A stretch of 64,000 bases of DNA from Chloroflexota bacterium. Lineage in GTDB: Bacteria > Chloroflexota > Dehalococcoidia > UBA2979. The DNA lies in the NCBI GenBank assembly GCA_027593235.1, contig JAQCIU010000005.1, forward strand, positions 1 through 64,000. Reading direction: 5' to 3'. Shown here one piece after another: positions 1-64,000 of the stretch. The notes under the pieces were generated by a model. The model was given only the letters and a program-made list of their open reading frames with translations. It had not been told where the DNA came from and ran no database searches. A program made the position numbers and the translations under genes. Every line of letters starts with the position of its first letter. Positions within the stretch are counted from its first letter, which is position 1.

Positions 1-104
1 CCCACCCTCCGAGACCCAGCGCGCCCAGCGCGCAACCAACGCGCTACAGTGCACCCGCCCCCCACGGCCAAAAGGCGCGAAGCGAACAAAGGAGCCGAAG
101 GCTC

Positions 105-1724
105 ATGCCCGACCCCAACAACCCCAATACAAACCGCCGCCGCAGCCGCTGGATCTTCGCCTACGAAGACGAAGAACCCACCTACGACCAACGCGTCACC
201 GAAGCCGCTCGCCTCTCCGCCGAACTAGGCACCACCCTCACCGCCCCCAAAATCCCCACCCCCGAAGACCTCGACCTCCGCGCCCCCCGCGTCAAAGTCC
301 CCGACTCCATCGCCGACTTCTGCCGCACCGACAACTACGAACGTGCGATGCACACCTACAGCTCCTACGGCCTCAACCGAAACGCCGCCCTCCGAGGCGA
401 ATACCCCAACGTCGTCGACGTCGTCGCCCACCCCCGCACCGACGAAGAGCTGGAGCGCGTCCTCACCTGGGCCAGCGACAACCGCATCGTCGCCATCCCC
501 TACGGCGCCGGCTCATCCGTCGCCGACGGCACCAACCCGCCCGACGGCGCCACCGCCGTCGTCACCATCGACATGGACGAGTTCGACCAGGTCCTCGAAA
601 TCGACGCCACCTCGAGGGCTGCGCGCATCCAGGCCGGCGTCTACGGCCCCCACCTCGAAAGCCAGTTGCGCCTCGCCGGCTTCACGCTGCGCCACTTCCC
701 GCAAAGCTTCGCGCTCAGCACCCTCGGCGGCTGGATCGCCACCCGCTCCGGCGGCCACTACGCCACCAACCACACCCACATCGACGACTTCGTCGAGTCG
801 ACGCGCATGCTCACGCCAAGCGGCTGGTGGGAGTCTCGCCGCCTCCCTGGCAGCGGCGCCGGCACCAGCCCCGACCGCATCGTGATCGGTAGCGAAGGCA
901 TCCTCGGCGTCATCACCGAGGCGTGGATGCGCATCCAGGCGCGCCCCACCTTCCGCGCCACCGCCGGCGTCACCTTCGACACCTGGGAAGCCGGCTACGA
1001 GGCCGTGCGCAACATCGTCCAGGCCAAGCTCTGGCCCGCCAACCTGCGCATCCTCGACCCGCTCCTCGCACAGGGCGGCGCCGGCCTTGACGGCAACACC
1101 ACGCTGCTGATCATCGGCTTCGAATCCGCCGAACTCTCCCAGCGCCAGCCGATGGCCGCAGCGGTCCAGATCGCCCGCGACGCCGGCGGCCACATCCCCG
1201 ACGACGAAATCCTGATCGACGACGGCAGCGGTGAACCCACCGGCCGAGGTGGCGCCGTCGGCGCCTGGCGCGACGCCTTCATCCCCAAGGGCGGCGGACT
1301 CGCCGCCGGCCTCGGCATGGTCGGCGGCACCGTCGAATCCTCAATCACCTGGGACCGCTGGCCCGCCTTCGACCACGCCGTCCGCGAAGCCTTCCGCAAA
1401 GTCCTCGACGAAGAATGCGGCGGCGGCACCGTCAACTGCCGCTTCACCCACGTCTACACCGACGGCCCGGCCCCGTACTACACCTACTCAGGCGCCTACA
1501 AAGGCGGCGACGCCGACGCCCAGGAGCGAGCCATCAAGCACGCCGTCTCCGAAGCCCTCATCGCCAACGGCGGCACCATCACCCACCACCACTCCGTCGG
1601 CCGCCTCCACCGCCCCCAGTACGACAAGCAACGCCCCGACCTCTTCGCCGAAGCAATGCGCGCCGCCAAAAAAGCCGTCGACCCGAACGGCATCCTCAAC
1701 CCCGGAGTCCTGATCGACCCGTAG
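105..1724 (+). CDS. FAD-binding oxidoreductase, alkyl-DHAP synthase (AgpS)/GlcD-like
   Basis: PYGAGSSV, HFPQS, STLGGWIATRSGG, GSEGILGVITE, THHHSVG and DPNGILNPG motifs of the FAD-binding PCMH/oxidase-C family; GGAG RBS upstream. Confidence 0.85.
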   Translation: MPDPNNPNTNRRRSRWIFAYEDEEPTYDQRVTEAARLSAELGTTLTAPKIPTPEDLDLRAPRVKVPDSIADFCRTDNYERAMHTYSSYGLNRNAALRGEYPNVVDVVAHPRTDEELERVLTWASDNRIVAIPYGAGSSVADGTNPPDGATAVVTIDMDEFDQVLEIDATSRAARIQAGVYGPHLESQLRLAGFTLRHFPQSFALSTLGGWIATRSGGHYATNHTHIDDFVESTRMLTPSGWWESRRLPGSGAGTSPDRIVIGSEGILGVITEAWMRIQARPTFRATAGVTFDTWEAGYEAVRNIVQAKLWPANLRILDPLLAQGGAGLDGNTTLLIIGFESAELSQRQPMAAAVQIARDAGGHIPDDEILIDDGSGEPTGRGGAVGAWRDAFIPKGGGLAAGLGMVGGTVESSITWDRWPAFDHAVREAFRKVLDEECGGGTVNCRFTHVYTDGPAPYYTYSGAYKGGDADAQERAIKHAVSEALIANGGTITHHHSVGRLHRPQYDKQRPDLFAEAMRAAKKAVDPNGILNPGVLIDP

Positions 1725-1777
1725 CGAAAAGGCCGGGAGGCCGGATCAGCCAGCGTGTCGGGCGCCGATCCGAGAGG

Positions 1778-2669
1778 TCGTCGGCCTAGCGGTACCAGAA
1801 GCCACGAACTGCAAGCCGCCGGTCGCAGTCTCCTGTGCCCACCGAATCCACCGAGGCTGGCTCGCCGCCACCGAGGACGAAGAAGGCCAACGGCCCTCGG
1901 CTTGGACGGGCCATGCGGACACCCCTCGCGCGGAGCGCGGTCCAGACAACGGAGCCGTGCGGGGGTGTCGGGGGCCTCGCCCGCAGAGCGATCGAAGAGA
2001 AGCGTGCCCCCGACGAACGAACCGTCACCCGAGGCTCGTGCGCTGCACACCGTCAGCCGCCCACCTCGCACTCCCACACGCTCGTCATCCAGCTCGAAAT
2101 CGTCGGCCTAGCATTACCTGAACTCACGACCTGCAAGCCGCCGCCCGCAGTCTCAACGCCCCGCCGAGCACTCCCAAACCCTGCCCTCCCGCGACCGAGG
2201 GCGCCGACGACCGCGGTGATCTCGGGTTGGGAGGGGTTGTAGGGGACAAGGCTGTCCCCTGCCGGGGGGTCGCAGGGGGGCGGAGCCACCCTGATCCCAG
2301 CCCGACCTCAACACCCCTCGCGGTGCAAACCGATCGCCGCCCCAACGCAAAATCGGCGCGTACTCTCCAACCGCCGACACCACGGCAGCCTCGGAGGAAC
2401 CTCAACGTCCCGCGCGCAGCGCGAAAAGCACCTCGCCGAGCACCCCCAAACCCTGCCCTCCCGCGACCGAGGACACCGACGACCGCCGTGATCTCGGGTT
2501 GGGAGGGGTCGCAGGGGGGCGGAGCCACCCTGATCCCAACCCGACCTCAACAGTCCTCGCGGTGCATACCGATCCCCGCCCCAACGCAAGATCGGCGCGT
2601 ACTCTCCAACCGCCGAGCACCGCGGTAGGCTCCGACGAACCTCAACGCCCCCGCGCGCAGCGCGAAAAG
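1778..2669. repeat. Non-coding array of degenerate hairpin-containing (REP-like) repeats
   Basis: 55-bp direct repeat at 1778-1832 and 2100-2154 (47/55 identical by hand); ~240-270-bp tandem duplication at 2162-2433 and 2434-2669; GC-rich inverted repeats in each unit. Confidence 0.9.
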
Positions 2670-2678
2670 GACCCCACC

Positions 2679-3473
2679 GTGCCCTACGAAACCATCCTCG
2701 TCACCCGCGAAAACCACATCACCACCGTCACCCTCAACCGCCCCGACAAACTCAACGCCCTCAACATGCAAATGGCCGAGGAACTCCACGACGCCCTCGC
2801 GATCGAGGACCAGACCGACGACACCCGCGTCATCGTCATCACCGGCCAGGGCCGCGGCTTCAGCTCCGGCGCCGACCTGACGCCAGCCACCACCGCCACC
2901 ACCGAGGGTGCCCCGCAACCTCCGAGGCCATCCAACGCCCCGTCCCTCGCCGACGCCACATTCGCGGCGCTCCAGATCGAGAAGCCAATCATCGCCTCGA
3001 TCAACGGCGTCGCCGTCGGCGGCGGCCTCACGCTCACGCTCTCCTGCGACATCCGCATCGCCTCGGAGAACGCGCGCTTCCAGCTCCCCTTCACCAAGCT
3101 CAGCATCAGCGCCGAACTCGGCTCCACCTACCTCCTCCCCCGCCTCGTCGGCTGGGGGAAGGCGATGGAGCTGATCCTCACCTCGCGCATGATCGACGCC
3201 GCCGAGGCCGGGGCGATCGGCCTCGTCAACCACGTCGTCCCCGCCGACGAGCTGGCGGACAAGACCGCCGAGTTCGCCGCCATCCTCGCCGCGCTCCCGC
3301 CAATGGCCGTTCGCCTGAACAAGAAGGGCGTCCGCCTCGGCATGGGCTCCGAGCTCGAGGCCCAGCGACGCTACGAGGAACTCGCCGCCGCTACCCTCCG
3401 TCAGACCGACGACGCGAAAGAAGCCCGCCTCGCCTTCCAGCAAAAGCGCGACGCCGTCTTCACCGGTCGCTAG
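2679..3473 (+). CDS. Enoyl-CoA hydratase/isomerase (crotonase) family, PaaG-like
   Basis: TLNRPDKLNAL, FSSGADL, KPIIASINGVAVGGG motifs; GTG start at 2679 chosen because the upstream ORF part is repeat DNA. Confidence 0.9.
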   Translation: MPYETILVTRENHITTVTLNRPDKLNALNMQMAEELHDALAIEDQTDDTRVIVITGQGRGFSSGADLTPATTATTEGAPQPPRPSNAPSLADATFAALQIEKPIIASINGVAVGGGLTLTLSCDIRIASENARFQLPFTKLSISAELGSTYLLPRLVGWGKAMELILTSRMIDAAEAGAIGLVNHVVPADELADKTAEFAAILAALPPMAVRLNKKGVRLGMGSELEAQRRYEELAAATLRQTDDAKEARLAFQQKRDAVFTGR

Positions 3474-3647
3474 CGGTCGCCACCCCCGAGGCCATAGGTG
3501 TTGACCGTCTGTCGACATGATCGGGTGGAGCGCCTCGGTTCAGCCCCATCGCGCAGTTACCATTTCCGCAGGTGACCACCACGGTGATCGGCAGCCAAAC
3601 GCGCGCCGAGGGCGAGACCGGGTACCTCGGGAAGCGGGCAGCCTGCA

Positions 3648-4859
3648 GTGACGACCGAGCTGATGAGTAACACCGCGCCGCTCGCCTGGGATTCCGCGCC
3701 GCGACCCGGCGTCTTTTCGAGCGAGATGCTGCGGAGCGCCGTCGCGTCCGGCCTGATCGTCGCCCCGAAAAGCGACCCCATCGAGGACGCGCAGTACCAG
3801 CCGGCCAGCCTCGATCTCCGCCTCGGCAGTACCGCCTACCGGCTGCGCAGCAGCTTCCTGCCCGGCGCCGGATCGACCGTGCAGCAGCGCCTCGGCGATC
3901 TGCAGATGGGTCCGGCGCTGAAGCTCGACGATCCCGCCGGCGTCGTGCTGGAGCGCGGTCGCCCCTACCTCATCCCGCTGGTCGAACGCCTCGATCTGCC
4001 CGCCCACATCCGAGGTCGCACCAACCCGCGCAGCTCGACCGGACGGCTCGACATCTTCACGCGCGTCATCACGGACAACGGCGCGCAGTTCGACGAGATC
4101 CGCCCCGGCTACTCCGGGCGCCTCTGGCTCGAGGTGTACTCCACCAGCTTCACCGTCAGCGTCCGGCGCGGGCTCGCCCTCGCCCAGCTCCGCCTCAGCG
4201 AGGGCGACCAGTCCCTCTCGACCACCGAGGTGCGCGCGCTACACGACGAGGGCGGCCTGATCTACGAGGACGTCGGGCAGCAACGGCGGCGCGTCGAGGA
4301 GCCCTCGATCAGCGGGGGCGGGCTCTTCCTCAGCGTGCACCTGCCGCAGAACGGCCTCGTCGGTTGGCAGGCGCGACGGGACAGTCCGCTGCTCGATTTG
4401 ATGGTCGAGAACAAGTACGCGCCGCTCGACTTCTGGGAGCCCGTGACCGCCGAGCGCGGCGGGCGGCTCGTGCTGCACCCGGAGCACTTCTACCTGCTCA
4501 TCTCCCGCGAGTACGCCGTGATCCCACCCGGCGTCGCCTCCGAGATGGTCGCCTACGACCCGACCAGCGGTGAGCTGCGAACCCACTACGCCGGGTTCTT
4601 CGATCCCGGCTTCGGCGTGAAGCCGCCCGGCGCGCTCTCCGGCACCCGCGCGGTCCTCGAGGTGCGCGCACACGACGTGCCGTTCATGCTCGAGGACGCG
4701 CAGCCGGTCGCCCGCCTCGCCTACGAACGGATGGCGGCGGAGCCGCAGCGGCTCTACGGCCAGTCCGCCGCCGGCTCCCACTTCCAGAACCAGGGCGTCG
4801 CGCTCAGCCGCCAGTTCGGCCCGGTCGAGTTCCGCACCAGCTTCCCCACGATGAGCTAG
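3648..4859 (+). CDS. dcd: 2'-deoxycytidine 5'-triphosphate deaminase (long, duplicated DCD type)
   Basis: QPASLDLRLG, NPRSSTGRLDIFTR, ELRTHYAGFFDPGFG and AVLEVRAHDVPF motifs. Confidence 0.88.
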   Translation: MTTELMSNTAPLAWDSAPRPGVFSSEMLRSAVASGLIVAPKSDPIEDAQYQPASLDLRLGSTAYRLRSSFLPGAGSTVQQRLGDLQMGPALKLDDPAGVVLERGRPYLIPLVERLDLPAHIRGRTNPRSSTGRLDIFTRVITDNGAQFDEIRPGYSGRLWLEVYSTSFTVSVRRGLALAQLRLSEGDQSLSTTEVRALHDEGGLIYEDVGQQRRRVEEPSISGGGLFLSVHLPQNGLVGWQARRDSPLLDLMVENKYAPLDFWEPVTAERGGRLVLHPEHFYLLISREYAVIPPGVASEMVAYDPTSGELRTHYAGFFDPGFGVKPPGALSGTRAVLEVRAHDVPFMLEDAQPVARLAYERMAAEPQRLYGQSAAGSHFQNQGVALSRQFGPVEFRTSFPTMS

Positions 4860-4895
4860 CCGGCCCCGCCGAACCACCGCCCCGCCGCGACCGAC

Positions 4896-6305
4896 CTACG
4901 AGCTGGCCACGTACTCGGCCGCCCTCGGCAGCCGCCGCGTGACCACGAGGCCCATGAGACTGGCCAGCGCCATCGATCCGAACCCGACCGCCAGCGCCTC
5001 GCGCTGCCAGCCGCCGGCTTCGCCGGCCGCGACAAGTGCGCCGACCAGCCCCGTGCCCAGCGCCGCGCCGAGGACCTCGTTGAGCTTCATCGCCGCACTC
5101 GCCGTGCCCTCTCCGCCCGGGACCGCGGCCCGCAGCACGCTGAGCGAGAAGCAGGGATACGCGACGCCGATCCCGAGCCCGGCGATCCCCCACGCGAATA
5201 CCGTCCACGCGATCGGCACATCGTCGATCAGCGTCACCGCAACCGCGACGACCCCGACCGCCAGCGTCGCAAGGCCCCACGCCGCGAGGACGCGTACCTC
5301 GAAGCGGGGCACGTATCGATCGACGATCCACGTCCCGCTGGTCCAGCTCAGCGTCGACGAGGTGACGACCAGCCCCGCCGTGATCGTCGAGTAGCCCCGT
5401 ACGTCAGTGACCATGAACGGCACGAACGCCGCCGCACCGAAGAAGGTCATGTTGAGCAACCCCATCCCGAGGATGCTCGCCGGCAGCCCGTGTGCCGCGG
5501 TCAGCGTCCCAGCCGGCAGCAGCCGCCGCAGCGCCGGTGCCGCCACCAGCACGCCGAGGATGATCGCGCCGGTCGCCCACCACGGGTTCCCGCTGTTGAT
5601 CCCCCCGAGGATCAGCGCGACGCCTAGGGAGAGCTGGATCGCGCGCGGCACGGCGCGTGCCACGCGACCGCCCTCGTCGGCGTGCTTGGCCGCGGGGACG
5701 GCCCGCATCGCCGGGATCACCATCGCACCGGCGATCGCGAGCAGCGGCAGCAGGCCGGCAAAAACGAAGCGCCAGTGGACGTACTCGGCGACCGCTCCGG
5801 CCACGCCCGGCCCGGCGAGCCCGGGGATCACCCAGGCGCTGGACATCAGCGCGAACAGCCGCGGACGTTGCTGCTCGTCGTACCCGCGCGCGATCACCAC
5901 ATACACGATCGCCGGGATCACCCCCGCGCCCAGCCCCTGTACGCAGCGACCGAGGACCACGACCCACATCTCCGGTGCCAGCGACGCAATCACGAGGCCC
6001 GCCCCCAGCAGGATCAACCCCGTGACGAACGGACGCACCACGCCGCCTCGGTCGCTGGTCACACCCGCCCAGGTGATGCCGATCAGGCTCGTCAGCAGGA
6101 AGCCGCTGAACGCCCACCCGTAGATGCGCACGCCGCCGAGGTCCTCCTCGACCGCCGGCATCACCGTCGAAACCGCGAGCGCCTCAAAGGCGACCAGCGT
6201 CACGACCAGCACCAGGCCGATCGTCATCGTCCGGAACTCGCTGTCGAAGACGGAGGTCGCGCGCTCGCTCGGATCGGCCTGCGACCTGGTAGTGACTTCT
6301 GGCAT
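4896..6305 (-). CDS. MFS transporter, DHA2-like (14 TM) efflux family
   Basis: Hydrophobic helices, AFEALAVSTVMP, GRCVQGLGAG; start 6305 supported by CATCCT-N6-ATG. Confidence 0.85.
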   Translation of the reverse strand: MPEVTTRSQADPSERATSVFDSEFRTMTIGLVLVVTLVAFEALAVSTVMPAVEEDLGGVRIYGWAFSGFLLTSLIGITWAGVTSDRGGVVRPFVTGLILLGAGLVIASLAPEMWVVVLGRCVQGLGAGVIPAIVYVVIARGYDEQQRPRLFALMSSAWVIPGLAGPGVAGAVAEYVHWRFVFAGLLPLLAIAGAMVIPAMRAVPAAKHADEGGRVARAVPRAIQLSLGVALILGGINSGNPWWATGAIILGVLVAAPALRRLLPAGTLTAAHGLPASILGMGLLNMTFFGAAAFVPFMVTDVRGYSTITAGLVVTSSTLSWTSGTWIVDRYVPRFEVRVLAAWGLATLAVGVVAVAVTLIDDVPIAWTVFAWGIAGLGIGVAYPCFSLSVLRAAVPGGEGTASAAMKLNEVLGAALGTGLVGALVAAGEAGGWQREALAVGFGSMALASLMGLVVTRRLPRAAEYVASS

Positions 6306-6449
6306 CACCATAGGATGCGGCGACGGCGTCCCCGGGGACACTGTCCAACTGGACCTAGAACCCCGCCACGACGTGCCGACGAGACGTGTCGGTCCGCCAA
6401 CCAGCTACGCTTCGTCGTCGTTGCACCCGCATCGCCAGAGGAGCCCGCC

Positions 6450-7394
6450 ATGCCCATCGATGTCATTCTCGACGTGGACACCGGCGTCGATGACGCCCTC
6501 GCGCTCCTCCTCGCCGCCCGCTCCCCCGCCCTCAACGTGCTCGGCGTGAGCTGCGTGCACGGCAACGTCGAACTGGAGCATGTCGTCCCGAACACGCTGA
6601 ACGTCCTCGCGGCCGCCGGGCGCGGCGATGTCCCGGTCGCCGCCGGCATGAACCAGCCGCTCGTCGAGCCACCCCGTCACGCCCGCGGCGTGCACGGGGA
6701 TAACGGCCTCGGCGGCCTCGTGCTGCCAACCGCGCAACGTCAGCGCGAACGCGAGCACGCCGTGGCGTTCCTCCGCCGCACCATCCTCGAGGCCGAACGA
6801 CCGATCACCATCGTCCCCCTCGCACCGATGACCAACATCGCGACACTGCTGACCGATCACCCCGAGGTCCACGCGGGCATCGAGCGCATCGTCTTCATGG
6901 GCGGCGCGATCGGAATGGGCAACGCCTCGGCCGCCAGCGAGTTCAACGTCCGCCAGGATCCCGAAGCCGCCGATATCGTCGTCCAGAGCGGCATCCCCAC
7001 CCTGATGTACGGCCTGGAGGTCTTCCGTCAGGTCCAGCTCACCCGCGCGGAGGCGGAAGCGCTCGCGGCATCGGACGCCCCGGCCGCACAGCTCGCGGGC
7101 CGCCTGCTGCTCTCCAGGATGGACGCGTTCGGTCGTGACACCGCCGGACTCGGTGACGCCGGCTGCGTCGCCAGCGTCATCGACCCGGGCGCGCTGACCA
7201 CCTCGAACCACCCGGTCCGCGTCGAACTGGCTGGCACCTGGACCCGTGGCGAGACAGTCGTCGATCAGCGCCCCCACCACACCTCCAGCCGCGAAGAGCC
7301 GTGGCAACCCAGCATGAACACCGCCATCGACGTCGCCACGGACGTCGATCATCAGCGCTACAGCCAGTTGTTCCGGGAGGCCGTCAGCTCCTGA
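6450..7394 (+). CDS. Inosine/uridine-preferring nucleoside hydrolase
   Basis: DVDTGVDDA N-terminal motif, VHGDNGLG, LAPMTNIA, SEFNVRQDPEAA; GAGGAG RBS. Confidence 0.92.
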   Translation: MPIDVILDVDTGVDDALALLLAARSPALNVLGVSCVHGNVELEHVVPNTLNVLAAAGRGDVPVAAGMNQPLVEPPRHARGVHGDNGLGGLVLPTAQRQREREHAVAFLRRTILEAERPITIVPLAPMTNIATLLTDHPEVHAGIERIVFMGGAIGMGNASAASEFNVRQDPEAADIVVQSGIPTLMYGLEVFRQVQLTRAEAEALAASDAPAAQLAGRLLLSRMDAFGRDTAGLGDAGCVASVIDPGALTTSNHPVRVELAGTWTRGETVVDQRPHHTSSREEPWQPSMNTAIDVATDVDHQRYSQLFREAVSS

Positions 7395-7453
7395 CCCTCT
7401 CCCGCCGCGCGGCGAGACGGTCGAGGCCTTTCGCCTGTTGGTACCCTTCGCTC

Positions 7454-7597
7454 ATGGAAAAGAACACATCAGTCCGACCGATCGGAATCGTTGCGATTGC
7501 GCTCCGCGCGACCAACGCATCAAAGCCCGTCGTCATCGGTGCCTGGATCGCCTCGGCCGCTGGACTCGCCGCTGGCCTCGCGCTCCTGCTGCGTTAG
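7454..7597 (+). CDS. Small (47 aa) predicted membrane protein
   Basis: ATG preceded by TG-G-TACCCT-N6; hydrophobic C-terminus VVIGAWIASAAGLAAGLALLLR; fills the intergenic gap. Confidence 0.5.
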   Translation: MEKNTSVRPIGIVAIALRATNASKPVVIGAWIASAAGLAAGLALLLR

Positions 7598-7620
7598 ACG
7601 CGCTGCGCGATCGATTCGAT

Positions 7621-8895
7621 TCACGGAGCCGGCGCGACCGCCTCGCGCGCCGTCGGCACACCCGGCTGCCGCAACATCGGCCACACCGCCCCAACCACCG
7701 CAAGCATCACGATCCCCTCGAGGACCACGATCGTCAGCGCCGTCTGCTCGCCAAACGCGGCGACCAGCGGACCCACCTGCAACGCCCCCAGTGGCCCCGC
7801 CCCGATCGCCAGTGACAGCACGCCCAGCACCCGCCCACGCATCGCGGGGGCGGATGCGCGGATCAGGATCGTCGTCTGCATCGTCGCGAAGGACGAGAAG
7901 CCGAACCCCGCCGTGAACAGCAGCGCCGAGGACACCAGGTACACCGAGGACTGCGAGAAGCCGAGCGCGCAGGCGAGGAACAGACCGGTCCCGAAGTAGT
8001 AAATGCGCGCGTACGAACGGGCGGTCGCCCGGTTCGCGATCCAGAGCGCGGCGAACACGGCGCCCAGACCCTCCGTGGCGCTCATCAGACCGACTCGGAA
8101 CGGATCCGCACCCAGCACGTCCTTACCGATCACGGGGATCATGCTCTGATACGTCGGGAAGACGATGTTGAAGACGACCGTCACCATCAGCGCGCCGATC
8201 AACAGGCGGCTCGTGCGCACGTAGCGGAGCCCGCCGGCGAAATGCTGAAGCAAGCCGCTGTGGTCGTCCACGTCCCGGCCGATCGCCGTGTAGCGCAACG
8301 TGGACGCGACGAGCGCCGCCACCAGGAACACGCATCCCATCAGCAGATAGGCGCCCTCTGCGCCCACGGTGACGAATAACCCGCCGCCGAGCGCCGGGCC
8401 GGCCATCCGGTTCAGCGAGTCGGTCGTCCAGTCGATGCTGATCGCCGGCGCGATCGCCTCGTCCGGAACGACATCGGCGATCAGCGCACGGCGCACCGGG
8501 AACTCGGTCGCCCAGAACGTACCCATCGCGAACACGGCCACCAGGATGTGCCAGTAGACAACCTCGCCGCTGGCGATCAGCGCCCCGAGCGTCGCGGACG
8601 CGCTACCCAGCCCCAGCAGCGCGACCACCCAGAGGTGTTTGCGGTTCACCCGATCCGCGAGCGTCCCCAGCGCGACCCCGAAAAACAGCCGCGGCAGCAT
8701 CCGCACCATGATGACGATCGCCACGCGGCCCGCTGAGTCGGTCAGGTCGAACGTGAAGACGCCAAGCACCAGCAGATCGAGCCAGCGCATCATCGAGGTG
8801 AAGATGCCTGCCGCCCAGATCCGTCGAAACTGCGAGTTCCGCAGCACCGAGCGCAGGTCCGCGTCCTCGGTAGGCGGTGTCGTCGTCTGTGACAT
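7621..8895 (-). CDS. MFS transporter (MFS_3/EntS-like)
   Basis: LRNSQFRRIW start, GTLADRVNRK motif A, PAMRGRVLG; TATACT upstream of ATG 8895. Confidence 0.85.
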   Translation of the reverse strand: MSQTTTPPTEDADLRSVLRNSQFRRIWAAGIFTSMMRWLDLLVLGVFTFDLTDSAGRVAIVIMVRMLPRLFFGVALGTLADRVNRKHLWVVALLGLGSASATLGALIASGEVVYWHILVAVFAMGTFWATEFPVRRALIADVVPDEAIAPAISIDWTTDSLNRMAGPALGGGLFVTVGAEGAYLLMGCVFLVAALVASTLRYTAIGRDVDDHSGLLQHFAGGLRYVRTSRLLIGALMVTVVFNIVFPTYQSMIPVIGKDVLGADPFRVGLMSATEGLGAVFAALWIANRATARSYARIYYFGTGLFLACALGFSQSSVYLVSSALLFTAGFGFSSFATMQTTILIRASAPAMRGRVLGVLSLAIGAGPLGALQVGPLVAAFGEQTALTIVVLEGIVMLAVVGAVWPMLRQPGVPTAREAVAPAP

Positions 8896-8970
8896 CTGTT
8901 GCCGGAGTATATCCGCGCTCACGAACTCCGGTGGCGTCGGCGGCCCGGATTCCCCGGGCGCCAACCCCAC

Positions 8971-9375
8971 TTAATGATTCATCCGCTGATGCCCCTTCGG
9001 CACCACCGTCGTCCCCACCGCGCGCAGCGTCTGGATCGGCTCGGCGAGGAACTCCGCCGCCGATTCGCTGACATCGAGGCGAGCCGTCCCGACCTTCCAG
9101 ATCTCGAACTCGCACTTCCGACTCGTCGCACCCACCTCGACGATCGTCCCGCGCGCCTCGATCCAGTCACCGGCGAACAGCGGCGCCAGGAACTCCACCG
9201 ACTCATAGGCCCGCAACAGCCCCTCGTCGCCGTCGTAGCGCATCGCCAGCTCCGTCGCCAGGTCGCCCAGGATCTCCATCTGCCGCCCACCCGCGACCAG
9301 GTTGCCTCCGTAGTGAGCGTCTTCCTGACCCAGGCGGAGCCGCATCAGCGCGGTCGGTAGTGGTTGATCGGTCAT
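8971..9375 (-). CDS. kal: 3-aminobutyryl-CoA/beta-alanyl-CoA ammonia-lyase, hotdog fold
   Basis: [40 protein letters not shown] closely follow Kal as I recall it. Confidence 0.8.
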
Positions 9376-9526
9376 CGCGTCGTCCCCGTCTCCTGCCCGA
9401 ACCTCCGGGCGCTCCCAGCATGATCGCCGCCCCAGCGGATCCCTGCACGAACGAGCGGGGCGCGTCCCGGCTGGCGGCGTTACGCTCTCCGCGCCGCGGA
9501 TGCGGTAGCACCCCAAGGGACCCCAC

Positions 9527-10783
9527 GTGCGCCGCTCGTTCGCCGCCCTGTCGATCCGCAGCTTCGCCATCCTCTGGGCCGGATCACTCGGCTCCATGAC
9601 CGGCTTCTTCATGTCCACGGTGGTGCAGGCGATCGTCGCCTTCGACCTCACCGGGCGCAATGGCGCCGTCGGGCTGGTCCTCGTGGGGCAAGGGGTATCG
9701 CAGGCGGTCCTCGGACCATTCGGCGGCACCCTTGCTGACCGCGCGTCCAAGAAGCTCGTCACCATCACCGGGCAACTCATCACGATGACCGTCTTCATCG
9801 TCACCGGCATGCTCTTGGCCGCCGACCGGATCGAGCTGTACCACCTCGCGATTGGTTCGCTGATCAACGGCGCCACCTTCGCGTTCATCGGGCCGTCACG
9901 GCAGGCCTGGGTCGTCGAAATCGTCGGCTCGGAACTACGCGGGAACGCTGTCGCGTTGAACCAGGTCGCCCTCAACGCGGCGCGGATCTGGGCGCCGGCG
10001 ATCGCCGGGCTCATGGTCGCCGCCGCCACCATCGGCGCGTCCGGCGCCTACTTCGCCATGGCCGCGCTCTACGTCGTCTCCACCGTGTCGCTGCTGTGGG
10101 TGCCCTCCGCCCGGAACAAGGGCGGCCCCGGACGTCCCTCGATGTGGGTCGACTTGATCGCGGGCCTTCGCTACGTCGGCGGCGAGCCGCGCCTGCGCTG
10201 GATGCTGACCCTCTTCTTCATGCTGATCCTGCTCGGCCTCTCCTCCACCACCGTGCTCCCCGGCTTCGTCTCCAACGAGCTGGGCCGCGACGCCGAGGAC
10301 TTCGGCATCCTCCAGACCGCGAACGCAATCGGCGGCCTCATCGCCAGCCTCGCCGTCGCCTCGATCGCCTCATCGCCGCGCGCGCTGACCATCTACAGCG
10401 CCGGCGGTGTCCTCGGTGGGATCGCGCTCATGCTGACCGGCTTGGCGCCCACCCTCGTCATCGTCCTGATCCCGATGTTCCTCTTCGGCGTTGGGCTCGG
10501 CGCGTTCCAGACGCTGAACAGCGCCTTGATCGTCACCGAGGCCGACCCGCGCTACTACGGCCGCGTCGCGTCGCTGACCTTCCTCGCCTTCGCCGGATTC
10601 CAGCTCGTCAGCCTCCCCGTCGGCCTCGCCGCCGACGCCTTCGGCGAACGCGCCACGCTGATCGCCCTCGGCGCCCTCAGCGTCACCTCCGTGCTGGTGA
10701 TCGCCCCGATCATCGCGCGTACCCCCAAAGTCCGCCGCTTCGACGAGCCAGCCGCCCCCGCAGCCGCCGCCGGCGGCAGCTAG
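9527..10783 (+). CDS. MFS transporter
   Basis: [24 protein letters not shown], about 12 hydrophobic segments. Confidence 0.85.
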
Positions 10784-10838
10784 AGCGCCACTCCGACTGC
10801 GCTAGCCACCTCCGCGTCCCAGCGCGCACACTCCGCCG

Positions 10839-11153
10839 ATGGCCGAGCAACCACCACCAACGCCTGCCGCTCTGCTCCCCGCCTGCGACCGTTGCCAGCG
10901 CGCGGCCCGCTACCGCGGCGCTCGAGGTCAGGCCGTCGTCCCGCTCTGCGCGCGCCACTTCGTGCAGTCGCGGACCACCCTCCGTCGCGCCGCCGCGACC
11001 GCCCTCGTCGTCGGCACGATCCTCACGGCGTTGAACCAGGGCGACCTGCTCATGACCGGTAACGCCACCGGCGCCATGTGGTGGAAAATCCCGCTCACCT
11101 ACCTCGTCCCCTTCTGCGTCACCGTCTGGGGCGCCCTCACCCGCGCCGACTGA
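10839..11153 (+). CDS. NrtS-like small membrane protein with N-terminal CxxC-x17-CxxH motif
   Basis: ALVVGTILTALNQGD and KIPLTYLVPFCV resemble the NrtS family; CACACT-N6-ATG. Confidence 0.7.
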   Translation: MAEQPPPTPAALLPACDRCQRAARYRGARGQAVVPLCARHFVQSRTTLRRAAATALVVGTILTALNQGDLLMTGNATGAMWWKIPLTYLVPFCVTVWGALTRAD

Positions 11154-11333
11154 CACCCGCTCACGATTGACGACGTGAAACACCGTGACAGCTCGAAAGC
11201 GCACGGCGTCAGCTGATACACAGCGCTCTGAAAGCGCTATCGTGGTCAGTGTTCGGTGAGATACCGCGATGTCTGAGGGCGCTCGCCTGGCCAACACGTT
11301 TGGCTCGGGCACACGCCCCGACGAGGTGGATCG

Positions 11334-12783
11334 ATGCGCGCCGCGCTGCCGTCGCTGCTCCCCGTGCTCTTCGTCCTCGCCTGTAGCTCGGGCTCCGTCT
11401 CCGGAACCTTCGACGCAGGTCCGGCCGACAGCTTTCCGCCGGCATCGGTCACCACATTCGCGGACCGTACCGAGGTCCACAGAACCACGCTCGAGGGCTC
11501 AACCGGCGATCAACTCCCCGGCGGTGATCTGGTATTTTCACCTCGTCCGCCTCGAATCGGGCGACTTCCTCGCCCTGAACGCAGACGACACCCACTCCGG
11601 CTGTCGCACCATCTGGGATCCCGACGCCGACGCCTACGGGATCCAGGATTCCGGCACCCCTGCCGGCTGGTTCCGCGACCCCTGCCACGGCGCGATGTAC
11701 GACCAACGAGGAATGCGCGTCTTCGGCCCCGCCCCGCGTGACCTCGATCGCTACCCCGTCGAAGTCCGCGACGGCCACGTCTACGTCACCCTCTCCGCCG
11801 ACGCCCTCATCCCCGGCAAGCTCCGTGTCGAATTCGTCGATCCGAACGCCACCCCGACCCCCGGCCGCTCACCTCAACCAACCGCCACCCGTTCCAGCTT
11901 CCTCGAGACCAGCACACCGACGGCGACCCCGACGCCCACGAGTCCTTCCGTGGGCACCCCAACGCCCGCCATGCCCGGTGCCGACCCTGACACCGGCGCC
12001 CCCTGGAGCGCCGCCGACCTCCTCCGCTCCATCGACGCGAACGACATCCACGTCCAGCCCACCGGACGCACCTTCGCCTGCGCCCAGGTCAACGGACTCC
12101 CCGGCGCCGAGTACGGCGGCGACGCCCCGTTCATCCTCTGGGTCTACCCGTCCGAGCAAGCTGCCGCCGAGGAGTGGATCGTCTATTCGTACGAAGCCCT
12201 GCACCCCGTGCTTGAGTGCGACCGTGCTCCGGCACGGATCTATCGGCAGGGCAACATGGTGCTCTGGACGCCCGCCGGTGAGGCCTTCTCGACGCAGTCG
12301 CTGCGGTCTGCCGAGATCTTCCTCGGCCTCCCTGGGGGACCGCTGCCGTCGGAAATCCACCAGTTCGCGCTCGTCCCGCCTGCGACCGGTGCGCCACTCG
12401 GCGCTGGCAACCTGCTCGATCAGCTTGAGTCAGCGGGCCTGATCTACGTTCCCTATGAGCAGCCCGGCTGTCCGTCCGGCGCTTCAACCGTCTCGCTCCA
12501 GTGGATGGCGGGCCCGCTCACCCTTGAAAGCCGCGACGATGTCAGCTTCCAACTCTGGGTCTTCCCCTCGATCGCCGATCTCGAGGCCGAGTGGCAACTC
12601 GGGGTGAATGGCCGCATGGGCGCTGCAGGCGTCCACAGTTCGCGCTACGCCGACTGCGACTACCAGGGCGCCAGCATCTATCGCAACGCCAACATGCTCC
12701 TGATGGTCAGCGACTCCGTCGTTAGCCAGCATCCGCAGGTGACCATGCAGATCGTCGATGCCTTCTTGGCGCTCCGCCCGTAG
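11334..12783 (+). CDS. Secreted Rieske-like lipoprotein with P/T linker and two repeated domains; +1 frameshift at 11535-11538
   Basis: GAGGTG RBS, ATG and lipobox (LFVLAC) lie in one frame; DTHSGC...DPCHG...GPAPRDL and the rest lie in the +1 frame; the frames join at GTA TTT T CAC. Confidence 0.7.
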
Positions 12784-12795
12784 CGCCGCGGCACC

Positions 12796-13188
12796 TCACT
12801 CCGTCAGCCGTTCGAACGCGATGCTCGCAGCCAGCCCCCACCCCGCCAGCAGCGCTCCCATCAACACCACCTGCCCCGAACGAACCAGCGCGTTCGTCAC
12901 CTCGAACCGCCAGTCCTCCGCGATGTGCATCAGGTAGAACACCGCCAGCACCACCGCAGGCGCCACCGCCGCGATCTCGCCCCACGGCTGCGGAATCGTC
13001 ACCGCGTCACCCAGCTCCGAAACGATTAGATACGCCGCGAACCCCGCCAGGACCCACGCTCCCAGCCGCGCCGAATCCGGTGACAGCCGCACCTCCGCGA
13101 CCCGATCGCCCGCCCGCACCCCCGCGAACAACAGCGCCGCCGCCACCACCGCCAGCCCCCACGGCCACACCGACTCCAGGTTGTCCAT
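12796..13188 (-). CDS. Hypothetical 4-TM membrane protein
   Basis: GGAGGGG RBS, ATG 13188, four hydrophobic segments. Confidence 0.65.
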   Translation of the reverse strand: MDNLESVWPWGLAVVAAALLFAGVRAGDRVAEVRLSPDSARLGAWVLAGFAAYLIVSELGDAVTIPQPWGEIAAVAPAVVLAVFYLMHIAEDWRFEVTNALVRSGQVVLMGALLAGWGLAASIAFERLTE

Positions 13189-13217
13189 CACCCCTCCGGC
13201 AGGAACTTCGCCTCGCG

Positions 13218-13322
13218 CGCTGCCCGATCCCGATTGCTCACTGCACCGCACCCGCGGCCCGCTCCCGGTCGCCCAATCCACCGTTCTCGCGGCCTGCTAC
13301 CCGTCGCCCACTCCACAGCGCT
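13218..13322. repeat. Three degenerate 35-bp tandem repeats
   Basis: Units 13218-13252, 13253-13287, 13288-13322; units 2/3 are 28/35 and units 1/2 are 25/35 identical by hand. Confidence 0.75.
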
Positions 13323-13435
13323 CGCCGCCCGCGAGCGTCCCGGTCGCCCGCGGCGACCGACCGCCCGACCGCTCGCGACCTCACGCCATCTCCACACTGC
13401 GCGGCCCGTGCGGCAAGATCACGTGACATCCCCTC

Positions 13436-13462
13436 ACCCCCCGGAGGGGGGTCTGCTATGAT
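13436..13462 (+). promoter_or_regulatory. Probable CsoR operator plus extended -10 promoter
   Basis: Perfect palindrome ACCCCCC-GGA-GGGGGGT (13436-13452) of the C-tract/G-tract CsoR type, followed by TG-C-TATGAT (13454-13462), upstream of an operon encoding CsoR. Confidence 0.8.
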
Positions 13463-13499
13463 CATCTTCTAGCTCATCCCTATCCAGGAGGATCCGAAA

Positions 13500-14027
13500 A
13501 TGCAACTCACCCTCTACGCCCCCGACGTCACCTGCGAGCACTGCATCGCCACCATCCAGAAAGCCGTCGGCACCGTCGACGGCGCGACCTTCGTTTCCGG
13601 CGATCCGGATGGCAAGTCCTTCGTCATCGAGGTCGCGAGCGGAGCGGTGATCGACCGCGTCGCCGCCGCAACCGAGGCCGAGGGCTACCCGCTCGGCGAC
13701 GCAGCCCCGGCCGCGGAACACGGCGGCACCGCCGCCGACCCGAACTGGGTACCGACCTACACCGTGACCGGCACCGACAAGGGCGCCGACATCAACTACG
13801 CCTGCCCGTGTAGTTGCACCGCCGGCTTCGGGCTCGACCGCGCCGTCGCCGATCAGCACGCCGAGGGCTGCTGCTGCGGCCGCCAGATGCTCGTCGCCCC
13901 GACCGACGCCGAGGCGCGACTGAAGGCCGACCTCAGCAGCGGCGAGTACCGCTTCAACCTCCAGACGATCGAGATGCCGTGGGGCCAGCCAATGCAGGCC
14001 GCCATCGCCATCCCGGTCGAGGCCTAA
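13500..14027 (+). CDS. CopZ-like HMA domain fused to an unrecognised Cys-rich domain
   Basis: DVTCEHC HMA motif; C-terminal CPCSC and CCC motifs; AGGAGG RBS. Confidence 0.85.
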   Translation: MQLTLYAPDVTCEHCIATIQKAVGTVDGATFVSGDPDGKSFVIEVASGAVIDRVAAATEAEGYPLGDAAPAAEHGGTAADPNWVPTYTVTGTDKGADINYACPCSCTAGFGLDRAVADQHAEGCCCGRQMLVAPTDAEARLKADLSSGEYRFNLQTIEMPWGQPMQAAIAIPVEA

Positions 14028-14032
14028 GCCAC

Positions 14033-14296
14033 ATGGATGGCGGCACACACGACGATGTCCTGAAGCGCCTCGCCTACATCGAGGGGCACTTGCGCGGTGT
14101 CCGCAAGATGGTCGAAGAGGATCAGTACTGCGTGGATGTCCTGAAGCAGACCTACGCGATTCGCCGCGCCATCGAAAAGATGGAGGCGAAGATGCTGAAC
14201 GGGCATCTCCACCACTGTGTCGTCGAGGGCATCTCACGCGGCGACACGGGCGTCCTCGACGAACTGTCCGAGCTGTACGAACTGGCGAACAAGTAG
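14033..14296 (+). CDS. csoR: Copper-sensing transcriptional repressor
   Basis: [28 protein letters not shown]...HLHHC gives the C-H-C ligand set. Confidence 0.92.
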
Positions 14297-14312
14297 CCCG
14301 AACGGGATACCG

Positions 14313-16673
14313 ATGACCACCGACACCGAGTCTGTAACTCCGGAGGCCCCCAGCGGGGTGGCCTCCGGATCGCTGCGTTTCGACGTCCGCGGAATGACCT
14401 GCGCGTCCTGCGTCCGCCGCGTCGAAAAGGCGCTGTCCTCGGTGGATGGAGTGACCGCGGCGCGCGTGAACCTGGCGACCGAGGAAGCAAGCATCGAAGC
14501 CGCGGGCGTGCCGCTCGACGCGTTGCGCGCCGCCGTCGATCGCGCGGGCTACGACCTGCTGGTCTCCGACCGCGAGGACGAGGGCGCGCGCGACCGCCTC
14601 GAGGCAGAGCGCCGCGCGGAGTACGAGCTGCTCCGCCGCAAGACGATCGTCGCCGGTGTCATCGCCGGGTTCCTCGTCGGGTTTATGGCCCTCAATCACT
14701 TCATAGGCGCCTTCCACGACATACCGCGCTGGTTCCTGCACCCGCTCTTCTTCGCACTGGCGGTGCCGGTGCAGTTCTGGGCGGGCTGGCAGTTCTACGC
14801 CGGCACATGGCGGGTCGGGCGCCACGGCGCGACGGATATGAACACACTGATCGCCGTCGGTACCTCGGCGGCGTTCGGCTACTCGATCGTCGCGACGTTC
14901 CTGCCCCAGGTGTTCGAGTCGGTCGAAGGCCTCGAGGGTGCGGTCTTCTTCGATACCTCCAGCGCGATCATCTTCTTCGTGCTGCTGGGCCGGCTGCTGG
15001 AGGCGCGCGCCAAGGGCCGCACCTCGGACGCCGTGCGCGCGCTGATCGCGCTCCGTCCGCAGACCGCGCGGGTAATCGAGGACGGCGAGGAGTACGAGAT
15101 TCCGGTCCGCGCGGTCCAGGCCGGCGACATCGTCCTGATCCGCCCCGGCGAGCAGATCCCGGTCGATGGCGAGGTGACCGAAGGCACCTCCGCGGTCGAC
15201 GAATCGATGCTCACCGGTGAGTCCGTGCCGGTCGCCAAGCACGCGGGTGAAGACGTGTTCGGCGCGACGCTGAACACCTCCGGGATGCTGAAGGTCCGCG
15301 CGACGGCCGTGGGCGCCGACTCCGCGCTGGCGCGCATCATCAAGCTCGTCGAGGACGCGCAGGGTTCGAAGGCACCGATCCAGGGCCTCGCTGATCGCAT
15401 CGCATCGATCTTCGTACCGGTGGTCTTTGGCATCGCCGCGCTGACGCTGGTCGCGTGGCTGGTCTTCGGTCCCGATCCGGCGCTCACCTTCGGCATCCTC
15501 AACGCCGTCGCGGTCTTGATCGTCGCCTGCCCATGCGCCCTCGGTCTCGCAACGCCGACAGCAATCATGGTGGGAACGGGACGCGCCGCTCAGCACGGCA
15601 TCCTGATCCGAGACGCCGAGGCGCTCCAGCACGCGCGGTCGATCGACACGGTGCTCCTGGACAAGACCGGCACGATCACCGAAGGCCGTCCCGAGGTGGT
15701 CAGCGTCTGGCTCCTGGACGGCGCCCCGGTGAATGCCGACGAACTAATCCGACTTGTCGCCTCCGCGGAGCGCGGCTCGGAGCACCCGTACGCGGCAGCG
15801 ATCGTCCGCGAGGCGGAGCTGCGCGCGGTGAACCTCGACTGGCCGCTCACCTTCGAGGCGGTCGCCGGCGAAGGCGTGATCGCGCGCCTCAGCGCCCACG
15901 AACTGCTGGTAGGCAACGACGAACTGCTCGGAAGCCGCGGCGTGCCGGCGCCCGGACGCGCGACCCTCGATGGCCTCGCCAACGCCGCCGGGCTGCGGGG
16001 CGAAACACCGATCCGCGTGGCGATCGACGGCGAAGCGGCAGCGCTGATCGCCGTCGCCGATCAGGTGCGCGAGGGTGCGGCCGCCGGTATCGAGCGGCTG
16101 CGCAAGCTCGGCGTGCGGGTCGTGATGCTCACCGGCGATCAGCAGCAGACGGCTGATGCCGTCGCACGCAGCGTCGGCATCACCGAGGTGGTCGCGCAGG
16201 TGCGGCCGGAGGACAAGGCGGAGCTGGTGCGCCGCTACCAGTCCGAGGGCAGCACAGTGGCAATGGTCGGCGACGGCATCAACGACGCGCCCGCGCTGGC
16301 CGCCGCAGACGTCGGGATCGCGGTCGGGACGGGCACGGACGTCGCACTCGAGGCGGCCCCGGTCACCCTCGTGCGCCCCGACATCGCCCGGATCGCGACG
16401 ACGATCGCGATCAGCCGCGCGACGATGCGCACGATGTGGCAGAACCTCGGCTGGGCCTTCGCATATAACGTGGCGCTGATCCCGATCGCGGCGGGTCTCG
16501 GCTACGTCTTATTCAGCCCGGTGCTCGATGGGGCGGCGGTGCCGGCGGTCCTCCAACCGATCTTCGGCGAGCGCGGGTTCCTCAACCCGATCGTCGCCGC
16601 GGCGGCGATGGCCTTCTCTTCGGTGTCGGTGATGACCAACTCGCTCCGCCTGCGAGGAGCATCGATCGAATAG
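14313..16673 (+). CDS. copA: Cu(I)-translocating P1B-1 ATPase
   Basis: [42 protein letters not shown] and MAFSS motifs. Confidence 0.96.
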
Positions 16674-16677
16674 CCCG

Positions 16678-17109
16678 CTAGCGAAGCAGCTTGCTCATCA
16701 CGACTCGCGTGTGCCCGGGCGGCGCACACTCCACACGGCCGACCTCCGTATACCCGAGGCGGGCGTAGAACTCCGGAGCCTGAAAGACGATCGTGTAGAG
16801 GAGGGCGGTGGAGCAGCCCCGACGTATCGCCTCCTCTTCCGCCAGTTGCATCACCCGCGTGCCGAAGCCGCTTCCCCGCATGCCCGCCGGCACGTAGACG
16901 AGGTCGGCGAAGAACAGCCCGAGCGACGTGCGGCCGATCAGCCCGCCGATGGTCTCGTCCGTCTCAGGATCACGAATCAGCACGGCGAGGTCTCGCGCGT
17001 CGACTCGGCCCGCCTGCTGCTCGTTGAACGCAGCCAGGCCGTCCTCGACCGCGGCGACCGCAACCCGAGTCGGTTGATCGGTAAGTTCGAGACGTGGTTC
17101 GCCATTCAT
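16678..17109 (-). CDS. GNAT N-acetyltransferase
   Basis: RGSGFG acetyl-CoA motif, FQAPEFYARLGY. Confidence 0.85.
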   Translation of the reverse strand: MNGEPRLELTDQPTRVAVAAVEDGLAAFNEQQAGRVDARDLAVLIRDPETDETIGGLIGRTSLGLFFADLVYVPAGMRGSGFGTRVMQLAEEEAIRRGCSTALLYTIVFQAPEFYARLGYTEVGRVECAPPGHTRVVMSKLLR

Positions 17110-17271
17110 CTGTGGCACGTCGGGCGCCCGTCAGCGTGTCGTCGGACAGGCGCGATCACGCCGACCGCTTCCGAGAGGATACGCCGCGGCACGAGGCCGG
17201 ATCGCAGAGCCGGCGAGGAGCATCGGTGGAGTGAGAAGCGACTGCGAGCGGTGGCCGTCGCCGAGGCGTAG

Positions 17272-18132
17272 CTAGCCGACGGGCGCTCGTTGCCGCGAGA
17301 GCTTCAGGGCGTGTGTGACCTGCTCCTGCAGACCGCACGGCGAGTTGGTGGTGATCCGGTCAACACCGGCCTGCACCGCGAGCAGCAGACCGGCGAGCCA
17401 GCCTGGCGCACCTACATCGATGGTCCCGGTGTCGACGCGAACACCACGCTGGTGCGTGAACCCCACGAGATCGAAGCCCGTGCGGTAGGCCGCCTGCAAC
17501 ACCCGGTGGTTCACCCAGATCATCGAGGCGCTATCGAGCCGCGCGAGCGCGGCGGCAACACGACCTTCGAACTGGTGTTGGTCCCGCGCCCCTCCGAGTT
17601 GTCGCGAACACGAGAGGGTGACCGGAATTCCGGGCACCGCGGACCGCAATCGGGCGAGGGCCTCCGGGTCCGTTCCGGACAGCGAGAAGGAAGCGCGCAG
17701 CGGTCCGACCTCGCGCGCGAACCGATCGAGGACGGCGTCGCTCAGCTCCTCGGCCGTCACTTTCATGTCGAGCTGCAGTTCGGCGCGCGAGAGCGACCAG
17801 CGGTGCGCGGCCTCGACCAGCTCTTCGAGGAATACCAGCGGCTCGCCGGTATCGCGCCCGGACGGTGTGCGCATCCGCAGCGACTGGAGGTCGCTGCGAT
17901 CCTGCTGGGCGACGCCGCCGGTCCCGCTGGTTTCCTCGTCGAGCGTGTCATTGTGGAGAGCCACCCAGTGACCATCACGGGTGAGACGGAGGTCGACCTC
18001 CATCACGGCGTCTCCCTCGAACCCTGCTTCCAGGTTCGCCCGCGCGATCGGCGCATCTCCGGTATAGCGGCGGAGGCTGTGCCACTTGAGCTGAATCGGC
18101 CGACCGTCACGCCCGAGGATCGAGGTACACAT
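17272..18132 (-). CDS. Glycerophosphodiester phosphodiesterase family
   Basis: LKWH, MEVDLRLTRDG..VALHNDTLD, LQLDMK, ITTNSP. Confidence 0.85.
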   Translation of the reverse strand: MCTSILGRDGRPIQLKWHSLRRYTGDAPIARANLEAGFEGDAVMEVDLRLTRDGHWVALHNDTLDEETSGTGGVAQQDRSDLQSLRMRTPSGRDTGEPLVFLEELVEAAHRWSLSRAELQLDMKVTAEELSDAVLDRFAREVGPLRASFSLSGTDPEALARLRSAVPGIPVTLSCSRQLGGARDQHQFEGRVAAALARLDSASMIWVNHRVLQAAYRTGFDLVGFTHQRGVRVDTGTIDVGAPGWLAGLLLAVQAGVDRITTNSPCGLQEQVTHALKLSRQRAPVG

Positions 18133-18190
18133 CGTTGTGCTTCCTTCACGCCATCTGGGGGCCCGAGCTGTTAACGCTGCACGTCCTCCG

Positions 18191-19528
18191 TTAGTTGCCC
18201 CCGATCAGCGAAAGAGCGATCGCCTCGGCCAGGCAATTGCGGCGCAGCTCCTGGAGGTCCTGGCTCTCATCGGGCCCGTGTATCCGGCTCGTCGGCTCGC
18301 CCACGCCGGTGAGCAGGATGCTCGCCTCCGGGTATGCCACCTGGAGGTCCGCGACCAGTGGGATCGAGCCGCCGATGCCGATCTCGATCGACTCGCGCCC
18401 CCACGCCTCGAGGTAGGCGGCGCGGAACGCGTCGTAGGCTGCGCCCTCGGTGTTCAGCTCGAACGGCGCGGCGATGCCGGGCCCCGGCTTCACCGTCACC
18501 CGCGCCCCCCAGGGCGCGTGACTCTCGAGGTGGCGCGTCAGCGCGGCCAGCGCCCGCGGACCATCGTCGCCGGGCGCCAGGCGCATGCTGACCTTCGCGC
18601 GGGCGACTGGCACGATCTGGTTGATCGCCTCAGAGATCCGAGGTGCATCGATCGCCAGCACCGAGATCGCGGGGCGTCGCCACAACCGCGAGGTGAGCGA
18701 TCCTTCGCCGACCAGCTCCACGCCGTCGACGACCCCGGCGTGGTCGCGCAGATCCGCTTCGGTGAGGTCCAGCGGGTCAGCCTCGGTCGCGACCAGTCCC
18801 TCGACGGCTGCGCGGCCCTCGTCGTCGTGCAAGGTCGCGAGCAGGCGCGCGAGCGAGCTGAGCGCATCAGGGACGGCGCCGCCGAACTGACCGCTGTGCA
18901 CCGCCGCGTTGAGCGTCCGCACCTCGACGACGCAGTCGACCACGCCGCGCAACGAGGTGGTGAGCGCCGGTTGCCCGACGGCCCAGTGCTCGGAGTCGGC
19001 GATCACGATCACATCGGCACGCAGTTCGTCCTCGAACGTCTCGATGAAGCGGGCGAAGTTCGGCGACCCGATCTCCTCCTCACCCTCGATGAACAGCTTG
19101 AGGTTGACCGGTGGGGCGCCCTCGAACGCCCGGAGCACGGCGAGGTGCGCGGCGACGCCTGACTTGTCATCGGAAGCGGCGCGCCCGTGGAGGCGGCCGT
19201 TCCGCTCTACCGGCTCGAACGGATCGCCGCTCCAGTCATCGAGGTTGCCGGGTGGCTGCACGTCGTAGTGCGCGTAGAGCAGGACCGTCGGCGCGCCCTC
19301 GGGCCCTGCGGCCTCGGCGAAGACGGCGGCCGGGGCGTCCGGCAGCTCGAGCTTGCGCGCGGGCGCACCGGCCGCGGTCAGCAGCTCGACGACGAGGTCG
19401 GCTGCCGCTCGCAGCGCGGGTGTGTCGGGGCCATCGAGGCTGATCGACGGCACCCGCACGAGGCGCTCGAGGTCGGCTCGGACGCTGGGGAACACCTCGT
19501 CGATCTTCGCGCGCAGGTCGTCGTGCAT
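18191..19528 (-). CDS. M20 family dipeptidase
   Basis: YAHYDVQP, GRAASDDK, EGEEEIGS, GGSIP, IHGPDES. Confidence 0.92.
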   Translation of the reverse strand: MHDDLRAKIDEVFPSVRADLERLVRVPSISLDGPDTPALRAAADLVVELLTAAGAPARKLELPDAPAAVFAEAAGPEGAPTVLLYAHYDVQPPGNLDDWSGDPFEPVERNGRLHGRAASDDKSGVAAHLAVLRAFEGAPPVNLKLFIEGEEEIGSPNFARFIETFEDELRADVIVIADSEHWAVGQPALTTSLRGVVDCVVEVRTLNAAVHSGQFGGAVPDALSSLARLLATLHDDEGRAAVEGLVATEADPLDLTEADLRDHAGVVDGVELVGEGSLTSRLWRRPAISVLAIDAPRISEAINQIVPVARAKVSMRLAPGDDGPRALAALTRHLESHAPWGARVTVKPGPGIAAPFELNTEGAAYDAFRAAYLEAWGRESIEIGIGGSIPLVADLQVAYPEASILLTGVGEPTSRIHGPDESQDLQELRRNCLAEAIALSLIGGN

Positions 19529-19547
19529 CGGTACTCCGGTTCCGCCG

Positions 19548-20795
19548 CTAGCTCGGCCAGTTTGACGCGGCCGGCGTAACGAAATCCGTCCGACTGCCGA
19601 TGACGAAGCCGGATTCGAGGAACTCCGCCCGCACCCGCTCGATTGCGGTGGCCTCAGGCAACTCGAGGATGACGGTGAGGCGGGCGACCTCGACCGGCAG
19701 ATCAGGCGCGGACAGATCGTGTTCCACGTGGACGATGTTCGCGCGGGCGCGCCCAATCGCACCGCTGATGCGCTCCAGTTCGCCCGGCACGTTGGCCGTC
19801 GCGACCGTGATCCGCTGCCGTCGCCCGTCCGCCTCAAGGCCGCGATCAACCAGCCGATCGAGGACGTTGACGTCGATGTTCCCGCCGGACACGACGGCGA
19901 CCGTGTGCCCCGTCGGTTGCACGGTTCCGTCCAGCAGCGCCGCCACCGCCAGAGCGCCCGCACCCTCGGCGACCACGCGTGCCCGCTCCAGCAGGAAGAC
20001 GATCGCACGGGCGATCGACTCCTCGCTGATGTCGACAACGTCGTCGACGTACTGACGGATGAGCTCGAGCGTGAGCGGGGACGGACCGGCGACCGCCACA
20101 CCATCCGCAATCGTGTGGCGCGGGAGCACGACGACAGGCGCTTGCGCGCGCAACGATTCAACGATGCCGTTCATCGCGCTGGTCTGGACGCCGATCACCC
20201 GCGCGTTCGGGCGTCGCGACTTCACCGCCACGGCCACGCCGGCCAGCAGTCCGCCACCGCCGGCGGGCACGATCACCGTCTCCAGGTCGGGGACCTGTTC
20301 CAGCAACTCGAGGCCGAGCGTGCCCTGCCCAGCGACGATCGCGGGGGCGTCGTAGGGGGGGATGTAGAAGAGATTGCGCTCCGCCGCCAACTCGCGGGCG
20401 CGGGCCTGTGCAGTGGCGAGTGAGCCCTCGACCAGTTCGATCGTGGCGCCGTAGCCACGGCACGCCTGCTGCTTGGCCGCGGGCGCGGTGGCGGGCATGA
20501 CGACGGTCGAGGGGATGCCACGCTGCGAGGCCGCCAGCGCGACCGCCTGCGCGTGGTTGCCGGCGCTCGCGGCGATCACGCCGCTCGGCACGATGTCGAG
20601 GCCAGCGAGGACGTTGTTCGCGCCGCGCACTTTGAACGATCCGGTGCGCTGGAGATTCTCCAGCTTCAGCGTCACCGGCACCCCGACACGCTCAAGGAGC
20701 GCCTGGCTCGGGATCGTCGGCGTCAGTCGCACAAATTCGGCGATGCGCACGCGTGCTGCTTCGATGTCGGCGAGGGTGACGCGTGGTTCACTCAC
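19548..20795 (-). CDS. ilvA: Threonine ammonia-lyase (short form, C-terminal ACT domain)
   Basis: ENLQRTGSFKVRGA, SAGNHAQ, GGGGL, SGGN; TACGAT-N6-GTG. Confidence 0.9.
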   Translation of the reverse strand: MSEPRVTLADIEAARVRIAEFVRLTPTIPSQALLERVGVPVTLKLENLQRTGSFKVRGANNVLAGLDIVPSGVIAASAGNHAQAVALAASQRGIPSTVVMPATAPAAKQQACRGYGATIELVEGSLATAQARARELAAERNLFYIPPYDAPAIVAGQGTLGLELLEQVPDLETVIVPAGGGGLLAGVAVAVKSRRPNARVIGVQTSAMNGIVESLRAQAPVVVLPRHTIADGVAVAGPSPLTLELIRQYVDDVVDISEESIARAIVFLLERARVVAEGAGALAVAALLDGTVQPTGHTVAVVSGGNIDVNVLDRLVDRGLEADGRRQRITVATANVPGELERISGAIGRARANIVHVEHDLSAPDLPVEVARLTVILELPEATAIERVRAEFLESGFVIGSRTDFVTPAASNWPS

Positions 20796-20983
20796 CGATG
20801 AATCGTAGCGCGCCTCGAATGCGGGAGCGCCCTCGCGGAGGCGGGAGCGTGATCTTGGTCGCCGCGCGCGCATAATGCCTCGCTAACAGGCGGCCCCCAG
20901 ACTCGGTCACGGAGACCAGATGACCATCGACGCCAGAACCTAGGGATGGAGCTGAGGACGGTGCTCTACGGCGGTGGCGTCGC

Positions 20984-21823
20984 CTAGACCGGCGCGCCGC
21001 CTGCTTGCAGCAGCTTCAGCAACACGGCTCGCTCGTTCGGCGGTGCCTCGGCGAGGCGATCGGCCGCACGGACGGGGAGCCAGCGAGCGACCAGCTCGCG
21101 GTCATAGTCGCGGACGCGACGGTAGCCGCGCAGGTACTGCGGCAGGAACAAGCGTGTCCGAAACGCCCCCATCAGCGTGAGCAACAGCGGGGAACCGTTT
21201 GGCGGCTCTGCCGCCTCCACCAACAACCGAGTGCGGGCGATATCGGCCTCGGGGGGGCCAACCGCTGCGCCCGGCCAGTCGATCACCACTGGATCGCCGT
21301 GGTTCATCAGCAGGTTCAACGGGTGGTAGTCGCCATGCAGGAGCGATGCACCAGCCGGCAGGCGCTCCAGTTCGCGAAGAGCCCATTCGCGGAGGGCAGG
21401 CGCTTCCAGCTCGAGCCGATCGAGCTGCGCCGTCACCTGCTCATGCACGGACCGCAGGTCCGCGGGGACCGCTGATCCATGGATGCCGGCCTGGATTCGT
21501 CCAAATCGCCGCACCAACGGCAAAAGTTTCCACGGGCGTCCCAGCATCACCGAGAGCATCGGACCGCCATCGATCCGATCGAGCACCATCCCGGGGCGTC
21601 CGTCGATCGTCAGCACCTCGTGGACGGCGGGTACGGGGACACCCGCGCCCAAGGCCGCGCGCATGACAGCGGCTTCAGCCGCGAGTTCGGTCGGGGAACT
21701 GGTCGCCGGCAGCAGACGCAGCACTCGCCCGTCGCCCCATTCGTAGATTTCAGCCTGCGCGCCCGTGTCCAGCAGGCGTGAATTCGCCAGCCGTTCGGAG
21801 GTGCTTTCGCTGTCGCCGGTCAT
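20984..21823 (-). CDS. Aminoglycoside phosphotransferase/choline kinase family
   Basis: GAQAEIY, LLHGDYHPLN, VIDW motifs. Confidence 0.85.
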   Translation of the reverse strand: MTGDSESTSERLANSRLLDTGAQAEIYEWGDGRVLRLLPATSSPTELAAEAAVMRAALGAGVPVPAVHEVLTIDGRPGMVLDRIDGGPMLSVMLGRPWKLLPLVRRFGRIQAGIHGSAVPADLRSVHEQVTAQLDRLELEAPALREWALRELERLPAGASLLHGDYHPLNLLMNHGDPVVIDWPGAAVGPPEADIARTRLLVEAAEPPNGSPLLLTLMGAFRTRLFLPQYLRGYRRVRDYDRELVARWLPVRAADRLAEAPPNERAVLLKLLQAGGAPV

Positions 21824-21869
21824 GCACGCATCATGTCAGTCGCAGCGCAACTTGGACGACGGGCGGCAT

Positions 21870-23126
21870 GTGAACGAGCGACGGTCCGAGGGGACAGGGA
21901 GGCGGCGCCCACGTATCGGCGCTGCCCCGATCATCCTGATCGTCGGCGCACTCGAACTTCCCGCCGTCACCCTGCGGCTCAGCGGGATCCACATCGGTGT
22001 CGTCGCCGACACCGCGATCTTCGGCCTCGCGATCGTGTCGGCCGCGTTCCTCCTTGCGTGGGCGGCTGAAGCCGCCGAGGTCGAGATCTCCCAGGCGCTC
22101 GCGGTCGCGTTCATTGCGCTGGTCGCCGTCCTGCCGGAGTACGCGGTCGACATGACCTTCGCCTGGAAGGCCGGCACCGACCCGAGCTTCGCCCCATTCG
22201 CCGTCGCGAACATGACCGGTGGCAACCGGCTACTGATCGGCCTCGGTTGGTCGTTCGTCTTCTTCCTGTTCTGGTTCCGGACGCGCGGCAAATTGCTGAA
22301 GCTGGAGCGCAGTCATTCGATCGACGTGATCGCGCTTGGTGTAGCGACCGTGTACTCCCTCACGATCCCGTTCAAGGGCAGCATCTCGCTGATCGACACC
22401 GTGGTGCTGGCCGCGATCTTCGTCGGCTACGTGGTGATCATCGCCCGCCTGGAAAGCGACGAGCCGGAGCTGGTCGGGCCGGCGCGCGCGATCGGCGGGC
22501 TCCCCAGGACGCAGCGACGGAGCGTGCTGATCGCGATGTTCCTTGCTGCCGCGACCGGCATCTTTCTCTCCGCCGAGCCGTTCGCCGAGGGGCTGATCCA
22601 CACGGGCACGGAACTGGGTGTCGACGAGTTCCTGCTCGTGCAGTGGCTGGCGCCGCTGGCCTCGGAAGCGCCGGAGTTCCTGGTGGCCGGCATCCTCGCC
22701 TACCGAGGTCGTGCAACCGTCGCGATGGGTGCGCTGCTCTCCTCGAAGGTGAACCAGTGGACGCTTCTGATCGGCGGTCTGCCGGTCGCGTTCTCCGCCG
22801 CAAGCGGCAGCTTCGATTCGTTACCCCTCGATACGCGCCAACAGCACGAGGTCTGGCTCACCGCGGCGCAGTCGGCGTTCGCGGTGGCGGTGCTGGTCAG
22901 CCTGAGCCTCAACCGCCGAGAAGCGATCGCGCTGTTCGGCCTGTTCATGGTTCAGTTCTTGATCCCGATCGACGGTGTGCACCTCGCGATGACGTATGTC
23001 TACCTGGTGCTGGCACTGGGGATATTCATCCTCAACCGACACGACGTGCGTGCACTCTTCAGCGGCGCGCGCACGGAACTCCGAGAGCTGGCGGCAGCCA
23101 AGCGCGAGCGTGCGGGACCGGACTGA
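21870..23126 (+). CDS. Sodium/calcium exchanger (CaCA) family antiporter
   Basis: alpha repeats AVLPEYAVD/ANMTGGN and LASEAPE/SSKVNQW; start approximate. Confidence 0.85.
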   Translation: MNERRSEGTGRRRPRIGAAPIILIVGALELPAVTLRLSGIHIGVVADTAIFGLAIVSAAFLLAWAAEAAEVEISQALAVAFIALVAVLPEYAVDMTFAWKAGTDPSFAPFAVANMTGGNRLLIGLGWSFVFFLFWFRTRGKLLKLERSHSIDVIALGVATVYSLTIPFKGSISLIDTVVLAAIFVGYVVIIARLESDEPELVGPARAIGGLPRTQRRSVLIAMFLAAATGIFLSAEPFAEGLIHTGTELGVDEFLLVQWLAPLASEAPEFLVAGILAYRGRATVAMGALLSSKVNQWTLLIGGLPVAFSAASGSFDSLPLDTRQQHEVWLTAAQSAFAVAVLVSLSLNRREAIALFGLFMVQFLIPIDGVHLAMTYVYLVLALGIFILNRHDVRALFSGARTELRELAAAKRERAGPD

Positions 23127-23185
23127 CGCTGACAGCGCAAACGGGGTCGCCGGCTCTCCGCGAGACGGTGGGATCGCCGGGCTCA

Positions 23186-23623
23186 TCAGTCGCGGTGGTC
23201 GGGACGCACGATCACAACCGGACAGGTGCTGAGGCGTAGCACCTCCTGCGCGATGCTCCCCATCAGGTTGCCGCGCCAGCCAACCGCACGACGGCTGGCG
23301 ATCGCCAACAGCGTTGCGCCTTCCTCGGCGGCGACGCGCGCCAGCCGCTCGGCGGTGTCCTCGCCACGCGCGACCGACTCGATCCGCACGGTCGCGCTGG
23401 TCTCGAGGCCGGCGAGCGCGTCGTCGATCGCCTCGCTCGCCCGCGCCTCTACCTGGACCATCGCTTCAGCGGTGGTGGCGGCGACGACGTCGGCGGCGTC
23501 GACAAGCGGGTTGAGCACCCAGCAGACGACCACCGAACCACGCGATGGCAGCGCGATCTCCGAGGCGACTCGCAGCGCCTCGTGGGCGCCCTCACTGCCA
23601 TCGAAGGCGACGAGGATTCGCAT
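23186..23623 (-). CDS. Universal stress protein
   Basis: ILVAFDGS...LMGSIAQEVLRLSTCPVVIV. Confidence 0.9.
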   Translation of the reverse strand: MRILVAFDGSEGAHEALRVASEIALPSRGSVVVCWVLNPLVDAADVVAATTAEAMVQVEARASEAIDDALAGLETSATVRIESVARGEDTAERLARVAAEEGATLLAIASRRAVGWRGNLMGSIAQEVLRLSTCPVVIVRPDHRD

Positions 23624-23626
23624 GAG

Positions 23627-24586
23627 CTAACTCCGTACCAGCGCGTCGGCGCGCGCAATTGCCGCGAACGCACGTGCGATCGAGGCCTCGCGATCATCCG
23701 CTTCGATCAACGGCGCCGCCAGTACGTGCCCGGCGCCATCCGCAACGTACGCGGCCAGCCGCTCCGCGACCTCCGCCTCGGTCCCCGACACCACGAGGTT
23801 GTCGAGCAACTCGTCGGAATAGCCCTCGGCGGCGTTCGGGTAGCCGGCCGCCTCGAACATCGCGCGGTAGAAGGGGACCTGCGCGTAGCGCCCGAGCTGG
23901 CCGATCTGCTTCCGGACGCCCTGCGGGTCGTCGGTGACCAGAATCGGCACGTGGGCGATCAACGGTGGCGCCTCACGCCCGGCGGCAGCGGCACCGCGTG
24001 CGATCGCCGGCAACGCCTCTTGCACGAGGTACGGCTTCGGGCACATCCAGGAAATCGCGCCATCCGTCAGTTCCCCGCACGCCTCGAACGACTTGGGGCG
24101 CAGCGCCGAGGCCATCAGCGAGATGGACTGGGGCGCGCGAATCTGCGACCGCGCCGTGACGTGACGTCCGACAAAGTCGACGGAGCCGCCCTCGAGGAGT
24201 GCGCGGATCACCTGCAGGTATTCGCGCAGGTTCGTCAGCGGCGCCGACCATTCGACGCCGAAGCTCGCGGTCATTCCCGGTTCGTGCGACGGCCCGATCC
24301 CGAGGTGCAGCCGTCCCGGCGCGATCTGTTCGAGGGCGAGCGCCTGCTGCGCGATGATCACGGGGTGGCGCGGCCACGTCGGAATGATCGCGGTACCGAA
24401 GTCAATCGAGCTGGTCGCCGCCAGGGCTGCGGCGCCCGCGGTCAACGGGTCCGCGCCACCTGCGCCACCGATCGTCGTCCACGCGATCGGGATGCCGGCG
24501 TCTTCCGCCTGCCGGATCTGCGCAACGAACGACGGGGTGTCGAGCGCTTGAATTGAAACGCCAACGGTTGGTCGGGTCAGTGTCAT
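23627..24586 (-). CDS. LLM-class (probably F420-dependent) oxidoreductase
   Basis: GTAIIPTWPRHP, GRLHLGIGPSH, SALRPK, ADG-like TDGAISW. Confidence 0.88.
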   Translation of the reverse strand: MTLTRPTVGVSIQALDTPSFVAQIRQAEDAGIPIAWTTIGGAGGADPLTAGAAALAATSSIDFGTAIIPTWPRHPVIIAQQALALEQIAPGRLHLGIGPSHEPGMTASFGVEWSAPLTNLREYLQVIRALLEGGSVDFVGRHVTARSQIRAPQSISLMASALRPKSFEACGELTDGAISWMCPKPYLVQEALPAIARGAAAAGREAPPLIAHVPILVTDDPQGVRKQIGQLGRYAQVPFYRAMFEAAGYPNAAEGYSDELLDNLVVSGTEAEVAERLAAYVADGAGHVLAAPLIEADDREASIARAFAAIARADALVRS

Positions 24587-24654
24587 CGGATCTCCCAGCT
24601 GCGCGGTCGATTGTCGCGGCTGACCGGGGCGCGTCAACCGCCCGCGTAAACAGA

Positions 24655-24682
24655 ACAGCCCCGGTCAGGTGACCGGGGCTGT
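24655..24682 (-). terminator. Probable intrinsic terminator downstream of the alcohol dehydrogenase
   Basis: 13-bp perfect inverted repeat ACAGCCCCGGTCA-GG-TGACCGGGGCTGT followed by TCTGTTT on the minus strand. Confidence 0.75.
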
Positions 24683-24705
24683 CAGGGTCAGGTCCAATAC
24701 GTGAT

Positions 24706-25791
24706 CTACTCGGTGCCGATCTCCAGCACGGAGCGGGCGACCTCGCCGCTCTTGAGCATGTCGAAGGCCTCGTTGATTTCGCCGAACTTGTAGCGCTTGG
24801 TCACCAGTCCGTCGATGTCCAGCTTGCCCTGCTTGTAGAGGGCGAGGATGCGCGGCATGTCGGTGTGGAACCGGGCGGAGCCGTAGAAGCTGCCCTTGAG
24901 CGTCTTCTCCTGCATCCAGATCATCCCGGAAACCTCTATCTTCTCCATCGGCGGGACCATCCCGACGATCACGGCGGTACCACCGCGCTTCGCCATCTCG
25001 TACGCCTGCTCCGACGTCACTTTGAGGCCGATCGCCTCGAAGCCGTAGTCGACGCCGCCGCCGCTCAATTCCTGCACGGCCTTCACCGCATCGGTCTCGC
25101 TCGCGTTCACCGTGTCCGTCGCGCCGAAGTCCTTCGCGATACCCAGCTTGTGCTCGACCATGTCGACGGCAATGATCTGCCGCGCTCCAGCCAGGCGAGC
25201 CGCCTGGATGATGTTGAGACCAACACCGCCCGCGCCGATCACGGCGACCGTCGAGCCCGGCTCAACCTTCGCGGTGTTCACGACCGCGCCGTAGCCGGTC
25301 ATGACGGAGCAGCCGACGAGGGCGGCCACGTCCAGCCCGATGTCGTCCGGGATCTTCAGCAGGCCGGAGGCCGGCATGACAGACTGCTCGGCGAAGCCGC
25401 CGACGTTCGCCATCTGCGACACAGCCTGGTCGCCGAGCTTCAACGCCGGCTGATCGGGACGGCGCGCCGTCGTCGAGGTGGAGCAAAGGTTCGGGCGACC
25501 GGAGTCGCAGAAGCCACAGTGACCACACGGCTGCACGAAGCCCATGATCACGCGGTCGCCGCGCGTCACGTTCGTCACGCCAGGGCCAACGCCCTCGACG
25601 ATGCCGGCGACCTCGTGGCCCAGCACCATCGGGTAGCGACCGGGGTAGGTGCCCTCGATGAAATGCAGGTCGGAGTGGCAGACGCCCGCGACGACGACAC
25701 GCACCAGCGCCTCGCCGGCGCCCGGTTCGTCGATCGTCAGGTCCGCCATCTCAAGTGGGGTTCGTGGCGCATTCAGAAGCGCTGCTTGCAT
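24706..25791 (-). CDS. Zn-dependent alcohol dehydrogenase (class III-like)
   Basis: GVCHSD, GHE, CGHCGFC...C, GCSVMTG, GAGGVG. Confidence 0.93.
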
Positions 25792-25941
25792 CGTCCGAGG
25801 TCCCTCCGCTAGCTCAGTTGAACGGCGCGGACGTCGGAACATACAGCCTGTACGGCGCCCCCGCGGCCACATGGTACTCGGCGGGCCACGTCCGTGCGCG
25901 CCCGCCAACCACGCCGTCGAACCGTCAGGATCGCCCGCTCG

Positions 25942-26988
25942 CTACTCGCGAGGCCGCGCCCACGCGACCCGTTCGTCAACGCGGCGTTCCGCGCTGTACG
26001 TCAACGCCTCGAACCCGCGGCTCTCCCAGAACGGGCCGCCCAGCGGGTTCATCGAGGCGTAGTGCAACGTCACGTATTCGTGGCCCGAGTCACGCGCCCA
26101 ATCGAGCGACCGCTCGAGGAGTGCCGTCCCCACGCCGCCGCCGCGCAGATCCGGATCGACGATGCCGTGGAACAGGTACGCCGTCCGCTCCGGCGTCGCC
26201 GTCACCGGCCCGAACGCCATCCCGGAGAACAACATCTGCATGCCGAGCGTCTCGCTGCCACGGGTCGCGAGGAAGATGCCGTGACGGTCGCGTTCCAGCG
26301 CGTACTTGCTCAACCCGCTGGCCGACTCGCGCACGTCGTCCCAGAGATACGGCCAGAACACCGGGCCCTGGTAGTGGAAGCGACCGTTCATGGACTCGAG
26401 CCGATCCACCTCGGCGTGGTCCTCCACGGTCGCGCGACGGATCTCGGTACCGGCCTCCAGCGGCCGTGACTCAATTGGTGAGACGTCGCGCCCGGCGTAG
26501 GTCGTGATCGCGCCGAACCCGAGGCGGAACCACAACTCGCGCTGCTCCGCATCCGCCGCCGCGAATTCGACACGGTGGCTGAAGAAGCCGCCAGCCACCC
26601 AGCCGTCGGAGAGCTGCCCATAGAGCGCCCGGTAGGCGGTGAGCGCGTCGACTTCGGGAGCCGCGGCGTGACCCTGGAAGGGCACGCCGGCGCTGCGTGG
26701 CGGGAAGTACTGCGCGAGCCAGTGATCGGCGGCGCGCAGCGCGCGCTGCCCGAACATGAAGGCGACGACCTGGCCGCCTGACTCCGCCACCGCTCCGTCG
26801 ACGCTTGCGTCGGCGAACAGCGGAGCGAGCAGCTCGGCGCAGCGATCCGGATCCTCGAACGCCTCCGGGAGCATAGCCGCCCTCGTGCGATCGCGCGCGT
26901 GCCGCGCCGCCAGCAGCCGCGCGCAGGCCTCGAGGTCCCGCGCCGCCGCGTTGCGTACCGTCAGCCGTTCTGTCACGGCGGTCTCCAA
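25942..26988 (-). CDS. Tandem GNAT acetyltransferase
   Basis: C-terminal LRGGGVGTALL and FWESRGF; N-terminal degenerate GNAT domain. Confidence 0.75.
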   Translation of the reverse strand: METAVTERLTVRNAAARDLEACARLLAARHARDRTRAAMLPEAFEDPDRCAELLAPLFADASVDGAVAESGGQVVAFMFGQRALRAADHWLAQYFPPRSAGVPFQGHAAAPEVDALTAYRALYGQLSDGWVAGGFFSHRVEFAAADAEQRELWFRLGFGAITTYAGRDVSPIESRPLEAGTEIRRATVEDHAEVDRLESMNGRFHYQGPVFWPYLWDDVRESASGLSKYALERDRHGIFLATRGSETLGMQMLFSGMAFGPVTATPERTAYLFHGIVDPDLRGGGVGTALLERSLDWARDSGHEYVTLHYASMNPLGGPFWESRGFEALTYSAERRVDERVAWARPRE

Positions 26989-26997
26989 TCCCGCGTC

Positions 26998-27627
26998 CTA
27001 CCGCTCGTTGAATCCCTTGCCGTCGTAGATCCGATCCATCGCCTTCTCGATCCGCGAGGTTCGCGTCTTCGACTGCTTCGGCTGTGCGAAGTGATAGAGA
27101 TACCCGCGCTGGCGCCCTGCCGTCAGTGCCTCGAACGCAGCTTTGAACTCCGCGACCTCGGCGAACTTCTGCTCCAGCTCCTCGGGGACCGCATAGTCCT
27201 CAGTCTTCTTCAGTTGGACCTTCAGCCCCGCGCGCTCCACCTCGATCGCCTCGTCGAGGTACGCCCGGATCACGGGTTCCATACGGTCGATCTCAGCGAC
27301 GCTCGTGAACTTCGCGAATCGCGTGGCCTGCGAATGGGTGCCGGGGGCCACGAGGATTCCCTCGAGGTCCTTGAGCAGAACGCCCTTGAAGAAGCCGAGC
27401 GCGCAGTACTCCTTGAAGGCGCCGATGATCACGACGTTGGCACCCTCGAACGCGTAACAGGGCTGCCACCACTTCCGCTCTTCGGTGAATTCCTCGTAGC
27501 TGAGCGCGATCGCCCGCAGCCGCTCCATCTCCGGGCGCCAAGTCGTCGCCTGTTCGAACAACGCGTCGACTTTGGGATTCGTCCTGCTCAAGGGTCTGTC
27601 CTCCGCAGTGACGTGTACCGTCCGCAT
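26998..27627 (-). CDS. YdeI/OmpD-associated (DUF1801) family protein
   Basis: KWWQPCY, FFKGVLLKD, AFEALTAGRQRGY, KQSKTRTSRIEK. Confidence 0.88.
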   Translation of the reverse strand: MRTVHVTAEDRPLSRTNPKVDALFEQATTWRPEMERLRAIALSYEEFTEERKWWQPCYAFEGANVVIIGAFKEYCALGFFKGVLLKDLEGILVAPGTHSQATRFAKFTSVAEIDRMEPVIRAYLDEAIEVERAGLKVQLKKTEDYAVPEELEQKFAEVAEFKAAFEALTAGRQRGYLYHFAQPKQSKTRTSRIEKAMDRIYDGKGFNER

Positions 27628-27644
27628 CGAGGTCGCTTGCCTCC

Positions 27645-28661
27645 CTAGAGGTTAATCACGACCTGGAGCTGCGAGGACGGCTTCATCAATCCCTCGAAGG
27701 CTTCCTGGATGTCGTCGAGGGCGATGAAGCTGGCTTCGGACATCAACGCCTGCGCGGAGATGCGGCCGGTCGACAACAGATCGAGGGCGATCCGCCAGTC
27801 CTCAGGCAGGCTCGCGAAGCTCACGCGGAAGTCAATCTCGCGGCCCATCCAGTCGACCGGGTCGACCGGCAGCGGCTCCCACGGCACGGCCACCAGCACC
27901 ACCTGGCCATCCCGCTTCGTCGCGTCGAACGCGTTGTTGAGCGTGTCCTTGATTCCCGCGCAGTCGAAGATCACATCGGCGCCAACGCCACCCGTGAGCG
28001 CGACAATGCGTTCGACCACGTCCTCGGAGCGCGGATCGATCACGGCGTCCGCACCGAGGGCACGCGCCGCCTCGGCCCGGGCGGGTGCAGGCTCGGAGAC
28101 CAGCACGCGCGTCGCGCCAGCAGCGCGCGCCGCCTGCATCACGAGCATCCCGATCGGCCCGGCTCCGAGCACGGCGACCGTGTCACCGAGCTTGATCGCC
28201 GAGCGGCGCGCCGCGTGGACCGCGACGGAGCATGGTTCGGTGAGCGCGGCGGCGTCGTCCGACACGTTGTCGGGGATGCGAGTCGGTCGCCACTCAGGCA
28301 GCAGCTGGTACTCGGCATAGCCGCCCGTGGCGCCGCCGGGAAACCCCATCGTCCGGTAGTTGTACCGCGGGTGCGTCCGCATCGGAGACTGCTGGCCGTC
28401 CGGGTGCTCACCGCCGCCGGCGACGACCCGATCGCCTACCGACCAGCGAGTCACGTCCGAGCCAACAGCGGCGACCACTCCGGCGATCTCGTGACCGATC
28501 ACGGAGCCAGGCGGAGCAATGTCGTACATGAAGGCGTGGACGTCCGTGCCGCAGATCGCCGACCGGCGCACCTGCACCAGGATCTGTCCGGGCCCCGGTT
28601 CGGGCGTCGGCAGCTCAGTGACCTCGAACCGTTGAGCGCCCTGGTAGACCGCCGCTCGCAT
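27645..28661 (-). CDS. Zinc-binding dehydrogenase (MDR) lacking the structural Zn Cys cluster
   Basis: ICGTD, GHE, EPCSVAVHA, GAGPIG. Confidence 0.88.
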   Translation of the reverse strand: MRAAVYQGAQRFEVTELPTPEPGPGQILVQVRRSAICGTDVHAFMYDIAPPGSVIGHEIAGVVAAVGSDVTRWSVGDRVVAGGGEHPDGQQSPMRTHPRYNYRTMGFPGGATGGYAEYQLLPEWRPTRIPDNVSDDAAALTEPCSVAVHAARRSAIKLGDTVAVLGAGPIGMLVMQAARAAGATRVLVSEPAPARAEAARALGADAVIDPRSEDVVERIVALTGGVGADVIFDCAGIKDTLNNAFDATKRDGQVVLVAVPWEPLPVDPVDWMGREIDFRVSFASLPEDWRIALDLLSTGRISAQALMSEASFIALDDIQEAFEGLMKPSSQLQVVINL

Positions 28662-28873
28662 ACGCACTCCCCCGCTACCGGCGACCCGGCGTCGCCTTGC
28701 GGAGATATACACCGCGCGGCGGATCGCCGCTGCCTTCATCACCTGTGGCCGCCGCGACGGCAGGCATGGCCCCCGAGCGGACCGCCGCGAGGGCGTATCA
28801 CACTCGGTATTGAATGTAGGAAACAGTCGATGCGGCCGAAGCATTATGCCCGTACGCTCCGAAGACCCCTAAA

Positions 28874-28891
28874 TTGTTCACGATTTCACAA
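28874..28891. promoter_or_regulatory. Probable Rex operator
   Basis: TTGTTCA-CGAT-TTCACAA matches 12/14 of the Rex consensus TTGTGAA-N4-TTCACAA and overlaps a -10-like CACGAT just upstream of sulP. Confidence 0.6.
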
Positions 28892-28899
28892 AGGTTTCT

Positions 28900-30441
28900 T
28901 TGGCCTCTCAGACAGTTGTTCTCGCCCCTCCCACGCCGCCTCGCCGCACCCGGGTTGCGGAGGTACGCGCCCAATGGCTCACGAACCCGCGCGTTGATCT
29001 GCTGTCAGGCCTCGTTGTCGCGCTGGCGCTGATTCCCGAGGCGATCTCGTTTTCGATCATTGCGGGCGTTGACCCGAAGGTCGGGCTCTACGCGTCATTC
29101 TCGATCGCCATCATCATTTCGATTGCCGGCGGACGGCCCGGGATGATCTCGGCGGCGACGGGCGCGATGGCGCTGGTGGTGGTGCCACTGGTCGCCCAGT
29201 ACGGCGTGGGACATCTGTTCGCGGCGACGGTGCTCGCGGGCATGATGCAGATCGGGCTTGGCGCGCTGGGCGTCGGCACGCTGATGCGGTTCATTCCTCG
29301 CACCGTGATGGTCGGGTTCGTGAACGCGCTGGCGATCTTGATCTTCCTGGCGCAGGTGCCGCACATCCTGCTCACGGAGGGCAACTGGGATTCGACGCAG
29401 CTCCAGACGAACCTGGCGTTCATCGCGATCGGGCTGCTCGTGATCTACGGGCTGCCTCGGATCACCAAGGCGGTGCCATCGTCGCTGGTGGCGATCGTGC
29501 TGCTTTCGGCGGTGTCGATCACGTTTGGGATCTCGCTGCCGACAGTGGGGGACATGGGCGAACTGCCTGGGTCGCTGCCGGTGTTCAGCCTGCCCGACGT
29601 GCCGGTGTCGTTCGACACCTTGCGGATCATCCTGCCGTTCTCGATCACGCTGGCGCTGGTGGGGCTCCTCGAGTCACTGCTGACGGCTCAGCTCCTCGAC
29701 GACCTGACCGACACGAACTCGAACAAGAACGTCGAGGCGCGCGGGCAGGGCATCGCGAACGTCTTCACAGGCTTCATCGGTGGAATGGCCGGATGCGCGA
29801 TGATCGGGCAGTCGATGATCAACTTCCGGTCGGGCGGACGGACCCGGCTCTCGACGCTGGCCTCGGGCGTGTTCCTGCTGATCCTGATCCTCGTGCTCGG
29901 CGACCTCGTGGCGCGGATCCCGATGGCAGCGCTGGTCGCGGTGATGATTATGGTGTCGGTCGGCACCTTCAACTGGACGAGCATCAAGCCAGCCACGCTG
30001 CGGCGGATTCCGAGGACGGAGTCTGTCGTCGTGCTCGCCACCGTTGCGGTGGTGGTGGCGACGGAGAACCTCGCCTACGGCGTGGGTGCTGGCGTGCTGC
30101 TCTCGATGGTGTTCTTCGCACGCCACGTATCACACGTGGTGGATGTCACGAGCGTGGTCGATCCGCTGAACGCGGAGCGGCTGTACGCCGTGCACGGTGA
30201 GCTGTTCTTCGCCTCGACCAACGACCTGGTGCACGCGTTCGATTACGACGCGGTGCGGATGAAGCGCGTGGAGATCGATCTGAGCACGGCGCGGATCTGG
30301 GACACCTCGGCGGTGGTGGCGCTGGACGCGGTCGTGGCGAAGTTCGCCCAGCGCGGGATCACCGCGGAACTCGTGGGGTTGAACCGCCACGCGGAGAAGC
30401 TCCACCAGGAGACGTCCGGGCACGTCGCGGTCGGCGAGTAG
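28900..30441 (+). CDS. SulP family inorganic anion transporter with STAS domain
   Basis: [41 protein letters not shown]. Confidence 0.93.
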
Positions 30442-30492
30442 CGCGACCGACCGCGTCAGCCGGCAACCCCGCGAAGTAGCCCCGGACGCGAG

Positions 30493-31344
30493 CTAGTGCG
30501 CCCCGTTGCTCCCGTTCGCGCTCGCCCCGTTCGAGGACGGTGGATCTTCCACCGGCACGCCGCCGGTGATCTCCGCGAACGCCGAGTGGTTGTGAATCGA
30601 TTCGAAATTCTCAACCGTGACGTGGAAGCGCCCGATCCGATCGTCCGCGTTGAAGGCCAGCGCGACGTCACGCGCGATGTCCTCGACGAACTTCGGGTTC
30701 TCATACGCCTCTTCGGTGACGTGCTTCTCATCCTGGCGCTTCAGCACCGGGTAGAGCTGGCAGGACCCCTTGGTCTCCAGCAGCTCGATCAGATCCTCGA
30801 TCCAGAACGGCCCGTTCAGCTCGACCGTCGCGATCACGTGGCTGCGCTGGTTGTGCGCGCCGTACTCCGAAATCGTCTTCGAGCACGGGCACAGGCTGGT
30901 CACCGGGACCTGCACGCGAAGCTGTTCGGTGACCTCGTCGCCATCGAGGACCGCGGCGAGCATCACCTCGAAGTCGAGCGTGCTCGTGACGCGGGAGACC
31001 GGCGCCGCCTTGCGCATGAAGTAGGGGAAATGCATCTCCACTTCGCAACGCGTTGCTTCGAGGCGTGAGGCGACCTCGCGGAGCAGCTCCGGGAACGTCG
31101 CGAGCGAATAGACCCCGGGGTGCTCCTCGAGAATCTCGACGAAGCGCGACATGTGCGTGCCCTTCACCTCCGGGGCGAGCTGCACAAACATGCCGAAGGT
31201 GGCGATGGTCGCTTGTTCCGCTCCAGACCGATCGGCGATGCGGACCGGCTGTCGGATGTCTCGGATTCCGACACGGTCGATCGACAAGTTCCGCGTGTCC
31301 GGCAGTGACTGCACGTCCGGAATCGCGGCTAGTTCGATAACCAC
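30493..31344 (-). CDS. folE2: GTP cyclohydrolase IB
   Basis: KGTHMSRF, SLCPCSK, GAHNQRS, NPKFVED, ESIHNHSA. Confidence 0.95.
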   Translation of the reverse strand: MVIELAAIPDVQSLPDTRNLSIDRVGIRDIRQPVRIADRSGAEQATIATFGMFVQLAPEVKGTHMSRFVEILEEHPGVYSLATFPELLREVASRLEATRCEVEMHFPYFMRKAAPVSRVTSTLDFEVMLAAVLDGDEVTEQLRVQVPVTSLCPCSKTISEYGAHNQRSHVIATVELNGPFWIEDLIELLETKGSCQLYPVLKRQDEKHVTEEAYENPKFVEDIARDVALAFNADDRIGRFHVTVENFESIHNHSAFAEITGGVPVEDPPSSNGASANGSNGAH

Positions 31345-31443
31345 GTTGACTCTTCTCTCTGGGATGGGGACCGGACGAAGGATCCGGCTATCACAAAGGG
31401 TACCAACTCTGGGGTGACGAATGGTGAGCGTGATCGCGGATCG

Positions 31444-31929
31444 TCATCCCCGCTCCTCGGCGCGCCAGTTCACCTCCAGCGCGCCCGCCGGGTGATCGCC
31501 GCCGCTGAGCAGCATTTCCGCGGCGCGAAGACCCTCGCGCTGACCGGGCCATCCGAGGTGTGCGATGGCATCGTCGACCTCGAACCAGCGATGCGCGACG
31601 TGCTCAGCGTCCAGTTCGAGGATGGCATTCGCTTCCACGACCGCGACGAAGACCGGGATCGCGTTGATGCGATCGTGCTGCCATTCGTAGAACTGATTCA
31701 CGTATGGCACCGCGAGCAACCGCGTCGGCACGAGCGTCGTTTCTTCACGCAGCTCGCGCAGCGCCGCCTGCCATGCGGTCTCACCGGCCTCGATCTTCCC
31801 GGTGACCACGCGCCAGTGCCCGGCATCGAGGTGTCCCGCCGCCCGCTGGAGCACGAGGTACTGCCAGCCCTCGGCCGTCTCGCGTGCGACGTGGCAATCG
31901 ATCACGCGCACGGTCGGCGACCCGGTCAC
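31444..31929 (-). CDS. NUDIX hydrolase, probable dihydroneopterin triphosphate pyrophosphatase
   Basis: Nudix box GKIEAGETAWQAALRELREET with LQR...W.VVTG and EH motifs typical of NudB; adjacent to folE2. Confidence 0.8.
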   Translation of the reverse strand: MTGSPTVRVIDCHVARETAEGWQYLVLQRAAGHLDAGHWRVVTGKIEAGETAWQAALRELREETTLVPTRLLAVPYVNQFYEWQHDRINAIPVFVAVVEANAILELDAEHVAHRWFEVDDAIAHLGWPGQREGLRAAEMLLSGGDHPAGALEVNWRAEERG

Positions 31930-31933
31930 GCGG

Positions 31934-32488
31934 TCATTCCGTGCGACGGTGCAGCGGGCCGGGCGATGTTGTTCCGCCGACGACCCGATCGGTCACCTCG
32001 ATCGCGGGGCCGCCGAGGAGCGCGACACAGTCCGGGACCGCCCCGAACGTGCCATCGAGGATCTGCGCGATCGCTTTCGGGTTGCCCGGGAGGTTGAGGA
32101 TCAACGCCTGCCCGCGGGTGACCCCGACCTGCCTCGACAGCGCCGCGGTGAGCACGAAGTGAAACGAGACGGCGCGCATCAGCTCGCCGAAGCCGGGCAG
32201 GACGCGGTCCGCGATTGCCAGGGTCGCCTCGGGAGTGACGTCGCGCGGCGCGGGGCCGGTGCCGCCGGTGGTCAGCACGAGCTGGCAGCCCTCGTCGTCG
32301 ACCAGGGCGCGCAGGCCGGCCTCGATCAGCTGCTGCTCGTCGGGAACCATGCGCGCAACGGCGTCCCACGGCGAGGCGATTGCGGCGGTCAGCCACTCCT
32401 GGATTGCGGGGCCACCGCGATCCTCGTACTCGCCCGCACTGGCACGATCCGAAACCGTCAGGACGCCAACACGAAGTGGGGTATTCAC
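31934..32488 (-). CDS. mog: Molybdopterin adenylyltransferase
   Basis: TVSDRASAGEYEDRGGP, TTGGTGPAPRDVTPEA, NLPGNPK. Confidence 0.93.
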   Translation of the reverse strand: MNTPLRVGVLTVSDRASAGEYEDRGGPAIQEWLTAAIASPWDAVARMVPDEQQLIEAGLRALVDDEGCQLVLTTGGTGPAPRDVTPEATLAIADRVLPGFGELMRAVSFHFVLTAALSRQVGVTRGQALILNLPGNPKAIAQILDGTFGAVPDCVALLGGPAIEVTDRVVGGTTSPGPLHRRTE

Positions 32489-32562
32489 GCACCAATCTTA
32501 CAGGCGACGTCACGCGTCCACGGGCTATCCTGAAGGGGCCAGATTCGCGGAAGGAGGATGCA

Positions 32563-33627
32563 ATGGATCGAGCCGAACGGCTCCAGGCGCTACATGAAGC
32601 ACTGCGCCAGCGCATCCTCGTGATCGACGGATCCTGGGGCGCGCTGCTCCAGTCCAAGGGCCTTGAGGAGCCGGACTATCGCGGCGAGCGCTTCGCCGAT
32701 CACCCGCTGTCGTTGAAGAACGACGTGGATGTCCTCAACATCACGAACCAGGACATCGTCCGCGAGGTCCACGACGCGTACTTCGACGCCGGCGCTGACA
32801 TCGGCACCACCAACACCTTCACCTCGACGTCCGTGACGCAGGAAGACTTCGGTCTGCAGGGCGACTGCTACGAGCTGAACCTCGCCGGTGCGCGGCTCGC
32901 CCGCGAGCGGGCCGATGCCTGGACCGAGCGCAACCCGGACAAGCCGCGCTGGGTCGCCGGATCGATGGGCCCGACCAACAAGACCTCCTCCGTCGCGATC
33001 GAGGTGTCCAACCCGGCGATCCGCGCAATCGACTTCGACCCGCTGAAGGACGCCTACCTCGAGGCCGCGCGCGGCCTCGTCGATGGTGGCGCGGACATCC
33101 TGCTGATCGAGACGGTCTACGACACGCTCAACGCCAAGGCCGCGGTCGTCGCCGTCGAAGAACTGCGCGCGGAGACCGGCCTCGAACTGCCGATCATCGT
33201 CTCCTGGACCGCCACCGACCTCTCCGGCCGCAACCTCTCCGGGCAAACCGTCGAGGCGTTCTGGAACTCGGTCCGCCACGCGCACCCGCTGGCGATCGGC
33301 CTCAACTGTGCCTTCGGCGCGGAGGAACTGCGCCCGAGCGTCGTCGAGCTGTCGCGCGTCGCCGATGCGCCGATCGCCGCCTACCCGAACGCGGGGTTGC
33401 CGAACGACCTCGGCGAGTTCGACGAGACCCCGGAGATCACGGCCCGCCACATCGGCGAGTGGGTAGAGTCCGGCCTCGTCAACATCGTCGGCGGCTGCTG
33501 CGGCACCACGCCGGAGCACATCCGCCAGATCGCCGCGGCTGCGAGCGGACACGCCCCGCGCCCGATCCCGACGCGAGAGCGGCGGATGCGCCTCGCTGGT
33601 ATCGATCCCTTCGAGGTCGTTTCTTGA
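32563..33627 (+). CDS. metH: Methionine synthase homocysteine-binding module (split MetH, part 1)
   Basis: [33 protein letters not shown]; AGGAGG RBS. Confidence 0.93.
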
Positions 33628-33644
33628 CGGGCGAGCGGACGGAC

Positions 33645-36340
<2,696 letters not shown>

Positions 36341-36344
<4 letters not shown>

Positions 36345-37204
36345 GGGTCCGGTGTGAGGCCGAGCGCCTCGAACAGCTCGCTCGTCGCCATCCAACGGTT
36401 CATCGGATAGAAGTGGATCCCCGGCGCGCCGGCGGCGAGCAGCTCGCGCGCGAGGTTGGCGGCGTACTCGACGCCGATCGCGCGGCCCTCGTCGGGCGTC
36501 GAGGCGCCCTCGAGGCGTGCGGCCAGCGCGTCCGGGAAGGTGCCGCCCGCCATCTCCACCATGCGGCGGGTTTGGTCCGGGTTGGTGACCGGGATGACGC
36601 CGGGGATCACCGGCGTGTTCACACCACGGACGGCCATGTCCTCCATGAAGTCGACGTAGTGCCTGGTCTCGAAGAAGAACTGGGTCATCGCGAAGTCCGC
36701 GACCTTCAGCTTCGCCGCCTGGTGATCGCGATCGCTCGCGACGTCGGGCGCCATCGGGTGTCCCTCGACGTGCGCGGCGACGCCGATCGAGAAGCCGGTG
36801 AGTGCGCGGATGAACCCGACCAGCTCGACGGCGTAGCGAAAGTCGCCCTGCGGCAGCACGCGCCCATCAGTCGGTGGGTCGCCATGCAGCGCGAGCAGAT
36901 CGGTAACGCCGTCGGCGTCGTAGACGCGGAGCAGTTGTTCGATCTCGTTCTTCTTGTGACCGATGCAGGTGAGGTGGGGGAGCACCTGCGCGCCGTATCG
37001 CTTCCGCAGATCGTGGACGACCTCGCCCGTCCGATCGCGGCTCGTTCCACCGGCTCCATAGGTCACCGAGACGAACGAGGGCTGAAGCAGCATCAACCGA
37101 TCGAGGGTGCGCGCGAGTTGCCGGTCACCCTGCTCGGTGCGCGGTGGATAGAACTCGAAGGAGTAGGTGGGTCCAGCTGCGAGCAGCTCGGGGATCGTCG
37201 GCAC
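36341..37204 (-). CDS. metF: Methylenetetrahydrofolate reductase
   Basis: [29 protein letters not shown]; AGGAG RBS. Confidence 0.93.
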
Positions 37205-37281
37205 GTCACGGCTCCTGATTGCGTGGGTCAGGGTAGCGTCTGCGCCGGCGGACTCGCGCACCCTGACAAGAGGACTGTCGG

Positions 37282-37797
37282 CTACTCCCCGGGAGCGAAC
37301 ACCTCGAACTCGACCGCCAGCTCCCCACCGTTGATCCGCAACCAGGCGACCGTGCCCGGGACCATGAACGATGGATACCCCTGTCCGCCGTTCACGAACC
37401 GCACGCCCTCGACGGTTTCGTCGACCATCTCGTGCAGATGGCCGTAGCAGATCACGTCCAGCCGACCGAAGTCGTCAACGGGAAAGTCAGGAAGAAGTCG
37501 TGCTGGTGGGAACTCTTCACGCCCCCAGGCGGGGTGTGTGACGCCGATCCGTAGATCGCCCACCTCGAGGACATCGCGATACGGCAGCGCCGTGCGCACC
37601 TCGACGGGATCGGAGTTGCCGTGCACCACCGTCGAGGCGCGTGCTTCCGCCTGGAAGCCACGCACGGCATCGAGGTGGACCCAATCACCGGCGTGGATGG
37701 CGTGATCGGCGGAGGCGACGGCGCGTCGCAATTCTGGATGCGCCTGGTCCCAGTGACGGATGTGGGTATCGCCAACCAGCAGCACGTTCGTTGTCAC
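37282..37797 (-). CDS. Metallophosphoesterase, YfcE family
   Basis: GDTH, HAGD, HGNSD, YGHLH motifs. Confidence 0.88.
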   Translation of the reverse strand: MTTNVLLVGDTHIRHWDQAHPELRRAVASADHAIHAGDWVHLDAVRGFQAEARASTVVHGNSDPVEVRTALPYRDVLEVGDLRIGVTHPAWGREEFPPARLLPDFPVDDFGRLDVICYGHLHEMVDETVEGVRFVNGGQGYPSFMVPGTVAWLRINGGELAVEFEVFAPGE

Positions 37798-39149
37798 CCG
37801 AGGTCGCCCCCGCGATCGCGAATGTCGTGCACCACCTCACCACCGACGATCGTCGCGACGGCGCGACCGACCACCTGCTCGCCGAGCAGCGGCGTGTTGT
37901 GGCTCTTCGAGCGGAGGGTGTCGACGCTCACGACCCACTGCGCGCTCGGGTCTATCAGCACCACGTCGCCGGGGGCGCCGACTCCAAGCGTCCCGAGGCC
38001 GGGCAGGCCGAGCTGTGCGTCGAGCCGCCACGCGCGGACGGGGCCGAGCGTCAGCCGCTCGATCGCCGCGCCGAGGCTGATGTAGCCGTTGTCGACGAGG
38101 CTCATCACGAACGGGATCGCGGTCTCGAGTCCGATCATCCCCGGAGGCGCCTCGATCAGACCGCGCGCCTTCTCGTCAGGCTGGTGCGGCGCGTGATCGG
38201 TCGCGATCGCGTCGATGGTGCCATCGGCGAGCGCGGCGACGCAGGCGGCGACATCGTGCTCCTCGCGGAGCGGCGGGTTGCACTTCGCGTCCGTGTTGTA
38301 CTGCTCGCCGGCCAGCGCGTGGAGTAGCGCGTGCTGCGTCAGCACCAGGTGGTGTGGGGTCACCTCGGCGGTGACGGGGACCCCGCGCTCCTTCGCGTCG
38401 CGAATCAGCGCGACCGCGCCCGCGGTGCTCACGTGCTGGATGTGTGCCTGGCCGCCGGTCAGCGCCGCGAGCGCGAGATCGCGCGCGACCGCTGCGTCCT
38501 CGCTGCTCGAAGGACTCCCTGGTACCCCGAGCTGCCGCGCGACCGCCCCGAGGTGCGCGACTCCGCTGTTGGTGAGCTGCGGCAACTCGCAGTGCTGGGA
38601 AATCGGCAGTCCGAGGACCGCCGCGCGCTCGTAGCCGGTGCGCATCAGCTCGGTGTTCACGACGAAGTCACCGTCATCGCTGAACGCCACGGCGCCAGCC
38701 TCGGCAAGTTCGTTCAGCGGGGCGAGATCGCGGCCCTCGCGATCGCGGGTAATCGTGCCGGCGGTGAGGACGCGCACGACGCCCTCCTCGGCAGCCCGTT
38801 TGACCGCGTCCTCGACGCGCTTGCGACGGTCGAACGGCGGATCGGTGTTCGGCATCTGCACGATCGTCGTGAATCCGCCGGCGGCGGCAGCCGCCGTGCC
38901 GGACTCGATCGTCTCCTTGTGCGATTGCCCCGGGGTGCGGAGGTGCACGTGCAGATCGACGAACCCGGGACTGACGATCAGGCCCGTAGCGTCGATCCGC
39001 TCGGCCTGCGGCGCGCTCGCGGCGGCGCCGCGTCCGACCTGCGTTACGCGTCCGCCCTCGATAACGATGTCGGCCACCTCGTCGCGGCCCGAAGCCGGGT
39101 CGACAACGCGGCCACCGATGATGGCGATAGGGAGGCGTGGATCAGGCAT
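37794..39149 (-). CDS. pyrC: Dihydroorotase (type I)
   Basis: DLHVHLRTPG, MPNT, EVTPHH, KCNPPLR, ATDHAPH. Confidence 0.92.
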   Translation of the reverse strand: MPDPRLPIAIIGGRVVDPASGRDEVADIVIEGGRVTQVGRGAAASAPQAERIDATGLIVSPGFVDLHVHLRTPGQSHKETIESGTAAAAAGGFTTIVQMPNTDPPFDRRKRVEDAVKRAAEEGVVRVLTAGTITRDREGRDLAPLNELAEAGAVAFSDDGDFVVNTELMRTGYERAAVLGLPISQHCELPQLTNSGVAHLGAVARQLGVPGSPSSSEDAAVARDLALAALTGGQAHIQHVSTAGAVALIRDAKERGVPVTAEVTPHHLVLTQHALLHALAGEQYNTDAKCNPPLREEHDVAACVAALADGTIDAIATDHAPHQPDEKARGLIEAPPGMIGLETAIPFVMSLVDNGYISLGAAIERLTLGPVRAWRLDAQLGLPGLGTLGVGAPGDVVLIDPSAQWVVSVDTLRSKSHNTPLLGEQVVGRAVATIVGGEVVHDIRDRGGDLG

Positions 39150-39239
39150 TCGTTCGTTTGTACACGGGGCTCCCGTACGACGCGAGTCACCCGCGCCCAA
39201 CGTCCGTGGTAGCCGCCCGTGCGCGCCTACACTGGAACC

Positions 39240-40037
39240 ATGCCAGACACCGCGACGCATCGCCCAAACGACCCGGAGGCAGCACGCGGACGCGCCGATC
39301 TCCAGGTCCACACCGCCCACGGCGACGCGATGGGCAGCGCGCTCGACATCCTCGAGGCCGTCGAGCGCGGCAACCTGCTCGAGGTGCTTGCGATCACCGA
39401 TCACGACGATATCGAGGGTGCGCTGCTCGCCCGTGAGCTGCACGCGCAGGGCAGCTACGGTTTCGAGCTGGTGACCGGCATCGAGGTCACGACGCGCCAA
39501 GGACACCTGCTCGCGCTCTGGGTTGACGAGCCGGTGCGCTCCTTCCGCTCGCTCGAGGAAACCGTTGCGCAGATTCACCGGCTCGGCGGGCTCGCCGTGC
39601 TTCCGCACCCGTTCTCGATGCTCACCCGCTCGATCGGACGGCGACGGCTCGAACGGAACCTCTCGATCGACGATGACGCGGTACATCCGGACGGCATCGA
39701 ACTCGCGAACCCGACCTCGTTTGGTTGGGACACGCGACACGCGCGCCAACGTAACGACCGCCACTGGCAGCTCGCCGTCACCGGCGGTTCGGATGCGCAT
39801 TTCACCGAGCTGATCGGCTCCGCGCACACCTCATTCCCCGGCCGCACGGCCGCCGATCTGCGCGCCGCGATCGAGGCGCAAACGACCGAGGGTCACCTCG
39901 GTCGCAAGGTGCCGCTCCGCGAGATCGGGCTCCGCCAGCTCGCTCGCCAGCAGGTCCGGGGCTTGAGCGTCACCCCTCGGAAAGTGCTCGGCCCGAAGGT
40001 GCACCGTCTCGCCGGGCAGGTACGCCGCCGGAATTGA
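39240..40037 (+). CDS. PHP domain metal-dependent phosphoesterase
   Basis: DLQVHT, AITDHD, GIEVTT, PHPF, GGSDAH. Confidence 0.9.
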   Translation: MPDTATHRPNDPEAARGRADLQVHTAHGDAMGSALDILEAVERGNLLEVLAITDHDDIEGALLARELHAQGSYGFELVTGIEVTTRQGHLLALWVDEPVRSFRSLEETVAQIHRLGGLAVLPHPFSMLTRSIGRRRLERNLSIDDDAVHPDGIELANPTSFGWDTRHARQRNDRHWQLAVTGGSDAHFTELIGSAHTSFPGRTAADLRAAIEAQTTEGHLGRKVPLREIGLRQLARQQVRGLSVTPRKVLGPKVHRLAGQVRRRN

Positions 40038-40047
40038 GGAGGACCGC

Positions 40048-40278
40048 GTGCACCCAATCGAAAACGAGACGCTGGTGCGCGACCTGATCGCCTGGGTCGC
40101 CGAGCGGCCCCGCCCCTACATCGAGGTCATCGACGCGTGGCACACCCATTGCCCGCGACTCCCGATCTGGGAGGACGCGCTCGAGCATCGGTTCGTCGTC
40201 CGGGAACGCGGTCCCGAGGGCGACCTCGTCGTCCGGGCTTCGGCCGCCGGAATCCAGTACCTGAGAGCGGACAGGTAA
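40048..40278 (+). CDS. Small hypothetical protein (W-x3-CPRLP.WEDA)
   Basis: GAGGAGG RBS, typical codon usage, abuts the next gene. Confidence 0.7.
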   Translation: MHPIENETLVRDLIAWVAERPRPYIEVIDAWHTHCPRLPIWEDALEHRFVVRERGPEGDLVVRASAAGIQYLRADR

Positions 40279-40689
40279 GTGACCAGGTCAATGATCGAGC
40301 TCGTGGTCGACGGCCTCCCGCCGGCCAAGAGCGAGGCAACATCGATCTTCGGACCGACGCATCCCCACCGTGAGCGGGTAGTCGCGCTGTTGTCGCGGAC
40401 TGAAGAGGTGCTAGCCCGGTCGGACTGGCAGATGGCGGAGTCACGCCCGATCGGACTCGAGCTGATCCTGTCCCTTCCCTCTGAGGGTGGGACAGGCTCG
40501 GACGCGACCAACTACCTCGGGGGCGTTGCAGACACCCTGCAGGCACAACGCATCAACGCGGCGACCGAACACCTCGGCCATCTCGCCGATGTCGCGCTGT
40601 ACGCAGACGATCGCCAGATCGTCGAAGTGCACTTCCGTCGAGCGGAGGGCGCCCGAGCTACCTACACAGTCAGGGTTTGGGTCGTCTGA
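40279..40689 (+). CDS. RusA-like fold hypothetical protein
   Basis: VDGLPPAK N-terminus, SDATNYLGGVADTL and YADDRQIV resemble RusA motifs. Confidence 0.55.
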   Translation: MTRSMIELVVDGLPPAKSEATSIFGPTHPHRERVVALLSRTEEVLARSDWQMAESRPIGLELILSLPSEGGTGSDATNYLGGVADTLQAQRINAATEHLGHLADVALYADDRQIVEVHFRRAEGARATYTVRVWVV

Positions 40690-40698
40690 GCATGTTCG

Positions 40699-41910
40699 CT
40701 ACCCCCTTGGCAGCCCCAACCCGCGCGTCGCGATGATGTTGCGCTGCACCTCGGACGTGCCGCCGCGGATCGTGGCGGGCACGGCCGCGAGGTACGCGCG
40801 GGCGAAGTCGCCGGCCGGCGTCGTCTCGTCACCGAGGTTTGAGTAGAGGCCGAACACGCGCGTCCCGGTCAGCGCGAGGCGCTGCACCAGCTCCGAATTG
40901 AAGAGCTTGGCGGTGGACGCCTCGTGGTTCGGGATCAGCCCGGCCTGCTGCATCGAGACAATCCGGAACGAGTGTTGGAACATCACCTCGGTCTCGATCC
41001 AGCGGTCCGCCAGCGCGCCACGGCGCGACTCCGCGCCGAGCTGTCGCATCGCCGGCGCTGCTCCCGAGGTGGCGTGGCCAATCAGCGCGCGCAGCGTCCG
41101 ACGCGCGCCGACCGCGCCACCGATGTTGGAACGCTCGAAGTCGAGCAGCGTCATCCCGACGTACCAGCCGCGGTTCTCCTCGCCGACGAGGTTCGTCGCG
41201 GGGACACGCACATCCTCGAAGAAGGTCTCGTTGAAGTAGAGCTTGTCGTTCATGTTCACGAGCGGACGGACGTTGATGCCGGGCGCGTGGATGTCATCGA
41301 TCAGCAGGAACGAGATACCGCGGTGCTTCGGCGCTTCGGGGTCCGTGCGTGTGAGCGCGAAGATCGCGTCAGCGGCATGCGCGCCGGAGGTCCAGATCTT
41401 CTGGCCGTTCACGATGTACTCATCGCCATCACGCACCGCGCGGGTCTGCACCCCCGCGAGGTCAGAGCCGGCGCCGGGCTCGGAGTAGCCCTGCGCCCAG
41501 ACGCGCTCGCCCGCGAGGATCGGCGGGAGGTACTTCTTTCGCTGCTCCTCCGTGCCATGCACGATTAAGGTCGGGCCGAGCAGGCTGACGCCAGATCCGC
41601 CGACGGCGGGCGCGGCGGCCTCCGCCATCTCCTGGCGGAAGATGAACTGCTCCGCGACGGTCATCCCGCCGCCGCCGTACTCGGCGGGCCAGTGCGGGGC
41701 GACCCAGTGGCGCGCCGCGAGTGCGCCCGCCCATTCCGAGGCGGCCTGACGCGCCTCGGGATCGTCGGCCTTGCGATCGAACTCCCATTGCCGCTCGCCC
41801 TCGTGGGCGTGTTCGGCGAGCGCGCGGTAGCGCGCGGGCAGGTGTTCGGCGATCACCGCTCGCACTTGCGCGCGGAATGCGAGCTGGTCGGCGTTGTCAT
41901 TCCAGTCCAT
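40699..41910 (-). CDS. Acyl-CoA dehydrogenase (FadE-like)
   Basis: QGYSEPGAGSDLA, NGQKIWTS, FNETFFEDV, IRGGTSEVQRNII. Confidence 0.94.
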   Translation of the reverse strand: MDWNDNADQLAFRAQVRAVIAEHLPARYRALAEHAHEGERQWEFDRKADDPEARQAASEWAGALAARHWVAPHWPAEYGGGGMTVAEQFIFRQEMAEAAAPAVGGSGVSLLGPTLIVHGTEEQRKKYLPPILAGERVWAQGYSEPGAGSDLAGVQTRAVRDGDEYIVNGQKIWTSGAHAADAIFALTRTDPEAPKHRGISFLLIDDIHAPGINVRPLVNMNDKLYFNETFFEDVRVPATNLVGEENRGWYVGMTLLDFERSNIGGAVGARRTLRALIGHATSGAAPAMRQLGAESRRGALADRWIETEVMFQHSFRIVSMQQAGLIPNHEASTAKLFNSELVQRLALTGTRVFGLYSNLGDETTPAGDFARAYLAAVPATIRGGTSEVQRNIIATRGLGLPRG

Positions 41911-41985
41911 CGGCTGCTCCGTACTATCCCGCAGCCTATGATGCGGCTTCGAACCGAGATTCTACGGCGGACGAAGCGAGGCGGC

Positions 41986-43320
41986 GTGACCGAAGGCGAA
42001 CCCTCCGAGGGCAATCAGGCATCCGAGGTGATCGAGCCCTCGGGGCCACTGGTCGGCATCCGCGTCCTTGAGTTCTCCCAGATTGTCGCCGGGCCATTCG
42101 CCGGCATCTACCTCTCCGACCTCGGCGCCGACGTCGTCAAGGTGGAGCCGCCCACCGGAGACGACCGCCGCAACACGCAGGCGATCGTCCCCAACGAGGG
42201 CAAGTACTTCCAGTCACTCAATCGCGGCAAGCGCGGCCTCGTGGTCGATCTGAAACAGCCGGCCGGTCGTGCGCTGATCCACCGCATCATCCCGACCTTC
42301 GACGTGGTGATCATCAACTACCGGCGCGGTGTCGCGGAGCGCCTGGGGATCGACTACGACACCCTCCGAGGATTCCGTCCCGATCTGATCCACGCCAACA
42401 TCACCGGCTTCGGCAGCGCCGGTCCCGAGGCCGATCGCGCCGGCTCCGATATCGTCGCGCAGGCCTACACCGGGATGATGGCGACCGAAGGCAAGACCGA
42501 GGAGAACGGCGCACCGCGCTTCATCCAGTCCGTGCCGTACGCCGACCGCGCGACCGCCCTCGCCGTGTCGATGGGAGTCTCCGCGGCGCTCTTCCACCGC
42601 GAGCGCACCGGCGAGGGCCAGCGCATCGACGCGTCGCTGCTCCAGACCGGCCTCGACCTGCTGTCGCGCCACGTGATGCGCGAGCCGGTCCACGATGTCG
42701 TGCTGCGCGACCCGATGCTCGAACGCATCGACGAACTGCGAGCGAACGGCAGTCCTTACAGCGACGCGTTGGCCGTGCGTGACGATCAATTCGCACGCTT
42801 CGCCACGCAACGCCTCTACTACCGCGGGTACCACACGAAGTCGGGCGCGGTCGTTCTCGGCTCGCTGACCCGCGCGAACCGCGCCGCCGTGCGGCGCATC
42901 CTCGACCTACAGGACCCGACCGATGACGCGGACTTCGATGCGAACGCGCCGGATTGGCCCGCCGAGTTCGAGGCGTGGCAGGAGCGAGTGCAACAGCGGA
43001 TGCTCGAGGAGACCGCGGTCGAGTGGGTGAGCCGCTTCGACGCGGCCGGCGTCCCCGCCTCGGTGGTCCACTTCGCCGAGGAGATGAGCGAGGATCCGCA
43101 GGTCGAGGCGATGGGGATGATGTCCGACCTCGTTCACCCGGTGACCGGACCGCAGCGCGTCGTCGGCCCGATCCTCCGCATGTCCGCGACGCCCCCGAGG
43201 GCGCACCGCCACGCGCCGGTCTTCGGCGCCGACACCCGCGACGTGTTGCGGGAGGCGGGTTTGGACGAGGCGGAGATCGCGGACCTCGAGGCGAGCGGCG
43301 CCGTGGTCGCGCGCGACTAG
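41986..43320 (+). CDS. Family III CoA-transferase (CaiB/BaiF)
   Basis: GIRVLEFSQIVAGP, LGADVVKVEPP, NRGKR, GSD; start approximate. Confidence 0.92.
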   Translation: MTEGEPSEGNQASEVIEPSGPLVGIRVLEFSQIVAGPFAGIYLSDLGADVVKVEPPTGDDRRNTQAIVPNEGKYFQSLNRGKRGLVVDLKQPAGRALIHRIIPTFDVVIINYRRGVAERLGIDYDTLRGFRPDLIHANITGFGSAGPEADRAGSDIVAQAYTGMMATEGKTEENGAPRFIQSVPYADRATALAVSMGVSAALFHRERTGEGQRIDASLLQTGLDLLSRHVMREPVHDVVLRDPMLERIDELRANGSPYSDALAVRDDQFARFATQRLYYRGYHTKSGAVVLGSLTRANRAAVRRILDLQDPTDDADFDANAPDWPAEFEAWQERVQQRMLEETAVEWVSRFDAAGVPASVVHFAEEMSEDPQVEAMGMMSDLVHPVTGPQRVVGPILRMSATPPRAHRHAPVFGADTRDVLREAGLDEAEIADLEASGAVVARD

Positions 43321-43396
43321 CCGGCTACTCGCGCGCGACGCGCTGTGCTCCACTGGTTGGCGTCTTTTCAGGCAGACAGGTAGACGAAAGCAGGCC

Positions 43397-44632
43397 GTGA
43401 TGGTCGACGATGTACGGCCGATCAGCGAGGACGAGTACGATCGCTGGGACCTCGTGCCGTTCGCAGCGTTTGGGAACATCCCCGAACCGGAACGGATCGC
43501 GATCTGGCGCGCGCGGATGCCGATCGAGCGGACCCTGGTCGCCATCGATGACGGCGACTTCGTCGGGACGACGGCCGTCCTCAACATGGAAATGCGCGTC
43601 CCGGGCGGCGCGATGCTCCCCACCGCCGCCGTGACGGCGGTCGCCGTGCTCCCAACGCACCGGCGACGCGGCGTGCTCACGGCGATGATGCGCAAGCAGC
43701 TCAACGACGTGCACGAACGTGGCGAACCGCTGGCCGCGCTCTGGGCGTCCGAGAGCCTGATCTACCAGCGATTCGGTTACGGCCTCGCGATTCCTGGCGA
43801 GGACTGGGAGATCGAACGCGTCCGCGCGTCATTCGCGCGACCGCCACGCGAAGAGAGCAACGGTCGCGTGCGTCTGGTCCAGCGCCAGGAGGCGCTGCTT
43901 CGCGTGCCCGCGATCCACGAGCGAACCGTCGAAGCGTTCCACGGAATCCTGGGACATGATCGCGACCGCTGGCGATCCATCTTCGGCGACGGCCCGTGGG
44001 TCGAACTGAACCAGAAGGAACTGCCATTCACCGCGATCTTCGAACGTGACGGGGTCGACGAGGGATTCGTGACCTATCACCTCGATGGGTTCGATCGGCC
44101 GCCGGGTCCGCGCGCGCTCGACGTCAAGGAGCTGAACGCCGCAACACCCGAGGCGCACGAAGCGCTCTGGCGCTACATCTTCAGCGTCGACCTCGTCGAC
44201 GTGATCCGCGTGACGCGGCGGGCGATCGACGATCCGTTGCCGTGGATGTTGCTCGATCCTCGGCGGTTGAAGCGCAGCACGCGCGACCTGATCTGGCTGC
44301 GCCTCGTGGACGTGCACGCGGCACTCGGCGCCCGCAGTTACTCGGTGCCGGGTCGCGTCACCATCGAGGTGGTCGATGAATTCTGTCCGTGGAACGATGG
44401 GCGTTACGTGCTGGAGGCCGGCACCGATGGCACCGCGACCTGCGTCCGCAGCGATGCGACGCCGGAGCTAACGCTCTCCGCGGAGACGCTTGCCGCCGCT
44501 TACCTCGGCGCGACGTCGTTACTCGTGATGCGCGATGCGGGCCGCATCGAGGAGCACGTCGAGGGCGCGACCGCGCGGGCGGCGGCGATGTTCCGCACCG
44601 CGCGCGCGCCGTGGAACCCGGTCGACTTCTAA
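43397..44632 (+). CDS. Eis-like GNAT acetyltransferase with SCP2-like C-terminus
   Basis: VAVLPTHRRRG, LWASESLIYQRFGYG, WLRLVDV, C-terminal DF. Confidence 0.9.
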   Translation: MMVDDVRPISEDEYDRWDLVPFAAFGNIPEPERIAIWRARMPIERTLVAIDDGDFVGTTAVLNMEMRVPGGAMLPTAAVTAVAVLPTHRRRGVLTAMMRKQLNDVHERGEPLAALWASESLIYQRFGYGLAIPGEDWEIERVRASFARPPREESNGRVRLVQRQEALLRVPAIHERTVEAFHGILGHDRDRWRSIFGDGPWVELNQKELPFTAIFERDGVDEGFVTYHLDGFDRPPGPRALDVKELNAATPEAHEALWRYIFSVDLVDVIRVTRRAIDDPLPWMLLDPRRLKRSTRDLIWLRLVDVHAALGARSYSVPGRVTIEVVDEFCPWNDGRYVLEAGTDGTATCVRSDATPELTLSAETLAAAYLGATSLLVMRDAGRIEEHVEGATARAAAMFRTARAPWNPVDF

Positions 44633-44672
44633 GGGAACGATCTCTAGCGGGACGATCGAGGGCTGGCTGTGC

Positions 44673-46427
44673 TCAACGCAGTGCGAGCCGGTCCTGCGCG
44701 TCCCAGATCCGCTGCAGAATCGGTGCGCCCTCGGTCGCCGGATCGACGAACTCTGGACGGTACAGCCCGCGGTAGAGGTCGGGGTTGCCGCGAATGATCA
44801 CCGGGCGGATGCGGTACCCGATCAGCCGCTCGGCCGTGAAGCCCAGCTCCATCGCCATCCCCTGCGTGGTCTCCGTTGACCAGTCCTGGTCGAAGACGAA
44901 GTTGCCGAACGAGTAGGCGATCAGCGCGTCGCGTGCCTCGGGCGTGAGGTCACCGGCGGCGAGGTGTTCGACCGCCTGCACCCAGTGCGGGTGGTTTCCC
45001 AGCACCACCGTTGCGCCCGCCTCGATCGCGGCGTGCGCGTTCTCGACCTGGAAGGCCGTCGGATCCGAGGTGTACTCGATGCCCCAGCCCGCGCCCATCA
45101 CTACGTGGTCCGCGAGCGGGACCGCCGCCGAGACGTCCTCCCAGACGTAGGCCGTCTCGAGGGGCGCGGTGCCGGCCTGGTCCGGGCCGGCCCCATAGAA
45201 GGCCGCGGCGATCGAGTCGTAGGCAACGAAGGCGAAGGTGACCGGCCCGTTGAGCGTCTCGACCGTGAAGGTCGCGGGCGTCCGCGCCGCCGCCAGGTTT
45301 TCGCCCGCGCCAACCGTCTCGAGGCCAGCGTTGCGCAGGTTCTCGATCGTATCGAGGAGCGCATCCCTTGGGCTGCACCCGTCCCAGCAATCCATCGCGT
45401 GGTTGCCGGCGGTCACCACTACATCGATGCCGACGCGAGCGAAGGCGTTCGCTGCCTCGGCCGGTCCCTGCAGGTTGAAGGTCTCCACGCACGGGGTTGG
45501 CTCCGAGCGATCGGTCAGGCTGACCTCGAGTGGCGTAACCGCGATGTCCGCCGCGCGGATCAGGTCACCCGTGGCGTCGAACATCGAATCGAGGCTGCCG
45601 GTCGCGAGCAGCGCGGCGTGGGTGCAGCGCGCCGGAATCAGCTCGCCCGTCGCCAGCATCCCCGCCGGGTCGAAGGTCGGTGCCGCCTTGAAACCGGCGA
45701 GCGCCGCGAGGGTCGCCGCCTGACCGGCCGGCGCCGCGATCCAGCGCGCGTCGCGCAGCGGCGAGTCCGCCGCCGGGTCGCGGTACGGGTCATGGCCATC
45801 GACCACGAGCGCGAGCACACCGAGGCGTAACGCCTCCGGTTGCACCAGCGCCAGCGCGCCCGGCTCGCCTGCGACCCGCGCGACGATCTCCGCATCCGGT
45901 ACGAGCGTCGCCGCCAGCTCAGCGCGCGGGATGCCGAGGGCGTCCGCAATCGCGTCGGCCTCGCCGGCGGGGACATACGGGACGAGCGGCCTGGCGCTGC
46001 CACCGAGGTCTGACCAATCCGTGATCTCGCCGCGTAGTGCGGCGATCACCTCGGCGCGGGTCAGCTCCAGCACGTCGCGCCGCTGATCGGTGATCGCCGC
46101 CCAGCGCGCGAGCACAATCACCGCGGCTCCCGCGATCGGTGTATCGCTAATCGAGCGGCTCGCGGCCCGGCCGCGCGCCGGCACCACCACCAGTTCGCCG
46201 GAAGCGCCGACCGCCGCCGCGATCCGGTCGCGTTCCTCGGGATCCGCGATCTCGATGGCGACCGAGGCAGCGCCGCCGACGACGGCTGCGGTCGCGCTCG
46301 CGGCTGCCGTCGAGGCGGGCTCGGTCGGTACGGCCGTTTCCGGCGCCTCCGCCGTGGAGCAGGCGACGGTCGCAACGGCCAGCGCGGCAATGACGACGCT
46401 CGCGAGCATTACGGGGAGGCGGTTCAC
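44673..46427 (-). CDS. CapA-family metallophosphatase lipoprotein with N-terminal PstS/PBP-like segment
   Basis: Lipobox TVAC; GEITDWSDLGG; AGNHAMD, WGIEY, GNHPHWVQ, YSFGNFVFDQ; GTGA overlap with the murB stop. Confidence 0.85.
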   Translation of the reverse strand: MNRLPVMLASVVIAALAVATVACSTAEAPETAVPTEPASTAAASATAAVVGGAASVAIEIADPEERDRIAAAVGASGELVVVPARGRAASRSISDTPIAGAAVIVLARWAAITDQRRDVLELTRAEVIAALRGEITDWSDLGGSARPLVPYVPAGEADAIADALGIPRAELAATLVPDAEIVARVAGEPGALALVQPEALRLGVLALVVDGHDPYRDPAADSPLRDARWIAAPAGQAATLAALAGFKAAPTFDPAGMLATGELIPARCTHAALLATGSLDSMFDATGDLIRAADIAVTPLEVSLTDRSEPTPCVETFNLQGPAEAANAFARVGIDVVVTAGNHAMDCWDGCSPRDALLDTIENLRNAGLETVGAGENLAAARTPATFTVETLNGPVTFAFVAYDSIAAAFYGAGPDQAGTAPLETAYVWEDVSAAVPLADHVVMGAGWGIEYTSDPTAFQVENAHAAIEAGATVVLGNHPHWVQAVEHLAAGDLTPEARDALIAYSFGNFVFDQDWSTETTQGMAMELGFTAERLIGYRIRPVIIRGNPDLYRGLYRPEFVDPATEGAPILQRIWDAQDRLALR

Positions 46428-47344
46428 CGGAAGACCTCTGGCGCGACGCCGTCGCCCCACCACTCCACCTCGGGCGCCAGCGTCACGCCGCTGTCCTCGG
46501 CGACCCGCGTGCGGACCGCGAGCATCAACGCGGCGACATCGGCGGCGATCGCCGTGCCGTCGTGGACGATGAAATTGGCGTGCAGCTCGCTGACACGCGC
46601 GCCGCCGACGGTGAGGCCTTTGCAGCCGGCCGCCTCGATCAGGCGCCCCGCGTGGTCGCCATCGGGGTTCCGAAAGATCGATCCGGCGTTGCGCTCGGCC
46701 GTCGGCTGACTCGCCTGACGCGCATCGAGGAGCCGGGTCATCTCCGCTTCGCACTCGGCGCGTGGCCGCGCTTCGAGGCGCAGCGTTGCCGCGAGGACGA
46801 TCGCTCCGCTCCCGCGCAGGCTGGTGGTGCGATAACCGAACTCGAGCTGGTCACGACCAAGCGACCGCACCGCGCCACCCTCGAGGATGTCGACAGCCTC
46901 GACCAGCCCGCCAATGTCGCGACCGTCGCCGATGCCGGCGTTGCTCTGCAGCGCGCCACCGACGGTCCCGGGGATCCCGATCGCGAACTCGAGGCCGCCG
47001 AGGTCGTGTGCCGCAGCGGCACGGGCGAGCGCCGGGAGCATCACGCCGCTGCCCGCGGTGACCCGCGCGCCCTCGAACGCGACGTTGCCGCAGGCGGCGC
47101 GTAGCGACAGGACCACGGCGGTCACGCCAGCCTCGGCGATCAGCGTGTTTGAACCACCACCGAGGACGCGCAGCGGGAGTTCGGCGGTCGCCGCCCACGC
47201 GGCGATGCGTCGCAGGGCCTCGAGGTCCGTCGGTTCACCGAAGTATGCGGCCGGGCCGCCCAGGCGCAGGTAGGTATGGCGCGCGAGCGGCTCGTCGCGG
47301 CGCAGTGCGAGATCGGGCGGGGCCTCGGGCAGCGTCCGTGCCAT
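46424..47344 (-). CDS. murB: UDP-N-acetylenolpyruvoylglucosamine reductase
   Basis: LGGGSN, GIPGTVGGA..NAG, FGYRTT, AGSIFRNP, HANFIV, EVE. Confidence 0.93.
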   Translation of the reverse strand: MARTLPEAPPDLALRRDEPLARHTYLRLGGPAAYFGEPTDLEALRRIAAWAATAELPLRVLGGGSNTLIAEAGVTAVVLSLRAACGNVAFEGARVTAGSGVMLPALARAAAAHDLGGLEFAIGIPGTVGGALQSNAGIGDGRDIGGLVEAVDILEGGAVRSLGRDQLEFGYRTTSLRGSGAIVLAATLRLEARPRAECEAEMTRLLDARQASQPTAERNAGSIFRNPDGDHAGRLIEAAGCKGLTVGGARVSELHANFIVHDGTAIAADVAALMLAVRTRVAEDSGVTLAPEVEWWGDGVAPEVFR

Positions 47345-47392
47345 CCAACGATGGTAGACGCGCATGCGTCGAGGCGCCGCCGGTTCGCTCGG

Positions 47393-48781
47393 CTAGAGCG
47401 GCGGCGCCTGGCGATGGAAGTCGGTCGCCTGCTGATAGGCATGGCCAATCCGCAATGCCTTCGCGTCCTGCCACAGCGCGGTCGAAATCATCAGGCCGGT
47501 CGGCAACCCATCCTCGTCGAACCCGTTCGGCACGCTGAGCGATGGCTGGTGCGTGTCGTCGAAGACCGCGGTGTTGCGGAACTTCGCGGCGGGCGGGCTT
47601 TCCGTGGTCGGGTCCTCGGCGATCGGCTCGGCGACGATCGGCGACGTCGGCGCCAGGTAGCCATCGATGCCCGCGAGGCCGGCCTCGTACTTCGCTTCCA
47701 CGACCTTCCGGAACTCCAGCGCGCGGATATAGCTCGCGACCGGCGTCTCCAGCCCGCGCAGCATGCGGTGGCGCTGGGGTTCCGCGATGCCGGTGCCCTG
47801 CAACGAGACCTCGTTCAACGTCCCGGCCTCGGCGAGGATGATCGCGCCGACCTTCGCGCGCCAGTTGTCCTCGCCGGTGATCGGCTCGCGCTCGATGATC
47901 GTCGCGCCCAGCTCGCGAAGCACGGCGAGCGAGCGTTCGAAGTTCGCGAGCACCGCCGTCTCGCAATCGGATGCCAGCGACGGGATCACCGCCAGGGTCA
48001 TCCCAGCGACGCCATCCTCGAGGGTCGCGGTGAAGTCCTCGGGCGGACGGGCAATCGAATCCAGGTCGCGCGGATCGTAGCCAGCGAGGATGTTCAGCAT
48101 CAGCGCGCAGTCCTCGGCGGTGTGCGCCATCGGCCCCGCGTGATCGAGCGTCCCGGACAGCGGCAGCACCCCACCTCGGCTGACCAGCCCGTAGGTGGGC
48201 TTATGCCCGCTGATGCCGCAGAAGGCCGCCGGGATCCGGATCGATCCACCGGTGTCGCTGCCCAGCGCACCCAGTGCCTGACCCGCCGCGACCGCGGCGC
48301 CGGATCCGCCGGAAGAGCCGCCGGGCACGCGCCCCAGGTGCCACGGGTTATGGGTCGCGCCGAAGTAGGCGTTATTGGTCGTCCCGCCCAGCGCCAGTTC
48401 GTGGGTATTCGTCTTGCCGACGATCACCGCGCCGGCCTCGCGCAGCAGCCGCACGGTCGTGGCGTCCTCGGCGGGGACCCGCTCGCTCAGCGCGCCGGTC
48501 CCGCCCGCCGTGACCACCCCGGCGGTGTCGTACAGGTCCTTCACCGCGATCGGGATGCCATCGAGCGGGCCGAGCCGCTTCCGGGCGCGCGCCCGATCCG
48601 ACGCCGCCTCGGCCTCGGCGCGGCCGCTGACCGCGGTCAGCCGAACGAACGCGTTTAGTCGCTCGTCCGTCTCCTCGATGCGCGCGAGCGACGCCGCGAA
48701 CAGATCGAGCGGCGTGACCTTGCCCGCCTCGATCGCTGCATTGGCCTCGGTGATGCTCTGGTACGGGGGCGTGGGCGACAT
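47393..48781 (-). CDS. Amidase signature family protein
   Basis: GIPIAVKD, GKTNTHE, GGSSGGS, GSDTGGSIRIPA. Confidence 0.93.
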   Translation of the reverse strand: MSPTPPYQSITEANAAIEAGKVTPLDLFAASLARIEETDERLNAFVRLTAVSGRAEAEAASDRARARKRLGPLDGIPIAVKDLYDTAGVVTAGGTGALSERVPAEDATTVRLLREAGAVIVGKTNTHELALGGTTNNAYFGATHNPWHLGRVPGGSSGGSGAAVAAGQALGALGSDTGGSIRIPAAFCGISGHKPTYGLVSRGGVLPLSGTLDHAGPMAHTAEDCALMLNILAGYDPRDLDSIARPPEDFTATLEDGVAGMTLAVIPSLASDCETAVLANFERSLAVLRELGATIIEREPITGEDNWRAKVGAIILAEAGTLNEVSLQGTGIAEPQRHRMLRGLETPVASYIRALEFRKVVEAKYEAGLAGIDGYLAPTSPIVAEPIAEDPTTESPPAAKFRNTAVFDDTHQPSLSVPNGFDEDGLPTGLMISTALWQDAKALRIGHAYQQATDFHRQAPPL

Positions 48782-48922
48782 GGCTGCTCCGTTCATCCGA
48801 CAGGCGTGAGCGCAGCGTAGAGCAACGCTGTTTCGTTTGACCGTCCACCGGGCGCTGCCTAGGCTCGCGCTCATCGCGCGGGATTCCGTCACCCGCGCCC
48901 CCGACCGTCGAAGTGGAGACAC

Positions 48923-49459
48923 ATGATCGATTTCGGGCTCGTGGACGCAGTGGATGCCGAGGCCATCGGCGCGCCGGGCCAGCGCACCTTCCGGCTGCGC
49001 GCGAATAAGGACGAGAACTACGCCTCACTCTGGTTCGAGAAGGAGCAGCTCTCGCTCCTCGGTCGCGAGTTCTCCAAGCTCCTGGCGGAGCGATCGCGCC
49101 AGCGCGGGCGCCCGACGGAGTCGGTGGCGCCGATGGGGCCGTTCCCCGCGAATCCGCAGATCGATCTGCAGGTTGCCCGCCTCGGCCTGGACTTCGACGA
49201 AGACACGGAGCACATCGTCCTCCTAGCCGACGATGCACCCGCGTTGCAGCGCGGTGACAGCCCCACCTTCCGGATGGAGATCAGCCGCGCGCAGGCGATC
49301 GCCGCGATGCGCGCAATCGACGACGCCGTGTCCGGCGGCCGCCCACTCTGCCCGCTGTGCAATCGCGTCCTGGAAGATGACGGCGGCTGTATTGCCTGCC
49401 CGGGCAGCAACGGCCACAGCAAAGAGGTTCCACTCCCGCCGGCGGCCGACGAGGACTAG
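48923..49459 (+). CDS. DUF3090 family protein
   Basis: AIGAPGQRTFRL, EKEQL, GRPLCPLC...CPGSNGH. Confidence 0.85.
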   Translation: MIDFGLVDAVDAEAIGAPGQRTFRLRANKDENYASLWFEKEQLSLLGREFSKLLAERSRQRGRPTESVAPMGPFPANPQIDLQVARLGLDFDEDTEHIVLLADDAPALQRGDSPTFRMEISRAQAIAAMRAIDDAVSGGRPLCPLCNRVLEDDGGCIACPGSNGHSKEVPLPPAADED

Positions 49460-49516
49460 CCCGCTTTCCGCCGCGCGCTCGCGACCGAGTAGGCTGCACC
49501 GATCGTCGGGACGGCC

Positions 49517-50848
49517 ATGACCGCAACCACTGCCACATCACGCCGCCGCCGGCCGTTCTACGGCTGGTGGATCGTCGTCGGCGCCGTCGTCGCCCAGTTC
49601 GCCTCGATGGGTGCGAGCGGACAGATCGGCGGCGTGTTCCTGCGCCCGATGACCGACGAACTCGGCTGGTCGGCGGCGCAGTACACCCTCGGTGGATCCG
49701 CCGCCTTCGTCTTTGGCGGCGTGGCAGGGTTTGTGATCGGGCCGCTGGTCGACCGGCATGGGCCACGACCGCTGATGCTGGTCGGCACCTTCAGCTACGC
49801 CGCCGCCCTCTTCGGGATGTCCCGCCAACAGGAGCTGTGGCAGTTCGTCCTGCTCTCGATGCTGGCGGGCGGCGCCGGCGTCTCGTTGGTCGGCCCGCTG
49901 GTCGTGAACATCACGCTCTCGAAGTGGTTCGTCGTGCGCCGTGGCTGGGCGATCGCCCTCGGATCGATCGGCATTTCGCTGTCGGGACTGATCACACCGA
50001 TCACGATGACACGGGTCGTCGACTCGATCGGCTGGCGCGACGCGTACGTGGTCCTCTCGATCGTCATCGTCGCGCTCCTCCTGCCCGTCGCCCTCGTGAT
50101 GCGGCGCAGCCCCGAGGACTACGGCCTCCTGCCGGACGGCCATCGCACCGACGGCAGCACGACGGAACAGAACGCCACCCGCGCCACCGCCGCGGCTCTC
50201 GACTCAGCCAACTCCTACACGCGCGGCGAGGCCATCCGCACCAGCGGCCTTTGGTCCCTGACCGTCGGCTTTGGCCTCAACCTCACCGCCATGTCCGCGA
50301 TCCTGGTGCACGGGATCCCGTTCATGACCGACGCCGGGTTCACCCGCACCGAGGCCGCAACCGGCTTCGCCGTGAACGGCTTCGCGAATCTCTGCTCCAA
50401 GTTCTTCTGGGGTTGGGGCTTGGCGCGCTTCCATCCGCGCTACCTGTCCTTCGGCGCCTTCTGCTCCTCCGGCGCGGGCGTCGCGTTGCTGCTCGTCGCC
50501 GCGCGAACGGACTCGCTGCCGATGATGTTCTTCGGCTTCTTCGCCTGGGGCTTCGGATTCGGCGGCACGATCCCGCTGGGGGAGTTCCTCTGGGCAAAGT
50601 ACTACGGGCGGCGCTACATCGGCGCGGTCCGCAGCGTCGGGGTGCCGTTCACGATCCTCTTCGGATCCGCCGGCCCGATCCTGGTCGGTCTCTTCTTCGA
50701 CTCGACCGGCGGCTACGAGGGCGCGTTCCTCGCACTCGTGCTCGTTTACGCGGTGGGCGGGCTCACGATCCTCACCTCGAAAGAGCCGCCCGCGAAGACG
50801 GGTACGCCGGCCGTGGAGCCGGGATCACGAGCGACGGCGCCGAACTGA
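49517..50848 (+). CDS. MFS transporter (MCT/OFA-like)
   Basis: FYGWWIV, GPLVDRHGPR, KWFVVRRG, PEDYGLLPDG. Confidence 0.88.
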   Translation: MTATTATSRRRRPFYGWWIVVGAVVAQFASMGASGQIGGVFLRPMTDELGWSAAQYTLGGSAAFVFGGVAGFVIGPLVDRHGPRPLMLVGTFSYAAALFGMSRQQELWQFVLLSMLAGGAGVSLVGPLVVNITLSKWFVVRRGWAIALGSIGISLSGLITPITMTRVVDSIGWRDAYVVLSIVIVALLLPVALVMRRSPEDYGLLPDGHRTDGSTTEQNATRATAAALDSANSYTRGEAIRTSGLWSLTVGFGLNLTAMSAILVHGIPFMTDAGFTRTEAATGFAVNGFANLCSKFFWGWGLARFHPRYLSFGAFCSSGAGVALLLVAARTDSLPMMFFGFFAWGFGFGGTIPLGEFLWAKYYGRRYIGAVRSVGVPFTILFGSAGPILVGLFFDSTGGYEGAFLALVLVYAVGGLTILTSKEPPAKTGTPAVEPGSRATAPN

Positions 50849-50884
50849 GGCACGCAGGGCGCGCCCTCGATGAATCGGTGACGC

Positions 50885-51235
50885 TCAGCCGAGCGCGACG
50901 ACGTACGAGTCGACCTCAGCGATCAGACCGTCGCGGAAGGTGAACAGGTCGCTGTAGGCGAAACGGAAGCGCCCGGCCTCGCGGTGAAGCCCGACGCCTG
51001 TCCCGGTCACCACCACGACATCGCCCGCCGCGATCGTTCGCTCGACGGTGAGTTCGGGGCTGCCCTCGAAGGCCGGGTTCTCGATCTCATCGTCGAACTC
51101 GATCTTGCCGTGCGTGGTGCGCACACCGTGGATGCGCCACACGACATCGTCAGCGAGACACCGGAGGATCGCTTCGTGGTCGCTTCGCCGGAAGCCCTCC
51201 ATGTAGCGATCGATGACCTGCTGGTGAGTTGTCAT
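50885..51235 (-). CDS. SnoaL/NTF2-like protein
   Basis: YMEGFRRSDH...DDVVW...DLFTFRDGLI. Confidence 0.82.
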   Translation of the reverse strand: MTTHQQVIDRYMEGFRRSDHEAILRCLADDVVWRIHGVRTTHGKIEFDDEIENPAFEGSPELTVERTIAAGDVVVVTGTGVGLHREAGRFRFAYSDLFTFRDGLIAEVDSYVVALG

Positions 51236-51290
51236 CTCCGTCGACGCCGCTCGTCACCACGCCGGTGAGCACCGGCATTCGAGGTCGGCG

Positions 51291-51782
51291 CTACTTCTGC
51301 AGCGGACGGATCAGCAGCACCGCGGCCGACGGCGTGTGCCGAGCGACGTGGTCGGCGACCGATCCGAGGAGCGCGCGTCCGAGACCGGAACGGCCGTGGG
51401 TCGCGATGATCACGAGGTCACAACCGAGCCGCTCGACCACTGCGGTGATCGTCTGCGACGGCGAACCTTCGACGACCTCGATGCTGACCTTGCCCTCGGG
51501 CACGCCGGCCGCCACGAACTGGCCGACGGCAGCCGCGAGATTGGCCTCGGCCGCCTCGCGCTGGCCGGCGACGGCGCTCTCCGCGATGTCGACGGTGAGC
51601 TGGCCGCTGGGGATCGGTTCAATCGTCGCGGGAGTGGTCTCGGCGATGATCTGGGCGACCGAGTCGATCACCTGCAACAGCACCACGTCCGCGCCGACGC
51701 CTTTCGCGAGTTCGATCGCGTGCGAGATCGCCTGGTGAGACAGGTCGGACCCGTCGAGGGGCAACAAAATCTTCTTGTACAT
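51291..51782 (-). CDS. Universal stress protein
   Basis: MYKKILLPLDGS, ATHGRSGLGRALLGSVADHV. Confidence 0.92.
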   Translation of the reverse strand: MYKKILLPLDGSDLSHQAISHAIELAKGVGADVVLLQVIDSVAQIIAETTPATIEPIPSGQLTVDIAESAVAGQREAAEANLAAAVGQFVAAGVPEGKVSIEVVEGSPSQTITAVVERLGCDLVIIATHGRSGLGRALLGSVADHVARHTPSAAVLLIRPLQK

Positions 51783-51987
51783 CGGGGTCCGCCTTCGGCG
51801 TCGGTGCTGTTTCAGCGAGGCTGCCGGATCATAGGGAGCGCACGCACCACGCTCCATGGCCGCACGTCACCGCGCGATCGAGCGATCACCCCTTGCTACG
51901 ATGCCGGAGCGCCCGCCGACGGCGCATGCACCGTGTGTAACCCGTCAGTCGACCCGAGTCTGCCAGCCCGTGAGCGAGGAGCCTTCG

Positions 51988-53661
51988 ATGGCCTACGATC
52001 CCCGACAACACAGCGCCACCCTCGTCGATGGCCCCGACCGCGCACCCGCGCGGGCGATGCTCAAGTCGATCGGCTACACCAGCGACGACCTGAAGAAGCC
52101 GCTGGTCATGGTCGCCCATGAGTGGATCGGCACTATGCCCTGCAACTTCAGCCAGCGCGCGCTCGCGCAGCGCGTGATGCAGGGCGTCCGCGAGGCCGGC
52201 GGCACCCCCATGGAGGTGAACACCGTCTCGATCAGCGATGGCGTCACGATGGGTACCGAGGGCATGAAAGCCTCCCTGATCAGCCGCGAGCTGATCGCCG
52301 ATTCGATCGAGCTCTGCGGCGTCGGCTATGCCTTCGACGCGGTCGTCGTGATCGTCGGCTGCGATAAGACGATTCCCGCCGGCGCGATGGCGCTCGCGCG
52401 GCTGAACATCCCCGGCATCGTCCTCTACTCCGGCTCGATCGCACCCGGCCGCTTCCAGGATCACGACGTCACGATCCAGGACGTGTTCGAGGGCGTCGGC
52501 CAGCACGCCGCGGGCAACATGAGCGACGAGGACCTCGAAGCGCTGGAAAACGTGGCCTGCCCCGCGGCGGGTGCGTGCGGCGCTCAGTACACCGCCAACA
52601 CGATGGCGACCGTCCTCGAGTTCTGCGGAATCTCCCCGCTCGGCAGCGCGACGAGCGGTGCGACCGACCCGCGGAAGGAAGACGTCGGCGTCGCCACCGG
52701 CAAGCTCGTGATGGACGTCCTCAAGCGCGGCCAGCTCCCGCGCGACATCCTCACCCGCGAGGCGATCGAGAACGGCATCATGTGCGCCGCCGCCACCGGC
52801 GGATCCACCAATGCCGTCCTTCACCTGCTCGCCATCGCCTCCGAGGCAGGCGTGGAACTCAACATCGATGACTTCGACAGCGTCAGCGAACGTACCCCGC
52901 TGATCGGCGACCTCCGCCCCGGCGGCCAGTACGTGGCGCTCGACTGGGATGCCGCCGGCGGCACGCCGCTGCTCGCGCAGCGCTTGCTCGAGGCCGGCCT
53001 GCTCCACGGCAACGTGATGACCGTCACCGGCAAGACGATCGCCGAGGAGGCTGCGGCCGCCGTCGAGACCCCCGGCCAGCAAGTCATCCGGCCGCTCAGC
53101 AACCCGCTGAAGGCGACCGGCGGGCTCGTTATCCTCAAGGGCTCGCTCGCTCCCGAGGGCTGCGTGATCAAGGTCGCCGGACACGAGCGCATGACCCACC
53201 GCGGGCCGGCCCGCATCTTCGAGCGCGAGGAAGACTCGATGGACGCCGTGCTCGCCGGGCAGATCAAGGACGGCGACGTCGTCGTGATCCGTAACGAGGG
53301 CCCGAAGGGTGGCCCCGGGATGCGCGAGATGCTGGGCGTCACCGCCGCGCTGGTCGGCGAGGGTCTCGGCGAGACCGTGGCCCTGCTCACCGACGGCCGC
53401 TTCTCCGGCGCGACCCGCGGCCTGATGGCTGGCCATGTCGCTCCCGAGGCCGCCGACGGCGGACCGATTGCGCTCGTCCACGAGGGCGACATGATCTCCT
53501 TCGACATCCCGAACCGCCTGCTCAACCTCGAGGTCGCCGACGAGGAACTGGCCTCGCGCCGCGCGAACTGGACGCCGAACCCGCCGAACTACGAGCGCGG
53601 CGTCTTCGCCAAGTACGCGAAGCTCGTCTCCGGCGCCGAACTCGGCGCGATCACGCGGTAG
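51988..53661 (+). CDS. ilvD: Dihydroxy-acid dehydratase
   Basis: PCN, SDG, GCDKT, CGAQYTANTM, GGSTNAVLH, GPGMREML, TDGRFSG. Confidence 0.96.
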   Translation: MAYDPRQHSATLVDGPDRAPARAMLKSIGYTSDDLKKPLVMVAHEWIGTMPCNFSQRALAQRVMQGVREAGGTPMEVNTVSISDGVTMGTEGMKASLISRELIADSIELCGVGYAFDAVVVIVGCDKTIPAGAMALARLNIPGIVLYSGSIAPGRFQDHDVTIQDVFEGVGQHAAGNMSDEDLEALENVACPAAGACGAQYTANTMATVLEFCGISPLGSATSGATDPRKEDVGVATGKLVMDVLKRGQLPRDILTREAIENGIMCAAATGGSTNAVLHLLAIASEAGVELNIDDFDSVSERTPLIGDLRPGGQYVALDWDAAGGTPLLAQRLLEAGLLHGNVMTVTGKTIAEEAAAAVETPGQQVIRPLSNPLKATGGLVILKGSLAPEGCVIKVAGHERMTHRGPARIFEREEDSMDAVLAGQIKDGDVVVIRNEGPKGGPGMREMLGVTAALVGEGLGETVALLTDGRFSGATRGLMAGHVAPEAADGGPIALVHEGDMISFDIPNRLLNLEVADEELASRRANWTPNPPNYERGVFAKYAKLVSGAELGAITR

Positions 53662-53698
53662 GCCGCCGAGCCGGCGGCGGGTCGCGCGGAGCGTATCG

Positions 53699-54577
53699 AT
53701 GATCCTCGTCGTCGGCGGTAGTCGCTGGAGCGGCCGCGCCTTGCTCCCCGCGCTCGAGGGCCGCCCGCTGCGCACGCTGGTGAGCAGCGAGTTCGACGCC
53801 GTTCGCTATCGCGATCAGGGCATCGAGGCTGTCGCCGGTGACGTCCTCGAGGGCCGCGGGCTGGACACCGCGATGCGCGGCGTGCGCACGCTCGTCTACC
53901 TCGATCACGTCATGGACCAACCGGGCGACCCGGTCGCGAACGAACTCGAGGCCGTGCAGAACGCGCTGATCGCCGCGCGTGGCGCCGGGGTCGAGCGGGT
54001 GATCTTCCTCAGCCATGTGGCCGCCTCGGAAGAGGCGAGTGCGCGGCAGCTCGTCGCCCGCTGGGCCGCGGAGCTGGCGGTGCGGCAGTCCGAACTCGGC
54101 TGGGTCGTGCTGCGTACCCCGCTGGTCGTCGGCCGCGGCGCCGAGCCGTTCGAGGCGCTGTGTCGCACCGTCGATCGCCTCCCCGTCGTCCCGCTCTTCC
54201 GCTGGCGGCGCACCGAGGTCGAACCGGTCGCCGTCGGCGACGTGCTCGAAGCCATCCGGATCGCGATCGACGACGAGGAAATCCGCGAGCGCTCGTTCGA
54301 CATCTGCGGACCGGACCGTGTCCGCGTCGCGGACGTGGTGCGCGGCTGGGGCACTGCGAGCGGCAAGCGCCGCGCCTACCTCGCGGTGCCGGGCTGGGGC
54401 GAGCGTTTCGGCGAACAACTCGCCTGGACCGCGGCGCGTCTGCCGCGGCGCGAGACCCGCCTCGCCCTCGAAACACTGCGCGAGCGCCAGGTCTGCACCG
54501 ACCCCTCGCGCCGCTTCCCGCTCCCCCACCGCCCGCTCGGCTACCTCGCCGCGCTGGCGCAGGCGGCGAGTAGCTAG
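53699..54577 (+). CDS. Atypical SDR/NAD(P)H-binding protein
   Basis: MILVVGG Rossmann start, GVERVIFLS, WVVLR, EPVAVGDV. Confidence 0.75.
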   Translation: MILVVGGSRWSGRALLPALEGRPLRTLVSSEFDAVRYRDQGIEAVAGDVLEGRGLDTAMRGVRTLVYLDHVMDQPGDPVANELEAVQNALIAARGAGVERVIFLSHVAASEEASARQLVARWAAELAVRQSELGWVVLRTPLVVGRGAEPFEALCRTVDRLPVVPLFRWRRTEVEPVAVGDVLEAIRIAIDDEEIRERSFDICGPDRVRVADVVRGWGTASGKRRAYLAVPGWGERFGEQLAWTAARLPRRETRLALETLRERQVCTDPSRRFPLPHRPLGYLAALAQAASS

Positions 54578-54652
54578 GACCGCCGGCAGTCCGCGAGCGC
54601 GCCCCCGTCAGCCCCGAATATCAGACCAATGACCGCAGACGGACGCGAAGCG

Positions 54653-55501
54653 TCAAAGCGGAATCGAAGACTCCTCCATGAGGCCGCGCCAGGCCGCGTC
54701 GGCGAAGCCGCCATCGAGGTAGACCGTCTGCCCGACGAGCATCGGCGCCTCGTCGGAGCAGAGCCACGCGACCGTGGCGGCGATGTCCTCGGGGGCGACG
54801 TTGCGGCCGGCGGGCACGTGCGGCCGGACCTTGTTCGCGACGTCCACCTGGTAGGTGCGATCGCCCTCGGAGCCCTCAACCCAGCCGGCGGAGACGGCGT
54901 TGACGCGGATCCCGAGCGAGGCGAGTTCGACAGCGAGGTACATCGTCAGCGATGACAGCGCAGCCTTGCTGACGCCCACCGCGGCGTAGTCCTTCATGTA
55001 GTGCGTCGCGCCGGGCGAGAGCAGGTTAACGACCGTGCCGCCACCGCGCGACTCGATCAGCGGTGCGGCGAGCTGGACGGCGAGCCACGGGCCGAAGACG
55101 TTGACGTCCATCGCGCGGTGCAGATGGCCCTGGCGTTGCTGTAGCGCCGGGCGGGGACGTTCGAGGCCGCGCGCGGCGTTGTTGATGAAGATGTCGATGC
55201 CGGGCGCGCCGCCACCGGGGCTCCAGCCCTCGAGGTGATGGAACAGCGCGCGGACCTCGTCCTCGTTACCGACGTCAGCCTTCCAGGCCGTGGCCTCGAC
55301 TCCGAGGGCGCGACAGGCCTCGGCGGTCTCGTCCGCGGCAGCGGCAGAGCGCGCGTAGGTCACGGCGACGTGCGCGCCCTCGCGGGCGAGGCGGAGCGCG
55401 ATCGCGCGACCGATGCCGCGCGAGCCACCGCTGATCACGGCGCGCTTGTCGCGGAGCGATTCATAGACGGGACCGCGGTCAGGCGGCGGTGGGTTAGGCA
55501 T
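54653..55501 (-). CDS. SDR, FabL-like enoyl-ACP reductase
   Basis: SGGSRGIG, NNAA, Y-x6-K (YAAVGVSK), YLAVELA. Confidence 0.8.
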   Translation of the reverse strand: MPNPPPPDRGPVYESLRDKRAVISGGSRGIGRAIALRLAREGAHVAVTYARSAAAADETAEACRALGVEATAWKADVGNEDEVRALFHHLEGWSPGGGAPGIDIFINNAARGLERPRPALQQRQGHLHRAMDVNVFGPWLAVQLAAPLIESRGGGTVVNLLSPGATHYMKDYAAVGVSKAALSSLTMYLAVELASLGIRVNAVSAGWVEGSEGDRTYQVDVANKVRPHVPAGRNVAPEDIAATVAWLCSDEAPMLVGQTVYLDGGFADAAWRGLMEESSIPL

Positions 55502-55554
55502 TGCGGAAGGTTATCCGGCAGCCGGTCGCTGGCGCGACCGGCACCAGCTCTACG

Positions 55555-56151
55555 TCAGTCGCTGGGACGAACGGCGCGGTGGATGGTGTGAACGCGGCCT
55601 TGCTTCACCTTGTCGTAGTTGCCGAACTGCTCCTGAATTATGCGCTGGATGAACTTCCGCATGCCGCTCAGCGTCACGAGGTAGAGACGACCGCCCGGCC
55701 GCAGCCGCGCCCACGCATCCGCGATGAACAGCGTCGTCAGTTCGTTGCCGATCTTCGCCGGCAGGTTCGTCGCCACGAGGTCGAAGCGGCGCTCCTCCGG
55801 AACGCCCGTGACGCCGTTCGAGGGCAGCACCTCGGCGTTGGTCAGGCCGTTGAGCGCGACGTTCGCCCGCGCGTAGTCGAGCGCGACGAGGTCCTTGTCG
55901 ACGAGCAGCGTCTGCCCCTCAGGTGCGAGTCGCGCCAGCGTCACGCCGATCGCGCCGTAGCCGCAGCCGAGATCGAGGCAGTCGTCGCCGGGACGCACCT
56001 CGATGTGATCGAGCAGCAGTCGCGTCCCGGAATCGACCTCGCGAGGTGAGAAGAGACCCCACGTCGAGCGGAAGCTGAGCGACTCGCCTCGGAGGGTGGT
56101 TTGGAACTCGAGGTCGGCGCGCAGCGCGTCGAGCTCGGGGCGGTCGGTCAT
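55555..56151 (-). CDS. Class I SAM methyltransferase, RsmC/MTS family
   Basis: GLFSPREVDSGTRLL, LDLGCGYG, TNLP. Confidence 0.88.
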   Translation of the reverse strand: MTDRPELDALRADLEFQTTLRGESLSFRSTWGLFSPREVDSGTRLLLDHIEVRPGDDCLDLGCGYGAIGVTLARLAPEGQTLLVDKDLVALDYARANVALNGLTNAEVLPSNGVTGVPEERRFDLVATNLPAKIGNELTTLFIADAWARLRPGGRLYLVTLSGMRKFIQRIIQEQFGNYDKVKQGRVHTIHRAVRPSD

Positions 56152-56154
56152 CGG

Positions 56155-56646
56155 TCAGGCCGGCGGCGGGGCGGGTTGGAGATGGTGCGGGCCCTTCGCG
56201 GGCTCGATCAGCACACCGACAGCCCACTCGTATCCATCCGAGTCGCGGACACAGACCTCGCGCCAGCCGTGGCCCTTGTTCGCGGTCGGCACGGAGACCG
56301 TGGCGCCGTGCCGTCGCGCGCGCTCCTCGGTCGCGTCGGGGTCGATCCCAAGGAGGCGGAGCTGGGCGCCGACGCCGCGCGTTGCACCCTCGGCGATGTC
56401 GCCAATCCAGGGGTGGTCGCTGTGCGTGTGATCGGCGTGCAGCATCACCTCGGCGGCCCCAACGCGCAGCGCCGCGAAGTCGATGTCGACGTAGTGGATC
56501 TCCGCCTCAAGCACGTCGCGGTAGAAGGCCACCGCGTGCTCGGTGTCCGCCACGATCAGGTTGAGCGAGAACGACGGCAGCAGCTCGCCGTAGCGAAAGC
56601 CCGGCATCCACGGGACCATGCCGTCCGGCCGCTTGCGAGTGCCCAT
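56155..56646 (-). CDS. VOC/glyoxalase family protein
   Basis: AVAFYRDVL, HGWREVCVRDSDGYEW. Confidence 0.82.
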   Translation of the reverse strand: MGTRKRPDGMVPWMPGFRYGELLPSFSLNLIVADTEHAVAFYRDVLEAEIHYVDIDFAALRVGAAEVMLHADHTHSDHPWIGDIAEGATRGVGAQLRLLGIDPDATEERARRHGATVSVPTANKGHGWREVCVRDSDGYEWAVGVLIEPAKGPHHLQPAPPPA

Positions 56647-56673
56647 GGCAGCCTCCTCGATCGCGTCGAGGAG

Positions 56674-57981
56674 TTAGGCGACGCCCTCGGCGACTCGCGC
56701 GCACGCAACCGCGAGGCGGCGCGCCGCCTCCGGGATGTCGTCCAGCGCTACCCAGGAGAAGGCGAGGCGGATGTGCTCGCCCGGGTCCTGGTGGTCGGCG
56801 AAGAACGCGTGCCCGATCGGGAAGTTCACGCCCTGCATCACCGCTTCGCGCTGCACATCGCGGGCAGTCAGCCCGTTCTGCAGCGTTGCCCAGAGGAAGA
56901 AGCCACCCTCGGGCTTGCGGAAGGACATGTACGGTTCGCAGTACTCGTGGAGCGCGGAGGTCAGCGCGTTCAGCTTCTGGGAGTAGACCTTGCGCATCTG
57001 CTCGATGTGCTCGTCCAGGCGCCCGTCTTCCATGAAGTTGTAGATCATGTGGTGCAGCAGCGGGCTGTTGCCCATCTCGAACCGCATCCGCATGACCCGA
57101 TCGATCACCGCGGGCTCAGCGTGCACCCAGCCGACACGCAGGCCGGTCGCCATGATTTTCGAGAAGGTGCTGACCGTGATCACGCCCTGGACGTTCGCCA
57201 GCTCGGAGAGGGTGATCGGACGGTCGTCGGAGTAGAAGAACTCGCCGTACGCGTCGTCATCGACAATCAATGCGCCGTGCTTCGCGGCCAGGCGCAGCAA
57301 CTCGTAGCGCCGCGCCAGCGACATCGAGGTGCCAGCCGGGTTGTGGAAGTTGCTGATCGTGTAGATCAGCTTCGCGCGCTTGCCCTGCGACTCGAGGTCG
57401 GCGAGCACCCGCGCCAGCTCCGTGGTGTCGAGGCCTTCCTCGTCCATGCCAACGGAGATGATGTTGGCCTGGCGACCCTTGAAGGTGCGGAGCGTGCCGG
57501 AGAACGTCGGCGCCTCGGAGATGACGGTGTCGCCCGGCGACAGGAACGCGGCGCAGACCAGGTCGATCGCGCCGGCACTGCCGTTGGTGAGCAGGAAATG
57601 CTCCGCCGTCACCGGCACGTGGCGGTCGCGGGTATAGCGCTGGGCCAGCGCGTCACGCAGCGGCTCGTAGCCGACCCCACCGCCGTAGCGAAGTGGGGTG
57701 TCGTCCGGCACGTCCAGCGCACGATCCATCGCGGCGAGCAGTTCCGCACGAGGCAGGGTGTCCGGATCGGGAATACCGCCGCCGAGGCTAATCGGCGTGA
57801 CCGGCGACTGAATCGTCGCCGGCATTCCCCAGTCGGTAGCGGAACCGGCGGTTAGGTACTTCACGGCGTCGCTGGTGAGCTCGTCCAGGTCGTGCTCAGC
57901 CCAGAGACGCCCCAGCTCTTCGACGATGGTGTCGGCAACCGGTTCGACCGTCACGGCGAATTCCCTACTTCTAGCAAGCAT
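56674..57981 (-). CDS. PLP-dependent class I aminotransferase (LysN/ARO8-like)
   Basis: GGIPD, NFHNPAG, DDAY, TFSK, LRVGW, GGFF; true start may be GTG 57954. Confidence 0.9.
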   Translation of the reverse strand: MLARSREFAVTVEPVADTIVEELGRLWAEHDLDELTSDAVKYLTAGSATDWGMPATIQSPVTPISLGGGIPDPDTLPRAELLAAMDRALDVPDDTPLRYGGGVGYEPLRDALAQRYTRDRHVPVTAEHFLLTNGSAGAIDLVCAAFLSPGDTVISEAPTFSGTLRTFKGRQANIISVGMDEEGLDTTELARVLADLESQGKRAKLIYTISNFHNPAGTSMSLARRYELLRLAAKHGALIVDDDAYGEFFYSDDRPITLSELANVQGVITVSTFSKIMATGLRVGWVHAEPAVIDRVMRMRFEMGNSPLLHHMIYNFMEDGRLDEHIEQMRKVYSQKLNALTSALHEYCEPYMSFRKPEGGFFLWATLQNGLTARDVQREAVMQGVNFPIGHAFFADHQDPGEHIRLAFSWVALDDIPEAARRLAVACARVAEGVA

Positions 57982-58071
57982 GGATGGGGATCAAGACGTA
58001 ACGCCCCGATACGGGACGTTATCCGGATATCGTATGGCGTCCGGTTCCGCAGCAGCAAGCAGGATCTTCAC

Positions 58072-59304
58072 TTACCGCCCGCTTTCGGCAACCGCCGCCA
58101 TCGCTTCGCCCAGCCGGGCGATCGCCGCTTGCAGGTCGGCCGGCGGCAGCGCGGAGTAGACGAGGCGTAACGCGCGCTCGCCGCCCCCGGTCGCGAAGTA
58201 GCTGGGGCCGGGGGTCACGGCGACCTCCCGCTCGGCAGCGGCGGCGGCGACGGCTGCCGCCGTGAGCGGCTCGTTGAGCTGCAACCAGAGGAAGAAGCCG
58301 CCCGCGGGGAGCTCGAACCGCACGTACGGCTCGGCGTACTCGCGCAGCGCCGAGGCCGCCGCGTCGCGCCGTTCGCGGTAGATCGATTGCAGCCGGCCCA
58401 CGTGCTCGGCGTACTGCGGCGTCTCCAGGAAGTGGAGCACCACGCGGTGCAGGAACGGCGAGGCGCCGTTGTCGAAGCGCATGTGCACCAGCGCGGCCAC
58501 GACGTGTGGCTCCGCGAGGATCCACGCCACCCGCAAACCGCTCGCGACGGTCTTCGAGAACGTCCCCAGCCGCAGCACCCCGCGGCCCTCGGCGACGGCA
58601 AACATCGAGGGCGGCGGGACCCCGTCGATATCGAGTCCGGCGTAGGCGTCGTCCTCGACGATCAGGACGCCGTGCTCGTGGGCCATCCGCACGATCGCCT
58701 GGCGGCGCTCCAGCGGCAGCGTCGCGCCGGTCGGGTTGTCGTAGTTCGGCACGACGTAGATCAGCTTGACGCGCGCACCCTCGCCGCGAAGCGCGTCCAA
58801 GGTCGATGCGAGCGCGTCGGGATCGAGGCCGTCGCGGTCTTGCGGGACGGTCACCACGCGCGCACCACGCGCGCGGAACGTGCGAATCGCCCCCGGGTAC
58901 GTCGGCGCGCCGAGGATCACCGTGTCGCCCTCGGCGAGGAAGGTGAGCGCCACGTTCTGCAGCCCGTGCGCCGATCCCGAGGTCAGCGTCACCGTGTCCG
59001 AACGGAGCGCGAGGCCGGCGCGAACGCCCTCGGTGCGGGCGATCCACGCGCGCAGCGGTTCGAAGCCCTGCTGGCCGCCGTACGTCAGCGCGGCGCCGGG
59101 GTCTGCTTCCAGCACGGCGACCGCCGCCGCGGCCAGCGAGCTGGCCGGGAGCGAGGCGCGGTCGGGCACGCCGGCGTTCAGGTCGTAGCGCAGCGGGGAG
59201 AGCGAGGTGTTCCTCGGTAGCTCGCGCACAATCGGCGCAAGCAGGCGATCGAGCGGCGTCGCGCCCGGATCCGCGCTCGAAAAGGCAGGCTCCTGATCGC
59301 CCAT
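58072..59304 (-). CDS. PLP-dependent class I aminotransferase (LysN/ARO8-like), second paralog
   Basis: AGVPD, NYDNPTG, EDDAY, TFSK, GGFF. Confidence 0.9.
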   Translation of the reverse strand: MGDQEPAFSSADPGATPLDRLLAPIVRELPRNTSLSPLRYDLNAGVPDRASLPASSLAAAAVAVLEADPGAALTYGGQQGFEPLRAWIARTEGVRAGLALRSDTVTLTSGSAHGLQNVALTFLAEGDTVILGAPTYPGAIRTFRARGARVVTVPQDRDGLDPDALASTLDALRGEGARVKLIYVVPNYDNPTGATLPLERRQAIVRMAHEHGVLIVEDDAYAGLDIDGVPPPSMFAVAEGRGVLRLGTFSKTVASGLRVAWILAEPHVVAALVHMRFDNGASPFLHRVVLHFLETPQYAEHVGRLQSIYRERRDAAASALREYAEPYVRFELPAGGFFLWLQLNEPLTAAAVAAAAAEREVAVTPGPSYFATGGGERALRLVYSALPPADLQAAIARLGEAMAAVAESGR

Positions 59305-59481
59305 GGTCGCGCCAGACTACGGGTGACCGAAGTCGGTCACAAGCACAACCACGCGATCCCGGCGGCCACCGTGGCGTCCGTTCGCATTCAGCGTCCCTGC
59401 TTCACATACTGCGGAAACGTCATCCGCCGGCGACGCGTTATCGCGCGCGACACGAGCCGGCTCGAGGAGAGGAGCGTCGCA

Positions 59482-60753
59482 ATGGCCTCAGGACCGTTGG
59501 TCGGTGTGAGGGTGCTGGAGTTCACGCAGATCCTCGCGGGCCCCTATGCCTGCGCGCAGCTCGCGGATATGGGCGCCGAGGTGATCAAGGTTGAGCCGCC
59601 CGGCGGCGAACCGTGGCGCCTCTCCCAGCAGTACATGCCCGGCGAGTCGAAGTGGTTCCACCAGCTCAACCGCGGCAAGCGCTCGCTCGTCCTCAAGCTC
59701 GACGATCCAGACGCGCAGGAGATCGTCCGTCGCTTGGTCCCGGACATGGATGTGGTCGTGATCAACTACCGCCCGGACGTCGCCGCGCGGTTGAAGATCG
59801 ACTACGACTCACTGAGCGCGCTCAACGAACGGCTGATCTACGTCGACAACACCGCATTCGGGCGGAAGGGCCCGTGGTCGCACCGCCCCGGCTACGACAT
59901 CGTGGCGCAGGCCGCCTCCGGCTTGATGGCGGGCGAAGGGAAACTGCGCGACGGTCAGCCGGTCCTCATCCAGTCGACGTCCCTCGCTGACTACTCCACC
60001 GGGCTCGCGATGGCGATGGGGGTCTGCGGCGCGCTCTACAACCGCGAACGAACCGGCAAGGGCGAATACATCGAAAGCACGCTGCTGCGCACCGCGCTCC
60101 AGTACCAGATGGAGCGCGTGATGCGTGTCCCCGCGGCGGACGCAGTGAACGAGGCGCGCATGGCGAACGTCCACGCGCTACGCGATGGCGGCGCAACCTA
60201 CCCCGAACTCCTCGAGGCCTACGACCCGCGCAAGGTCGCTTCCGCGGTCAACGCCGTCTACCGCGCATACGCGACGAAGGACGGGGCGCTGGCGATCGGT
60301 GCGCTCTCCGCCTCGCTGCGCGCGAAGGTGCGGAAGGCGATCGGCTTCGACTTCCTCGGTACCGACGACCCCGAGTTCGATCTCCAGAACGCCGAGTGGG
60401 TTGAGCGCGGCGCCGAGGCCGTCCGCGCGATCGAGGAGAAGATGAAGACGAAGACCAGCGCGGAGTGGATGGAGATCTTCGATCGCGAAGGCGTCCCGGC
60501 CAGCCCCGTGCATTTCGCCGAGGACCTCCCCGACAACCCACAGGTGATCGAGAACGAGCTGATGGTTGAGCTCGATCACGAACTCTCCGGGCCGGAGTGG
60601 CAGGTCGGGCCGATCGTTTCGTTCCGCAACTCGCCGCTACAGGCGCAGGGCGCATCGCCCCGCCTCGGACGTGATACCGACGACATCGTCGGCAGCGCCG
60701 GCTACAGCGCTGAGGAGATTGCGGCGCTCCACGCCCGCGGCGTGATCGGCTGA
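59482..60753 (+). CDS. Family III CoA-transferase (CaiB/BaiF)
   Basis: GVRVLEFTQILAGP, NRGKRS, PGYD; GAGGAG RBS. Confidence 0.93.
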   Translation: MASGPLVGVRVLEFTQILAGPYACAQLADMGAEVIKVEPPGGEPWRLSQQYMPGESKWFHQLNRGKRSLVLKLDDPDAQEIVRRLVPDMDVVVINYRPDVAARLKIDYDSLSALNERLIYVDNTAFGRKGPWSHRPGYDIVAQAASGLMAGEGKLRDGQPVLIQSTSLADYSTGLAMAMGVCGALYNRERTGKGEYIESTLLRTALQYQMERVMRVPAADAVNEARMANVHALRDGGATYPELLEAYDPRKVASAVNAVYRAYATKDGALAIGALSASLRAKVRKAIGFDFLGTDDPEFDLQNAEWVERGAEAVRAIEEKMKTKTSAEWMEIFDREGVPASPVHFAEDLPDNPQVIENELMVELDHELSGPEWQVGPIVSFRNSPLQAQGASPRLGRDTDDIVGSAGYSAEEIAALHARGVIG

Positions 60754-60836
60754 CCGCGGGCAACAACAGCGACCGAGGACGGCACTCCGATCGCGCATAC
60801 TGAGGCAGCGACCGAGGCAACGAAGGACGGCAACCG

Positions 60837-61592
60837 ATGAGCGACGACGTGCTGGTCACGAGTATCGAGGACGGCATCGGCCGTCTTCGGCTGAACCGCG
60901 CCGACAAGCGCAACGCGATCAACGAACCGCTCTCCCGAGCGATCCAGGCGGCGATGGAGCAGATGGACGCGGATGACCGCGTCCACGTCATCCTGATCGA
61001 AGGCACCGACGGCGCGTTCTGCGCCGGCGCCGACATGGGCGAAGCGCTCGCCGCCTCGGAGGCCGGGGATCGCCGCTTCAATCCGTCGCATGACGCCGCC
61101 GCCCGCGTCGCCTCCTCGGAGAAGCCAACCATCGCGAAGATCGATGGCCCGGCCTACGGCGCCGGTGCGCTGCTGGCGTGCGGCTGCGATCTGCGCGTGA
61201 TGTCCGATCGATCGCGGATGCGCTTTCCCGGGTCGGACTACGGCCTTGTCGTCGGCGCCGCGGCGCTCACCGCGCTCGTCGGCCCCGTCATGGCGAAGGA
61301 ACTGATCTTCACCTCGCGCGTGATCGACGCTGACGAGGCACTCAAGCTCGGGCTCGCCAACCGCGTCGTCCCGGCCGACGCGGTCGAGGCGGAAGCACTC
61401 GCCCTCGCGCAGGCCGTCGCCGCCGCCTCGCCACTCGCCGCCCGCTGGGCGAAGCAGGTCATCAACGCCGCCGCGACCGGCGGCGACGCGCACGGCCTCG
61501 AGGCCCAGGCTGACCTCGTGCTTCGCGGCGGCGCCGATCACATGCAGCGCTTCAGCAAAGCGACCGCTCGCGTCGTCGGACGCTCGAACTAA
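60837..61592 (+). CDS. Enoyl-CoA hydratase/isomerase family protein
   Basis: LNRADKRNA, FCAGADM, KPTIAKIDG. Confidence 0.88.
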   Translation: MSDDVLVTSIEDGIGRLRLNRADKRNAINEPLSRAIQAAMEQMDADDRVHVILIEGTDGAFCAGADMGEALAASEAGDRRFNPSHDAAARVASSEKPTIAKIDGPAYGAGALLACGCDLRVMSDRSRMRFPGSDYGLVVGAAALTALVGPVMAKELIFTSRVIDADEALKLGLANRVVPADAVEAEALALAQAVAAASPLAARWAKQVINAAATGGDAHGLEAQADLVLRGGADHMQRFSKATARVVGRSN

Positions 61593-61624
61593 ACGTCGAG
61601 CCACGGGAACAGAGGAGCACCGCC

Positions 61625-62182
61625 ATGACCGCCGACGCGGCCGAAACACCACCGCCCCCACGCGAACTCACGGAGGAGGAGCAGCGCGTCCGCGGATACC
61701 TGCTTGCCCAGGCGGAGAAGCGCGACTGGATCGAACTCTGGCCCCGAATGATCGCGGAGCGCGGTGCGTTGATGGTCGCGACCGACGGCGTCACCGACGC
61801 GCAGGCGGACTGGTCGCCCGGCGAGGGTGAGTGGACGATCCGCGAGATCGTCGAGCATGTCCTCTCCGTCTCACGGAGCACGCTGCGACTGATCGAGGAC
61901 CTCGCCGCCGGCCGGCCCGAGAGCGACCGCGAGCCCCGACCCGAATCAAAGATGCCCTCCTCCTTCACGCGGCTGATCTCCCACCTGGCGGAGCACTCCG
62001 TCCGGCTCTGCTCCCTGCCCGAGCGGCTACCGCCCTCGACGGACCTCCAGATGACGTCCCCGCATTCGAACTTCGGCGAGCTGAACAGCCGCGGGTGGTT
62101 CCTCTTCAACCGGATCCACGACACCGATCACCGCAAGCAGATCGAAGCGATCCAGGCCGCGGCCGGCTACCCCGGGGCATAG
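61625..62182 (+). CDS. DinB family protein
   Basis: WTIREIVEH...H..FG.L...HDTDH..Q three-His pattern. Confidence 0.85.
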   Translation: MTADAAETPPPPRELTEEEQRVRGYLLAQAEKRDWIELWPRMIAERGALMVATDGVTDAQADWSPGEGEWTIREIVEHVLSVSRSTLRLIEDLAAGRPESDREPRPESKMPSSFTRLISHLAEHSVRLCSLPERLPPSTDLQMTSPHSNFGELNSRGWFLFNRIHDTDHRKQIEAIQAAAGYPGA

Positions 62183-62184
62183 CG

Positions 62185-62706
62185 ATGGCTAGCCTCAGCG
62201 CGCCCGACTTCGAGGAGTTGCAGGCACAGGCCGCAAGCGTGGTCGCGCGCATGACCGCCCGAGGGCTGCGTCTCGCTACCGCGGAATCCACGGTCGGCGG
62301 GTTGATCGGCTTCACGCTCACCTCGGTGCCGGGTGCCTCGAAGGCCTTCATCGGCGGCATCACGGCTTACGGCGGCGGCTCGAAGACCTCGCTGCTCCAC
62401 GTGCCGGAGGCGACCCTGCGCGAGCACGGATCGGTCGCCGCGCCGACCGTCGCCGCGATGGCGCGCGGCGCCCGCGAGGCATTCGGCGTCGACCTCGCCG
62501 TCGCCGAGTCCGGCATCGCCAGCCCAACCCAGAACAGCGAGCGGCCGGGCGGCCTGTATTACATTGGCCTCATCGCCGAGGACTTCGAGCGCGTCGAGCG
62601 CCACGAGTTCGCCGGCGATCGGGTCGCGACGATGCAACAGGCCACCGCCGCGGCGCTCAGCCTGATCGACGCCTACCTCGACGAGAGCGAGCGTCGGGCC
62701 GGCTAA
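62185..62706 (+). CDS. CinA C-terminal/PncC NMN deamidase family
   Basis: ATAESTVGG, VPGAS, HGSVA...MARG, SGIA. Confidence 0.88.
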   Translation: MASLSAPDFEELQAQAASVVARMTARGLRLATAESTVGGLIGFTLTSVPGASKAFIGGITAYGGGSKTSLLHVPEATLREHGSVAAPTVAAMARGAREAFGVDLAVAESGIASPTQNSERPGGLYYIGLIAEDFERVERHEFAGDRVATMQQATAAALSLIDAYLDESERRAG

Positions 62707-62736
62707 CGCGCTGGCCCACGACATGCGGGGGTTCCG

Positions 62737-63741
62737 ATGACGCAAGAAGAACGCGGCCCGGTCTACGCGCCCGAACTCACGGGCGGCGAATGGCTACAGG
62801 GCGGACCGATCGCAATCCGCGGATCCGGCAAGCCCGTCCTCATCGACTTCTGGGACTACACCTGCGTGAACTGCCTGCGCACGCTCCCCTACGTCACCGA
62901 ATGGCACCGCCGCTACGCGGAGTTCGGACTCCAGATCGTCGGCGTCCACACACCGGAGTTCTCGTTCGCGAAGAACCCGGACCACGTCCGTCGCGCGATC
63001 GCCGCGCAGGCGATCGACTACCCCGTGATTCTCGATGCCGACAAGACGATCTGGCAGGCCTATGCCAACCGTTACTGGCCCGCCAAGTACTTCATCAACG
63101 TCGAAGGACGAATCCAGGCGCGGCACTACGGCGAAGGCGCCTACGGCGACTCCGAACAACTGATCCAGGCGTTGCTCTCACAGCAGGAAGGCTTCAACGC
63201 CGCGCTGCCCGAGATCATGGAGCCGATCCGTGGCGAGGATGCGCCCGGCGCCGTCTGCTACCGCGTCACCCCGGAGCTGTACTGCGGCCTCCAACGAGGC
63301 GCGATCGGCAACGTCCTCGGCATCGCGCCGGAGCAGCCCGCCACCTACGTCGATCCCGGCAAGCACGTCCAGGGGATGCTGTACTTCGAGGGCGACTGGA
63401 TCCTCCAGGGCGAGAGCGCCGCGCGCCCGTACGGCGCGCGGAAGACGAGCCGCATCCACCTCGATTACATGGCCGCTGATGTCAATCTCGTCCTCCACCC
63501 GCCGCTCACCGGCGGGCCGGCGGAGCTACGGGTCCTCCTCGACGGCGCACCGATCGAGGCCACGGCCGGCACCGACGTCACCAACGGTGTCGTGCACGTG
63601 GATGTCCCGAGGATGTACAACCTCGTGGCGGACGGCGATGTCGACCACCATTCACTCGTCCTCGAGACGAACGCGGACGGTCTGGCCGCATTCGCGTTCA
63701 CGTTCACCTCGTGCGTCACCCCGCCACCTGAGGAGGCCTGA
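62737..63741 (+). CDS. DipZ-like redoxin (thioredoxin plus C-terminal domain, no CcdA membrane part)
   Basis: DFWDYTCVNCLRTLP, GVHTPEF, NRYWPAKY, TPELY, PRMYNLV, AFTF. Confidence 0.88.
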   Translation: MTQEERGPVYAPELTGGEWLQGGPIAIRGSGKPVLIDFWDYTCVNCLRTLPYVTEWHRRYAEFGLQIVGVHTPEFSFAKNPDHVRRAIAAQAIDYPVILDADKTIWQAYANRYWPAKYFINVEGRIQARHYGEGAYGDSEQLIQALLSQQEGFNAALPEIMEPIRGEDAPGAVCYRVTPELYCGLQRGAIGNVLGIAPEQPATYVDPGKHVQGMLYFEGDWILQGESAARPYGARKTSRIHLDYMAADVNLVLHPPLTGGPAELRVLLDGAPIEATAGTDVTNGVVHVDVPRMYNLVADGDVDHHSLVLETNADGLAAFAFTFTSCVTPPPEEA

Positions 63742-63742
63742 C

Positions 63743-64000
63743 ATGCCCAGCGCAGCAATCAACGGCATCGAGCTGTTCTACGACGAGCAGAACCCCCACG
63801 AGCACAGCGAGACCGTCGTCTTCCTGCATGGCGCCGCCGGGAACCACGTCTCCTGGTGGCAGCAGGTGCCGGTGTTCCGCGAGCGCTACCGCTGCATCTC
63901 GATCGACCACCGCGGCTTCGGTCGCTCCGAGGATCCCCAGAAAGAGGGCGCCGCGCGTTTCGTCGATGACCTCGAGGCGCTCCTCGACGCGCTGGGCGTC
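63743..64000 (+). CDS. Alpha/beta hydrolase (partial, runs off the window)
   Basis: GAGGAGG RBS; INGIELFY, VFLHG, SWWQQ, DHRGFGRS. Confidence 0.85.
   Translation, partial: MPSAAINGIELFYDEQNPHEHSETVVFLHGAAGNHVSWWQQVPVFRERYRCISIDHRGFGRSEDPQKEGAARFVDDLEALLDALGV

Follow-up and report, generated by a model that had tools for sequence, protein, structure and literature searches.

A frameshifted lipoprotein gene in Chloroflexota and its Rieske-fold domain without cluster cysteines

A Rieske domain is usually taken for a redox centre, and members of the family considered here are named 'Rieske Fe-S protein' by automatic annotation. In the window (the whole stretch of 64,000 nt from a Chloroflexota bacterium that was analysed), one gene carries such a domain with neither of the ligand motifs C-x-H-x-G-C and C-x-C-H, as Asp stands in both ligand Cys places. 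What is left at the former cluster site, and does the gene still specify the exported lipoprotein that a first-pass annotation had seen in it? The motifs on which that annotation was built, DTHSGC, DPCHG and GPAPRDL, are all in place in one frame (Table 1); both Asp codons are GAC, two substitutions from TGC, and both His and both second-position Cys are retained. The answer that we consider probable is that the locus is a frameshift-inactivated gene for a Sec-exported lipoprotein, whose intact domain is a disulfide-stapled, cofactor-free Rieske-fold module derived from a respiratory Rieske subunit.

Parts of the gene and its reading frames

The Rieske boxes are encoded by ORF 11269..12783 (+ strand, 504 aa), and the lipobox signal lies in a different frame, in ORF 11334..11741. 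To read from the signal MRAALPSLLPVLFVLAC (11334-11384) into the Rieske-like domain, one T must be passed over in the TTTT run at 11535-11538. Thus, under translation table 11, the window does not specify a lipoprotein with a Rieske-like domain. By its sequence pattern, the lipobox is VLAC with Cys17 and without a twin-arginine motif; a Cys occupies this place in 11/11 N-terminally complete sequences of alignment A1. The first strands of the domain are recognizable in the frame of the signal, where hmm positions 2-45 of the family profile match ORF 11277-11738; the AlphaFold model of the intact ortholog P0001 has strands at residues 26-31, 39-44 and 47-49. The first-pass annotation had attached a lipobox signal without twin arginine to the domain. 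The signal type stood, and intact homologs likewise have either a lipobox or just a hydrophobic anchor, not a twin-arginine signal; the attachment did not, as the signal here is in another frame than the domain.

Table 1. Coordinates of the lipoprotein gene parts and the copper genes in the window
Feature	Position	Strand	Remarks
Signal peptide and lipobox MRAALPSLLPVLFVLAC; lipid-attachment Cys codon 11382-11384	11334..11384	+	frame 0
Mature start and first three beta-strands (FDAGP…SVTTF…DLVF)	11385..11537	+	frame 0, read-through
TTTT run with one extra T (+1 frameshift)	11535..11538	+	cuts signal and first strands off the remaining gene
Remaining Rieske-like domain	11539..11826	+	frame 1; alignment, profile, solved-chain comparison
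Box 1, DTHSGC (gac-acc-cac-tcc-ggc-tgt)	11587-11604	+	frame of ORF 11269..12783
Box 2, DPCHG (gac-ccc-tgc-cac-ggc)	11677-11691	+	frame of ORF 11269..12783
Pro-loop GPAPRDL	11725-11745	+	frame of ORF 11269..12783
Pro/Thr-rich linker	11827..11994	+	P0001 model pLDDT <50 at residues 174-221
C-terminal repeat 1, alpha/beta domain (…FILWVYPS…EW…), no known family	11995..12372	+	alignment, model
C-terminal repeat 2, same alpha/beta domain, including stop codon	12373..12783	+	alignment, model
CopZ-like HMA protein, Cys-rich C-terminal extension	13500..14027	+	78-81% identical to L020:8185-8781 and L053:2120-2767
CsoR/RicR-type copper-sensing repressor	14033..14296	+	PF02583 E 8.1e-25; 84-86% identical in L020 and L053
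CopA, copper-exporting P1B-type ATPase	14313..16673	+	start inferred, ORF open from 14217; 84% identical in L020/L053

In bacterial lipoproteins, signal and mature protein share one frame. This is the case in P0001 and P0162 (483 aa, 96% identical), which have a continuous frame, and in strain X4 (~95-97% identical), where one base fewer at 11535 restores the frame as in P0001; in the window, in contrast, the two lie in different frames. Contigs of X1 and X2 (study P1) and of X3 (study P2) carry the 4-T allele with zero differences from the window at this place, the runs dating from 2016 and 2023. The same T in contigs of runs from two studies rules out a one-off assembly error, and the window gene is frameshifted. 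Compared with X4, it has 15 synonymous and 18 non-synonymous changed codons among the differences listed (8 differences fall outside that list), which shows weak constraint only.

The public gene model for the exact window sequence (P0161, 419 aa) starts at GTG 11524 and is missing the signal peptide as well as the three N-terminal beta-strands of the Rieske-like domain. Could the gene be alive all the same, either through a +1 ribosomal slip on UUU_U, ahead of the rare UCA codon, that would yield some full-length lipoprotein, or through a function of the 419-aa product itself? After a +1 slip on TTTT, tRNA-Phe would re-pair perfectly, TCA is rare in the genome (2.76 per 1000 codons, 4.9% of Ser codons), the frame downstream of the run is still open for 416 codons, and the 4-T allele recurs in the two studies mentioned above. 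However, the frame is continuous in X4, P0001, P0162 and the other N-terminally complete homologs, which shows that the shift is not conserved, and the GTG product would have to do without export signal and three strands of its beta-sandwich. We therefore regard a living gene as very unlikely.

Homology and fold of the Rieske-like domain

The family profile aligned its 'rDpHlGC' to 'vCTHLGC' and its 'FrDPChG' to 'FeCPCHG' of solved Rieske chains (9rk4_A, E 5.1e-17; 9rk3_A, 2.2e-15; 8hn2_A, 1.3e-13), so that the positions of DTHSGC and DPCHG are homologous to the Rieske boxes; D85, H87, D115 and H118 of the intact form occupy the four Rieske ligand positions. The AF2 model of P0001 reached a pLDDT of 85-97 over most of the N-domain. 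Foldseek gave 56 hits for it at E <= 0.001, and the best were Rieske soluble domains, including 9rk4_A (E 1.4e-6, TMt 0.74), 8hn2_A (E 3.3e-6), 9rk3 and 5cxm_A. According to this model, the N-domain fold of the intact form is Rieske, of the bc/b6f type, and the match to solved Rieske domains bears out the cluster-free Rieske fold that was one of two options considered initially. Pfam scores stayed under the cut-offs: against PF00355 (gathering cut-off 20.3), the 504-aa ORF scored 13.3 bits and the segment 11536-11826 scored 17.2 bits, and PF13806 gave 13.5 and 17.6 bits, under its cut-off of 27. At E <= 0.01, PF00355 was matched by 37/52 family members.

The nearest known system is the PetC/QcrA Rieske subunit of cytochrome bc1/b6f (PDB 9rk4, 8hn2, 5cxm), with which the domain has the fold and clear sequence homology in common. 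Shared are the disulfide Cys pair, G-W-F-x-x-P-C-H-G, G-P-A-P-R, the N-terminal membrane anchor and the extracytoplasmic location. Unlike PetC/QcrA, both ligand Cys are Asp, the signal is Sec/lipobox instead of Tat, no cytochrome b gene is nearby, extra C-terminal domains follow, and the Pfam score stays under the gathering cut-off. A canonical Rieske paralog is encoded in the same genome (CPHLGCTVPW…CPCHGSTY…GPAPRSM), with the Tat motif SRRNFLRA and adjoining cytochrome b and cytochrome c genes. In a search of the 89.7%-complete assembly, cytochrome b (PF00033, PF13631) was absent from contig C18, to which the window belongs; the sole matches are on contig C74 (24014-24568), adjoining the canonical Rieske gene, in agreement with the initial remark that no cytochrome b gene is adjacent to the lipoprotein gene. 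With both cluster-ligating cysteines lost, the domain cannot hold a Rieske [2Fe-2S] centre.

The C-terminal repeats had zero Pfam matches even at E 10, and DUF6810, an Atlas lead with a score of 0.91, was not confirmed by hmmscan. Foldseek against the PDB found nothing at E <= 0.001, and the best VIA-align hits, 4esq_A (PknH sensor domain; Z 6.0, rmsd 3.8 over 103 residues) and 1vr8_A (Z 5.6), were below the usual noise level of 7-8. The C-terminal domain was found in 2/401 class-sample genomes and in 7/99 family genomes. A phylum-sample search with the A5 profile, which covered the whole protein, matched 146/401 genomes, mostly reflecting Rieske domains; among the rows listed, which leave out 25 of the matches, only G000 matched past profile position ~240. 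Three unpublished genomes (G615, G446 and G542) were part of this sample, and none of the conclusions depends on them.

The intact form, represented by a 96% identical protein, consists of a Sec-type lipobox signal, the N-terminal Rieske-fold domain, the Pro/Thr linker and two copies of the alpha/beta domain of no known family. We propose that the ancestor of the Rieske-fold domain was the Rieske subunit in the organism's own cytochrome bc-type complex, and that the protein is exported unfolded. The retained disulfide pair may staple the two former cluster-binding loops, and Asp, Asn, Ser or Glu, plus His or Arg where kept, may fill the cluster cavity and form hydrogen bonds in it. We infer a cofactor-free, membrane-proximal module, structural or binding, that would hold no metal at all.

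The former cluster site and the neighbouring copper genes

An unbiased profile search of 1.84 billion (1.84e9) representatives returned 8084 matches, and residues were counted in the best 150 of these. Among them, 136 domains had no cluster cysteines. The box-1 ligand position was D in 86, S in 26, C in 14 and A in 9 of the best 150, and the box-2 ligand position was D in 69, N in 30, E in 20 and C in 13. Cys was kept at the disulfide positions in 128/150 and 137/150, and His at the ligand positions in 95/150 and 86/150; the commonest replacement of His1 was Arg (19/150). Among the aligned relatives of the window's domain, Cys occurs at either ligand position in 0/13, and C90 and C117 are invariant in 13/13 sequences. 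Decay of the ligand residues in the window copy is ruled out, since all relatives share them, and the initial view that the Cys-to-Asp change is not decay is upheld by these close homologs as well as by the 136 domains.

A tree built from the 136 non-canonical rows requires at least 30 changes for His1, 30 for His2, 7 for Cys1 and 7 for Cys2. Both His are present in 52 rows, one in 52 and none in 32, and no coupling of His1 and His2 showed in an underpowered test with only 4 independent pairs on supported branches. As far as sequence conservation can tell, the two predicted "disulfide" cysteines are the stable positions and both His are labile. The conserved Asp2His2 metal site that the first-pass annotation had offered as its other option is not supported in that form: the His positions are the least stable of the six, both being kept in only the 52 rows mentioned, roughly one third of the family has S, A, N or T instead of the box-1 Asp, and Asn at box 2 is frequent (30/150).

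Set against a cofactor-free module are the box-1 Asp, invariant in the 13 relatives, the presence of both His in 8/13 and the D/N/E residue of box 2, which is nearly fixed (120/136 non-canonical rows, 8 tree changes). Such conservation may stem from a role as ligands and not from packing.

The genes downstream touch on the same subject. Immediately downstream of the lipoprotein gene come copZ-like–csoR–copA, in the window and also in L020 and L053, two related loci in which the CopZ-like HMA gene is again the next gene. This position would suit an extracytoplasmic metal-binding protein. In the D-x-H…[D/N]-x-C-H subgroups, which include the window's intact form, the former cluster site might bind one metal ion, Cu(II), Zn(II), Fe(II) or Mn(II), via both His together with one or two carboxylate or amide side chains, and the lipoprotein might serve extracytoplasmic metal handling, perhaps of copper. 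The four residues named above at the ligand positions of the intact form would fit such a site, and so would the 35/136 non-canonical representatives with both polar residues and both His, the commonest full signatures, DHC-NCH (23) and DHC-DCH (7), the DHC-DCH signature in 8/13 rows of the window's well-supported clade, and the cop genes next to three loci. Yet His has changed to R, G, E or T in 5/13 of the same clade, each His changes ~30 times on the family tree, and Arg, the commonest His1 substitute, is no metal binder. With CopA 84% identical, the three cop-linked loci are closely related, and plain inheritance may account for their shared gene order. Within the stretches examined of L122-L126, five more loci that encode the C-terminal domain or the N-domain, cop genes are absent, and the other family loci scanned have unrelated contexts and no cop linkage. 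We consider a single-metal site unlikely, if worth keeping in mind.

The invariant metal-ligand residues by which a copper-handling protein of a cop operon would be recognized were not found, His varying both in the clade and in the family. It is doubtful that the Rieske scaffold has been repurposed here into a Sec-exported, disulfide-held mononuclear site with two His and one or two Asp/Asn, and that the cop-linked branch is an undescribed extracytoplasmic metal binder or sensor. If it is true that the D-H…D/N-H subgroups bind a single metal ion, this would be a natural metal site of a new sort, built on a classical Fe-S scaffold.

A last candidate for the site is the [2Fe-2S] cluster itself, ligated by the aspartates in place of the two cysteines. 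The loop architecture is retained, as are both His, and Fe-S clusters with carboxylate ligands occur in other proteins. We know of no Rieske-type cluster held by oxygen and nitrogen ligands only, though, and Asn, Ser, Ala and Gly occur at the same positions in many relatives. Moreover, a Sec/lipobox signal without a Tat motif means that the protein would cross the membrane unfolded, away from the cluster-assembly machinery. A retained cluster is extremely improbable, and a cofactor-free module remains the reading that we prefer for the intact form.

Spread of the family and related cluster-less domains

Loci with record titles came almost all from Chloroflexota MAGs, mostly of Dehalococcoidia. 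With at least 136 clusters at 50% identity and five paralogs in the source genome, this is a sizeable and apparently undescribed family of cluster-less Rieske-fold domains in Chloroflexota, whose members outnumber the true respiratory Rieske genes in their genomes. A whole radiation of Rieske-fold domains that cannot bind the cluster is Sec-exported here, and metabolic reconstructions of Dehalococcoidia MAGs would be distorted if its members were counted as respiratory or Fe-S genes. In this family, nature has also tested how the Rieske cluster-binding loops are kept together once the cluster is gone: the disulfide was retained and the ligand Cys became Asp, Asn or Ser. A search of the open full-text literature, with subscription journals outside its scope, returned nothing on a Cys-to-Asp Rieske family or on cluster-less Rieske proteins of Chloroflexota. 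The CxH…CxxN variant in Sulfurospirillum, as described in the available part of PMC7755780, is unrelated to the Cys-to-Asp family.

Cluster-less domains of this fold are known elsewhere. Many members of NirD, the small subunit of NADH-nitrite reductase (PF13806, Rieske_2), have a Rieske-type fold without cluster ligands, and in this the domain resembles them. NirD, however, is cytoplasmic and partners NirB, whereas here an export signal is present, PF13806 scores below its cut-off, and a nitrite reductase gene was not found among the ORFs scanned within ~10 kb. TEF5/PSB33/LIL8 of the green plastid lineage is described in the accessible portion of PMC12164590 as a membrane-anchored Rieske-like domain without metal-binding residues that acts through protein contacts with a membrane complex, a precedent for the module proposed here. 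The likeness, one of description only, lies in a membrane-tethered Rieske-like domain without iron or Fe-S ligands; TEF5/PSB33, in contrast, is eukaryotic, stroma-facing and anchored by C-terminal helices, and the same portion of that source (PMC12164590) reports no disulfide pair.

Heuristic patterns applied to the 124 N-terminally complete non-canonical rows recovered a hydrophobic stretch in 111, a lipobox in 15 and a strict Tat-like motif in 4, vs 6/12 canonical rows with the strict Tat-like motif. An N-terminal helix or lipid is the usual anchor of family members, which are often tandemly duplicated and sometimes fused to beta-propellers or other extracellular domains. Tandem copies of the domain were found in L003, L033, L044, L045, L058 and L076, and fusions to LVIVD or PD40 propellers in P0028, P0039 and P0031.

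Fold of the lipoprotein and origin of its Rieske-like domain

The DTHSGC, DPCHG and GPAPRDL motifs that a first-pass annotation had read in the lipoprotein gene are present as claimed (see table), and both Asp codons are GAC. Pfam and NCBIfam searches with the window ORF gave Rieske and PetC matches below threshold only. A profile of 52 relatives matched solved bc/b6f-type Rieske chains (9rk4_A, 5.1e-17; 9rk3_A, 2.2e-15; 8hn2_A, 1.3e-13; 5cxm_A, 6.7e-13), with boxes 1 and 2 in register and Asp opposite the ligand Cys. The AlphaFold2 model of P0001, an intact 483-aa metagenome protein 96% identical to the window gene product, was computed from a 65-row alignment and reached a mean pLDDT of 76, with N-domain blocks mostly at 85-97; Foldseek searches with this model returned Rieske soluble domains as top matches.

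Features of the lipoprotein gene and its neighbours in the window
Feature	Position	Strand	Remarks
MFS transporter			upstream of lipoprotein gene
Small NrtS-like protein	10839-11153		upstream; NrtS family (nitrate/nitrite transporter), 45.2 bits vs cut-off 25
Lipobox signal MRAALPSLLPVLFVLAC	11334-11384	+	ORF 11334..11741, frame other than that of the Rieske-like domain
DTHSGC (box 1)	11587-11604	+	frame of ORF 11269..12783
DPCHG (box 2)	11677-11691	+	frame of ORF 11269..12783
GPAPRDL	11725-11745	+	frame of ORF 11269..12783
Possible small membrane-protein ORF	12796-13281	-	161 codons, possible four helices
CopZ-like HMA protein, Cys-rich tail	13500-14027		downstream
CsoR/RicR-type repressor, then CopA ATPase			downstream of CopZ-like HMA gene

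The C-terminal half consists of two repeats of a ~125-aa alpha/beta domain with two conserved Cys each (pLDDT 70-95), for which we found no Pfam match and no convincing structural match. Few genomes encode this domain: 2 of 401 in a class-wide sample and 7 of 99 from the family. At locus L122:9006-13824 of genome G805, the repeat pair is carried by a P0007-type protein without a Rieske-like domain, and the locus includes two more degenerate Rieske-like genes at a distance of 2-4 kb.

The window's genome also encodes a canonical Rieske protein (CPHLGCTVPW…CPCHGSTY…GPAPRSM, Tat motif SRRNFLRA), whose gene on contig C74 has cytochrome b and c genes beside it. The 89.7%-complete assembly contains no cytochrome b other than this copy, and the window's contig has none, in agreement with the earlier remark that no such gene is adjacent. 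A second canonical-type Rieske gene on contig C26 (L005:1111-1635; CPHLGCAVPW…CPCHMSTY, Tat-like RRSF motif) is interrupted by an in-frame TGA, which could mean another broken Rieske gene, or else selenocysteine incorporation or read-through.

Ligand loss and export across the family

A length-restricted search recovered 14 relatives. In the 13 sequences aligned, D85, C90, P116, C117 and G119 are invariant, D115 is replaced by Asn in two, and H87 (to R, G or E) and H118 (to T, G or E) are variable in five. Scans of genome and metagenome contigs, biased in that one search pattern included [DN]PC, gave 74 loci, of which those with record titles were nearly all from Chloroflexota MAGs, Dehalococcoidia predominating. 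When 1.84 billion cluster representatives were searched by profile without such bias, 8084 matched at E <= 0.001, 72 of them at E <= 1e-30; residue classes were counted on the best 150 of the 8084. Among these 150, the box-1 ligand position is occupied by D (86), S (26), C (14), A (9) or N (4) and that of box 2 by D (69), N (30), E (20), C (13), S (7) or G (5); the disulfide cysteines are kept in 128 and 137 rows and the histidines in 95 and 86, the first His being replaced most often by Arg (19/150). Written as ligand, His and disulfide positions, the fully canonical signature CHC-CCH accounts for 12 rows, and the most frequent cluster-less ones are DHC-NCH (23), DHC-DCH (7) and DRC-DCH (7). 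The invariance of D85 and the dominance of D, S, N and E in the best 150 bear out the earlier view that the Cys-to-Asp change is not mere decay. Ligand decay confined to the window copy is ruled out, loss of the ligand Cys being a family trait.

A typical member has 150-200 aa and a single N-terminal hydrophobic anchor and is frequently found in tandem; in some members the Rieske-like domain precedes LVIVD or PD40 propellers. The window's genome carries five cluster-less copies (the window gene, three in tandem on contig C15 and one on C16) and two canonical-type ones. The helix-anchored domains of the C15 trio (L003:914-2672) are increasingly degenerate (EPVFGC…DPCHG; STHLGG…EPAHS; the third motif-less), and the trio adjoins a NAD_binding_2/DUF1932-type gene, a layout shared by loci L033 and L058.

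Canonical copies bear Tat-like motifs, whereas cluster-less copies mostly do not: calling export signals by simple patterns rather than a trained predictor, we found the strict Tat-like pattern in 6 of 12 canonical rows vs 4 of 124 N-terminally complete cluster-less rows; a hydrophobic stretch is present in 111 of the latter, and a lipobox in 15. This scarcity agrees with export without a preformed Fe-S cluster, as had been argued for the window gene, and would fit a situation in which export of the folded holo-domain is no longer needed.

Cofactor-free module or metal site

On a tree of 136 non-canonical representatives, built with the six ligand and disulfide columns omitted, each His requires a minimum of 30 changes and each disulfide Cys 7, while the D/E/N state requires 19 in box 1 and 8 in box 2. 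The His pair is complete in 52 rows, reduced to one residue in another 52 and missing altogether from 32; both Cys are lost together in 12 rows and the first alone in 8. When phylogeny was controlled for, pairs were too few to judge whether the two His are coupled. Within the clade of the window protein (13 rows, SH-aLRT 97), eight rows read DHC-DCH and five have lost a His. The first-pass annotation had proposed either a cluster-free Rieske fold or an Asp2His2 site for another metal. A four-ligand site of this kind at the former cluster position should be all-or-none and stable between orthologs, but the His positions are unstable; stability is instead shown by the disulfide and by polar side chains at both former Cys positions. 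The Asp2His2 site is thus unsupported by conservation, although the D-H…D/N-H subgroups may have such a site, with the copper-operon neighbourhood as a modest hint; a cluster-free Rieske fold, by contrast, is well supported for this family. In such a fold, polar residues of the Asp/Asn/Ser type, with His or Arg where kept, would fill the cluster cavity and satisfy its hydrogen-bond donors, and the disulfide would hold both loops together outside the cell.

A metal-related role is best argued from the linkage to a copper operon: in a genome of the same genus (L020) and on a metagenome contig (L053), genes for the lipoprotein, HMA protein, CsoR and CopA follow one another on one strand with short gaps. 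However, the three cop-linked loci are close kin, and the 11-19 kb covered at each of five other loci that carry either the C-terminal domain or the lipoprotein-type N-domain contained no cop genes. Neighbours are 78-86% identical between the window and L020/L053, vs ~50-56% for the lipoproteins. Elsewhere, family members have unrelated neighbours, among them enoyl-CoA hydratases, acyl-CoA ligases, a LuxR-glyoxalase fusion and ABC transporters.

The CopZ-like HMA copies (in L020:8185-8781 and L053:2120-2767) are 78-81% identical among the three loci, far above the adjoining lipoprotein gene, and share a conserved ~90-aa C-terminal domain (motifs NYACPC-C and EGCCCGRQ) with no match in Pfam. 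The possible membrane-protein ORF between the lipoprotein and cop genes has no counterpart in L020 and L053, where the gap is 11-142 bp. Upstream, the NrtS-family protein has a zinc-ribbon-like N-terminal extension (Cys-x2-Cys…Cys-x2-His).

Cluster-less Rieske-like domains are already known as a kind, and NirD contains one. TEF5/PSB33 of the green lineage is described as a membrane-anchored protein whose Rieske-like domain lacks the ligands for iron and Fe-S and which acts by binding photosystem subunits (PMC12164590). Unlike both, the window family is a bacterial, extracytoplasmic radiation descended from a bc-type Rieske subunit, keeps the disulfide while systematically replacing Cys by Asp, Asn or Ser, and employs the domain as a module ahead of varied extracellular domains. 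We found no published description of it in the openly available full-text literature.

Reading frame and age of the frameshift

The lipobox signal noted earlier does exist, but it does not share a reading frame with the Rieske-like domain, and the first ~85 residues of ORF 11269..12783 (+) are Arg/Pro-rich out-of-frame text. In P0001 and the likewise 483-aa, 96% identical P0162, the frame is continuous (…GGDLVFHLVRLESGD…). Where P0001 needs gta-ttt-cac, the window reads gta-tttt-cac, a single surplus T in the run 11535-11538 that shifts the frame by +1; taking TTTT as one step gives a 482-residue protein 95% identical to P0001. The public gene model for the exact window DNA (P0161, seen on 3 contigs) has 419 aa from GTG 11524, without the signal and the domain's first three strands. 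The observation in the window is real, yet this strain carries the gene in broken form.

Logan contigs of sequencing runs X1 and X2 (study P1, 2016) and X3 (study P2, 2023) show 0 differences from the window over 11200-12900, at word depths of 29.5, 14.6 and 13.4, respectively. All three are flagged as possible assembly sources, yet two studies are represented, so one run or more is independent of the assembly. Contigs drop rare variants, and a minority intact allele may exist in the population carrying the 4-T form. The related strain in run X4 differs from the window by 54 letters per 1571 aligned bases and omits one base at 11535, so that its frame is intact. Codon changes between the two comprise 15 synonymous and 18 non-synonymous ones, counted from 34 listed differences inside the gene, with 8 further differences outside this list. 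Judged from these substitutions, the lipoprotein gene appears to evolve fast, though not neutrally, under weak constraint, and the lesion looks recent.

The same-genus ortholog at L020:5780-6080 (same ORFs as L009) is split between two frames ~10 codons upstream of FHL[LV]RLESG, which could be a true lesion or an assembly artefact from strain variation; the junction resembles an imperfect 22-nt tandem duplication across a C7 run, with one frame reading PPTLEGD and the following one PPTSEGD.
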